DNA of 63,742 nucleotides, the filler included, from Cercozoa sp. M6MM (Eukaryota > Protista > Endomyxa: Ascetosporea), in NCBI GenBank assembly GCA_040357565.1. It is 9 parts of 9 records of this genome, joined end to end, with 100 filler letters (N's around TTAATTAATTAA, not from the genome) between each part and the next. Parts side by side here need not be neighbours in the genome. Positions count along the whole stretch, not along the records: positions 14,213 to 33,549 come from JBDODJ010000210.1; 8 more parts are not named here. The stretch is one strand, 5' to 3'. The notes under the pieces were generated by a model. It made no database searches, was not told the DNA's origin, and saw nothing but the letters and a program-made list of their open reading frames with translations. This document shows, in pieces, positions 1-63,742 of this stretch. The position numbers and the translations under genes are program-made. Every line of letters begins with the position of its first letter. Position 1 is the first letter of the stretch.

Positions 1-88
<88 letters not shown>
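1..88. repeat. (GT)n microsatellite at window start
   Basis: Perfect GT dinucleotide run. Confidence 0.99.
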
Positions 89-89
<1 letters not shown>

Positions 90-251
90 GTATACGGCTT
101 GAATCCCAGATATGTTCATTGGGTCTAAATCAATTCACGCTACTGTCTTGCCTTCAGTTTCGTTTTAAACAAGACTTCTGTTGCTGCTGAGCCAGTGTTG
201 TCGAGTCGAGTGCAATCGCACCCTGTGACGCTTCGACTCATTTAAGAGATC

Positions 252-882
252 TTAGTATAGCGGTTTCTCGGACTCATCGCCGTACCTGTTTTATTCCGTC
301 CTCGTATAAATTTTAGTACAGCCCATGCTTGGCAGTATAGAGGTAATACTGATAGTAAAAGAAAGGTACGCTGGAGGCTGCGGTGGCGTGTACACAGGTG
401 GCTGGGGCTTAGGCTTGTACATGGTTGGCTTGGGCTTGTACACGGTCGGCTTGGGCTTGTACACGGTCGGCTTGGGCTTATACACGGTCGGCTTGGGCTT
501 GTAAGAATCGTACTTGTCGGACGAGTCGCTCGACCGGTCGTGCTTGTCGGACGAGTCGCTCGACCGGTCGTATTTGTCGGAAGAGTCGCTCGACCGGTAG
601 TACTTGTCGGACGAATCACCCGACCAGTCGTACTTGTCCGACGCCGAGTCACTCGGCCAGTTGTAGCCGCTTCCATAGTCATTGCGGCGATTGTGGCCTG
701 TACATAAAATTGACATGACACGAGATAGTAGAAATTGGTCAACTGAAGAAAATTCAATCACCATGCAAGTGGATTTTCTTTTGGTACTTTCGGCCACGAC
801 CGTGCTTACCGTGACGGTTACCGCGAGCAGCGACTTCAGCCGACAAGGCGAGCACAGCAACAAGACCGAGCAGCAGTTTCAT
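252..882 (-). CDS. Secreted repetitive Ser/Asp- and Tyr/Lys/Pro-rich protein (extensin/adhesive-like), 3 exons
   Basis: ATG at 882 gives signal peptide MKLLLGLVAVLALSAEVAA; GTAAGC..TACAG intron joins in frame to an exon with about 5x 10-aa SSDSSDKYDR-type and 5x YKPKP repeats; GTACCT..AACAG intron then YGDESEKPLY-TAA at 252-254. Confidence 0.75.
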
Positions 883-1599
883 GGTGATGTGATGATTCGT
901 TTCAGTTCCGATTGAGTCAGTTCACAAGGCAGTAGGGCCGATGGAGCAGTTTTTTGAGAGAATAGAGAGAAGACAAAATGTGTATGAGAAACACTCCTTG
1001 CGCTGAAGACACCGAAGCGTTCTTCGGTGCTCTGTGGCTTAGTTTCCGAAGGACGTTGCTTTCGAGCTTTTGCAATTGGACCGGAGTTGCTTTTAATTTA
1101 CTAAAACAAGTTCAATTTCGTTTTCTTTAAAAAAAACTCACTTCTTTTCGGTCCCCAGAGTCTTTGTTCATGAATATGGGCCCTTTCAATGCGTCTTTAG
1201 CATACACATACCCAGACCGGTCATGCGGGGTCTGAAGTTTCTCGAGCAAGTTAGTTCAGGCACAGCAGTCACAGTTGTCTTTATAACTTATTTTATCGAC
1301 CTCAAGGGCAACGCATCTATACGATACTCAGGTACAGTAGCAAAATACTGGGAGGCAACGTGTTAAATCCCGAGTGTTGTCTTTGGTGGGATTTGAGGAG
1401 GCTCGCCCAGGAAGTCTGGTTGCAGTATGCCAGTCCGAAAGTGCGTTCGGACCACGTGAAAGTTGAAACGACTCTGGTGCAGCTTTTCGTGGCTGTGTCG
1501 CAAGCACCGACGACACCCATAATATGAAGCTATTGCGTGGTACTATTTTAACCAAGACCTCACTACCCAGTGCCTAAATTTACTCTCCCCTCCCAGATC

Positions 1600-2866
1600 T
1601 GCTGCTTCTGGCAGTGGTCTGCAAGAACGTCGTCGCTGCAAAAGTCGAGACCTTGGTATAAATTTAATGCTATAGCAGAACATCCACTCGGCTCCAGGTT
1701 TACTCGGGTTTCTGCTGTCGACAGGAAACACATGAAAGAGTCGTGCCGAGTCCTTCCGAAATCCATAAAGTCGACAGAGAGAATCGAAATGTGCACCCTG
1801 AAGTGGCGCATCCGTACGAAACGCCTCTTAGTGGTACCAACCCGGGCTCTTTCTTTCTTCTCCAGAAGAGAAGCAACAAAGTTAAACTTCGGTATATCTA
1901 GGAACGGCTGCACGCTATGCGACACGTACGGAGCACCGTGCTGATGGAACAGGTGTCGAGATGGAGCACCAAGCCGAGCACCAGACGTACCCGGGCGAAG
2001 AAATCGTGGTTCTTACACACTCGGCTCCCACCGCCGTACCCTCCCCCGCTCATCTGCAACAGCAGAGTTGTTTTATCTACTTATGTGCGCGGACAACAGG
2101 ACCAACTAATGTTCATGAAGTCTGGGTGGTACGTCTACTGCTTACACCTTCTGCATGCACCTGAGTCGGTGGGTGACATGAGCAAGCTTGCGGTATCTTG
2201 GAATCGTTTCTTAATTTCCCCGGAGGCTGTGGGGGATACTTTGTTTATAGGAGGTGAAATCCGAGTTCTACCGCAAAGTCGAGGAAGTCTCGCGACCAAA
2301 ATTGCCGTCCTTTATCGAACCAAACGGCCTGGACAAGGAACTCTTGGCATCGACTACCACCGCGGTTTCGCATCGTGCCTTTGGTATGTTGGAGGGACTA
2401 AGTTTCTTTGCAAAACATGCAAGGAAACCGTCTTAGTATTACAACTTTAATTCCAGACAACTTGGCCTGCGGCTTCACGGTGTCTTCGCACCTCTGGTGG
2501 ACAGCCGCCTATCAAAAGTTCCTCCACCAAGGAGCCGTGCACGCGATCGACTTCCATAACCTCATGAGTCACACCGTCATCGTGATTGTGGAACCCACTA
2601 TCTCCGAAGAGGTATATTCCTCGTGTGCCTTGCTTTCACCATGTGTCTCTTGCTGCACCCTTTCGTGTTGCTTGTACCCTAGCTGTTGGGCCATTTCCTC
2701 ACAAACCGAGGGCCAAACCAAGCGCATCAAGTCGAGCCGTCGGCGATGGACTCCGAAAGGGAGTCGGAACTTGTGCGACGCGCCGTCGCAGTGATGCGCG
2801 ATGTCAACATGTGTGACGTAACACCATCTTTCCACTATACACTGTTCCACTTACATTGCTGAGACT

Positions 2867-2924
<58 letters not shown>

Positions 2925-3929
2925 CAGGTGTTTGTGCGTTCCAACGATGACGAAGCACTCGTGTACGACGTCGATGTAAATCCGGACGTCCAATACGCCG
3001 CAAGTGCAACTGCGGAAGACCGTGAGCATGGAGCAGGCAAGATCAAAAAGATGACGCTTCCGCTTGGCGTGATCGGATGCGTCTCACTCGACGCCATCTT
3101 CGACACACTCGTCAGCTCAGGTGCTGCCTTACTTTCGAAATCTGCTTCATTAAAACGTGTACACTCTTGATTAAGCAGTAAAGAAGAACGCCGTGAAGGG
3201 CCTGCAAGTCATGAGTGTCGCCTACCGTCCTACCGCTGTCATGCTACGTCTCATTGACGTCGTGGGTTTTTCCTTTTGCATTCGCAATCTTTTACTCTTG
3301 CCACATCTTTCTATCCCGAGAGACTGCGCAGTACAACGCAGAGTTCCTCTACAATGCGATCGGGCAGGAAGGAAGCGAGAACGCCTACCGTTCCAAGAAG
3401 GGCCTTCAGGTGCCGCTACCAGACGACTTGCGCGATGCAGTGAAAGAACACAGTGCAGAGATGCAGGTGCACATGCTTCTGTTTCTTTTGGAATTCAGTT
3501 CCTTCGTTTTACGAAGGATTTTGCTGACTTGTTGCAGGGCCTGCTCGCCGATAGTCTGCGTGCACGCATTCGACACGTGTTTTGGCCGGGCGGTGAGAAA
3601 ATCCGCACGCTCGATGACCTGAAACACTTTTCGGCCTTTGGTGCGTCGGAAGCCTCTGGAGAAGCACTGGTACTGAAGTGCCTTCACCTTCAGTTGGTGT
3701 TGTGTTTCAATTTAGTGGTGTTTCAATCTGCGTGCAGGCCGATGAGTTGGCCCTGCTGCAGTTGTACACGAACGCTGGTCGTCCCACCAAACTGGTCGAA
3801 GAAGTCAGCACATCCGAGGTTCCAATGACGCCGCCAGCAGAAGCTAAAGAGACTGCTGCAGCGCTAGAAACTGAAGAGGCAGCTGGAAAGGCAGAGCCAG
3901 AAACTACAGAGGAAGAGGCCGAAGAGTAA
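1600..3929 (+). CDS. Multi-exon hypothetical protein with acidic C-terminal tail (5' end uncertain)
   Basis: Series of GT-AG-bounded protein-like exons (e.g. KSEFYRKVEEVSRPKLPSFIEPNG, VFVRSNDDEALVYDVDVNPD) ending ...ETTEEEAEE-stop at 3929. Confidence 0.55.
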
Positions 3930-4134
3930 CGTGACGCACGTTTACTTGAACTAAGGTTACGTTATATCAAGCGGTCTCGTCTCCTGATCGCCGATCTCCC
4001 GACTGACCAGAGACTCTTTACTGATAGCGAAAACTGATCCGCGCGGATTCTGACAAAAGCTAAAGAAAAAAAAACGAGACAGGAGGGGACAGCCAACACT
4101 GTATGCCCAAACATGGGTTGGTTCTGCACGAGAG

Positions 4135-5505
4135 ATGTCGCAGACAACGAATGAGCAGCTTTCACTTTTCAGTGAGAACGATTCGGGTTCGCAAAGGTTC
4201 GATTTTGTGAAGGACTGTTCGTCAATTTCAAGCACCTCGAGCACGGAAACCTTCAAGTTTACCAATGTCGAAAATGCGCTCAAGCTACTGACGTCTGAGA
4301 ACGCTGTACTTAGAACCGAACTGTCAAAAACCCTGTCCTCTTTGGATGATGTGTAAGTCAGTTGCAGAAGCCTGTTTTAATTGTATTTTTAGTTACATGC
4401 TCGGATATGCAGGTTACAGGAAAGCGACGACGAGACGAGATTCCTCAGAAGCAAACTTCGCAGCTTGGCTCTGAACAACGACGCACTCGTTCGAGAGAGC
4501 AGAAGAGCCACGGACTTAAGTCGACAAGTGTATTTATTCATACATCCGTCCTTTCAGTTTATCAAACTGTCCCTGTCCATGTCCAGTTCGTGAGCATTCT
4601 CATCTCACTGTCTCGCAGGCTCTCTGAATTGGACCAACACCAACGACGAGAAAAGTTGCTAGAACGAAAGATTCAGCGGTTGGAGCGAGAGTTTACAGCG
4701 CTGAAGCGTGAGACAGAGAGCCAACGGAACAACTCAACACCTGAATCAGTCAACATGTCTTCACAAACTGATGCCGTCCCCGTCCACGCGAATACGATGA
4801 CTTCGTGCATCGGCAGAGCGAGCGCTAGCGAGGCGTACGCTATTCAAGTGCTCAAAGACCGCAACGTCAATATGACTTCTGCTGGAAACGTGGACTCAAT
4901 TATAGCAGAGCGGGATTCTGCTTTGCAAGTAGCAGAGCAGATGCAGCAGCTTGTACAGCGCACGAGAAGGAAATACCTCAAGCTTAAACAACGATACCGC
5001 AGCCTGCGAACTACGTCGGCGCCTTCTCGGGTTCACGAAAATTGCACAGCGCCAGCGCTCTTCAAAAAAACTGAGCGATGTGCGGTGTGGAGTTCAGAGT
5101 CCCGGAAAACCAACAAAGAAGTCTTCAGATTGTACTCACTCTTCAGCGGTTTCTTCCTTGAGATCTGTATAGTGTATTCGTCACAGATGTTGCAAGCAAA
5201 TGCTGTTTCTTCTCCAAAACTGCTCATCATCGCTGTTCCGTGACGAAAACGACCCTGCCAGTGACTCGGAGAGCGACCAAGGCAGGTGGAACAAACGCGG
5301 CAGTTTCGTGCAGTCACACAATCCAAATCAACTGCGACGACAATGGCATTCCCGCGACAGCAGCGACGACAGCGCATCACTTGCCTCTGATGTCACCGAG
5401 AAACTTCGCCAGACGCTCGAAACTGTCACTTTTCTGACCGATCCGGAGTCATTTCGATCCGCCGGTGTGCAGTTGAAGCCCGACATTTTGCACGTCGCTG
5501 CTTGA
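4135..5505 (+). CDS. Hypothetical coiled-coil protein, spliced
   Basis: ORF segments with heptad-like stretches (REKLLERKIQRLEREFTALKRE; ALQVAEQMQQLVQR) separated by short GT-AG introns. Confidence 0.5.
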
Positions 5506-5834
5506 CGTGAACAAACAGTTCGACCAGCGCGGTTGCTACGCTAGCTATTTTCGTAATCGAGTGAAGCAGCTACAGTAAAAAAGTCACCGCACGGCCGCAC
5601 CTTCCCTCTCGTCATTCGATTGTGCGGCACGTAAACTAGCATATTGATCACCGTCTGGCCGTCCACGGTCTTTTTTGGATGAGGGCATCTTCTTTTTCGC
5701 TCAGCGCCTGGATCAAACGCTGGCCCGCATCGATGACCGACTGAGCGCCGTCGATCGAGCCGGCCCGCTCGACAACGCAGGTCACTGACTAATCAAGTAC
5801 TGCTACGTTTAAAATAGCAGTTTCAATCGCGTCG

Positions 5835-6488
5835 CTACAACGTTGACTTCTGAGCTTGGGCAGCGAGCCAATCGGCCACTGCAAGGCCAGTGCCGAACGG
5901 CCACGGACGCAGTTTCGCTGTCTCGACCAGACGGTAGTCACGCAGCTCGTGCTTGTCCAGTGTGATGTCACCACGTACACTCACATGGTACACCACGATC
6001 ACTTGGTTCATCCGCGGGAAACCGTAGGCTCCCACCAACGAGACAAGTCGGGCCGATTCTACGCCCTAAAATTCAGCGTGATTTCACAAGTTGTGCTCGA
6101 GCACAGAAAAGCAGATGACACACCAGTTCTTCTTTAACCTCCCGGAGAATGCCTTTCGAGGGCGACTCCCGCATTTCCAGAAAGCCCGAAACCAGAGCGT
6201 ATATGTGCTTCGGCCAAGCACGAGAGTTTACAAGCACGACTTTGGCATCCTCTTCTCGCTGCACAATCGCCGCGACAACAGGCGTCGGGTTGTTGTAGTG
6301 CACGTATCCACACTTAGCGCACGTGCGGCGCATCTTTTCTTCATGCTGATTAAACTTGTCGCACAATGGCGTAGCGCACTTTGGACAAAAGCTGAAACTG
6401 AAAACCGAAAGACAAAACTAAACTTAAAAATACTCGTGCAATGGTGATATCAATACGTGCTTGTTGAAGAAAGAGCAGCTGACGCCAT
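5835..6488 (-). CDS. Zinc-ribbon NUDIX hydrolase (NudC/ADP-ribose pyrophosphatase-like)
   Basis: FCPKC...CAKCGYVHYNNPTPVVAAIV zinc ribbon; Nudix box GFLEMRESPSKGILREVKEEL; C-terminus RMNQVIVVYHV...PWPFGTGLAVADWL; two introns. Confidence 0.9.
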
Positions 6489-6690
6489 GATCACGACCGA
6501 TTTAACTACCAGCACCAAATAAACCAAACATACACACGCATGCGAAAATCAGTCCTCTATATTCTTTAGTTCTCATAATTATTTATGTTTTGCAGTGTGA
6601 TCCGGCGCTCAGTCGCTGACGACTCGCCGCGAGATCCAGTGCAGTGTGTTCGAGCAATAGTGTGTGTTTAGTTTGAAAAGCACAACCCAA

Positions 6691-7104
6691 ATGCTATCGG
6701 CTTTGTTGGCGTCGGCCCTGCACCCGGCCGAGGTACGCCTGTGGTTTTGCTGCTGTCAAAGTATGTGTGTGAGATAGGACTCAATTTTAATGGTTGTGGG
6801 AACAGGTGGCGGCCATGCTAAAGCTCAAACTGAACAGTGGAGTCAAGTATCAGCGCACGCAAGAGCCTTTGGTACTCGGGTGTGCTTGCAATCGTGTGTT
6901 GAGTTGTATGTGTATGGATGGATCAGTCGGAACTGGGTCACTTGGAGCCGCGAGAGTACACTTACCAGGTACTACTACTTACTTGATGTGCAGGCGTATA
7001 GGAGTGCGCATATGTGTCTGCATGTAGGCCCTGGTGAAGACGTCGCGCAGTTTCGCCGTCGTGATTCAGTTGCTGCCGGAGGCGCTGGCCGACGCTGTTG
7101 CCGT
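6691..7104 (+). CDS. FDFT1: Squalene synthase, N-terminal exons (truncated by contig end)
   Basis: MLSALLASALHPAE|VAAMLKLKL... then LVKTSRSFAVVIQLLPEALADAVAV, matching the conserved TSRSF motif. Confidence 0.85.
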
Positions 7105-7136
7105 ACCGCTTCTCTGCCAGCTGTTCTCACTCCCCC

Positions 7137-7236
7137 NNNNNNNNNNNNNNNNNNNNNNNNNNNNNNNNNNNNNNNNNNNNTTAATTAATTAANNNNNNNN
7201 NNNNNNNNNNNNNNNNNNNNNNNNNNNNNNNNNNNN
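7137..7236. other. Artificial contig-joining spacer (N-TTAATTAATTAA-N); core also at 14157, 33594, 44148, 47626, 51871, 60926, 62588
   Basis: Identical six-frame-stop 12-mer flanked by N runs eight times; flanking genes generally unrelated. Confidence 0.97.
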
Positions 7237-7237
7237 T

Positions 7238-7386
7238 CGGAGACGCCTCCGCAGGAGGAGCTGGTGCACGCGCACTCGGCGCACGCCGAGCAACTGCCGC
7301 CGGCGCCGAAGCTGAGTGCGCCGGTGACGCGACTGACCTCGTGGCGCGACGTGCTGGCCTGGCGCGCCGCGCAGCCGCTCCTGTGA
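7238..7386 (+). CDS. Terminal exon of an unidentified gene (weak resemblance to M16 insulinase C-terminus)
   Basis: GC-rich coding-like frame SETPPQEELV...TRLTSWRDVLAWRAAQPLL-TGA at contig start. Confidence 0.4.
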
Positions 7387-7409
7387 TCGGGGTGCCCCCT
7401 CCCAACTGT

Positions 7410-7725
7410 GACTAACTCGAGTCAGTTCGTTAGATGAGTCTTCTGGGAAACCAACTGGATTATTCTAACAATTCAGTACTCGAATTACTCGCATATGGCT
7501 CGAATTACTCGTGAGCATTTTGAGTAACTCGAGTCGATTACTCTCAGCACTCGAGTTACCTACTTCATTAATTGCTCGAGTTACCCAATAAATTACTCGA
7601 GTTACCTACTTCATTAATTGCTCGAGTTACCCAATAAATTACTCGAGTTACCCAATAAATTACTCGANNNNNNNNNNTCGAGTTACCCAATAAATTACTC
7701 GAGTTACCCAATAAATTACTCGAGA
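7410..7725. repeat. 21-bp tandem satellite TACTCGAGTTACCCAATAAAT with degenerate flanks
   Basis: Unit repeated directly several times around an internal N gap. Confidence 0.9.
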
Positions 7726-7829
7726 CTCATCTGCGGAGAACAAACGACTTAAGACACATTTTCGTCACACAGTTTGCGCTGTCTGTGAGTCCGCGAGACA
7801 AGGAAGTCGAAAGTAAATCAGACGAAGGT

Positions 7830-9450
7830 GCAGTATACTGTATGAGCTACCAACCCAGTGGCAGGGTGTGTCTCTGGTCAGCATATCCAGGTATTTGAGT
7901 TGTGTGGCGTAGCTGCACCCCTTGGATAACTAGCTTGAGTGGCGCAATCGGTAGCGCGAGTGAAAGCTGCTACAGTGAGACTTGGACATTCGCGGAGTAA
8001 TTCAAGCCAGTCACTCACATTACTGACAATACTCTAGCCCAACAAATTATGTCGAAGTGCACGAATGCTTCGGGGATTTCAAGGCGTGCATCCGAGTCGA
8101 ACAAGATCAGCTGCAGGTTACATTTTGTTGGTCTACACGGCTGGTGCCTACGCTACTCTAGTCAAAGAAGCGTCTGCGACCGCGCGGAGCGGCCAAAAAG
8201 AGTCGCGACAACTCGCGGTGCGACAAACCGGCGCACGCGACGTTGAGTCGCATGTCGGCACCGTGTGCCACATTGATGTGCACCTCGTGCACGTGACTGC
8301 TCGGTTTCAGCAGCTTGGTGACAGGCGTACAAAGGCATGAACAAAAAAATAAAGCCAGCCTACCGAGGCACACGCTTGCGCCGCCCGAGCAGCAAAGCTG
8401 CGCCGCGAAACGCTTTGAGAATCGACCACAGCAGTGCGTTGAACAACGCAGCAATGTACAGCAGTGTGGGCTGTATGGCTAGCACATGTCCAACAGCAGG
8501 TGGCAGTAACCACCTCCGCACGAAAGTGTACGTGTTCACGAGCGCTCTCACTGTCCAAAACAGACCGAAGCGTTTCTCCTGGGTTGAAAAATTATTTAAA
8601 AAAAAAACACCACACGGTACCAGTGAGCGAAAAGTAATCCAACAGGGACGGAACAAAGTAGAGCACCAATGCCAGTGCAACAATGCTTTGCAAACCCCTG
8701 CCCAAACAAACACGTTGTTGAACGTTTGCAAAACAGATCAACTGGGAAGCTTTCAGTTCGACAAAACTGCATGCTTATACCCTGCAAGTTGAACAGCGCC
8801 GCCGTAAGCTGCGCGTGCCGACTGTACGTCGAACTGACTGGTCACTCGCACGCCCTGAACTCGCACAAATCAACTTAAACGCCCACAAGTCACGAAGAAA
8901 ACAACCGCGAATTTAATTTACAGTAACGTGCTGCCAGGCCACAGTTCGCTGACAACACTCGTCGAAGTAAAAGCACAGCACTTTGCGCACTGCGTTTCGT
9001 TGCACGTGCAGGCCATCTTGCTGGCACAACACGGTGGTTCCGGCACCTTTGTGAAATAAAAGGGCGCGATTTTTGGGATATTGTTTAGCCCGCGTCAATC
9101 ATTGGTGAAAGTTACCGTCCTTCAGAACGACGTCATTCGGCTCGTCGAGTCTACTGGCACCGTCGGAACTCTCGCTGCTGTCGGAATCGTCAGTGTGATT
9201 CGACACGATGCGAAAGCTTTTGTTGGACACGACGTGCACGTCGTGAGCTGTTCTTCCGCGAGCGTTCCACTAAAAATGAAAGAGGATCGCTGCAGCTTGC
9301 TTGTTTGTTTGAAAAACATAAAACAGAGAAAAAGAGAGAAAAGAGAGTTACATGCCCAAAATTCTGCTTGCCGAATAAAAGCCGAATCGTGACTTTCCCG
9401 CACGCGTCTAACTGCCCACGAAACACCAACAATCACCGGCGATAGGCAAA
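7830..9450 (-). CDS. Hypothetical multi-exon protein, probably with a transmembrane segment (boundaries approximate)
   Basis: Exon-like frames on minus strand, e.g. LLYIAALFNALLWSILKAF and LILFDSDARLEIPEAFVHFDIICW, with GT-AG introns. Confidence 0.35.
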
Positions 9451-10094
9451 ATAGCGCATATCAAGTTCTAACATATAAAGTTCTCACAGAACCAGAGGGG
9501 GCAAGCGACGTGCGGTCACAACTGTCAACACGAGTGCCCACACAACGTTGACCGCGTTGTGCAAATCGTTCACGTCAAGCATCGCAACTGGTTCTACACG
9601 GTTAAGCTCAAGAAACAACCGCCGATTTCACAAGCACCGACACTTTCTCAAGTCAAGTACCGCTGACTGTCTCGACCGGGTAATTGCCGCCATTCATTGG
9701 GAGCTGTGAAAGCACGTGCGCGTGCACCCACTCTTGTGCGAAATCCCACATCTCGGCACCACAACGACCGAGACAGTCCGCTATTAAACAATTTCCCTAT
9801 TTTCGCAACCGGCCGAAAAACTGAAATCGATCCCACGGGTCTTCAGAGATTTAGATCAGTTTGAGCTGCATAACCTAGTACCGACACAATAGTGCAGCAC
9901 AGTAGCAGTCTTTTAAAGCTTGCCGAATCGACCACGTGGAAGTGATGTGGAAGTGGTTCCGCCTGCCGCGGCCGACAGGTTAGAGTTTTCAGCGGCTCAG
10001 GGAGTTGCAGTTCATCAAAATAATGTAAAACACTGAACGGAAGCAAGCGAAAACCGAACGGGGGAAGAACACAATTGTTCGCGCCGAGCCGAGA

Positions 10095-10929
10095 TTAGAG
10101 GATCATGCAAATCTTCTTCTTGGACGGCGTGGGACCCGGGCCAGACTCCATACGGCGAATCTGTCGCACCACCTCAAAGAAGCAAGCCTCGTTGTTGATC
10201 TTCTCCTTGGCCGAGGTCTACACACCAAAAGTATATTGCGTGATCGGGTCAGAATCCCGCACCCGCGCGCGGAAGAACAAAAACTCAAGACGGCAAAACG
10301 AAACGAAGCACAGCTAAGACAGAGCGATTTACCTCAAAGAACGGGCAGCCCCACATGTCAGCCAGCGACTTGCCGTCCTCGTACTTGACCTGTCGCTCGT
10401 TCTCGAGATCGCTCTTGTTGGCCACGAGCACGATCGGCACCTTTTCCTGATCCTTGCTGCGCAGGATCTTCTCGTGCAGCACGCTCACCTCGTCGAACGA
10501 CGTCTTCGAGTCGATCGAGTAGACCAGGAGGAAACCCTTGCCCTCGCGCATCCACTGGTCCTGCATCGAGCTGAACTCCTCCTGGCCAGCCTACAGTCAT
10601 AGCTTTACACGTTTTTTCAAAGCTCAAACCTAAGCAGGCTGAAAGCTGAGCAAAAGCTTTGAGTGGCAAAAAGAAAGTATCGAAAAACAAGCTCCCACAG
10701 CGCAAATGAGCTCCAAAATTCTCCCTAAGCTTGCACGTACCGTATCGAGAATATCGAGCAGCGCCGTGTCGTCATCAATGATGACCTGCTTGCGGTAGCT
10801 GTCCTCGATGGTCGGATCGTACTCCTCCAGGAAGTTGTCCGTCACGAGACGAATCGTGAGCGCCGACTTACCGACACCACCGCCGCCGAGCACGACGATC
10901 TTGTACTCCAGGTTCTTAGCGTCAGACAT
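10095..10929 (-). CDS. ras: Ras family small GTPase, 3 exons (10929-10741, 10590-10333, 10217-10095)
   Basis: [19 protein letters not shown]|AGQE, NKSD, E|TSAK motifs; C-terminal [12 protein letters not shown] box then TAA. Confidence 0.97.
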
Positions 10930-11600
10930 CGTTTTTGTTTCACTGTCAGCGTTTCTCTGCCGTGTAATAAATCCGTTCTAAAACGTCCGGTTGCGCACAC
11001 AGGCTGTCTGTCTCCTGCGTTTGAACGATCTAAAGTCTCTGCTAACACACCGGACATCACCAAAACTCGAAAAAAAAAACGACACAAAACAAAAAGGGCA
11101 GCAGGCGTATCGCGACACGTACTGGGTGCTTGAGGAGGCCCAATATGCTACCCAAGATCTGTCAAAAAGGTAGGGACCCCGATCAAAACAATCGCGTGTG
11201 CCACGGAGCACCAAAGTCACCACAAAAAAAAATAAACAACAGAAATGGTGAAGGGCATGCACGCTCTTTCTGGTCGAAATGCGCAGTACCTGTCACGTAA
11301 TTGACACTTATGCGGTCTTTACTGTTGGGACCAGTCGGCGGTTGGGCTTGGGCACTTGATTGCTCAGAAGTAGTACAAATGGACTAAAGATTAACGGTTA
11401 TTTGTATTGTGCGTTGTGATGCGTTAGAAGCATACTAGACATTAATCACTTTCGTACACGGCTATAAAAGCTAGTGACTCGCCGATCAGAGTGTGTTCTT
11501 GTTGATCTGTTGATCTGTGGCGTTTTGTGTTTGCTCGGCGACCACTTTTGCGATTCATTGAACTAACGCGCACCGTGGAGGTTGGCGCACGTGGAAACAG

Positions 11601-12218
11601 TTAAGCCGTCGCCGCTTCATCAATCTCACGCAGTTTCTCCTCGATACGCGCAGATTGTGCTTCCTGTGAGCACCTTATAGTCGACAAGCGACACAAGGCC
11701 AGTACATCTCTGTGATGGTGGTACCAAAGCCATGATTTGTGACCGAAGGAGCTTGTTGCGCATGTCGCCATCTGAGCGCAGTCAATCAGTTCAACTCGTA
11801 CAGCACACCGCAAAAGTTAGGGTCAGTACAAATGGCAAAACTGAGCAGCTGTTGCAGCTCCAGTGCATCAACGAGTGTGCCTATCGTTTTGATCTTTGAG
11901 TCAACGCGAGTTCTCACTGCAAAAGCATCAAGTATCGACACCAGGGCTGACTGAATCGAATAATTTTGGACTGAATAATTTTAGACTGAATAATCAGCGT
12001 TTTTACTGCCATCGACGGTTTCGCGCACCTGGCCCAGTATCTCGTAGGCTGTTTCTGTACATTAAACGCCTCAACTGGCTGTGCAACAACTGTATGCTGA
12101 ACGCTCAAAACGCACCGTACGGGTCCACTTTGTCCTGTGTCGCCGCCGGCTCGGGTGTTCCTGTCGCGGCACCGGCGACCAGGCAGGGCACAAGCAGTGC
12201 TAGGAAGAACACGCGCAT
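11601..12218 (-). CDS. Small secreted hypothetical protein, spliced
   Basis: Signal peptide MRVFFLALLVPCLVAGAA; phase-compatible introns join ETAYEILGQVRETVDG and LVSILDAFAVRTRVDSK; likely end ...LREIDEAATA-TAA. Confidence 0.55.
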
Positions 12219-12410
12219 TTTTGTCACCGTAGATGTGCTAATGACGGCACGCGCAAGCACAACATGGTGTTCATTTCGGAGTTTTCTCGGCCCCAGTCGA
12301 TTAGAAAACGACACGCCGAAAAACCAAAAACTCTTTGATGCTCCGGACCCGCATTCTACAGCGAAGTTTTGTGCGCACGCGTGTGTCAGCAGCTAAACCT
12401 GCGCTTTTGA

Positions 12411-13015
<605 letters not shown>

Positions 13016-14063
13016 ACTCTAATAGAACTCCCGAGTCGAAACAGCTTGGGAACCCACCCTTCGAGTGACCTAATTTTTTGAGCCGTTAAGACGAAGTTGA
13101 CTAAATTGAGTCGAAGGCCCTGCGCTGAAGATGAAGGAAGGCTCGTCGATGTGTTGACTCAAGATTTTGAGCCGAAAATCTTCGACTAGCGTAGCTTAGC
13201 TGCTAGATTTTTGTTCGGTCAACACGTCGATAGATGAAATACGCAGTTTCCTTGAAATACAGCGAATTACAGTGTCACTGTTGTCTCTGGAGCGTTCAAT
13301 CTTTGCTTGTTGAATGCGCTCCTCGTAGTACAGCATCCACTCTTTGACTCTGTCGAGCAAAGCTTGGCGCCAGCCGTCGAAGGCCCTGAAGATGAAGCAG
13401 CTCTGTTGAGTGACGTGTCACATGAGGACGAGACCGACGAGTAAAATTTATGGTGAGTCAAGTCGCAGGACAGGGGCTGGTGCAGCGTCGCCTAGATAAA
13501 GCTGCGATGCGCATGGAGGATGACGACTATTTTAACGCAAGTGTTAGTGGTTAAACGTGTTCGCTATAAGAGAATTCACAAAAAATAGTTTCCTTGGACG
13601 TGCAGGTTAAAACTGAAAAGCATGGTCGTGTCTACGCTACCTCTCGTTTAGGGTAGGACGGATAACGGCGGAAATCTAGCGTGCTAAAGATACAGTATCG
13701 ACACCGGTAGGATCCGTCAACGGCGCCTACGCTGTCCACGACTTTCCCGATTCGGAGGCGCCGGCGGTAACTTGGATTCCAAGAGCAGTTGCGCCTTCAC
13801 TTCGGACGGTACCCATACGATCGACAGGGCAACGAAGAGCGACTTGACATTTCTCTTTCTTCCCGTACAAAAACGGTACCGTAAGTTTACACAGATACGC
13901 TATTTTCAAGGGAAACCATGTTAGACAACATTGGTACATCAGGGAGTTGTTGGATTCAACCATGTACTGTCTCGACTGCGAATTGAATCTCTGCGCGACC
14001 TCGAGCACTCTCTGGTCCACACCGACAACCAGCGAGTCATGTCGCAGCAACAGGGCGACTGTG

Positions 14064-14112
<49 letters not shown>

Positions 14113-14212
14113 NNNNNNNNNNNNNNNNNNNNNNNNNNNNNNNNNNNNNNNNNNNNTTAATTAATTAANNNNNNNNNNNNNNNNNNNNNNNNNNNNNNNN
14201 NNNNNNNNNNNN

Positions 14213-14261
<49 letters not shown>

Positions 14262-14263
<2 letters not shown>

Positions 14264-15374
14264 GACAGTAAAGTCATGCAAAATGCCGATCAAGAACTCA
14301 GCTTTGACGGCAACCGTTCGCTCTTCTCGTAACTCTGTCCCAGGGATCTCGATTGAAGCTTATTGGCATGCGTGCAGACTGTGCCGCATCAAATTTTCGT
14401 CCATGTGGAGCACCCCACCTGAAGATTTCATTCGTACCCTATCTACAACAGTTTCTTAGGCAAATATATATATATATATGTTATATATATATATATATAG
14501 ATATATATATATATATGTGTGTGTGTATGTATAACAGTATACGTGATGTGTCTATATAGCTGAACACGACTTGCCGACGAACTACGAAGTGACGGCGGCC
14601 TCAGTGTCAAGCGGTTCTTTCGACTGGCTCATTCACCTGCTCGGTGGTACCGTGTTTGTCAGGAGGGATACTGACACAATCGAGTGTGCTGTGTGAGTCC
14701 CAGGTGCCAAGGCGATTTCGCTGTGGAAGGATGCTCCTGCAGTATACGCCCTTGATCTGTGTTCTTTCATTTTGTTTATGTTCACTGACATATCCATGTA
14801 CAGGGAGGCTGCTACATCTTAATGCCAACGTTTTCGAGCACGCGTATTCTGTTTATCTGGTTCCTTACTGGCACTAGGAGAATGCGATTTTTTTAGCTTC
14901 GTCTGGGTCGATGACCTCCAAGCCAGCTGGCGATCTCAAGCACCGTTCCGAACTCGTAACTGCTCTTGTTGACACGAGGTAATACTCGTGTAAATTACAG
15001 TGCTGTGTCGGCGGTAGGCATCGATTCTGACGGCCGGTGTTTTGCTCAGTCTCTTGGGAGGTACATAGTTTATATGTTTCTAGTTATTTTTAGATATATA
15101 TAAAATTCTATATTTATAAATATATTTATTTATTTATTTATTTATTTACACAGAGAGCGATGGAAGTATCGACCTGGAGAAGATGCTACAGCGTCACCTT
15201 CTGCGCGACGTGATGGCACGCCGCGACGTTCTTCGCAGTACTCTCTGGCCTTGCTGTATAATATTTATATCGCTCCCACTTTCACTTCTTCTCCTTGTAA
15301 ATGTAGGCTTGGATAAAGATGACAACGCACAGGCCATCATCGATGCTAATGAGGTACATGATCGTCATAAATAT

Positions 15375-15410
<36 letters not shown>

Positions 15411-18400
15411 GTGTGTACTATATATATGCATTTTTTGTTGGTTCAGATGATGTACGACCCCAAATCCTACGTCATGGAGCATATCAAGGTACCTGATATA
15501 TTGGTGTGTAACACTTGCTGCCTGTCACAACTGCAAACGCGCAGTGCACGGAAGACGACGTTTTGTGGCCTGTGTCTCCTGTGGTACGTTTGTGCCGTTG
15601 AACTGAGGTACCTGAACTCGTCTGTGGCGTGTGCATTTCCAGGATGAAAGTGTGCGTGCGTTCGGCAATCACATCGGCGAATTGCGCGTATTGTTTCATG
15701 ATATACTGATGTTTCCACATGTATAAGTGTCTTTGCGGGAGGGTTTACAGGGTGAAGCAGTCCCGGTCCTTCGTCGTCATTCGTACTTTTTCCTATACAT
15801 ACTATGTAAGTCCCACTTACAACAATGTTGGCAGGTCACTTCTGACGCACAAGCACGACTTGTCGCCTGATGCATTGGCAATGTATAATTCGCGCTTTGC
15901 TTCTTCCTTCAAATACACACAATGTGCGAACAGTGTGCAACGAGAGTTCCCAGATTCATGGAAGTTCTTTGATTACCAGGTAGTTTCTCACAGGGACGTC
16001 TGTTCTATGAGTGCTTAATTTGACTTCTTGTTCAGAAAGACAATATTGCAAATCTTCTGCATCGGGTATACATTGTACACATATCGTCGCTAGTGTACAC
16101 TGATGTGTGTACACTGATGTGTATTTAACAGGAACGACAGCCTTCCGTGCAGTACAACATTGCAAGGTATACAACGCTACAGTTCCCCCGAGCCTATGCG
16201 TGTATACACTGGCGTAGCATGTTGTCTCCTCTGCCCGGGCGTTTGCACCTGCCGCGAATGTCGGTACCTCTTTTATTAATGACCTCTATGGTAAGCATCC
16301 ACACTGACTATACTCATACCTCAACACAGAACCTTGAAGACGATCTGCACAGTCACGGCGGACTGCTGCTGCCCTGTGTTGTTGGTGTGACCCGCTTGGC
16401 TGCCCGTACTGTATGGTGTTTGATACCTCACTCGGCAGGCACCGAACATGGCGTCCTGTACTCGATCGATGTGGACGACCCCTCGCTCTTGTCCCAGTTG
16501 TATCCTTTCCTGTACCTCTGTGCTGACAATCGACGCGTGCCTTAATGTCCAGTGACATGCCAGGCGGCTTGCTGGCTGACCAAGTGGGTCTCGGCAAGAC
16601 AGCGCAGATGCTGGCTGTCTGTGCCATCAACGACGATGCCATCTTTGGGTAGGGAACAGGCGCTGTCCTCCAGTGTGTTGGTATCAGTTTAGATCTAGAT
16701 GTACACACTGTACTGTAGCAACAGGGAGCGTCGTGACAAGTACGCGAGTCGATGCATGGATCCAATGTACTTGCTGTCTTCTTACTGGTGTGCTTGTACA
16801 ACTATGTACCTATCGCACACACAGCAACAAACGCGGAAGTGAGGCCATGCAGAATTTGCGTGTTATTGTTTCTGAGGACTCTGGTACTGCCCCTTGTTGT
16901 ACGTGGAAATGCAGACGTACATACGTGTGTATGACACATAGATGAGAAAGAGGAGAAGGAGGTTGGGGTCACACTGCGTCGCATTCGTTCTGACGTAGCC
17001 TTGTTGCCTATCCACCATGTTTACGCGTTTAATACACAAGGCATGTTCGCAGGCAACACTGATCCTGTGTCCTTCGCACCTGTGCGCTCAGTGGTATTCT
17101 TCAACCTCACGTGACTACTCATTCCAACCTGGAGTGTGTGTGTGTCTGTCTGTGTGTCTGTGTATGTGTGTGTGTGTGTGCAGGGAGAGCGAATGTCGCC
17201 GTCTGCTGTCCAGTTGTACCCTATTATACTTTTATAGTATGCATGAGTCCTTATGACGCACATAGGCGATGCCGAGCAAGACATTGTCGTGTGTGCCAAA
17301 CCTCGTTCGCTGGTGGCTTTGCATTCTCTCTACATTTGTGTTGTGTGTGTACGCATGTGTGTGTGTGTGTGTGTGTGTGTTTGTGCTTAAATTCATGGTT
17401 GACATGGAGGTGAGCAGGCACGTGTCAAGGGTTTCGCCATGCTGCGTGCGCGCTTCGTGATTGTCTCGTTCGCTGCAATGCAGGAGTTCCGTGCCAGGTG
17501 CCCACTCTATGTGTGCATGCATGTCTTGCATTATGTCTGTATGCATTTATTTATGTCTGTATGTGTGTGTATATGTGTGTATGTGTATGTAAATGTGTGT
17601 ATATGTTTGTATGTATATGCTGATGTTGCGCTATTTAATACGGTCTGCGGGAAAGTACAGTGCTAAGAAAAAGATCGACAGCGAGTTTCCGCCGTTGCTG
17701 CGACTGATCGACTGTACCATGTGTTGATACACACACGTGTGCATGTGTACCATTGTATGTGTCTGCACAGTTGAAGATTACCAGCTGCACCACTGCTTGC
17801 TCGATGAGGTACACACCATTGCCTAGATTCTCGCTTAGTAACATGACGCACACTGCACATTCGTACAGGTGCAAGATGGCCTCCGTCTCAAGAAGAACAC
17901 TGCTCTACTGCCGAATCACGTAGGCTTGTATTTGCATATTGGAAATCACCCACAGACGTGAGTTCACACACAGATCCAGTGGCGTCGAGTCATTGTTGAC
18001 GAGTGTCACGAGCTGTGCCTTTAGCATTATCTGTCTTGATACACATGTGTGTGTATGTGTGATCTCGTAAACCCCGCGTAGGTACAATGAGGTCCACTCG
18101 AGTACAAGCCTCTCTCTCTGGGTACATTAAAGGCACTAGCGTTATGTATCATGTACAACAAACACCACACTCTGTGCACAGACAGCACGCACGATCCACG
18201 CCGACTACCGGTAGAGCACAGAAGTTCTGGAGGGGGGTATGCATCAAACGTGTATCGTAGGTGGCTTTGCACGGGCACACCAGGCGCGTGCTTACAGCAC
18301 ATGCTTCCGCACATGCTGGACGCCATCTATGGCGATACCTCTTACTCTTGTACGAGTTTCTATGTGTTAATGACTGTATCTTTATAGGTATACGTGTGCA

Positions 18401-19138
18401 AGTGTATGCATACTTGTGTTATACCAGACGACGAGGAGCTGCGTCAACGCATTCTTCACAAAAAGAACGGTGCCTTTTTGTCTTCTGCTCCACACACATG
18501 TGCACCTTTAGTACTAACTGGTACATGTCTGAAACAGAGAAACGCAAGTCGTCGACAGTGCTGCCCGGAGTGGAAATGCGCTTCATGACTTTGCTTGCCT
18601 TCAGTAGGCTCTCTTAACCTATGTTTGCCGCAAGAGGGTAAGGGGTAGAGAAGTAGAGGGGTAACAAATGGGGATATGCAGATCTTGCACGGAATGGCGT
18701 GCGTCGTCACACCCAGTGGTACCAGTGCTGTACTTTCGAATTGGTTGCTTGCACATGGAGTGAGTTTTAGGACGGCCGAGTCCGAGAGTTACCTGCCTGA
18801 TTTTGAGGAAATCGAGGGTGAACCTTATTTTTTTAAAGATTTACGCTGTGTATGGTTAGAAGATAATCAATGTTTTTCTCATCAGAGAGGTACGCGTTGT
18901 CGCCGGCGGAGCGAGTGCTTGTCGAAAACACGACAGGCACCGAAACTGCTGTGGCCATGTAGCATCTCTCCGGCATCTGAATATGTGTTTGTGTGTCTGT
19001 ATGCGTACATACTTGTATGGGTGGTTGTGTGCAGGATCCAGCACTCTCTAGTGCACGCGTCGGGAGTGCACCTCGGTGCTGGCGAGTCCTTGTCCAAGAA
19101 GGCGGTGGATCTGCCGTTACAGGGAAAGAACTCGTACC

Positions 19139-19188
<50 letters not shown>

Positions 19189-19198
19189 NNNNNNNNNN

Positions 19199-19246
<48 letters not shown>

Positions 19247-20209
19247 TGGAAGGAAGTGAATGTCTGCTCAGAGGCAGCAACAACATCTTCTTTGGCGGAA
19301 ACTTCTCTCTACGTCAGGTACATGGTGTTTCCTTTGAGTCCAGCAGAGAAGTTGGTATGTCCGAGTAGATCGTTGTCCAACGAATCGAGCACCTGCGCGC
19401 AAGCATCACCAAACTCCGGGAGGTGCCGTGCTTTTGTGCAACCTCAGTGTAGGGGCAGGGGGTACACAATCGTGCCTCTGTACAATGCACAGGAAGGCAA
19501 GTCATCGCGGAGTGTCGTGTACCGTCGTGCAGTGGCAGCATTGCTGGACATACTCAACAAAGGTAGTGCTGTTTCTGTAGCGCCTCTCGTAGTCGCCATT
19601 CTTGTCTTTGCAGAACACTTGGAGGAAGCAATGAAGTGTCGCTACGACACGGTGCAACTCGTGCCCGCAGCAAACAACCTTCGCTTCGGCGGCACGAAAC
19701 TCACGCTGATTGCCAACTACGTCGATTCCATTCTTCGTGCTTCGGTGCGACTCTCTGTTTGTGTGTTCTCTTTCTTATTATGAGTCGGGGTGACTTTGTC
19801 TAACAGCCGACGCACCGCGTTATTGTATTCTCGACGACCCGTTCGTTTATGCGCTTGCTGCAGCACGCGTTGGCGATGCTTCACCACTCTGCTGCCGTCG
19901 TCATGTATGCAACTTCCTCTCAGGTGCTTGCGTGCACTGTTGTGTCTGCCCCGCAGGTACAGCTACACCAAACGCCAGCGAGCACTGCAGTGTTTCCGCG
20001 AGGTACCCTAAGCACTTTGAGTGGTAGTTCTGTGTGTGTGTGTGTCTATTAAATTGTGTCTTATGTAGGGAGTCAAAGCAGTACGTGAGGCTACAAACAC
20101 GGGCAATACTGCAGACATTGCAAACAAGTACCCTCGAGTCTTGATCCTTAATGTCGAGAGCGCTGCCTCCGGTCTCGACATCTTGGTACAAATGCATAAG
20201 TTGTGTCTA

Positions 20210-20240
<31 letters not shown>

Positions 20241-20316
20241 CTGTGTCTGTGTGTCTCTGTGTCTCTGTGTCTCTGTGTCTCTGTGTCTCTGTGTCTCTGT
20301 GTGTCTGTGTGTCTGT

Positions 20317-20371
<55 letters not shown>

Positions 20372-20762
20372 ATTAAGTACGATGAACTCTGCCGATAAAG
20401 CAAGTTTACCTACTACCAATAATTGTAGGGTGTCTCGCATGTCGTTCTCGCCGATGTGCTGTTTGGGCGCACCGCCGTATGTTTAGAAGCTAAATGTACG
20501 GACTCAGCTTTCATCCATCCGGTACTCTCAGAGAGCCGTGCAAGCACAAGAGACTCAAGCCATCGCACGTGCTCTTCGACAGTCGCGCGATGAGTACATT
20601 GGCCTTTGGGATTGCAGGTCTCTATCACAGAGAGAGCGGGGTTGTTTGAATAGGGACATGCGTGATCGCAAACTCGTTGTCAAGCGCTTTCTCGCCGCTG
20701 GAACAGTGGAAGAAGCACACTACAATCGCCTTGTACAGAATCTGCAGGCACTGGAGAACTAA
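14262..20762 (+). CDS. SNF2-family ATPase, Rad5/Rad16-like, many exons (5' end missing or uncertain)
   Basis: Motif I GGLLADQVGLGKT (about 16560), Ia TLILCPSHLCAQW, II LLDEVH, III RWLCTGTP, GTKL, IVFS, V ESAASGLDI, VI ETQAIARALR, VVKRFLAAGTVEE; TAA at 20760-20762. Confidence 0.9.
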
Positions 20763-21098
20763 AAACGATTCCCGCTACTACATCGACGCGGTCATCGATC
20801 ACGCGACGGTTCAACTAGCAGAGTCGGCTCGATCGGATAAACTAGCAGAGTCAAACGACAGAGAGGGAAGTGTAGAAGAGCCAGCGTTGTTGCAGCGAGG
20901 TGACCCACATGGATATTTAGAGTCCGAAAACATACAGCAGAAACGGGGTTGTTCGATAGTGTGAATGGAGATACTGTACAAATTTGATATGACCCAGGAA
21001 GAATTGCAGACGTAGAAGGCAAATTTCGCCACCTGAACCGTGTTACTGGGTGCGCATTTGTGTTAGCACACTTATACACATATTAGTAAAAATAAAGC

Positions 21099-22937
21099 AT
21101 GCCGTCGGACGAGGTGCTTCTGTCGAACGTTGACACCCATGTTCGTACGCACACCGAGTTGTGTGCCGACTCCGTCGAGGTGCATCTTCGCCGTGCACTG
21201 GTAGCAGGGTGTTTGCAGCACATGTGTTTTGACTGATGTAGTTCTGCGAAGCGCCGGGATACACGGACCGTTTCGTGGTTGGATGTTACGAGCTCGAAAA
21301 TGGCCACAAGCACGGCAAGGTGGCCCTCTGGCAAGTCACGCCGACCGATGAGGTGCTCCAGACATACTGTATCGGCACGTGTCATGTGTGCATGTGGACA
21401 GGAAGACGAAAGGACAGAGCTTCCGGAGCGACAAGACCATAGTGGCGACGCTGACTTTTGCCGTCGCAGTGGCTTGCAGTGCCGTTCTTTGAGTGTACTT
21501 TGGGTCTACATTTGCGCATGTGGCCACACTCTCCTGAGTTTGTATAGGAGATTGCCGGTAGTGCCGTGTTGGACCTCAAGTGGCGACCGCACGAGCTCGA
21601 TCTCGTCGAAGCTGATCACGATGGCAGTACCTTGTGCTTTGTTTTGTGCTTTTTTTGTGCCATGGTAATTTCCATATTTGTGTCCGTCTGTAGCCTTGCG
21701 TTTCTTCCGCATGACTGATGACAAGCTTCTGAAAACACAAGAGGTTGTCATTGATGAAAGCGGTACCCAGAGTGCCTTTGTGTGTGTACGTGTGTACCAC
21801 TCTGCCCCATGTGTGCATAGCCTTGAGTCTGTCGGCCATGTGGACTGACACGGGCGATCGCGTTGTCACTTCGATGAGCAACGGTGCTGTTGTCGTCTGT
21901 GACGTTGATGACACGGTCGCTGTCAATGTATCTTATCTCTTCACATTGACGCATACTCATATCCACGTGCTATGTTTTGTAGACCAGTATGCCACTTCAC
22001 ACGGCAGAATGTTGGAGTGCTGCCTTTCAGGTAATTGTTTTCTGGGTGTTGGCTCTGTCTCTCTTGGCGCGGGTACACTTTGTCGTTCGTGCGTCAGACG
22101 GGATCGCGTGACGTCATTTGGAGCGGCGCCGACGATTTCGCACTGCGTCGTTCTGATCTTCGTGTCGGAGGCATGACCTGGCAGCGAATGTTTGAACTCG
22201 GCGGTGTGTGCTCTGTTGCACCGTGTCCAGAGGTAGCTTAAATAGATACCAAACTAGTGGACAACAAATAACTTGCTTTCCACAGGACGAGAATATTTTG
22301 GCGGTCGGCACTTTCGAGGTACTTCTTTTTTCTCACTTGATGCTTTGCACTGGTACGATGGGTTTGCAGGAGGAACTGCACCTGTACGATACGCGTCAGT
22401 TGCGACGACCTCTGCACACGCGCAAGTACAACGGTAGCGATTGATGGCAGTGCAGATTGCGTGTGCATATGTGTCTTGTCCATCTGAAAAGATGGCGTCT
22501 GGAGACTTCGCTGGCGTGGCCGCTCGCATCTGCTGGTAGGCGCCATGCGCGACGGTTTCCACGTGCTGCGTTGTGCTCCTGGTACTGCCAAAAACGTTTG
22601 TTGTTGAGTTGATTTAGTATGACACTGTGTTGATAGACATGTGCAACACTTCGACCGTTTCCATCAATCGTTCACACGGTAAAGAATACCTTGTGTCTCC
22701 TAGAGACCCAAAGTAAACACGCGTGTTGTATAGGCGGTGAAGCACTCGCGTACGGTTGCCATTGGATGTCGGGATCAGGTGTGTTTCTTCAACACAGGCG
22801 AGAGACTCCACGTGTGTTCCGTATTGACTTTGTTCGCTTGAGCAGATGAGGACACAGTGCTCGTCGGCAGCTGCACTTTCTACGAGCGCTCGCTGCAGGT
22901 GTGGTCCAGCAGTCTCACGCAGCCGGCGCTTGACTAG
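21099..22937 (+). CDS. DPH7: Diphthine methylesterase (WD40 protein)
   Basis: N-terminal CADSVE, VVGCYEL, WSGADD, GVWRLRW, GAMRDGF, ALAYG, CTFYERSLQVW motifs typical of DPH7/WDR85. Confidence 0.85.
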
Positions 22938-23025
22938 ACTAACTTCGCTTATCCTCATAATGGTCGGCTACTTCAGTTGCGTTGGGTTGATGGTAGTGCG
23001 ACTACGCTACCATTTTGGTATACGC

Positions 23026-23933
23026 CCCCGAGAACCAAGGGTAGCCGTAATTACGCCGTAATTACGCAGTATTTAGCTACACTTGGCAATCTTTGCTCTT
23101 CGTCGCCGACCGGACTTGCGTTCGAACGTTTGGATTTCGACCCGGCCGAGCGACGTTCTGACGCAAGCCCCCCCCCCCCCCCCGCGAAACGCGCTCGCTC
23201 TTTGCACAAGAAGCGACGTTAATGTACAAGGCACATCTGTCCTTAACTCCTTTTGTGTCCACTATACCCGAGTCTTGCAACAAGTGGCGCCGGCTGCTGT
23301 AGATAGCGTAACCGGTGCGTAATTTTGATACTGTCGACATTAAGCAACTAAACTTAAGTTTACTTGCTCCGCGTGGAAGCAACTCCCAGTCATGCCAAAT
23401 AAGAATTGGAGTGTTTTGCTAAGGCTGAGAGCTGGTAACCTAACAATTGATTGCTGCCTAGCTTGGCATACCCTGTGTTTGGTGGAGTGGCGAGCAGCTC
23501 GAAACTGCAGCAAGAATTGAAAAAATACTCTTTCCAATACCAGGTACCTCAAAGGATACCGTGCTTGTTGACACCAAAGCAACTGACTTGCTCTATCTTG
23601 AGCAGGCAAGAGGGCTTTCTTTTTGTTTATCAACAACAAACCTCTCAACTACCACCACTGTAACAATGCCCTACTGGGGTAACCTCTCTCGCCTGATATC
23701 TTTCGGTTTATTACGTCGAACGAACACTAAATTAAACGACCTTACATTCTTACTTTTCTTTAGTCGTCGTCTTCACTGAAGGTGACAATCTCACAATCAA
23801 CAATTTAGGCAGAATTTTGATGTAACTTAATTTGTGCATAATCTTACGTAATGTAATTCGTGCGTATTCTTACGTAATTCATGCGTAATTGCAGTCATAC
23901 TATTGCGTAATTACGTTAACCTGGTTCTCGGGG
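23026..23933. mobile_element. 908-bp non-autonomous TIR element carrying a decayed P-loop NTPase
   Basis: Perfect 12-bp TIR CCCCGAGAACCA (23026-23037 / 23922-23933) extending imperfectly into CGTAATTACG; subterminal AATTACG repeats; flanks GTATACGC / ACATACGC (6/8 match). Confidence 0.75.
23244..23674 (-). pseudogene. Frameshifted Crinkler(CR)-type NTPase relic
   Basis: Ordered motifs across frames: VGHCY (23674-23660), PGIGKSIF (Walker A, 23544-23521), ILIWHD (about 23406-23389), WTQKEL (23261-23244). Confidence 0.55.
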
Positions 23934-24013
23934 ACATACGCTAACTGGTACCACCAAACTGAACGGAATACCCCGACGTGACGGCCATCCGGATTGGCTA
24001 AACCGCACAGACA

Positions 24014-24906
24014 TTAGTTTCTGTTGCCAGCACGTTGCTCCTCGGCGAGTCGGCGCTGCTCCTCCTGCAGGTTCTGCAAGCACGCACACAGGCGAACAGA
24101 CATCGGTTGTTGCACACAGGCAGGAGACACAAACAGTCGGGTGTATGGGCAGTACCTTCATCATGCGCGGCATGAAGAAGGAAGCGCCGACGCCGACGAG
24201 AGCGATGATCATCATTTTGTTGCCCAGCAGAGCTGTAACACACACACACACACACACACACAAAGGTCAGGTGACTCTCGACTTGGAGACAGGGATAAAA
24301 GACTGAGGGTACACATGATGGAGAAGGGCGTCTTGGGAGGCTCGTAAACTTGCTGGCCGAGCGGCTTCACCTTGAACTGCACGTGTGCACAGTTAGGACA
24401 AGGCTCAAAACAGGCGCCCATTGCTGCTGTACCGGTCGTGTGGAGAGTCGCGACTGCGTGTTGTAGCCAAAGGCACGCACCTGGCCGTCCTGCACCTGCA
24501 GTCGCACCGGGTCGAAGCGGAAGCTTGGGTGTGCCACACTCAGCACGTGGACACCCTCCGTCAGATCGCTTTGCACACACACATATCAAGCACAGACACA
24601 CACCGGTCACATGGCGCCTGAGACAGTGTGTACGTGTAGAACGATCCATCGGCTAGAGGCACGATTTCGTGAACACCATTCAAGTACAGACTGCAGCAGA
24701 TGACACGTTTACTGTTCCACCACAGATAGATAGCACATGAAATCTACCGAAGTGGCCTGTAATCTGCGTCGGCAGGGAGCTGCACCTGGCCCTACGAACA
24801 GAACGTGTATCTGCTGTCAGTCGGGATGCTTTGTTTGTATTTGCATTACAGGCAGACGCAAGGCTGAGATGCCCACGATGAGACCCAGCAGTAGCACTAG
24901 CAACAT
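24014..24906 (-). CDS. EMC7: ER membrane protein complex subunit 7
   Basis: Signal peptide MLLVLLLGLIVGISAL; ADGSF, EGVHVLSVAHPSFRFDPVRLQV, then ALLGNKMMIIALVGVGASFFMPRMMK TM segment typical of DUF2012/EMC7. Confidence 0.85.
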
Positions 24907-25205
24907 TGTACGCGCACACTCACGGGCCCAACTGTGACTGCTCTGCTCTACAGGTCAGCCGGCAAAGTCCACAGTCCAAACCGACCGCCGAGATGGACAG
25001 TTTCTGAAACAAAGAAGAAACACCGAACGAGACCTCTGTCGTCTGACTTTGCAGATTGTGCGGTAACACATTCACCATAGAAGCATATAGAGGCTGTTGA
25101 ACTCACACTGGCAAGTATCGTGCGGTTTTGGGCCAGCTTTGCTTTTTGCCATTTTGAGGTTTTGTTTGTGTTTCGCCACAGACGGAGAACGATCTGGAGA
25201 GCAAG

Positions 25206-25944
25206 ATGGAACATCTCAACGCTCTGGGCAAGCAGCTGCAGCAGAAGCTGGACGAGCTCGACCGCGCGTACCTGAAGGACATTGCGCTGCTCAACCAGGT
25301 GCAGCAGAAGACCAATGTGAAGCGTTCGCACCAGGTGGTGATTGGCGCGACGTTCCTGCTGCTGCTGCTGCTGACGCTGGTCGGCAGCAACACTGTCGGC
25401 ATGCTCGGTACACTGTGTGTGTGGGTGTGTGGGGTGGGTGTATCTTGGTTGATGCGTACACGTAGTTGGCTTCGTGTACCCGGCCTACCGGTCCTTCAAG
25501 GCCATTGAGAGTGACGATAAGGATGGTGCCTTGCTTGCATGTTGTCTTGCTAGTGTGCTATGTGTGCGCGCGTGTGTGTATGTATGTGTGTGTCGTGTGA
25601 TGCAGATGACACGCAGTGGCTCATGTACTGGGTGGTCTACTCCTTCTTTGTCGTGATCGAGGCCTTCACGGACGTGCTGTTCTGGATCGTGCCGTTCTAC
25701 ACCTGGCTCAAGCTCGGCCTTCTCATCTACATGATGAAGTACGACGGCGCCCGTGTCATCTACAAGAACCTGGTACGCACACTAGGCCTGCTTCCTTCCT
25801 TTGCTTCCTTTATTTTGCTGTCGCAGTGCGCTCCGTACCTGCGCAAGAAGGAGGACAAGATTGACGCGCTGCTCAACAAGGCCAAGACCAAGGCCTCCGA
25901 GGTCGTCAAGGAGGTGCAGGAGTCGGATGCTGCTGTTGGTACGC

Positions 25945-26015
<71 letters not shown>

Positions 26016-26118
26016 TCTCCACGCCGTACATGGAATTCCCATGCCTGCAGAGATCAAGCGCGCCGCTGCAGAGGCCACGATCGAGGCCGTCGTTGCCCCG
26101 ACGCTCAAGGAGGACTAA
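25206..26118 (+). CDS. REEP5/Yop1 (TB2/DP1/HVA22 family) ER-shaping protein
   Basis: GFVYPAYRSFKAIESDDKD|DDTQWLMYWVVYSFF...WIVPFY...GARVIYKNL motifs. Confidence 0.93.
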
Positions 26119-26509
26119 GCTTTCGCGCCCTCTTTTCCTGCCGTGACTGATGCTCGATCAACCCCTCACAACTTGTGCGGCTTGGAATAAACAACCCAGC
26201 GCCCAACGCCGCAGCTCGAGTCCGGTTTTTCACTTTGTTTGACTTGCTTTGATCTACAAGCTAACGTCTGAAGGTTAAAGGTCCGGTGAAACGAAAACTG
26301 ATCCAACGGACGCTTGAAGTGACCCTAAGAATTGACCTGCATTTGCCCACACGATAGCAGGACAACTGTGTACTACAGTGCGGCCCAGCTTACCAAGGGA
26401 TCGCACGATTGATTGTGATTGACGGCATTTGGAGTAACCGTATGTTCACAGAATTGCTGCACTACGTCAAACTCAACATAGCGACGAGAGGTTAGAGGCG
26501 GCGGCGCAT

Positions 26510-27230
26510 CTACTTGCGGAGAGCCTTGACCTGCTTGCGCACAAAGTCACGCTTCTGCTGCTTGGCGAGCATGAGCTTGAAGCGCTCGAAGTCCGTCAGG
26601 TTGGCGCGCGTGGCCTGCTTGGCGAGCTTCTTGGCGAACGACGTCTTCTCGAACTTGGCGACAATCTCCTCCTTGGCAAGAGCCTTCTTGATCGTCTTGG
26701 CGCGGGCGCCACGGCCGATCTTGATCTTGAGGTTCGTCATCAAGAGACGCTTGAGCGGGAAGCTCTGGCGCGTCATGCCCGTGACATCTGCACGCACGCA
26801 CAGAATACAAAATACACCCAATCCTCGTGGCACAAAAATACGCTGAAACAGGGACAATATCAAATCACATCCAAATTCAATACGGCACAAATACGACACG
26901 TCAAATACGACAAAAATACGGCACAAAAACGAGATACGGACACTCAGAAAGCGAAAACGCACCAACCGGACCGTCGATGAGCACGCGGTTGTGATCGATA
27001 ACATCGACAATAGCGGCAAGCTTGCCGTAGTCCTCGCCGAAACCGACGCACACGATGCGGCCAATCTGGACGTTGCGCGACTACAGGGCAGACACACACA
27101 TCATTAAACGTTCAGAGCAGCACACAGAGCTCGCCGGGCCCGTCAAAATCGAGGACAGCGCCAGGTGCGCAGAACAGCACAACGAACCAGCAGCACAACC
27201 AGAGCATGTACGGGAGTCACGGCTTACCAT
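26510..27230 (-). CDS. RPL14: 60S ribosomal protein L14 (eL14), 3 exons
   Basis: ATG|gtaagc micro-exon; VQIGRIV..GEDYGKLAAIVDVIDHNRVLIDGP; RANLTDFERFKLMLAK; TAG at 26510-26512. Confidence 0.97.
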
Positions 27231-27464
27231 TCTGTGAGGGAACAAAAATCCTTCGAAGCGTCAAATTTTGCGCGGAGCGACGATTTTCACTTTTGTATTC
27301 GATGAAAAAAATCGTCGCTCCGGGAGGCTAGAATCAGCGATCGTCGAAGCTTTCGTGTTGGTTAGTGTGATGCTAGCAGTGGTTTTTGCTACAGATGGTT
27401 GTACAATTGTTTTACGCGCATTCTGACGAAGCAGGATCTGACTGATCTTTGCTGCATTCGTGCG

Positions 27465-28507
27465 ATGGTGTGGTACGCTTGTGGCTCCAACGGGCACGGC
27501 GTCCTCGGTGTTGGCGATTTGGAGGACCGCGCCCAATTGACGCCTGTGAATGCGCCGTTTCTTCTTAGTGGTGCCTCTCCCTCGAGTTGCTACGTTCCGC
27601 GCGGGTATGCTGATACGATAAATTCACCTTGTGCAGACTCGGAGCTCAGGTGTGGCGGGTGTCACAGTGCAGTGATTGACGCAGACGGCCGCGTTTACAC
27701 CTGGGGCAGCAGTAGCTTCTTTTTGGCTTGGTTTAGTGCCTGGGTGTAGATTTAGTTGTGCGATTAGACTCACATGGACAGCTGGGATACGACAGTAAGG
27801 CCGAGGTGTTCCTGCACACGTGTGTTGTGCTGTGTTGATCAGTTCGTGTCTATTCAGGTCCAGCTGGAGCCGAAACTTCTTGGTTCTTTTGATGACGTGT
27901 GTTGCGGGTACTTTTTGTTCTCTGTAACCATGTAACATTGTGTCTGTGCGTCTGTGTGGTGAGATGTGCACACGTACCCTGGTAGCTGGCAACACACGTT
28001 GCTGCGTCGTGGCACTCGACTCTTCGCGTGTGGACGTGCTGTCGATGGACAACTGGGCCGAGGTAGCTTTCTCCTGATATCAATGTCCGCGCGGAAGTGT
28101 ATTCTTTGATGTAGGCAGTGACAAGGACTTACATCTGCGCGAGGTGCCTTTTGACGAAGCTGTGGCAGGCATGGTATTTTCTGCATGTTGGTGTTGTCGT
28201 TGAAGGCACTGAGATGTGAGGCAGGCCGCGTGCTGGCGACAGTCGCTAGTGTGGACAGCAGAGGGTCGACTCTTTGGCAGTGGGCACTCGCGCAAGGGCA
28301 ATGTACGACACATAACTCTGCTGTGGTGTTGAGACATTGTCTCACACAGGCCTTTGTGCACAGCTTGGATTCACCGGCAAAACTGACGTCTTTGTGGAGA
28401 TTCCGCTGCCAGTACACTTGCTTTCATGCTGTGGGTTTTATTGCTATTCAATACACACATGTAGATATATATATATATATGTTTATATGTATGTTTATAT
28501 ATCAAAA

Positions 28508-28557
<50 letters not shown>

Positions 28558-29406
28558 CAAAGAGTATGCGAGTAAACGTGATGTTGCAGGAAGGTCGCGC
28601 AGAGAAAGCTGCGGCTGGGATGCACTTTTGCGCCGTCGTATTGAGCACAGGTCGAATGCTGGTGTTGGGCCAGTTCCTTCGGGTACTCTTCTGTCTGCAT
28701 CAAGAGGGGGGGGGGTAATCTGGTATGCTTGAGACATGGGTGCAGACAGGCTTGCTAGATGTCGAAACGCTGCACAAAGCCGCCGTTGATTTCGACTTGG
28801 ACGGCGACAGAAGCAGCGATGACGAGAATGACGACACCGACGAAGAACGAATCATCGATGTTCAGTGTGGTTGGCAGGTAGCGTTTCTTTGTGCACACAA
28901 ACAATGAACAAACTGAACGCAGATTGAACGCATTCTCTTGTAGCACCTGGCCGTGTTGACCAACAAACACAACGCTTTTGTTCTTGGCAAGAACAATCAC
29001 GGTTTGTTTGATGTACATCTATACAGTATATTTATATATGATTAAACTGCTCCTGTTTAGGTCAGGCGGTTGTGTCCGACGGAATCGCTCGCGTTGGAAA
29101 CGTCGCTGCGATCGCGTGTGGCACGCAGCACACGCTTTTGCTCACCCGTACTGGTCAAGGTAACCTGCCCCAAGTCTTTCTGTATTTGTCGGGCAAGAAA
29201 ATACAAAAAAAATGTCGATAGTGCACGGCTGTGGATGGAACGAGCATGGCAATCTGTGCAGCGACGACGCTGTTGTCACTGGCGGCTTTGTTCGCCTTAG
29301 TATTCCTGGGGCGCAGGTGGCGCACAGGATTCTCGGTGCTGGTGCTGCCACCTTTGTCGACTTCGCGGTCGTTCCTTCTGCCACTGCGGCTTCACCTCAC
29401 TTCTAG
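27465..29406 (+). CDS. RCC1-repeat protein (SERGEF-like)
   Basis: MVWYACGSNGHGVLGVGD; CGGCHSAVIDADGRVYTWG; FACGRAVDGQLG; AAGMHFCAV; VQCGWQH; GCGWNEHGNL. Confidence 0.85.
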
Positions 29407-29439
29407 AAAAATTCTAAGCTTTTAGAAGCACAAAAGTCA

Positions 29440-30334
29440 CCTAAATTACCTCAACTCGGCTTGAAAATAGTTTTCGGCGACACAAGCACAGATCACGACA
29501 GACGGCATTCGATTTCTTGCGATCACGAGCCCCGCGACGGAGACGCCGTGGGGAGTCATGCAGAGCAGACTCCTCTTCTGGCTCCGCATATCACATCCAA
29601 CTTTAGCGCACGCTATAAACGATACGTGTTCCCGAAATTACGTTGCAGATGCTGCATATGCTCCATGGACAGGTACCACGAAAGAGTCGCTATCTCGTCG
29701 TCTCAAGCTCGCCGCCGTCCGTCAAGTCGTCGAGACCCCCATAAATTTAGCTACCCGACTAGAGCTTTTCGCTATTCGATGTACTATCTTGTGGGTGCAA
29801 CTGAAGGTTAAATTGTATCGGCCAGCTTGAACAGATAGTAGCACACCGGCACGGCTGTCACGTGGGATCGAGCTTCTCTTCAACCAGTGGCACGCTGTGA
29901 AGCATAGCAATGGCGTGGCTGCGACGCACTTAATGGCTGAATTGCGACGCTGGACGGCAAGCCAGGCAGACTCCTGTCGGAGGGAGCGTGCGTCGTTTAA
30001 TATACGTCGCAATTGACCCTGGAAGTGGCGCTGGCGGGATCACTCCGGTAGCTTGACTACTTCCAGCGGCTGCCGCTGGCTGCACCATCGACAGCACACT
30101 CGTAAAAAAGCTTGAATGCCAAGTGCTCGTTAGTGAGTTGGAGCAGCGACTCAGCACAGAAACTGGTCTCAATACCAAAGCTGGAGTTGAAGCAGTCTGC
30201 GAGTAGCTCGATGATGTCGGTGGGGCGGAGGGTGCGGTCTGGGGGGCCGCGACCGGTATCGGTAGCGGGGTTTCTACCGCACTGACACTGAGAGCTGTCA
30301 GTGCGATCAGCGTAAATGCCGCGAACTTGCTCAT
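29440..30334 (-). CDS. Secreted Pro/Ser/Ala/Thr-rich hypothetical protein (3' end uncertain)
   Basis: Signal peptide MSKFAAFTLIALTALSVSA followed by mucin-like PIPVAAPQTAPSAPPTSSS. Confidence 0.5.
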
Positions 30335-30725
30335 TTTCACACAATGACTCAATGGCAGTCTCGTCGGAGTCTAAATTTATTTCTTTACACTCACTCGATT
30401 GAAAACAGCTGAGCTCAGAGGCCAGAGGAGAAAGTACCGTGACCAACGCCTTAAAGATGGCTAAACTAACTAAAGCTAAGTAACTTTACTGCCTTGCAGT
30501 TCGTAAGCTCGGTGTTAGTTTAGCCGGTCTAAAGCCGAGAGCAAATCGACGTGCGCGTGCTGACTTTGGGTCAGCACACTCCAGACACCGGCTTCTAGCC
30601 CTGCACTGCTCAGCGAACGCCTACCTACTGAACCCCAAAGTCGCACGAGCTCCACTCCCACCATCGAAAACACTACGATGGATGAGTATGGTGCAAACTT
30701 ATCGTGGGTACCAATAAATTTAAAT

Positions 30726-32643
30726 TTATTGATGCAACTCAACGGCAAATCTCAACGGTCCTAGAAATTGAACACTATCGTATGGCTGGTACGCGACTGG
30801 ACCGTCCTCAGTCCGATAGCGAACGCATAAAGTCAATGGAGCGGCTCCACAAACACCGCCGGGCGGCAGGCGACAGCACTTCAAGCAGGGCCTCCACGTG
30901 CTGCGGCGTCGAACTTTGTCCGTCGCTGCGGCCCACGAAAATGACTTAAAAAACCTGGGAATGTGAATTTCGAAAAGAGAAACACACAAGACAACATCGT
31001 CGCCACTCGCAGAATCGATCGTTCGCGTCAAAAGAGTTGCCGTCACTGGTGTAACCTCGCTTGCAAACTGGTTTCACCCAATCAAAAAGAAGATAGAATA
31101 CCCACCAGTATTGAGAGCAAAACTAATCTTACATTGTCGAGTACAACGAGTTCACAAAGTGCCGGCCAATCGCGGTGTTTGCAAGCTCGCACAACGCTTG
31201 AGTTCACATTGTCTGAGTCATCACCATAAACAGTCTCCAGCAGGCGCTGCAAGGCCTGGTCTCTGTGAAGAAAAGTGTAATTTGTTTACTCGAGAAATAT
31301 AGTTTGGAAGTAAGGACCACCAAAAAATACCTCAATCGAAACAAGCGTTTCTCTTGGCACATTCGAAGCCAGAACACTTCACGATTCGCATCGATTTCGC
31401 CGGGCTTACTGCGACTCCAACAAAGTAGACTAAGGGAGAGAAAGGAATGGGAGGATTACTCGGTGTGCATGGCAAGGTAATCGTCCGGAGGCGATGACCA
31501 AAAATTCACTGCTTTCGTTCCTGCCTGCTGACCAACAATGTGGGGATGGGGTAAACCAGGGGTAAGAAAACCTCAGACTCGACGGCGTGCCACCAGCCGG
31601 CCGGCAGGAGCAAACATTCGTTGGCACGAACCGTGCGCACAACAGCATCCTTCCTACGTTATTGTGATGCGCTCCCAAAACGAAAAGTGACCACCTATAC
31701 TGTCAGCACACAAGCACACCTGTAAGTCGTCCGTGCGAGCTCGAGTGCGCGTTCAAAAGTGCACCGCGAGTGCTGAATCGTCCCTTCCCACTGCAGGAGG
31801 AAGTCAACGAGCCAAAAGAGTATACAGGGAGAGGTGAAAGTCTGTACAACAGCACACGCGTCGATTTCGGGGAAATCCGCCGCTTTCGGAGGCAGCAGGA
31901 CCACTTTTTTCGAGCCCTACACAAACTAAATAGCACACAGAAAGGCAATCCCCTAGAGTTAGAAGATAACAACACCTCCAACACGCAGAGTGCGTTGTGC
32001 CAGGCATCCCAGTGCAGTGCCGATCGTGTGGCACGTGGCGACATCCACATGTGCACCGACACCAGTCGTTCCTGCCTGCCAGTGCGCACACGGACCACTT
32101 AGAGGCACCTAACGTCTTTGTCTCTTAAACTCAGTGTACCCAGTTGGACACAGGGAAGTGTCAACGCCCAAACTGGCGCCCAAAGGCGTCGCTTCGCCTG
32201 ACTTGTACAGCGCCACTTGCGAGAGGTACTGCACACAGCAACGCCCCCTCTAACTAGACTGGCACAAATTTGAATCAGTTTTAGGGTGCTACTGTTCGAA
32301 CTTGCGAATCGCTTTCCTTGCATTCGAAACTGCAGCAAGCACACTCTCTTTTTCCGAATCCTGACGGCACCCATGCCGGTCAGGCTCGGTTCATTTTGCT
32401 TCTTGTACCGATCGAGGAAGGCACCGAAACGCAGCTGCAGTGTTTGGTGGGTCAGACCTGAAAAGTTCGCGCCGCTGTCCAACTCTGCCGAGACCTGACA
32501 CTCGCGACAGATGGATCGGAACAACGACAGATAAAGGGATATGTGACTGCACTCACTTCGATCAGCACATCATTGGCTCGACGCAGACTCTCAGTCGAAA
32601 GATCTATTATAGGTTTCTCCAGTACTACCAAACGAGGCTCCAT
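30726..32643 (-). CDS. JmjC/cupin-like 8 domain 2-oxoglutarate oxygenase (ends approximate)
   Basis: YLSQV, HMWMSPRATRSALHWDAWHNALCVLE|GSKKVVLLPP (HxD), LLLPAGWWHAVES (distal His). Confidence 0.88.
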
Positions 32644-32760
32644 GGTGTTAACACGCCTGGAAACTCTAAAAAGAGGCCAAAAAAGGAGATTATTGTTTTG
32701 CTTGTTTTGCCCGGCGCTCCCACCATTCTGGGCTAAGTTAGCCAACCAACGGGTGTAGGG

Positions 32761-33357
32761 ATGTTACGACTACGAAAGTGCACCAGAGGTCGCCTGTTAG
32801 GCCGATTCCGCTTCTTCGCCACGCAGGCGCATGGTGCATTTATTGCGTCTCAGTGGGGGTTGGGTGGACACGTGTGACACAAATGAGCCGCGTGTGTTGC
32901 TGTCACTCGACAGAGTCGATCACCGATCATCTGAACGCCGTGGCGAGGGCGACGCGAGTGTTCCTGTGCGTTTCTTGAGCCAGCGGGGGGCGGCGTTTCT
33001 CCAACAAGTTGTTGCTGTTTCAGGGAGAGCGATGGGACGCAGTACAAGCTGCGCAACGAGTCGCCGTCGTCGCTGTTTTTTGCGTCGCGTGCCGAGTTCC
33101 AATGGTACCGCTTTGGAGTTTTAGGCCGCGCCCCTCCCCTCGCCCCCCCCCCGTAGGCAGCTGGTGCAGCGATGTGTGTCGCTATGTGCGCCGGCATTTT
33201 CCGAAGGCAACGCCATGTTATGTATGTGCCACTTTGCCCAGGGTGAGGGGAAGGGGTACTATCACTGTGTGTGTGTTTGTGTGTTGGTAGCCAAGCTGGA
33301 GATCAGTGTGCCCGAAAAAGAGGAGGCACTGCTCGCGCTGTTGGGAGCTTTGCTTGG
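32761..33357 (+). CDS. Hypothetical gene, 5' exons (truncated by contig end)
   Basis: ATG 32761 with Arg-rich presequence-like start; exon AKLEISVPEKEEALLALLGALL followed by GTAG donor and C-rich intron. Confidence 0.35.
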
Positions 33358-33360
33358 TAG

Positions 33361-33549
33361 GTTTACACCCCTCTTTACCCCCCTCTTTACCCCCCTCTTT
33401 ACCCCCCTCTTTACCCCCCACTTTACCCCCCTCTTTACCCCCCACTTTACTCCCCTCTTTACCCCCTCTTTACCCCCCCACTTTACCCCCCTCTTTACCC
33501 CCACTTTACCCCCCTCTTTACCCCCTCTTTACGCCCTCTTTACCCCCCC
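33361..33549 (+). repeat. 12-bp C-rich tandem repeat TTTACCCCCCTC (intronic)
   Basis: About 15 direct copies running into the contig end. Confidence 0.95.
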
Positions 33550-33649
33550 NNNNNNNNNNNNNNNNNNNNNNNNNNNNNNNNNNNNNNNNNNNNTTAATTA
33601 ATTAANNNNNNNNNNNNNNNNNNNNNNNNNNNNNNNNNNNNNNNNNNNN

Positions 33650-33708
<59 letters not shown>

Positions 33709-33709
<1 letters not shown>

Positions 33710-34515
33710 ACGACACGGACCTCGTGCTGCTCGCGTTCGACCTGTCGGACGCGCACAGTTTCGAGTACGTGCTGCGGTGGCTGCAGGAGGAGATTCCCGA
33801 TTCGGTGCCCGTGATCATGATGGCCACCAAGAGTGACCAGGGCGAGGCCACGCAGCTCGACTCGGAGGAGAACGATCAGCCCATCGATACCGTCTTGGTA
33901 GACACAACCTGCCCCTTTCTTACTATTATACATGTGCATATGTATATATAATGTCCTGGGGTGAGTATGCAGGTGGCGGCCGACTACAACCTCACCGTGC
34001 CCGAGATCTCGTCGGCCTTTGAGGACAACCGCACCTTTGCTGAACGCGCCGCCATGCTCGTGCAGGTCGCGCAGACGCCGTACCTTGCCCTGCTGTCCAC
34101 TCTGCCGATACACAATGTATACATGTGCCTACCCTGTGCAGGGAGGACTTCCGGCCAGATTTTGGAGAGGACGCCTCCACGCAGACAATGCGCACGATCA
34201 AAACGGTGTGTTTGTGGCCTACCTGCCTGCTCTTGTTTGTACCACTGTGTGCGTGGGTAGATTGTGAAGCGCGGCATTACACTGACATTACTGGGAGGTC
34301 TTGTCTTTGCCAGCTACTACCTGATCACGCAGCGGCTACTCGCCAAGGGCAAGAAGAACAACAACAGCAGCAGCAGCAACAGGACGCCAGCAGTCACTGC
34401 AATCAGCAGCGTAAGTTCCCCCGCCACGGCCACTTCGAGTCTCGCCGCTGCACCCGCCGCTGCCTCATCAATGCCGCCTGCAGCATCACACGCGACGTCA
34501 ATGGCACCGCAATAA
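33709..34515 (+). CDS. RHOT1: Mitochondrial Rho GTPase (Miro), C-terminal GTPase domain and tail anchor (5' missing)
   Basis: DLVLLAFDLSDAHSFEYV...VPVIMMATKSD, then TM GITLTLLGGLVFASYYLI flanked by basic residues. Confidence 0.75.
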
Positions 34516-34566
34516 ACAACGTCTGCCGCACCGGGGAAGCTTGCCGGCAGTGGTTTCGTTTAGTTT

Positions 34567-34602
34567 CCCCGAGAACAAAGGGTTCGTAACGACGCCGTAA
34601 TC
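34567..34602 (+). mobile_element. Solo end of the CCCCGAGAAC TIR family
   Basis: CCCCGAGAACAAAGGGTTCGTAACGACGCCGTAA closely matches the left end at 23026. Confidence 0.65.
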
Positions 34603-35306
34603 CCTTAGAATTTTTTTGAGCCAAACATGCTTCGCTTATTCGTGGATTTCAGTCACGCCACAGCACTACCGATACACAAAATGTGTGTGCTTGATTGGCC
34701 CGAACAGGTACCATGGACCAAGATGGCAAGGTTTATGTGGTTCGTGCGCCGTCCCGTCTCTGATTCGCTAGGCTGATGAGCACCGATTGCAAAGTGTTGT
34801 TCAAAACTGGCGCGCAAGTGATGAGCCTGCTCATTGCGCTAGCGCGGTATTGCATGACCCGAACTGAAGTGTTGAGCGTGAGGGCGATAACCAGCAAGTG
34901 TTCTCCGGTGGCCTTCCGTTCCCCTCGGTCTTGCTTTCTGTCCTGCCTGTGTCTACTTATTCCTTACTTGTGCATATCCGTAGTGTCCTTGAGTGTTCTT
35001 GGCAGCGAAGCGCCTGCCTGCGCCGCATTGTGTTGGTGTCGACGTTGCAATGAACAATGAAGTACTGGCTCAGTCCTACCTATCTCTCCTACCCCACCCC
35101 TATCCTTAGTGTCCTAGCTTTGTCCAGATAGAAGTCTAGACTTAAGGGGACTGTCGAAACGTTCTAGCCTGTCTAGGGAATGTCTACGACCTGCCCTCAG
35201 GGAGAAGCATTGGCTGCTGTCGAGAAGGGGGGTTTCAGTCTAGGACTCGGGTTACTGTCACCCAGAAGCGTGATACTTGGGTTCAACATTCACGGGTGGC
35301 TGCCTT

Positions 35307-35480
35307 TCGATAGAGATAGAGGACGTTGGGCGGCTCGATCGGACAGATAGAGGACCTTGGGCGGCTCGAAGAGATAAAACATCATTGGGCGGCTCAAAGA
35401 CATAAGCATCGTTGGGACGGCTCGAAGATATCAGACAAACATCACATCGTTGGGCGGCTCGATAGAGATAGAGATCGTGG
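35307..35480. repeat. Degenerate tandem array, core TTGGGCGGCTCGA, 5 copies, 28-37 bp period
   Basis: Core recurs at about 35326, 35357, 35385, 35412, 35450 with GA-rich variable linkers, just 3' of the Rpt1 stop. Confidence 0.8.
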
Positions 35481-35506
35481 GGGTGACCCGGCCGTCGAAG
35501 CCGAAG

Positions 35507-37895
<2,389 letters not shown>

Positions 37896-38352
37896 CGTGC
37901 GGCGTGAGAACGTGCTTGTTACAGCTGTAGTCAGCTCAACGACACGAGACACAGTGGCAATGCCAGAAACGGCCTTCAAAATTTGCAAACCTAGCCAGTC
38001 CAAATCGACAGTACGGATCGGCGTCTTTATTATTAGGAAAATCTAGGGAATCATGTGCTATTAATGAGACAACAGGCTGTGTCTAGTGTGGCTTACTACT
38101 GTTTCAAGGTTAACTGTGCATCTACAATGCGAATTCACGCGCTTGGCCTTCCGCACGAAGTTGCCGAGGACGAGATTTCAGTCACCTCGTAAATTGCATT
38201 TTGGCTGTTTTACCGTATTTCTACGCCTGTGTTAAAGTGACATTGCAGCCATAATCATTGACAGTGCATTGTTTATTGGAGGTAAGGCACTCTAAGCCAG
38301 TTTTTCGGTGTTGCCAGTCCGTTTCTCTGGCACAGAACCGCTTCTTTCGGAT

Positions 38353-39725
38353 GAGATGTTGGAGGGTGACCGAGTCAGCTTTGCTTTCAAGCACGTTCCT
38401 TTGCTTCTTCGAGCAAGCGAAAACGACAAAACTGAATCCGAAAGCACCAGAGTCAGCGGTGGTGCTCGATTGTGTCACGCATGCCTGCACACGGTTGCGG
38501 TCGTGCTCGAAGGCAAAAATCGCACGGTCGCTCTCGTGTCGCGTTCCAGTGACGCTGACGGGCAGTTCGACGTGCAGTTCCGACAGATCGAGATTGACGA
38601 GGACCGTGGCGAGATTGTTGAAATCACAGGCGGCCTCGATTTCTGTACTTTCCACTTTGTCGTCATTCCATTTGTTTTGTGCGCATCGAGCGTTTTTGAA
38701 GTGCTGCTGCTGCTGGAGGACGGTTCAGTGGCACGAATTTCGCTCTCTGCGACGGGTTCGTACGGTGCTGGTGATTTTAACTCAAGCAGTCCCACTTCGT
38801 TCGCTCAAGGTAGTTTGTCAACTCTTTCCACTCCTGGTTCAAACTGACATCATCGAGTGTCGGTGGTGGCACAGAAGACATGCCGCTGCAGGCCGAAGTA
38901 CCGATTGAATTTGACGCGCAAGTGACGGGACAGCGTGCTTCTCAAGTCTGTGCTGGTATTGATCGATACACTTCGGTATGTGCTTAAGGTTGTTCCAACT
39001 GTTCTCTTCCTGGTGTAGGCCATGCGCACGGTGCAGTGCGCGTTGAGGATGCCGTGTACGTCTTTGGACTCAACGCACCTTCAGTCGATTCTGACTCGGT
39101 TGTAACAACCGACGCCAAGCAAGCCAAGAAGTACACCAGCGATCCTCTGTGCGTGCCACGCGAGCAAATGTATGCTGCACTGCGACCTGTTCTGCTTGAC
39201 GATGTTGAAGGTACTGCACTTTGTGTTTCTTTTTCGTGTACTCTTTCGGTGCGTTTGAGATGCACGCTGTGTTTGTGGTAGCTACCAGTGTGTCTTGTGG
39301 ACCGTACTCGACCCACATCCAGTTTTCACCGATGAGCTACACCTGACGCTTCACTCGAAAAGCTTAGCATGCAAATGCTGGTTGACTCCTTTGACACCTT
39401 TGCTCGTTGATGCTGTCTCTCTTCGTGCAGTCGCTTTGCAGCCTTTTGGTAGGCCTTCCAACTGTCACTGCAAACAAGTTAAACGTATATTACAGGTACA
39501 ATACTAAAAACAACAACAACTATCAATGAACAACAGAATCTATGTACGTGTGCAACGACAGCTTCGAAAAGTCAATGTCAATATTCAGTCGCATCAGCTT
39601 CAAGATCGTGTCAGCTGCGCGGTCTGGTACTGGGCGCCAACGCACCTCCAACACCCGACGTGTTTCTTTCTTCTGCAGAAACGGAGTGTTGTCGGTTTAG
39701 TGCACTTTTTATTTTAAAGAAGTAA
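38353..39725 (+). CDS. Hypothetical multi-exon protein ending just before the Merlin insertion
   Basis: ORF MLEGDRVSFAFKHVPLLLR... plus further GT-AG exons; stops at 39717 or 39725 depending on frame. Confidence 0.45.
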
Positions 39726-39734
39726 AAGGAACCT

Positions 39735-42311
39735 GGGAATCCTACCGTATCGTCGGGTAAAAATAGTGAGCCGATAAAACTGAGCCAACAAGTAGTTTTC
39801 ATGTTGATCAGTTTACAATGATAGCACGTTTAACTGACCCCCAGTGTGTGCTCTATAAATACACTAGCAGTGTGCAGAGCATCATTAGCGATCGGGCGCG
39901 TCGATAGAAAATCAAAAATTTGTTGGGCGAGAAAAAACATGAGTGCCGACAAGAAGAAGAAAACGCCTGCTGAATCGCTCCAAATATTGCATTTTGCACA
40001 AGCAACAGACGAACTTGCGGAGCTTAAAGAGGAAGCCCTGCTTGAGGCACTACGGGTACATAAACACGATAGAAAAAACAACAAGTAGCGAAAATATTGG
40101 TACTGTGTTGCAGGAGCACTTGCACAAAAGCGTTAGCGGAGAAGACGTTCCGAGCTGCAAGCACTGCGAGCGGAAGCTTGTGCTCAAGGTGCGCAGCTAC
40201 CGAGGCGAGCACAAACTGGCCTGGTGCTGTACAGCAACGAAGCGTGACGACAACACAGCACGCAACAGCAAGTGCTGCGGGGTCTGCATCTTCCTGTCGA
40301 CAAGCCAAGCCGACGGCTTTCACACAGTCTTGTCGCACGGCAGCGGCTCTCTAAGTCAGAACCTGAGAGCTCTGCACGTGATGTTGTGGGACAAAGGCAC
40401 TATCTCAAGCATGGCTCGTACCGCCCGAAAAAAGCCCCGGTGGGCGCGGTCACTTCGTCGCCGCAGCGTCGGCATCCTCGGCCGCAGTGAACGCTTGCGT
40501 CAGGAGCAGTACCGACTCGGCGAACGTCTGTGCGCCAGCGACCAAGACGCGGACATCAGGCACGAGTGGGAGCAGAAGGCTCATGAACTCGGCTACAAGC
40601 ACTTCCTCGGATTCGTCACAGAGATTGACGAGGTACACATCATTTATAATGCAGATGTAGTACCAAGTTTTTGTAGTTCTGTCTCGGCAAGAACAAGCCA
40701 ACAAAGAACCAACACAGTCGTCCACAGCGCTCACATAAAGTGTGGGTGTTCTCGATGACTCTGTGCGCGCGTTTCAGGGACAAGGTACAAGCACACTTTG
40801 TACACTTCGCACACGCAACACACAGTTAGAACATATCGTCTCGCGCATGTATCCCGCAGGAAAACAAGCGCGAGACTCGGCGCGTGCTCGAGTACCGGTA
40901 CCAGGTGACCATGAAGCGAGACAACGAGAGTTTCTACCCCGTTCTCATGGAGAACGTGCTCATCAAGCCAGGCTCCACGCTGTTCCAGACTCAAACGTAC
41001 ATGCACTTTGTCAGAACACAAACACATAAATCAGTGCGGAGTTATGACTTGGTACACAGGGACTCGTGGAAGGCGTACCCTGTGGCCATGAGGAGAGCAA
41101 TCGCACATATCAAAGGCATCGACTATTCTGACGTGACGCACGAAGACCTCACCTGTTGTCTGGAGTCCGTCAACCACAGGCACGAGTGGGTCAAGCGGTC
41201 GACGCAGGACGCCAGCAAGACCGTCAACACCAACAGCACCGAAGGCGGCCGCAGTCACGTGCGTCAGCTGCTGAGCAGGTTCGTGCTGCTCAAAGGCGTC
41301 ACCGACCCTACAAGCATCGCCATGACTATGGCGTTCGTGCAGTGGTACCGCAACGCTACCCTCGGTTTTCGCATCGGAGAGCACGATGACGAGACCGTCA
41401 CCATGCTCACGCGCTTCCGTGACACGCGCCAGCTGAAAAAGTACGATGACGATATTGAGCGAAAGCTGTTCTTGTGGAAGCACGCGCTGCACTGTCTCTT
41501 CTCCCAGGTACTCTGATACACCAACCCTTATGGTGTCACAGCACATATACATATATATATATATATATATTCACCCATATCCAATGGATATAATGATTAA
41601 ATTTAGGGCATACAAATGGAGAAGAACACACGAACTCAGGAGGGACTTCTCGTGACGGTGCTCGCCACTCACGATCAGCGCTTTGTTGACCAACTCATTG
41701 CGCTGCTCGACGAAAACGACAGCGAGTCAAACGAGTGTCAAGACGAGGTATCTTCGCTTTACATTTAACATGAATTCGTACTTTACATGCTTGGGGCAGC
41801 GTGGTACTGTTGTCGAATATTCTACCTTTTGGCACAGAATCCGCGGCCGACAAAAAGAAGACGCGTGCGAGGCGAACCGTACTTGGTCGAAATTCTCGTC
41901 CCACAGGTCCAAGCCATGTACTTGGACGATGACGGCGATGCAGGAGACCAGGTGCAACGACCGCAGCGTGTTGCCAAGAACGCAGCTGCCTTGCGTCTCG
42001 CTCAGCAGCAATACGACGTCCTAGAGGAAGAGCATCAACTTAGCCAATGATGTGTCAATTAAAAGTTCGAAAAGCCTGCTACAAATGTCGAAAAACATCA
42101 ACCAATAAAGAAAAACAGATTGCACGTGCCTGCCTCGGGTGACCAAAAAACCCGAGCAACAATAACTCGACAAATAAGCATCTAGTACAATTCAAAAACG
42201 CCTAAACAATCACTACACACGCCCAGGCTTCATTAAAGGTAAAAACTAGCTTGTTTCGCGACAGTTTTTTTATGGGCTCACTATTTTACCCGACGATAGG
42301 GGAGGATGCCC
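39735..42311 (+). mobile_element. Merlin (IS1016/ISXO2-like) DNA transposon, complete, 2,577 bp
   Basis: Imperfect ~38-bp TIRs: GGGAATCCTACCGTATCGTCGGGTAAAAATAGTGAGCC vs reverse complement of right end GGGCATCCTCCCCTATCGTCGGGTAAAATAGTGAGCC; perfect 9-bp TSD AAGGAACCT at 39726-39734 and 42312-42320. Confidence 0.95.
39939..42050 (+). CDS. Merlin DDE transposase, 7 exons, no visible disabling mutation
   Basis: N-terminal CKHC...WCC zinc-ribbon-like region; VTEIDE|FCLGK..VWVFSM; IKPGSTL..TDSWKAY; VNHRHEWV..VNTNSTEG; six GT-AG introns keep frame; TGA at 42050. Confidence 0.9.
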
Positions 42312-42385
42312 AAGGAACCTATACGATACCGTTTTTTTGTTCCAAAATCGAGAGCATGCGGTCATAGTCAATGCCCACCAAGGAC

Positions 42386-43837
42386 TAGTCTGACGCTGCG
42401 GAGAAGAATGTTGTGCTTTTGAGCCGAACTTGACTTTCCCCGTTGCTGTCTACATCCACGAAAACAGTCAACTACAACATGCCAGTGAAATTAAACGTAC
42501 TTCGTCCAATTCCACGACAAATCCGATGAAGTCAAAGCCGTCGGGCGCCGTCTTCTGCCGGTCCTCGGGATCACCTGCGCGTTCGAGGAGCTGAAAGTCG
42601 GCTTCTCGGTTTCGTTCCACCTCCGCTAGAGTCGCGATAATGCCGACGCAAGTTCCTGACGTACTCTTCGCCGCGATTGAGACAGCGTGACAGCGCGCGC
42701 TGTCAGCGTGGTGTTTTCAACAACGACCTCGTAAATGTCAACAAGTGTCTTCCGCAGATCGCTTCGGCTCGCACTGAAGACAGTCGGCAAGGTGCGCAGC
42801 GACTTCTTCACTATAATGCTTGGTCAATCTAATAACAATCAGTATTTACGGCGTAATTACAAACCCTTTGTTCTCGGGGATTAAGATGGATGGTCGGGGG
42901 TGCCACTACCAACCCCAGGACATGCAGGGAGCTACATAGTTGGCTTTTAGTTAATTTTTTCAGTCAACCAACTTTTAAGCTTTCCAGTACCAGTCCTGGG
43001 GTGGGTCCGTAACAAGCGCATGGGTTTCTTAGTTAGTAGACTGAGCTAGTAACAACTACGGTGTGCCGCACGACGCTAATTTATTCTCGTCACAGTGGTA
43101 GACGATAGACAAGTACTGAGGTATAACCGCGACGCTTTCATGTCGCTCAGAATTCATTCGCTGATTGATAGCGATCATGAAAGACGAAATCGAACGTGAG
43201 GACACACTTGCGATCGCAAGTGGACGAGGGATGACGTGACAGGCAGACTCAGTCAATTCACGACTCCAGAGAAATCGCCGGCACCTTCGACAGCACTGGC
43301 TTGCACATTTACTGCAACGCAAACACACGCGTCCTGATACGCCAAACAACGAAGAAAACGAGAGAGGGTACATTCCACATCGGCTAGGGTCGCATTTGCT
43401 TCCAACAACCGCACTGACACACTCTCCTGGTGCTCCCGCAGATCTACACAACCAGACACATTAATGCCAACTGCGCACTCCTCCAAGAACACCTTATTAG
43501 ACCCCGTCAAAAATGATTACGCTGCTCGAGTCGCGCGAAACGCGCGCCGTTGCAGCGCACGAGTTCGTGTCGCCAGAAGCGCAGCAAGCCCAGGCGGCAC
43601 GGCGCGCCAGTCGACTTCATACCCTGCCACACACCATCAGAACCAAACTGAGTGTGTGTGAGTGTGAGAGAACACAAGTCAGACTACATTGCAGGACGCC
43701 GTCTTGCTGTCGCACTGCGTTCGTTGGACTTCCCGCGCGCTGCACACGTCGCCCGAGCAGTGTCGCTGTTGCACAAGGGTGTGGTGTGTGCATATGTGCA
43801 TACGTACACGTGTATGTGTGTGCAGACAGAGACGTAT

Positions 43838-43885
<48 letters not shown>

Positions 43886-44100
43886 ATTGTGCGCACGTGC
43901 GCGCCAGCGAGCCAGAAGCGCCTCCTGCAGCAGTTTCTCTCGGACGGTACTCTGACCTGTGGCAGTGTCGGACGCGCCCTGTCGCAGCAGCTTCGTGGCA
44001 TGCAGACGCCACCTATGCCATGCCCACATGCACATACACACCGACAGGCAAGTCAAGGCAAGGAAGTGCAAGGCAAGACAGAAGAGGTACGGCATGACAC
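42386..44100 (-). CDS. Hypothetical multi-exon gene (5' truncated, frames uncertain)
   Basis: Exon-like segments TVREKLLQEALLARWR, DLREHQESVSVRLLEANATL, KKSLRTLPTVF...DIYEVVVEN bounded by GT-AG. Confidence 0.35.
42845..42879 (-). mobile_element. Solo end of the CCCCGAGAAC TIR family (inverted)
   Basis: Reverse complement CCCCGAGAACAAAGGGTTTGTAATTACGCCGTAAA, nearly identical to 34567 and similar to 23026. Confidence 0.65.
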
Positions 44101-44250
44101 GCGNNNNNNNNNNNNNNNNNNNNNNNNNNNNNNNNNNNNNNNNNNNNTTAATTAATTAANNNNNNNNNNNNNNNNNNNNNNNNNNNNNNNNNNNNNNNNN
44201 NNNCCCCCCCCCGCCTGCTACCCTACCTGTACCGGTGGTCCCCAACACAG

Positions 44251-47200
44251 GTGAACGCGTTGATGCTGGCGCTGCGATCGACGCGTCCGCAGTTCGTGCG
44301 CTGTGTGAAGCCGAACGAGAACAAGTCGTCGAGCGAGTACGACCGCAAGCTGGTGCACCATCAGCTCAAGTGCGGTGGTATCTTCGAGGCGCTGCGCGTC
44401 ATGAAGCACGGCTACCCGACGCGCATTCCGTACAAGGACATCTACGCGCAGTTCTCGCCGACGATGGGCGGCCACGAGCTGACGCACGACCTGTCGGAGA
44501 AGGACTTCTGCGAGGCCATTGTGATTGCCTTTGGTGCCGTGCGCAAGGACTACCAGATGGGCCGCACCAAGATCTTTTTCCGTCCCGGCAAGGGCCAGGT
44601 GATCCAGGAGATGAAGCTCTGGGGCAAGCAGCCGCTCTCGAGCGAGCACCTCGAGCGCATCCGCATGTGGCTCATCATGCGTCGCATCTCGCGTCTGCGC
44701 GGCCGCGTCAACGCCTTCATTCGCTTCGACAACGTGCTGCGCGAGGTGCGCTGGCGTGAGCACCAGAAGAAGCTCGCCAAGAACCAGAAGGAGCGCGAGC
44801 GCCTCGAGGCACTGGAGCGCGAGCGACTCGAGCGTCAGCGCCTCGAGAAGCTCCGTCTTGAGCAGGAGCGCAAGAACCGCGAGCAGATCCAGCAGCTCAC
44901 GCGCGAAAACGAGGATGCGCGCGCCGAGCTTGACAAGATGCGCCAGCAGTTCGACGAGGACCGACAGGCCCTCGAGGCCGCGCTGGCCGAGAACGAGTCC
45001 GAGAAGGCGCAGCGACGCGTCGAGCTTGAGCGCAAGCAGCAGGAACTCGTCGAACTCGAGAACAAGATCGCGCAGCTCGAGGCCGCCATCGAGCGCGAGC
45101 GCGAGTTCGCGCAGCAGGAGCTCAACCGCTCGCTCGCGCGCGCCGCCGACGACAAGAACCGCGCGGTACTCGCTGCTTTTCGTGCTTTATTTATTTCGAG
45201 TGAAAGCTTACAAAGCTTTGCGTATTTTGAACGAAAGCTTTGTTTGATTTGAGTGAAAGCTTTGGCAGCTTTGTCACATGTGTATGTGATATACAGGAGC
45301 GCCAGCTGCAGTCGCAGATCGACGAGCTGAACAAGAAGATTGAGCGCGTGTCGGGCGAGTTGCAGTCATCGCGCAGCGAGACGGACCAGGTGCAGGGCCT
45401 GCTGAACGAGCAGGAGCGTCAGGCGGCGAACCTGAAGATGCAGCTCAACAATCTCGAGCAGGAGAACAAGGGCAACCTCGAGGACGCCGACCGACGCCTG
45501 GAGCGCATGCAGAAGGAGAAGGCCGACCTGGAGGAGCGCATGGAGGCACTCAAGCAGCAGCACCAGGAGCACGTCAAGTCGCTGCAGGACGAGTTCGGCA
45601 ACGCGTCGGCACAGTCGCACGACGAGCGCGTCCGCGCGGAGCAGGCGCTCAACAAGAAGATGGACAAGCTGCGCGCGCAGATCGCCGAGCTCGAGGGTCT
45701 GCTGGCCGATGCCAACGAGGACCACGAGAAGACGCGCCGCTCGCTCGATGAGCAGAAGCGCGAGGCGCAGCGACTGCTGTCCAAGATGGACACGGTGCGC
45801 CAGGCTCACCAGGTAGCCCCTGCCCCCTTAACCCTACCCCTTTAACCCACCCCACCCCCCCCCTTTAACCCCCCCCCCCCGCAGGCGGAGCTGGGCGAGG
45901 CCGAGCGCGACCTGCAGCGCGTCGAGAAGGAGAAGAAGGCGCTCGAAAACAAGATGAAGGAGATGCGCAAGAAGAACAACGAGGAGCTCATGGTACATAC
46001 TGTCACTACACACTGTCGCTACCCCTTACCNNNNNNNNNNNNNNNNNNNNNNNNNNNNNNNNNNNNNNNNNNNNNNNNNNNNNNNNNNNNNNNNNNNNNN
46101 NNNNNNNNNNNNNNNNNNNNNNNNNNNNNNCCCCCCGTTTCCCCACAGGAGGCGCAGTCGGCGGCGGAGCGCATGGCGCAGGAGCTGCGCAAGAATGCGT
46201 CGGACGACACGCTGGCGCTGTCGAAGCAGATCGAGGCGCTCAAGACGCGGATCTCGGAGCTCGAGAGCGAGCTGTCAGACAAGTCGGAGGAACTGGAAGG
46301 CGCGTCCAACGAGCTCGCCAACGCGAAGCGCGAGCAGAACTCGCTGAACCTCAAGCTGCAGTCGGCCGAGGCCGAGGCGCAGGCGCAGATGCTGCAGCTC
46401 AAGGCCGACGCCGAGCGACTTGAGGCCGAGAAGGCCTCGCTCGCCAAGCGCATCGCCGAGATCAAGGCCGGCTACAACGAGTCGCTCAAGAAGGCGCAGC
46501 AGGAGTACGAGGACAACTTCCGCATCTTCTCCGAGGACAAGAAGGCTGCCGACGCCGCCTTCACGCAGCGCATCGAGGAGCTGTCCAAGCGACTCGCCGG
46601 CTCCGAGCAGTAGCTTTGTCCCCAACTCCCTATCCCCAGCCCCTTTACCCCCCCCCCCGCAGAGCGGCCGCCGAGGCACGTGCTGAGACGGAGGACAACC
46701 GTCGCGAACTGGCCGAGGCGCGTCGCGTCACGGAGAGCAAGGAGCGACAGCTCGAGAAGGCCGCCGCTGAGAAGAAGGCCATGGAGGAGGTACCACATGA
46801 GCTTTTTTCGACGAGAGTTTTTGAAAAGCTTCGCTTCAAATAGCTTTGCTTTGAGTTGAGTTGAGTTGAGTTTTGCTTTGTGAGTAGCGACTCGCCGGTG
46901 CTCGCGAGCGTCTGGAGCAGGAGCTCGAGCAGCAGCAGGAACAGTACGAGGCCAACCTGGCCACGATCAGCGACGAGAAGAAGCGTGCGGTACCAAAGCT
47001 TTCCGAGTTGAGTTGAAAAGCTTTGAACGCTTTGGTTTGAGTTGCGATGAGTTGAGTTATGCGATTTTCCTCAGGGCGAGCTGCAGGAGAAGCGCATCTC
47101 CGACCTGATGGAGGAGTTGTCGGGCGAGCAGCGCAAGAACGCGACCTACAAGATTAAGGTGGACAACATGGTGGCCAAGTTCAACCAGATGCTCAAGGAG

Positions 47201-47549
47201 ACCGAGCGCGAGTCTGCGCGCATGGAGGTGTGTTGCTGCAGCTTTACCTGCCCCCACCCTCCCCATGTATCCCGTGTGTCCCCGTAGGTGCAGCTCAAGG
47301 TGGCGCAGGACCGTCTGGCGGCTCAGCGCGACGAGCACGAGCGTTCCATGTCCATGCTCAAGCAGGGCTACGAGCAGGACATGGCGGCCTTCCAGGTAGG
47401 CTTTGCCCCCGTTACCCCCCCCCCCCTACTACCCTCTTACCTCCTTGTACAGGATGAGAAGCAGCGCGGCGACGAGCAGGCGCAGCAGCGTCTCAACGCC
47501 GCTCTCGATGACCTGGCTGCCAAGGAGGACGTGCTGGCCAAGCTGGAGG
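44251..47549 (+). CDS. Myosin heavy chain: motor C-terminus, IQ-like neck, ER/K segment and long coiled-coil tail (both ends truncated)
   Basis: LRSTRPQFVRCVKPN, QLKCGGIFEALRV, GYPTRI, YQMGRTKIFFR; then several hundred residues of heptad-rich E/K/R/Q/L/A sequence across GT-AG introns. Confidence 0.95.
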
Positions 47550-47682
47550 GTGAGTCTACTCTACCCCTACCTTTATCCCTANNNNNNNNNNNNNNNNNNN
47601 NNNNNNNNNNNNNNNNNNNNNNNNNTTAATTAATTAANNNNNNNNNNNNNNNNNNNNNNNNNNNNNNNNNNNNNNNNNNNNA

Positions 47683-48020
47683 ACAGGGGGGTAAACAGGG
47701 GGGTAAACAGGGGGGTAAACAGGGTAAGTACCTCGTTCTCACGCGTCTGCACAAAGGCCGAGGAGACGTGCACCAAGGCGGCGTCGGCATCGGCCGCGAA
47801 GGAGGCCACCGCGCCGGCGCCGGCGACGTTGAGTTCCACCGCCTCGTCCAGCGGCGCGTTCAGCGACACTGCGCCTGCCAGGAGGTAGGGGGGTAAACAG
47901 GGGGGTAAATAGGGGGGTAACAGGGGGGTAAACAGGGGGTAAACAGGGGGGGGGGGGTAAACAGGGGGTAAACAGGGGGTAAACAGGGGGGTAAACAGGG
48001 GGGTAAATAGGGGGGTAAAA
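47683..48020 (-). repeat. Intronic C-rich repeats CTGTTTACCCCC(C) in two introns of the FAR gene
   Basis: GGGGGTAAACAG tandem on + strand at 47683-47725 and 47885-48020. Confidence 0.9.
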
Positions 48021-48266
48021 GTACCGGCCTTGTGCACAACGACGTCGACGGCGCGGCACAGCGCCTGGTACTCCTCGTGCGGCAGGCCGAGTCGCTCGCG
48101 TGTGATGTCGCCAGTCACAGGCAGCAGTAGCTGCTGCGCACTCTGCAGCAGTGCCTCGGCCTTCTGCACATACACATACACATATACATATACATAAAAA
48201 TACACGTATATCTACATATACATACATATATGTAGACATATACACACATATGTATACACATATATG

Positions 48267-48304
<38 letters not shown>

Positions 48305-48783
48305 CACACACACATACATACATACAGATAGATACAGATACAGATACAGACACAGACACAACACAGACACAGACACACACACACACACACACCGAGAAGA
48401 GAGTAGGTACGCCATGTTGCAGCAGATCCTTCTGCAGCACTTCGTTCTCGAGTCGCTTGGCGGCATCGTCGCCGTTGCGACCTACCCCCACACAAACACA
48501 CACATACATCGGCGTTATTCAATATAACCGCACTTTATCAAGTACCACGACGCAGCAGAACGTAGACGCGAGACAAGCCACATTGACCTTGCGCATGGTC
48601 GCACAAAATTCGGTGCAGCTGCACACAAAACAAGCAACACACAAGTATCAATCCATCAAATTCCTTCCTTCTTGAGCATGCTCAAGTCGCAATATTCGCT
48701 TTTTCAAATTGGTTTACCAGCGCGCGACCCAGCAGACCGGTGCCACCGGTCAGCAGCACTGTCAGGCCGTTCAGGCGCTGCAT
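47732..48783 (-). CDS. Fatty acyl-CoA reductase-like (NAD_binding_4), N-terminal part
   Basis: VLLTGGTGLLGRAL, RVYVLLR, PVTGDITRERLGL, VDVVVHKAGAVSLNAPLDEAVELNVAG, LVHVSSAFV. Confidence 0.9.
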
Positions 48784-48953
48784 GGTTTCTCTCAACAATG
48801 CTGCCCGTGCTTTCGATTGACAAGCTTGATTGTATTGACCGGTCGTTAAGGGTGCGGCAAATAAGCAAAGCTGTGCAGGTTGCGTTCAACTACTTGTTTT
48901 TTTTTTTGGCGGCGACTATCATACTTTTGTTGCCATTTGTTGTTTGTTAGTGT

Positions 48954-49903
48954 ATGTCCACGCTTGAGTCCGACGACCCTGCGACCAGGGTGACTGGAAA
49001 GTTCTCCAGCAGAAAAGTAGTTGAACGCTGGGCGACAAAAAATGATGCGATTCTGGATCGTATCCGGACCATGCTGATGGCAGCCGCCAGTAAAAGAACC
49101 GCGAGCTCGTGGGCTTGGTACAGTAGTTTTTTGTTTGAGTACTGACAGTGAAACTAGTCCTTGTATGTAGTCCTCCATCTCGGACCGGTGGAAAGGGGAC
49201 CGCCGCATGGCCTTGTACGACGAGGGGCGCATTAAAGATATCCACGCAGCCATCCAGCGCCGCTGGAACAAGAACAAGCCGCTCAACGACAAAAGTCAGA
49301 GCCGCTTGAACTTCAGGCGTTTAATTCCAGCCGGTGCTGCAGATGATAGCATCCAGGTCGTTGCTGCCGCCCCTCATGTCCAGGAGGCCGACCAGACAAC
49401 GACTCAGGCAACCACAGCTGTGCCCAGCATGTCGGAGACGGCGTCGTCGTCCTTCCTGTCGGCCAACTTGAGCAACGTGTCCTCCGCTGACAGCAGCCCT
49501 GATGCTGCGAGCGACGACGACAATGAGCCGATCACGGACAGCATCGCGTGGACGTTGGCTCAGATGGAGAAAACATCCACTTAAAGCTTGACGCAAGAAC
49601 TCAGTTGGGTAATTGACGACTTACTTCAAGGTTTTTCTCATTTCATGACCGCTCATTCCGCGATCCTGGATCAAGTCAATGCCTTGCGTGGCCACCAGCC
49701 GTCATTACTTCGCCCGCGAAGCCAAGCAAGTTACGACGCCGCCTGCCCAGGTCACTACCGTGACGTCGTCCGAGTCAACCAGCGACAGTGTTAATACCGT
49801 TACTACGCGCAACGGGCACAACGCAAACATAGTTTTTGCAACTTCCACAGATTTGTCGACTTTGGGTGGACTAGGAAATCAAATGTCGAGTACTGTACAG
49901 TAA
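48954..49903 (+). pseudogene. Hypothetical ORF broken by an in-frame TAA and probable frameshift
   Basis: ORFs 49207-49584 and 49588-49794 share a frame separated by one TAA; further protein-like frame 49679-49903. Confidence 0.3.
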
Positions 49904-50281
49904 CTTCACCGATCAGCAACTCCATGTTACTCCTGGTTTTGGCCCCACTTGCTAGCGTATCCACGTGTGTGCACTAGGTTAGTACACGAGCATGGTTAGA
50001 TTTCAGATCTTACTTGACAATTTTTTAATCTAAAACTTCATATTTTCCCTAAGGCAAAACTGATCGCAACCCCAAAAGGCTATTTTGGGACTCCGTTTTA
50101 GTTTGGATTTCTACATGGAGAATATCCTTGTTGCTTGTAAACAGTCGTGTCGGCGGCACAGACCAGGCCCCCATACAGTAGTTGTCTTAGTTTGATTATA
50201 ATGTCTTTGAAGATTGAACTACCAGTACCTACTGCAGTAGGTACCTACTGTACCGTAATCCGTCGTAGTCATGATGTTGTT

Positions 50282-50905
50282 TCAAAAGAACTTGCGAAAG
50301 ACGCCGGCAAATTTGTAGGCAGCGTAGGCAGGCACCAGTAATCCCACCTGGAGCATAGGCAAAGCACACAGATACCGAGTCACCCAGTCACTTGACAGTA
50401 CACAAGCTTCGGTACCAAATAAAACTTGTTCGAGAACAGCGAGACCATGGCCTGCACGAACCAAGTGAGCCACAGTACGTCCTGATAGTACGTCACTGGC
50501 AAGCCCCTGTCATAAACACACACAATTTGCTGTTTAAACAAGTTGGAGATAGAGGACAGAGGCTACCCGCGAATGCACTTGATGTAGGTCGGGATTAGGA
50601 CAGCATACAGGCCTGCAAACACCACGAGGGCGATGATGTCGCCTCGCGTCGTCTCTGCAGCCTGTGCGCGAGTTATAATAACATCAAACAGCATAAACAA
50701 CCACAACAGAACGTTGGATACCAGGTAGAGCTTGCGGAGACAAAAGAGAAGCATCAGCACCAACGAGGTTGCATCTGATTTCAGACCACCAGCAGTCCCA
50801 ACAGCACCCGCTCAACCAGCAACAGTGAACCAAGAAAGCCTTACATGATCGCTTCTGCGCAACTGCAGCCTCCTTTGTGCGGCGTTTCTCTGAGGCGTTG
50901 GCCAT
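50282..50905 (-). CDS. TMEM208: TMEM208/Snd2 SRP-independent ER targeting protein
   Basis: MANASEKR start; TM segments; YYQDVLWLTWFVQAMVSLFSNKFYL|VGLLVPAYAAYKF. Confidence 0.85.
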
Positions 50906-51157
50906 TTCGTGATTCTTGAATCGATTCACTGTTTTCAACCAGTCCTTTGACAAGACCAGCAGTCAGAATGATCGGCGTTCTGAGGAGATACAGCACTCTA
51001 TCTGTGTCAACTCCTTGTGATGCACGCGTAGTATCACACCCCTGACACTCTCGCGTTGGCCGACAACAACAACAAATGATAGGTGGCTACAGGCTCAAGA
51101 CTTGGCCAAAGCGCACATCATTTCGCCTTAGATAGACTTGCCAAGACACTGCAGCCG

Positions 51158-51826
51158 ATGAGTGAGGTATCGAACATCTGTGGGCTATGTGGCGGTCCAT
51201 TTCGTTGCGGTGTTGTATTGCTGTGTAGCGCATGGTGGAGTCGGACGCCGAGTCCGTGTCTGGCGATAAGCACGCGCTGCTGTCGGCGCTGCTGCGCGAC
51301 GAAGACGACGCAGCGGTACTAGAATAGTCTGGGTGACATGTTAGTGTCTCCCCCAGAGTGCTATCGTGGTCTCTCTGGCAGGACCGACTGGAGCAGCAGC
51401 TGAAGACAACGGCGGTCCAGGTGACGTCGCGCGATACTCAGTTCGACGGTCTGTGTGTCGAGTGCACCGGTGACATTCTTTACCCCCACCCCTTTACCCT
51501 CTTGCCTCCTAGTCTCTTGACCTTTACCCTTACCCCTACCCCCTTTACCCCCCCCCCCCCCCACAGACCAACCGGCAGCCGTGTTCTGCGAGGCGTGCGC
51601 CGACGACTTCTGCGACGTGTGCTTTGCGTAACCGTCTCTCTACTGATCCTAGATGATCCCACTGATGTCACTGATGATACCACTGATGATACCACTGATG
51701 ATACCACTGATGATACCACTGATACCACTGATGATACCATGTCACTGGTGCAGGTCGCTGCACCGTCGCGGCAACCGTCGTCGTCACACGACGCGCCCCG
51801 TCGCCAACGACACCAAGGAGGTTTTT
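51158..51826 (+). CDS. B-box zinc finger protein, N-terminal part (UPF0652/DUF2009-like start)
   Basis: CVECT|DQPAAVFCEACADDFCDVCFA|SLHRRGNRRRH after splicing; truncated by contig end. Confidence 0.75.
51655..51740 (+). repeat. Intronic 12-bp tandem CCACTGATGATA
   Basis: About 6-7 direct copies. Confidence 0.9.
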
Positions 51827-52059
51827 NNNNNNNNNNNNNNNNNNNNNNNNNNNNNNNNNNNNNNNNNNNNTTAATTAATTAANNNNNNNNNNNNNNNNNN
51901 NNNNNNNNNNNNNNNNNNNNNNNNNNTATATATATATATATGAGTGTGTATATGTATATATTTAATAATGGCTCACATTATGAACAGGCACACGTCGCTG
52001 GTGGGTCTGCTGTCGTCGCCAGAGCAGACCTCGCACACGCTTGTCCTGACCTGTAGTTT

Positions 52060-52110
<51 letters not shown>

Positions 52111-52522
52111 AAACACTGCGCAGTAAATTTACCATCCAGATGCTGCAAAAGCACAGGACGGGAACCAGGTACTGCACGAAACCCCACTCCGGTGGCAGGT
52201 CGTGGTGCCGCGCTGCCATCACTTCGGCGTTGCTCCGACACTGCAAGCCGCTGCGGCACACAAGTACAGCCTGTGTTCTTTTTGCTGCCACAAGTCACAG
52301 GTGTTGATACCTGAAGGCTTCCATGCTGGTGCCTCCCGTTCGCTTCTGTGATTTATTAATTCGCAAGCCTCTTACAAAGACGGAAAAGGAAAGAATGCTG
52401 TAATATTACACTGGCAAAGCCACACACAAAGTAGTTGCTCAATGGTTCCGCTGCCTCACATTCTTCCTACCGTCATTCAAACAGGAAATGTATCGCGAGT
52501 CACCCCAAATCCAAGGGGAAAA

Positions 52523-53070
52523 TTACTGTGCAGAAGCGATATCCACTGCGCCGATAGTGCTTGCACAAGTCCTGTTGTTGGTACCTGTCCAGGACACCAT
52601 CCAATTGCCACTGGAACAGTGTGGTTGCAACACTCTTTTTCGTATCGTTGGGTGAGTGTACTTGAAGTCGTGGTCAACTCCGCGCATGCAAACAGCGGTG
52701 CCGTCGATGCAGTCGAACCACCAGTCACCGATATGCGCATGACTCACATTAATCTCAGTGTCCAAATTGCTCTTTCCGTCGATCCGCGTGTAGGTGCGCT
52801 TGAGCACGTCGACCGGGTCTCGGTACGTGTAGACGCACTCCAGACACTGTTCGTAACAGTGCGTCCCGGGGTCGAAATGAGCGCACTTGTACTGGTCGCT
52901 GTTGCCGAGCAACTTTACGGCACTACAACAGGAAGCAAAATATCAAAACAAAACACAGAACTGGCCACTGACCAACCGATCTTCTTCGATCTGTTTTACC
53001 GATCGGACGTGCATGAAACGACGCCACGCAGCGCTAGAATTAGCACAGTGCTTAGCGTGCACACACGCAT
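52523..53070 (-). CDS. Secreted Cys-rich hypothetical protein (possibly extends past an in-frame TAA)
   Basis: Signal peptide MRVCTLSTVLILALRGVVS; GTAAAA..TGTAG intron joins in frame to AVKLLGNSDQYKCAHFDPGTHCYEQCLEC... Confidence 0.5.
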
Positions 53071-53879
53071 GTCTGACTTGCTTTCCTCAATCAAACGCGT
53101 CTCGTTTGTCTGTGGCACTTTTCGGTTTTTCCAGCCATAGCCGGGACACAGCATATTCGTTTAACCAAAAGCCTGTGCACCGGTCGTGGGTTCTACTTTG
53201 CGTTGGCTGCGGCTACGTTCTTTTTTGTGCGTGGAGTTGCGACCGTAGAACGCACGCAGGTAACCGAAGACACTCTGAACACGTAGCGACCTGCAGTACC
53301 TGTGGACGTCGGTCGCACTTAGTACAAGAATGACTATGTACAAGAGTGACTGGCGACCTTTGTATGTGTTACGATATGGAAACCAGTAACTAAGGTATTG
53401 AAGACGACTAAATAAAGGAAGTAAAACGTCAGTTCGAATGGCGTCGATGCGAAGGAATAGAAGACATACCCTTGTAGAAAAGGTCGTCGAAAGCTCGAAG
53501 ACAATTAAAAAAGAACAGCCCAAGCACTATCACGGCAGAACGTATCAAGTGCGAAGGAACAAGAGCTCCGTAAAAGCTGTACAAGCTGGAGAAGAGCAGT
53601 CAAAGTGGTAAGCTGTAGAAAGATTGACCAAGCTAAGAAGTCAGGTCCGCACAACACTTGACAATGCAAGGTGAAGCCCCAGGACGTAATGCAGGAGATA
53701 CCCAGCAAAACTAATCCTTTGACTGGTTGAGAAACGCGATGCCGAACATGTGTATGGGTGACTTTTAAGTAATGCTAACGACGCATTCAAATATGCGAAA
53801 AAAGTGTTTAATCTGATCGGATGATGGAAAAAATATGAACAAGCAAGAACTAGCATTGGTGTCGCGCCAGCAAGCAAGC

Positions 53880-55639
53880 TTAAAAGGAGTCGATTCTCTG
53901 TCCCGGCGTTTGTGAAGGTGTATCATGTGCTGATACACAGGCGCACAGTGTCTCGTAGAAGGACAGGATCTACGCCAATACGTCCAAAAAGATAGTGCAA
54001 CACAAAGTAGATCGACACAAACAACGCAAAAAGAAAGGACGCACATGCTTGAGACGCGGAGACTCGGGCATGTGCTCGAACCACGGCAGGTCTACCGACA
54101 AGAGAAGTGTATTCACGCGGCACACCTTCCATAAGCAGGGTCACTTACCGCAAAGAAACTCCTCGTCAGCGTCGAGATAGGACGTGAGTGTTTTGAGTCC
54201 TTCCTGCAAGAAACCGTCTACAACAAGGAGCAAGGTACGACTAAAAAGGGCATACGCTGGCGTCGTAGGTGTCCTCGCGCAGGTGCGTGACAATGAAACT
54301 GCGCAGCGTCGGCAGCAGCACGGCGCAGTCCAGACTCGCCGCGGACGCGCGCACCTCTTGCTCTGCAGACAGGCACCCGCGTATCAATACTCTGCTTGCC
54401 TTTATTACCAACACAGTGCGGGTGTCCTACCCATGCTAGGCGGCAACGGATCGCGGTATTTCGGTCGCACGGCGGCGAATACGTCCACGCGAACATAGCG
54501 ACGCAACAGTTGTGCACTACCCATCGTATAACACAAAAATGCATAGAGTACAAGGACTGGGTGTATCGATTAAATAAGACAGGCTTACAGTGCGCGCACG
54601 TTGTTCAAGTGCGTGACCTTCCAAACCTCCTGCTGCGCCGTTTCTACAGAGTGACAAATCAAAATCACCTGTATCAACACACTATGGCACAGATGCGATA
54701 GAGGGTGTACCCTGCTCGGTGTGACGCAGGATCTGCTTGGCAAAGTCCGACAGCAGAACGCTGCCGTCGGCGGCTGCAACCACACGCAGTAATACTCAGC
54801 TATGACGACACTGTGTATAGACATGTGTAAGAATACCAGTGTCGGCGATCTGCACGCCGGCATCGGCGGTGCTTACGACGAAACTGACCACAGTGTGCCT
54901 GCGACATGTATGCATGAGTACCAACTGCTGTCCTTCATTCCCCTTGTGCGCAACAAAAAAGAAAAGGTACAGTCGCTCCAGCAGCAGCTGTGCCACGCAC
55001 GGCGCAGTCACCACGCGTTTCACCTGGAGCAGCAACGGACATCAACACTGTTCTCACAAAGAAATTCAGGGGTGGGGGAAGGGTACCGTTTCCAACAGCT
55101 GAGACGACGCCGGTCTCTGGGCAATCTGGCGCGACAGACGACCCAGCAGCGCCTCCTACTCTCTCACAAATACAGAGATGCATGTATAGGTCGGTCGAGG
55201 GAGCGGAAAAAGCACCTGAGCAGCAGCAGTGTCGCCTTCGTTACCATCGGCAACGTTGTCGGACGAGCCGGACTGGTCCTTGCCCTGGGCACTGCGGTAG
55301 GCGTACGTAACCGTCGGCAGCTCGAGGTCCACCAGCGGCAGGCACACAAAGACCGTCTGTACATTTAGATAGATAGACAGATGAATGGCAGATGAGACTA
55401 GATACGGCAACACGGCGCTGCAGCTGCTCGAGAGCCTCCTCGTTCCACTCGTCTGTACTTGCACTTGCATGATGAATTGAGACGAGAACAAGGGGATGTG
55501 CATACCTGTGCCAAAGAAGGAGTCGGCCACATGCGCGCGGAACTCGGACACGGCATCGTCACTGCACACAAGTGTGTGTGCGTGCGTGTGTGTGCGTGCG
55601 TGTGTGTGCGTGCGTGTGTGTGTATATGTGTGTGTGCGC

Positions 55640-55688
<49 letters not shown>

Positions 55689-55698
55689 NNNNNNNNNN

Positions 55699-55747
<49 letters not shown>

Positions 55748-58700
55748 CTAGCAATGCGATACCGAAGCGCCATCAAGCGAGTAATGTGGCGCGAAGACAC
55801 CTGCACGAACGACCCATGAGGAGTACCTCCACCAGAGAATGAGAAGCAATACGGTATCCACAGGAGCCGTGCTGGGAACGAACTCGCGTGCCATACCAAC
55901 GTACTACGCACACGACACGTGTCGTACCACCACAATAGCAACAGGCAAAAGCGGTACCTCGTTGTGCAGTTCGACAACGGCACGCATCGCCATGAGGGGA
56001 CAGATGCCCTACAAAAATACACGTGCATATATTTAATGCTATATATACTCAGAATGGTTTTTTTATACCTCATCCTTCTCGGAAGGCAGCGTGAGTGACA
56101 CGGCAGCACTCGCATCCATGTGCAGTGCCTGTTGGCACAAACCATTACACAAACTGTTGACACGAGGCGTGCTGAGAGGAGAGCTACCTTGTAGACACGC
56201 GGTAGCTCGAGGCAGCCGAAGCGGTCCACTGCGACATCAACCGGTTGGATATAACAATAAAAAACCTGAAGGAAGGAGGCAAACGCACCATGCGGCCAGA
56301 TGGCGTTCCACGCCTGGCAGAATCCTATACCAAGGGGGGGGGGTAAGGGGAAAACACAGGGAAGGGCGGAAAAGAACCTTCGAACTGCACATGCGTACGC
56401 GCGTCAGTAATCACGTCACCCAGCTTGGTCTCGCGCGCCTCAACTTTGGAGATACGCCGATCGTGTCTACATGACAGTAGTACAACATATCATGGTACAT
56501 AATAAAAACAAAATATATCCATGTCAGCAAAATATGTAGTATATGGCTGCCAGAAGGTGAATAAACCGCTCGTGCATGGTGCGCAAGAAGGCACGTGCTG
56601 AAGGTAAGTGCGGCAAAGCCGTCTGTCCAGAAAAGTAAAGCTTAGTATTATACTGGTAAAGCCTGATACCAGCTGCTCCAGTTCATCACAGAAGCGCGCC
56701 AGCAGACGCAACTGATCGCGTCGTTCCTGCGGCAGCAACTACACACAAAGCACACAAGGATGGTCCGCACAACACAACCAGTAAACAGAGACATACGGTG
56801 AGACGGCGTCGCAAGTCCTCGACACTAGCGCGACGCCGCACGGCGTACACTGTGCTCTCCTGCGTTTGTACACCAGGAAAAATCGGTCAGTCGGAACAGA
56901 AGCGTAAACTGGGGGGGGGGGGGGGCTACCGCTTGGCGCCGGGTCAACTCGGCCGCAAAGACCCCTACACTCGCACACACCAGTACGTGCATAGTCACAC
57001 GCCGAACAAGAGAGAGAAGGTACCACCAAGGTCGTCCTCACGCGGCGCGTACTTGACCAGCAGATCGGCTGCCGTGGTCTTCGACATGGCCGCCGTCACC
57101 TGCGCCGACACGTGCTGCTCCCAGGCCGCTCGCTGCAGCCCCCAACATTACAGACACACATATACAACACGACACAAGTAAGGGTGAAAACGAAGACAGT
57201 AGAGTACGTCTGAGAGTGTGGCGAAGGACGCGTTGCAGTCCTTCAGTCCGCACAGCAGGTGCTGCACGCGGAGACCCAGGTCCTGTCAAAGCAGCACAAA
57301 CGTAGCAGCATACGGGGTAAGGCTTGTAACCATCCAGCGACAGACACACCTCGTAGGACAGACCCGTCAACTTGTGCAACACCTCCCAATCGTCTGTATG
57401 ACAGGTGCAAATACACATACACATCCACACACACACGCGCGCGGTACCCTCGAGTCGCAGCTGGGTGAGGCTAATATCTTGGTCCTTGTACTGCAGGCAC
57501 ATGAGACTGTGCAGCAGGATGCGCATGACGCGATACGACTACACACACACAAGGTACCGGGCATCTGCATCGACAGAAAGCAGAATAAGAGGGACGCAGG
57601 CAGAGAATTACCACAGGCGGCAGGCCTCGTGCCGACAGGTGGTTGCCAGACTGTCGCTCCTCTTGTAGCGACGGTAGCGCGTAGCCCTTGGGCGATTGAT
57701 CCGAGGCGGCACTGCGCTGGTGATAGTTTGTGTTGCCGGCGAGATTGGTGTCGACGTCTTGATTGTTTCCCAGCAGGTTGTGATTGGTACCACCGATCTT
57801 GGCCCCACACTCGGAGCTATGCGGACATACACGCGGAAAAATAAGGGAGAGGTTAGAGTCACATGGAGTTTCTCAACCATCGCAGGATCTCGGTGGGTCG
57901 GCCACAGCGATCAACATAGTAGGAGTGTCCGTTGGGACACTTGTACTGTTGGACACACGTGTATACAGATTACCCTTGAAACACACAGACACACAGACAC
58001 ACACACACACACACACGCACACCACACGCACAGACACACAGACACAGACACAGACACAGGGCAAGGAAGCAGTACCCAGCGACCGCCCAGGGCACGAATA
58101 GCCATGGCTGTTGCATCCTCCGGCTACGTGTTGTCGGCATACAAGAATACAGAGATATACAGCCATATGCAGCCATGGTGCTGGAGAGACTGCGCACCTG
58201 ACACGGCAGGTAGTAGTCCGACGGCTGCTCCAGAACCTGCATCAGCGGTCGGAAAAACTCGAGTGCCGACATGTGGACTGCACAAAGATACATGGACGCT
58301 AACCATCATGTCCGGAACCGAGAACACAAAAGAAACGCACCAATGACACGCGCCATGCTGATGTTCTTCTGCGTCGATGACTTGGTCACCTGTGTCACAG
58401 GAACATAGCAAACCACGCAGCTGGACAGTCAAAGCAGGGGCCTACACGGGCTAGTGGCGTGCACAGACGCTTCCACATAGCGCCAAGTGCCGCGTGCTGC
58501 CGCACAGCACTCTCAGCGGCCACTACATGCGCACGCATATCCATAATTACATGTATGGTACCTACACGTATGCACACATATAGATGTGTCGGTACCCATC
58601 AGTCGCACAGATTCTTGTCGCAGCATGTCCTGCGCACCGCGCATCGTCGTCCACTCGTGCCAGAAGGCAACGGCACCGACCGACGGTTCCATTTGGTTCA

Positions 58701-59875
58701 GTGCCTGCACTCACCGAAAGAACTGAAAGAAGGACAGCGGTGGCCACACCCCCAGGCACCTCAAGGTCGCCCGACATGGCAAGCTGGATGTTGCGGTACG
58801 TCTCCTGTGTCACACACAGACACTCGCATAGAGAGAGGGCAGCACTGAGCAAGGCAACACGTACCGACCACTGCGGCAGGCACTGCATCGCATTGTGTCG
58901 TGGCAGAACGCTCTCTTCGCCCGTTCCCTGGAAAGATGGAACAGTCACAGGGTCGCACCGAGTCTCGAGAACGAAGAAATACATGCCAGGACCTACCAAG
59001 AAGTACTTGAGAGGCGCCTCCTGCTGACACCACTGGCGCAGCCATAGACTGTCCGACTGCACAGATATCAAGAGTAAGGCGCAGGGGCAAGGGGTATTTG
59101 GGCGACCTACAATGAGTGGGTGTCGCGCCAGCGTACGACGCACTGCGGAGATACCACCCTGCGACGCCATCTCACGCACACTGCTCACACACACAACACA
59201 CATACATACTGTACAGGCACCCACACAGACACAGACACACAGACAAGACACAGACACAGGCACACAGACACAGACACAGACAAACACAGGCACACACAAG
59301 CACACACATGAACACAGGGTGCAGGGTGCTACAAGAGCATGCGAGCAGCGCGCGACTTGAGTAGCAATGCGTCCATCTAACCGAACGAAGGGAAGTATAA
59401 CTGGGCACTTCAATACCATTGATACAAATGACACCAATTCCAGTTTCTCCGCCAGTTCGGCCTGATCGCCCTCTGAACAAACCACAAGACGCATATGTGG
59501 ACGGAACATAATGGACAAGGCACGCACAATGCGGAATGAGCAACGGTACGGTTCACGCAGAGGGCGGCACATCGCGTCAGAATGCTTTGCGCACTGATCG
59601 CCGTCGACAGCGCCTCCTGCACAGTATACCATCGGTCAAGGCCAAACACGTCCGCACGGACACAAAAAGTCTGAGATACGCGAGCGTTAGACGGCGACAG
59701 GTAGCACTGCGCCTTGTCGTTGTCCTACGAGGAGAAATACGGGGCAAGCGAGGCATGGACGGAACGAAACAAGACAGGGTGTAATTTACAGACAAGGCGA
59801 CGTAGGCACATGCGAGCGACGATAACTCAAACTTGGACTCGTCGCGCTCGAATTCCACTTGCAGCTACAACACAT

Positions 59876-59913
<38 letters not shown>

Positions 59914-60840
59914 ACAGACACATAGACAGACACACAGACACACAGACACACACACAGACACAGACACACAGCGAGAGAGTGCACACCTGATGCAGCACAA
60001 TGTCATCAGCATTGTCACAGTGCGCATGCACCAATCTGCCCGCACAAACATACAACCCAAGTCAGCACATAACTTGTACAAACGACGACAGCAGCGAGAC
60101 TCCTCTACCGCAGTAGAGCCGCGCACGACGATACATCCGGCAGCACTGCTCACACACACAAGAGAGGGTTAAAGCTGATCAACATACAGGTGTAAATGCA
60201 ACGTACGGTATCGGAACTTCATGTCTGATGACAGCTCAAGCGCCTACATGAGGTTCAAGATCATACATGAACATGCTCTGTGGCAGCGACAAAGAAGCCA
60301 ACTGTACCCTCGCACAGACAGCCGCGTTGTTGTCGCCATACATTAGCAGGTGCCGCAGCAGGCGTCGCAAACACGCGCGCGCACGAGCCGCATCGCCGCC
60401 TGTCGAAATGTGGAAGTGCAGATGATACTATACAGCAGGATAGAGTAGACACTGAGGAATACCGTTAGCACGGCACATCTGAAGCACCCCGAGAGCGCCA
60501 TTCAGCACAGCCACGGGGTTACTCAGAGCGGCACACAAGACGCTGCGCATGCCGTTAAAGGTTTCGTTCCTGCGCGGAAAGTATGTATGCGTATTTATGC
60601 GCAACACTCCTATATTATCAGGTCTGATAAAGGAAGGTGGGTGCGACTGTACATGCGATCGATGACACCGTCGAACTGGGCAAAGAAGTGCGCCAGCACT
60701 GAGTATCTGTCCAAAAAGTGCTTGTATTTGTGTGGTATAGACAGATTGATCTATAAGTAATATATATTGGATGTACCGATCCACGAGAACAGCACCATCG
60801 GCATCGCACGCCTCCAGAACCGCTGTGACACCGACCAGAC
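53880..60840 (-). CDS. RNF213: RNF213/mysterin-like E3 ubiquitin ligase, C-terminal region including RZ finger (5' truncated by contig end)
   Basis: Spliced PEDATAMAIRALGGRW|YKCPNGHSYYVDRCGRPTEILRC|SECGAKIGGTNH...SARGLPPV|SYRVMRILLH; C-terminal DVFAAVRPKYRDPLP...LDCAVLLPTLRSFIVTHL...LKTLTSYL...LPWFEHMPE; TAA at 53880-53882. Confidence 0.85.
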
Positions 60841-61084
60841 ATCACACACAGACATCACACACAGACACACACACACACACANNNNNNNNNNNNNNNNNNN
60901 NNNNNNNNNNNNNNNNNNNNNNNNNTTAATTAATTAANNNNNNNNNNNNNNNNNNNNNNNNNNNNNNNNNNNNNNNNNNNNCCCCCCCCCCCCCCCCGGG
61001 GGGGGGGGTAAACGGGGTAAACGGGAGGGGGTAAGGGGGGTAAACAGGGGGGTAAACAGGGGGGGGGGTAAACAGGGGGGTAAG

Positions 61085-62400
61085 CCTACTCAAATATGAC
61101 ACATGGAACGCGCCGAAGAAGTGCTTTCTGCAAGGAAGTCAGGTAGAAGGAAAAGGGTCGGGAGTAAAGGGGTAAGTACAGTCTCAGAATGACGCAATTC
61201 GCCAGCACACTCGCATCATCTAAAAAGAACGAATTTCGAAATTAGCGACGAAGCAAAGCACGAATTTCGAAATTAGCGACGAAGCAAAGCACGAATTTTG
61301 AAATTAGCGACGAAGCTTTTCAAAAATTTCGAAATCAGCGACGAAGCTTTTCAAAAATTTCGAAATCAGCGACGAAGCCTGTCGAGAAAAGCTGTTTCGC
61401 ACCGCATTCTGCCGACAGTCGCAAAAGCTTCGTCGCGCCTTCGAACGCCAAAAGCGCCGTTGCTTGCCACGGCGATTTGTCTGCGCTTTCGCTCCTCCGC
61501 GCGGACGCGAGAAACGCTGTCGCCACCTGATCCAGACCTGACCACCCCCAAATTAATCTGCAGAAAACAACAACAACAAAAGAAGGCAAAAACTACATTC
61601 TGTCGCCGCGTTTCGCAAAAACTCGTCGCCGTGACCCGCGCCTACGAAAGCTTCAACTTGAGAAAACTCGAAAAGCTTTTCAACTTTAACCGAAAAAGCT
61701 TCGTTCGACTCGAAAAAAGCTCCAGTTCGAACAGCCGCGACTTGAAAGCGAAAGCGTCGACTTGAAAGCGAAAGCTTTAGCTTGAAAAGTAAAAGCGAAA
61801 CCAAAAGCGAAACCAAAAGCAAAAGCTCAGAACTCAAAGCAAAGCAAAACGACAGAAAGCTGAAAAAGCGAAATCTTACGCTGACGAGCACAAGCGGCGG
61901 CGAAGAAACTTTGAACGGCGCAGTCGCGAATCTGCCAACTCACGGAATCACAGTTTTGAAAAGCGACACAAGCAAAAGCAAGAGAAAGTCGCTTACGTCA
62001 GCACGCGCGTCGAGACAGAGTCGCGACAGCAGCTGCAGCGTCTGTCGCACTGCCGTTTCGTCCTCCTGCAACAAAGCAACGCTTTTGCTTCGCCCAAAGT
62101 GAAAGAAGCGAAAGAAGCGAAAGAAGCAAATCCGAAAGCGAAAGTTGAAACGAAAGCGAAAGCGAAAGCGAAAGTTGAAACGAAAGCGAAAGCTACGAGT
62201 GTATCGACGAAATTCCACGCAACGCGAATCGCCGAAAACGCGGCATTTTCCTGTTTTTACCATTTTGTTTCGCTTCGATTGCTTTGGATTTCGAAACGAA
62301 GCTTTGAAGCAAAACGAACCAGCGCGTTCTGTTCGGCAAGAATTCCGACGAATTTCACCGTTTCACGACGACAAGTTCCGTCGCTGCGCCAATGCAACTC
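61085..62400 (-). CDS. Internal exons of an unidentified gene
   Basis: Exon-like frames (RETVKFVGILAEQNAL; LLQEDETAVRQTLQLLSRLCLD; EAFVGAGHGDEFLRNAATE) separated by repeat-rich introns. Confidence 0.4.
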
Positions 62401-62543
62401 AACTCAACCCAAAGCAACTCAACTCAACTCAAAGCAAAGCAACTCAACTCAACTCAAAGCAAAGCAAAGCAGCTCAACTCAACTCAACTCAACTCAACTC
62501 AACTCAACTCAACTCAACTCAACTCAACTCAACTCAACTCAAC
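62395..62543. repeat. (AACTC)n pentanucleotide repeat
   Basis: Near-perfect tandem to contig end; same (GAGTT)n motif in myosin introns at 46852-46872. Confidence 0.95.
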
Positions 62544-62667
62544 NNNNNNNNNNNNNNNNNNNNNNNNNNNNNNNNNNNNNNNNNNNNTTAATTAATTAAN
62601 NNNNNNNNNNNNNNNNNNNNNNNNNNNNNNNNNNNNNNNNNNNGTTTACCCCCCCCCCCCCGGGCAG

Positions 62668-63621
62668 ACGGCACGGCGGCGTGCGGGTGCGGCGTCGGTG
62701 ACGGAGGAGGCGTTCCGCGCGGACGTGTGTGGCCTGGTGGAGTGCGCCGTCGTGGTGGCGGTCGCCGTGGCGACGGAACCGTGGTCGCACGTGTCACTGG
62801 GAGCGTCAGTGGGAGCGTGGCACGTGGTGACCCACGCGGCCAGTCTGGGCAGCTCACTGGGCGCGCTGCTGTCGCTCGTGTTCGCGTGCGACGGCAGTGC
62901 CGACGGTGCCGACGGTGCCGATGATGCCGATGATCCCAGTGATGATCCCAGTGATGATCCCAGTGATGATCCCAGTGATACCAGTGATGATACCAGTGAT
63001 GACGGTGATGATGCCACTGACGGTGTGGCCGGCGACGCCATGTGCCGCCTCGTGCTGCCGCTGCTGCCGCGCCTGCCGCGACCGGCCGCGCAACTGGCCG
63101 ACGCCTGCCGCGCCGTCGTGCGCTCGGCGCGCGCCTGCGACCACGTGGCGCGCGTGCGACTGGCCGCCGCCGCGTACGCGCGGATGCGCAACACGCTCAT
63201 CCGCGCGGACGACGACATCCGCGCGGACACCGACATCCGCGCGGACACCGACATCCGCGCGGACACTGACATCCGCGCGGACACCGACGCAGACATCCGC
63301 GCGGACATCCGCGCGGACACACTGCGCCGCTGCGAGGACTGGCTGTGGCACGCGCTGACGGCGACGCGGCGCGGCGTCGTGGCGCGGCACCTCAGCAACT
63401 GCCTGGCGTGCCTGCTGCCGCACGGCGACCCGGTGCCACGTGTCATGCGACTGCTCACTCAGCTGACCACTCAGGTGACCACTCAGGTGGCCACCCAAGT
63501 GACCACTGACTCTGAGACTGAGCACGTGGCCACTCGGACTGCCCACGTGGCCACTCGGGGCAACACGGTGGCGCTGCGACGACTCGTGCGACTGCTGCTG
63601 CTGCTCGTGCGGCGCGACTCG
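62668..63621 (+). CDS. Large internal exon of an unidentified protein with DDPS and DIRADT repeats
   Basis: Stop-free frame from CAG acceptor (62665-62667) to GTAC donor near 63622, flanked by C-rich intron repeats; absent from the ORF track, probably because no stop closes it in the window. Confidence 0.6.
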
Positions 63622-63629
63622 GTACTTGC

Positions 63630-63742
63630 CTCCCCTTTGCCCCCCTGTTTACCCCCCTGTTTACCCCCCTGTTTACCCCCCCTATTTACCCCCCTGTTTA
63701 CCCCCCTGTTTATCCTCGTATTTACTCCCTGTTTACCCCCCT
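63630..63742 (+). repeat. C-rich CCCCCTGTTTA tandem repeat (intronic)
   Basis: Direct tandem to window end. Confidence 0.9.

What the first reader, a model, noticed from the sequence alone, without database searches (positions are those of the whole stretch)
23018..23941. TIR-bounded element carrying a decayed Crinkler-type NTPase: candidate new DNA-transposon family
Seen: a 908-bp insert between convergent DPH7 and EMC7, with a perfect 12-bp TIR (CCCCGAGAACCA), subterminal AATTACG repeats and a 6/8-matching flanking duplication (GTATACGC/ACATACGC). On the minus strand, broken by stops and frameshifts, are VGHCY, (G)xPGIGKSIF(F)QFLL, ILIWHD and WTQKEL in that order. Known: CR/Crinkler NTPase+REase proteins typically show VRxCY, GTPGIGKS, a hydrophobic Walker B and PxWxxxEL in this order, and have been proposed to derive from transposons. 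Inference: this may be a deletion derivative of an element whose mobility protein or cargo is a CR-NTPase, giving physical TIR/TSD boundaries to such a unit. No DDE transposase is visible inside it.
Basis: partly seen in the sequence, partly recalled or inferred. Interest (0 to 1): 0.8.

Follow-up and report, generated by a model that had tools for sequence, protein, structure and literature searches.

The report
Patchwork non-autonomous transposon with P-loop remnant
A 908-base insert between two housekeeping genes has matching inverted ends that recur elsewhere in this genome around unrelated DNA, so it is likely an ordinary non-coding jumping element filled with pieces of other repeats, one of which may be a decayed remnant of a Crinkler-type enzyme gene, and probably not a new kind of transposon.

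Summary
The element is real: 908 bp (23026-23933), perfect 12-bp TIR, subterminal repeats, flanks matching 6 of 8. Its ~35-bp end recurs at 34567 and 42879 and on other contigs of the same run, around unrelated interiors, one a broken Merlin-like DDE transposase. The interior is patchy. 23361-23802 belongs to a repeat with about 170-290 times the summed depth of unique flanks and its own end at 23802, while the TIR ends reach only 2-7 times. Against a profile of 70 Crinkler-type NTPase cores only the Walker A 10-mer scores above chance (0 of 300 shuffles), and the profile was selected on that motif. With it masked the match is weak (7-215 of 300 shuffles). Two of three motif spacings fall outside the reference range, other copies mostly lack the Walker A serine, and variation among copies looks neutral (4 synonymous, 12 not). 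Best reading: a Pack-type or Ds-like non-autonomous cut-and-paste element carrying captured pieces. A Crinkler-type ancestry of the cargo is plausible (about 60%) but unproven. Nothing shows that an NTPase moves it. No genome was available to pair ends or tabulate TSDs.

The parts
23018..23025 (.). left flank of the putative 8-bp target duplication
   Evidence: 6 of 8 match to 23934-23941; chance 0.4-3%
23026..23060 (+). left end of element A: 12-bp TIR plus ~35-bp family end
23044..23075 (+). left subterminal 11-bp tandem unit (2.9 copies) holding the palindrome CGTAATTACG
23112..23183 (.). 18-bp inverted repeat (83%) followed by a 16-C run; on the minus strand the run reads as glycines of an RF..GG-like motif
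23116..23271 (.). low-copy repeat piece (summed depth 4-12x flank) holding WTQKEL
23343..23368 (.). 26-bp palindrome (24/26) at the left edge of the high-copy piece; likely a fold-back junction scar
   Evidence: 10 contigs leave the sequence at 23361
23361..23802 (-). piece of a high-copy repeat ('H') with many internal deletions among copies and its own end at 23802 (TGTTGA... on the minus strand); 23636-23687 inside it is low-copy
   Evidence: summed depth 78,000-140,000 against 489; 5 + 4 contigs with long, mixed loose ends at 23802 and 23795; deletion joints
23515..23548 (-). Crinkler-type Walker A-like stretch, broken by a frameshift on each side
   Evidence: 21.8 bits, 0 of 300 shuffles; HMMER iE 0.12 over the window; Ser codon reads Arg in 68% of the depth laid at 23527
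23822..23915 (.). right subterminal repeats
23922..23933 (-). right 12-bp TIR
23934..23941 (.). right flank of the putative target duplication
34567..34610 (+). unpaired family end B, with an interior unrelated to A
42838..42879 (-). unpaired family end C, abutting a 5'-truncated transposase fragment; other contigs leave at 42879 (other flanks) and at 42846 (other interiors)
42315..42815 (-). fragment F of a broken Merlin-like DDE transposase directly inside end C (continues at 39684-39431 beyond the nested element M)
   Evidence: tblastn to spliced M, E 2.8e-7; one contig joins a C-type end to this piece at 42578

Best explanation
Element A is likely a non-autonomous cut-and-paste DNA transposon of the Pack/Ds kind: its two short ends with subterminal repeats would be bound by a transposase made elsewhere in the genome, and its non-coding interior is likely a patchwork of DNA picked up from other repeats. 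Shown: the TIRs, the recurrence of the same end at other sites with other flanks and other interiors, the lack of a transposase inside, and the uneven abundance of the interior pieces. Inferred: insertion by a DDE transposase (an 8-bp duplication would fit hAT, Merlin or Mutator, by recall and PMC8101967), capture by break repair or aberrant excision (the palindrome at 23343-23368 as a scar), and unpaired ends B and C as leftovers of incomplete excisions. The largest piece comes from a separate high-copy repeat. It carries a Walker A-like stretch that more likely than not (about 60%) descends from a long-dead Crinkler-type NTPase gene; either way it would be a passenger.
For: Four ends share ~35 bp and then diverge. 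At end C, 2 contigs leave exactly at the terminus and 2 leave 34 bp inside. The interior of C is a transposase fragment homologous to M, B's interior matches nothing in A, and A's interior is P-loop-like. Summed depth: H piece 170-290x flank, A ends 2.3-2.7x, C end 6.9x, while M's equally short TIR shows 113x by the same method, so most H copies are not bounded by these ends. H has its own terminus at 23802. Variants among copies: 4 synonymous and 12 non-synonymous of the 16 classified in the proposed frames. Shared TIRs with interiors of different origin, solo ends and inward-facing ends with different TSDs are described for Pack-CACTA and Pack-MULE (PMC6379663, passages).
Against: No autonomous partner was identified and no second complete TSD-flanked copy was seen, because no genome is held. 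The duplication is imperfect (6/8). No empty site among the 15 of 16 joints shown, but the holder may be the window's own sample. Summed contig depth is not a copy number, and a filter left holes at 23844-23895 and 23948-24230, so H's link to the right end is not fully visible. A keeps VGHCY, the Walker A Ser, a Leu of FQFLL and WTQKEL that most laid H copies lack or alter. This also fits A being a less-deleted relic of one ancestral gene rather than a mosaic. The motifs downstream of Walker A are collinear with z 1.65-2.3 (10-20 of 400 shuffles).
Confidence: 0.62

Rival explanations
1. The ends are those of a Merlin-like family: F is a deleted autonomous member whose 5' end is C, and A is a derivative that swapped its interior. 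This names the transposase left open in the best explanation.
For: End C abuts the 5' part of F in the expected orientation. A second contig joins a C-type end to the F piece, whose summed depth is 3-6x. Merlin makes 8-9-bp TSDs (PMC8101967, passages).
Against: Merlin TIRs begin 5'-GG and these begin CCCC. There is no similarity to the TIR of the neighbouring Merlin-like element M (scores 15-29, under shuffle maxima). No partner end lies downstream of F. F lacks the zinc-ribbon part that M has. The Merlin label of M and F is itself not backed by a profile: 0 Pfam or NCBIfam hits and -1.5 bits on a bacterial IS1595 model.
Confidence: 0.2
2. One reading: A is a deletion derivative of an element whose native gene was a CR NTPase (+REase), with H a further-deleted, amplified offshoot.
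For: Walker A match beyond all 300 shuffles and best of 210 window tiles. An extra collinear RF..GG motif lies 26 codons after W, inside the reference range 23-42. A holds more CR-like residues than most H copies. CR NTPase+REase modules are linked to transposons in a review (PMC5289972 section 11).
Against: The same ends flank non-CR interiors. H has its own end and vastly outnumbers the TIRs. CY-to-Walker A is 39 codons (references 16-35, n=57) and the near-invariant Arg is missing; Walker A-to-W is 94 (references 99-146, n=40). Real CR cores decayed by 10% substitutions plus 5 indels still beat A's masked score in 48 of 48 held-out and 20 of 20 leave-one-out trials; only at 20-25% decay do 20 of 48 and 4 of 20 fall to A's level. 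No protein relative found.
Confidence: 0.12
3. On the interior only (compatible with the best explanation): H is a non-coding repeat such as an LTR or tandem unit, and the P-loop-like motifs are chance readings across frameshifts.
For: H's end reads TG...CA like an LTR (recall). The Walker A-masked score is at chance under two of three penalty sets (215 and 32 of 300). Other copies read Lys-Arg at the Walker A, matching an inverted twin at 23604-23626. Variation is neutral. The profile was selected on the Walker A.
Against: P-G-I-G-K-x-x-F shows no listed common variant at those residues in other copies apart from indels and is unlikely by chance in 908 bp. The anchored downstream test is mildly positive at all six settings. 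Only about 7-10% of the local depth is laid at the Walker A, so the Arg reading may not be the family majority.
Confidence: 0.35

Closest known systems
Pack-TYPE elements (Pack-CACTA, Pack-MULE; PMC6379663, passages read)
   Same: Shared short TIR ends, interiors of different chromosomal origin, no transposase, solo ends and inward-facing ends with unlike flanks close together.
   Different: The captured pieces here are other repeats and a transposase fragment, not shown host exons; termini are CCCC, not CACTA; the host is a protist; the autonomous partner is unknown.
Maize Ds-type non-autonomous hAT elements (abstract start seen for TIR and subterminal repeats; 8-bp TSD recalled)
   Same: 11-12-bp TIR, subterminal repeats, heterogeneous interiors, possible 8-bp duplication.
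   Different: The terminal letters differ from the recalled hAT consensus; no hAT transposase is linked.
Merlin / IS1016-IS1595 transposons (PMC8101967, passages read)
   Same: 8-9-bp TSD; a Merlin-like transposase fragment lies inside family end C.
   Different: Merlin TIRs start GG; these start CCCC and do not resemble the TIR of the Merlin-like element M next door.
CR (Crinkler/RHS-type) NTPase+HTH+REase proteins (Zhang et al. 2016, not held; known from PMC5289972 section 11 and recall)
   Same: Walker A-like PGIGKS.F, then hydrophobic-D, W..EL and RF..GG-like motifs in that order.
   Different: Broken by stops and frameshifts; whole-domain similarity not significant; two spacings out of range; no header or REase seen; spread over repeats of different abundance.

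Membership tests
Non-autonomous TIR DNA transposon | terminal inverted repeats | tested here: met
   perfect 12 bp, imperfect to ~30 bp
Non-autonomous TIR DNA transposon | target-site duplication | tested here: inconclusive
   6 of 8; chance 0.4-3%; B and C flanks do not pair
Non-autonomous TIR DNA transposon | same end at dispersed sites with different flanks | tested here: met
   4 ends in the window; 2 further contigs leave at the terminus
Non-autonomous TIR DNA transposon | no transposase inside | tested here: met
   0 Pfam hits in six frames (three minus frames of 23200-23783, three plus frames of the whole element); 0 NCBIfam hits in the minus frames
Non-autonomous TIR DNA transposon | empty pre-insertion allele | tested here: inconclusive
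   none among 15 of 16 joints shown; only one holder run, possibly the source sample
Pack-TYPE element | shared ends with interiors of different genomic origin | tested here: met
   A, B and C interiors unrelated; contigs diverge 34 bp inside end C
Pack-TYPE element | related autonomous element supplying the transposase | not testable with these tools
   no genome held
Merlin | TIR starting 5'-GG | tested here: not met
   ends start CCCC; definition from PMC8101967
Merlin | 8-9-bp TSD | tested here: inconclusive
   6/8 at A
Merlin | DDE_Tnp_IS1595 transposase between the ends | tested here: inconclusive
   fragment F inside end C has the motifs by eye; profiles not significant
CR-NTPase | Walker A GTPGIGK[ST]xF | tested here: met
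   in A, across a frameshift; 0 of 300 shuffles; Ser is Arg in 68% of laid depth in other copies
CR-NTPase | R-x-C-Y 16-35 residues before Walker A | tested here: not met
   Gly for Arg, 39 codons away; segment missing from most H copies
CR-NTPase | Walker B hhhD and the S-P motif | tested here: inconclusive
   anchored z 1.8-2.0 to Walker B; no S-P seen
CR-NTPase | MPxWxxxEL 99-146 residues after Walker A | tested here: inconclusive
   WxxxEL present, no MP, 94 codons
CR-NTPase | whole-domain profile match | tested here: not met
   HMMER iE 0.12 on 10 residues; masked scores at or near chance; controls
CR-NTPase | downstream REase domain | not tested
   no CR-REase profile built; the element ends ~150 bp after the last motif

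The most novel reading that the evidence does not exclude
The high-copy repeat H, or the CCCC-ended family, is the non-autonomous offspring of a mobile element whose only enzyme is a Crinkler-type NTPase plus nuclease, the physical transposon behind CR proteins, still leaving hundreds of deleted copies in a protist genome.
Probability: 0.06. Interest if true: 0.85.

Novelty: new member of a known kind. Interest (0 to 1): 0.27.

Why it matters
As read, it adds an unclassified CCCC-ended TIR family that shuffles repeat and transposase fragments in a protist, with two ends facing inward across a proteasome ATPase gene, the stage at which Pack elements are proposed to capture genes. That is of modest interest. 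If the novel case held, it would give Crinkler/RHS NTPase-nuclease modules defined mobile boundaries and make their proposed transposon origin testable. I found no paper linking Crinkler genes to TIRs and TSDs in the held library (0 papers; searches gave nothing on it), but the key 2016 paper and its supplements were not available.

Tried and rejected
No genome held. No RNA holder listed. End patterns: 0 in metagenome contigs and 0 in viral contigs. Pfam on frames of A, B and F: nothing near a cut-off; NCBIfam 0 of 10 proteins. Word-index protein search: none at E <= 10 among 87 and 437 candidates for two minus frames, longer proteins only. phmmer on 1.84 billion representatives with one frame: 0 at E <= 0.001. 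The third minus frame and the plus strand were not searched against those collections. The 105-codon plus-strand ORF 23462-23776 was rejected: 99% of laid depth carries a variant at 23484 that makes a stop in that frame (read from sequence), and it scores 6.5 bits on the CR model. Rfam: 0. H does not fold better than shuffles (z -1.13). A first motif scan returned 13 loci, 12 clamp-loader-like and 1 other ATPase by eye, none used; a second gave 0 in viral contigs. B+C as one 8.3-kb element: flanks match 4 of 8 or 5 of 9 and essential-looking genes lie between, so not favoured, not excluded. The bacterial IS1595 model (45 of 120 loci) did not score M above shuffles. The fold of P0001 was unusable (pLDDT 39.6), so no fold search was run. 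Atlas on P0002: unnamed eukaryotic clusters only. Earlier findings: nothing for this genome or sequence, and unrelated notes.

Full report
Observation. A perfect 12-bp TIR bounds 908 bp (23026-23933), and the flanks match at 6 of 8. Subterminal arrays lie at both ends. The five peptide motifs lie in the stated order on the minus strand, with a frame change between each neighbouring pair and four stops in the first segment. The TIR alone is weak evidence (72 of 1000 shuffles give a 12-mer inverted pair), and the flank match has a 0.4-3% chance. EMC7 has a sub-threshold Pfam hit; DPH7 rests on recall. No genome was held, so family evidence comes from the window and from contigs of one run, X1, which may be the window's own sample.

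The ends form a family. The same ~35 bp occur at +34567 (B) and -42879 (C). Pair scores are 62-71 against shuffle maxima of 36-39 (200 shuffles each). A profile of the four ends finds no fifth end in the window. On C, 2 contigs leave exactly at the terminus with long other flanks, 2 leave 34 bp inside with other interiors, and 1 joins a C-type end, inverted, to 42578 (6 of 27 loose-end rows shown). B's interior matches nothing in A. C's interior is fragment F of a broken transposase homologous to the nested element M (E 2.8e-7). So one end type goes with at least three unrelated interiors.

A's interior is uneven. Against a unique-flank depth of 489, summed depth is 78,000-140,000 over 23376-23635 and 83,000-109,000 over 23688-23791. 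It is 1,224 at 23636-23687, 2,100-5,800 at 23116-23271, and 1,307 and 1,142 at the ends. Summed depth is not a copy number, and a filter left holes at 23844-23895 and beyond 23948. Even so, M's short TIR shows 113x by the same method and C's end 6.9x, so a several-hundred-copy TIR would likely have been seen. Ten contigs leave at 23361, beside a 26-bp palindrome. Nine leave at 23795-23802 with long mixed sequence, which marks a separate terminus reading TGTTGA (7 X1 rows among 13 of 109 loose-end rows shown). Many joints delete parts of this repeat, H.

The Crinkler question. I fetched 120 metagenome loci with a GTPGIGK[ST]xFxxY pattern. Of these, 94 were long enough and 70 remained after removing near-duplicates. 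Their label as CR-type rests on motif order (recall) and weak Pfam ties: RHSP in 3 and Crinkler in 1 of 25 scanned, all under cut-off. Plain HMMER finds 10 residues of A at iE 0.12. A frameshift-aware search with X at breaks gives 21.8 bits, above all 300 shuffles (maximum 16.2) and above the next window tile (16.6; 210 tile-strands). The set was chosen on that motif, so I masked it. Scores of 6.0, 9.8 and 30.6 were then reached by 215, 32 and 7 of 300 shuffles at three penalty settings. Anchored on Walker A, the downstream region gives z 1.65-2.31 (10-20 of 400, six settings). An extra RF..GG-like motif falls at a normal distance, but the CY and W spacings fall outside the reference ranges. 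Controls show the method keeps real cores after 10% substitutions and 5 indels (48 of 48; 20 of 20 leave-one-out) and loses 20-40% only at 20-25% decay. In other copies the Walker A Ser codon reads Arg in 68% of the 5,487 depth laid there, which is under a tenth of the neighbouring depth. The 16 variants classified, chosen as the commoner ones among 40 of 58 shown, are 4 synonymous and 12 not. No protein relative was found. Against my reading: A keeps CR-like residues and segments that most H copies lack, as a less-deleted relic would. I put CR ancestry near 60%: a very old or lineage-specific remnant, or chance.

Mechanism. Shown: ends, recurrence, mixed interiors, no enzyme. Inferred: a DDE transposase acting in trans binds the TIR and the CGTAATTACG-type repeats, excises and inserts the element with an ~8-bp duplication, and break repair or aberrant excision swaps interiors and leaves solo ends. 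This follows the Pack-CACTA model (PMC6379663, 12 of 24 passages read). The superfamily is open. A Merlin-like partner is possible through F, but the CCCC terminus fails Merlin's GG rule (PMC8101967, passages), and the ends do not resemble M's.

Literature seen. PMC5289972: passages and section 11; it links CR NTPase+REase to transposons and Phytophthora CRNs to helitrons, not to TIR/TSD units. Zhang et al. 2016: not held, recalled. Other papers: listings only. Searches for Crinkler with TIR and TSD, and for Crinkler with Cercozoa, gave 0 papers. The supplements of the 2016 paper could hold better CR profiles than mine.

Verdict. A real non-autonomous TIR element of an unclassified local family, likely carrying captured repeat DNA with a possible CR-type P-loop remnant. 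New member of a known kind; interest 0.27. The reading of a CR-driven transposon is not excluded (6%).

Noticed in passing
window 39735-42311 (+): Element M: ~65-70-bp imperfect TIRs starting GGG, perfect 9-bp TSD AAGGAACCT, and a three-intron (GT-AG) frame of 463 codons with Merlin-like motifs in order (VTEIDE, WVF, DSWKAY, VNH, NSTEG; family motifs recalled). TIR depth about 113x flank. Profiles do not confirm the family. Its closest proteins (62-78%) carry a cercozoan label, and PMC8101967 calls Merlin in Rhizaria unclear, so this may be a first clear case.
   Followed up: partly
window 42815-42315 and 39684-39080 (-): Older broken relative F of M's transposase; M sits in F's second intron.
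   Followed up: partly
window 34567-42879: Family ends B and C face inward across 8.3 kb holding a proteasome AAA-ATPase gene (AAA Pfam E 8e-18; PSMC2/RPT1 by recall), F and M: a possible pre-capture stage of a hybrid Pack element.
   Followed up: partly
window 23044-23075; runs X2 and X3: Two other organisms' runs hold tandem repeats one letter from A's 11-bp subterminal unit and containing CCCTAA, possibly an 11-bp telomere-like repeat or satellite.
   Followed up: no
window 23361 and 23802: The loose sequence left of 23361 resembles H's right end in direct orientation, and one contig goes back from 23802 to 23485: H may occur in tandem or with direct terminal repeats.
   Followed up: no
window 35307-35482: Five or six copies of a TTGGGCGGCTCGA-like motif at 28-31-bp spacing inside B's interior, unexplained.
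   Followed up: partly
window 46843-47062 and 62410-62495: A pentamer-type (CAACT) repeat shared by two distant sites.
   Followed up: no
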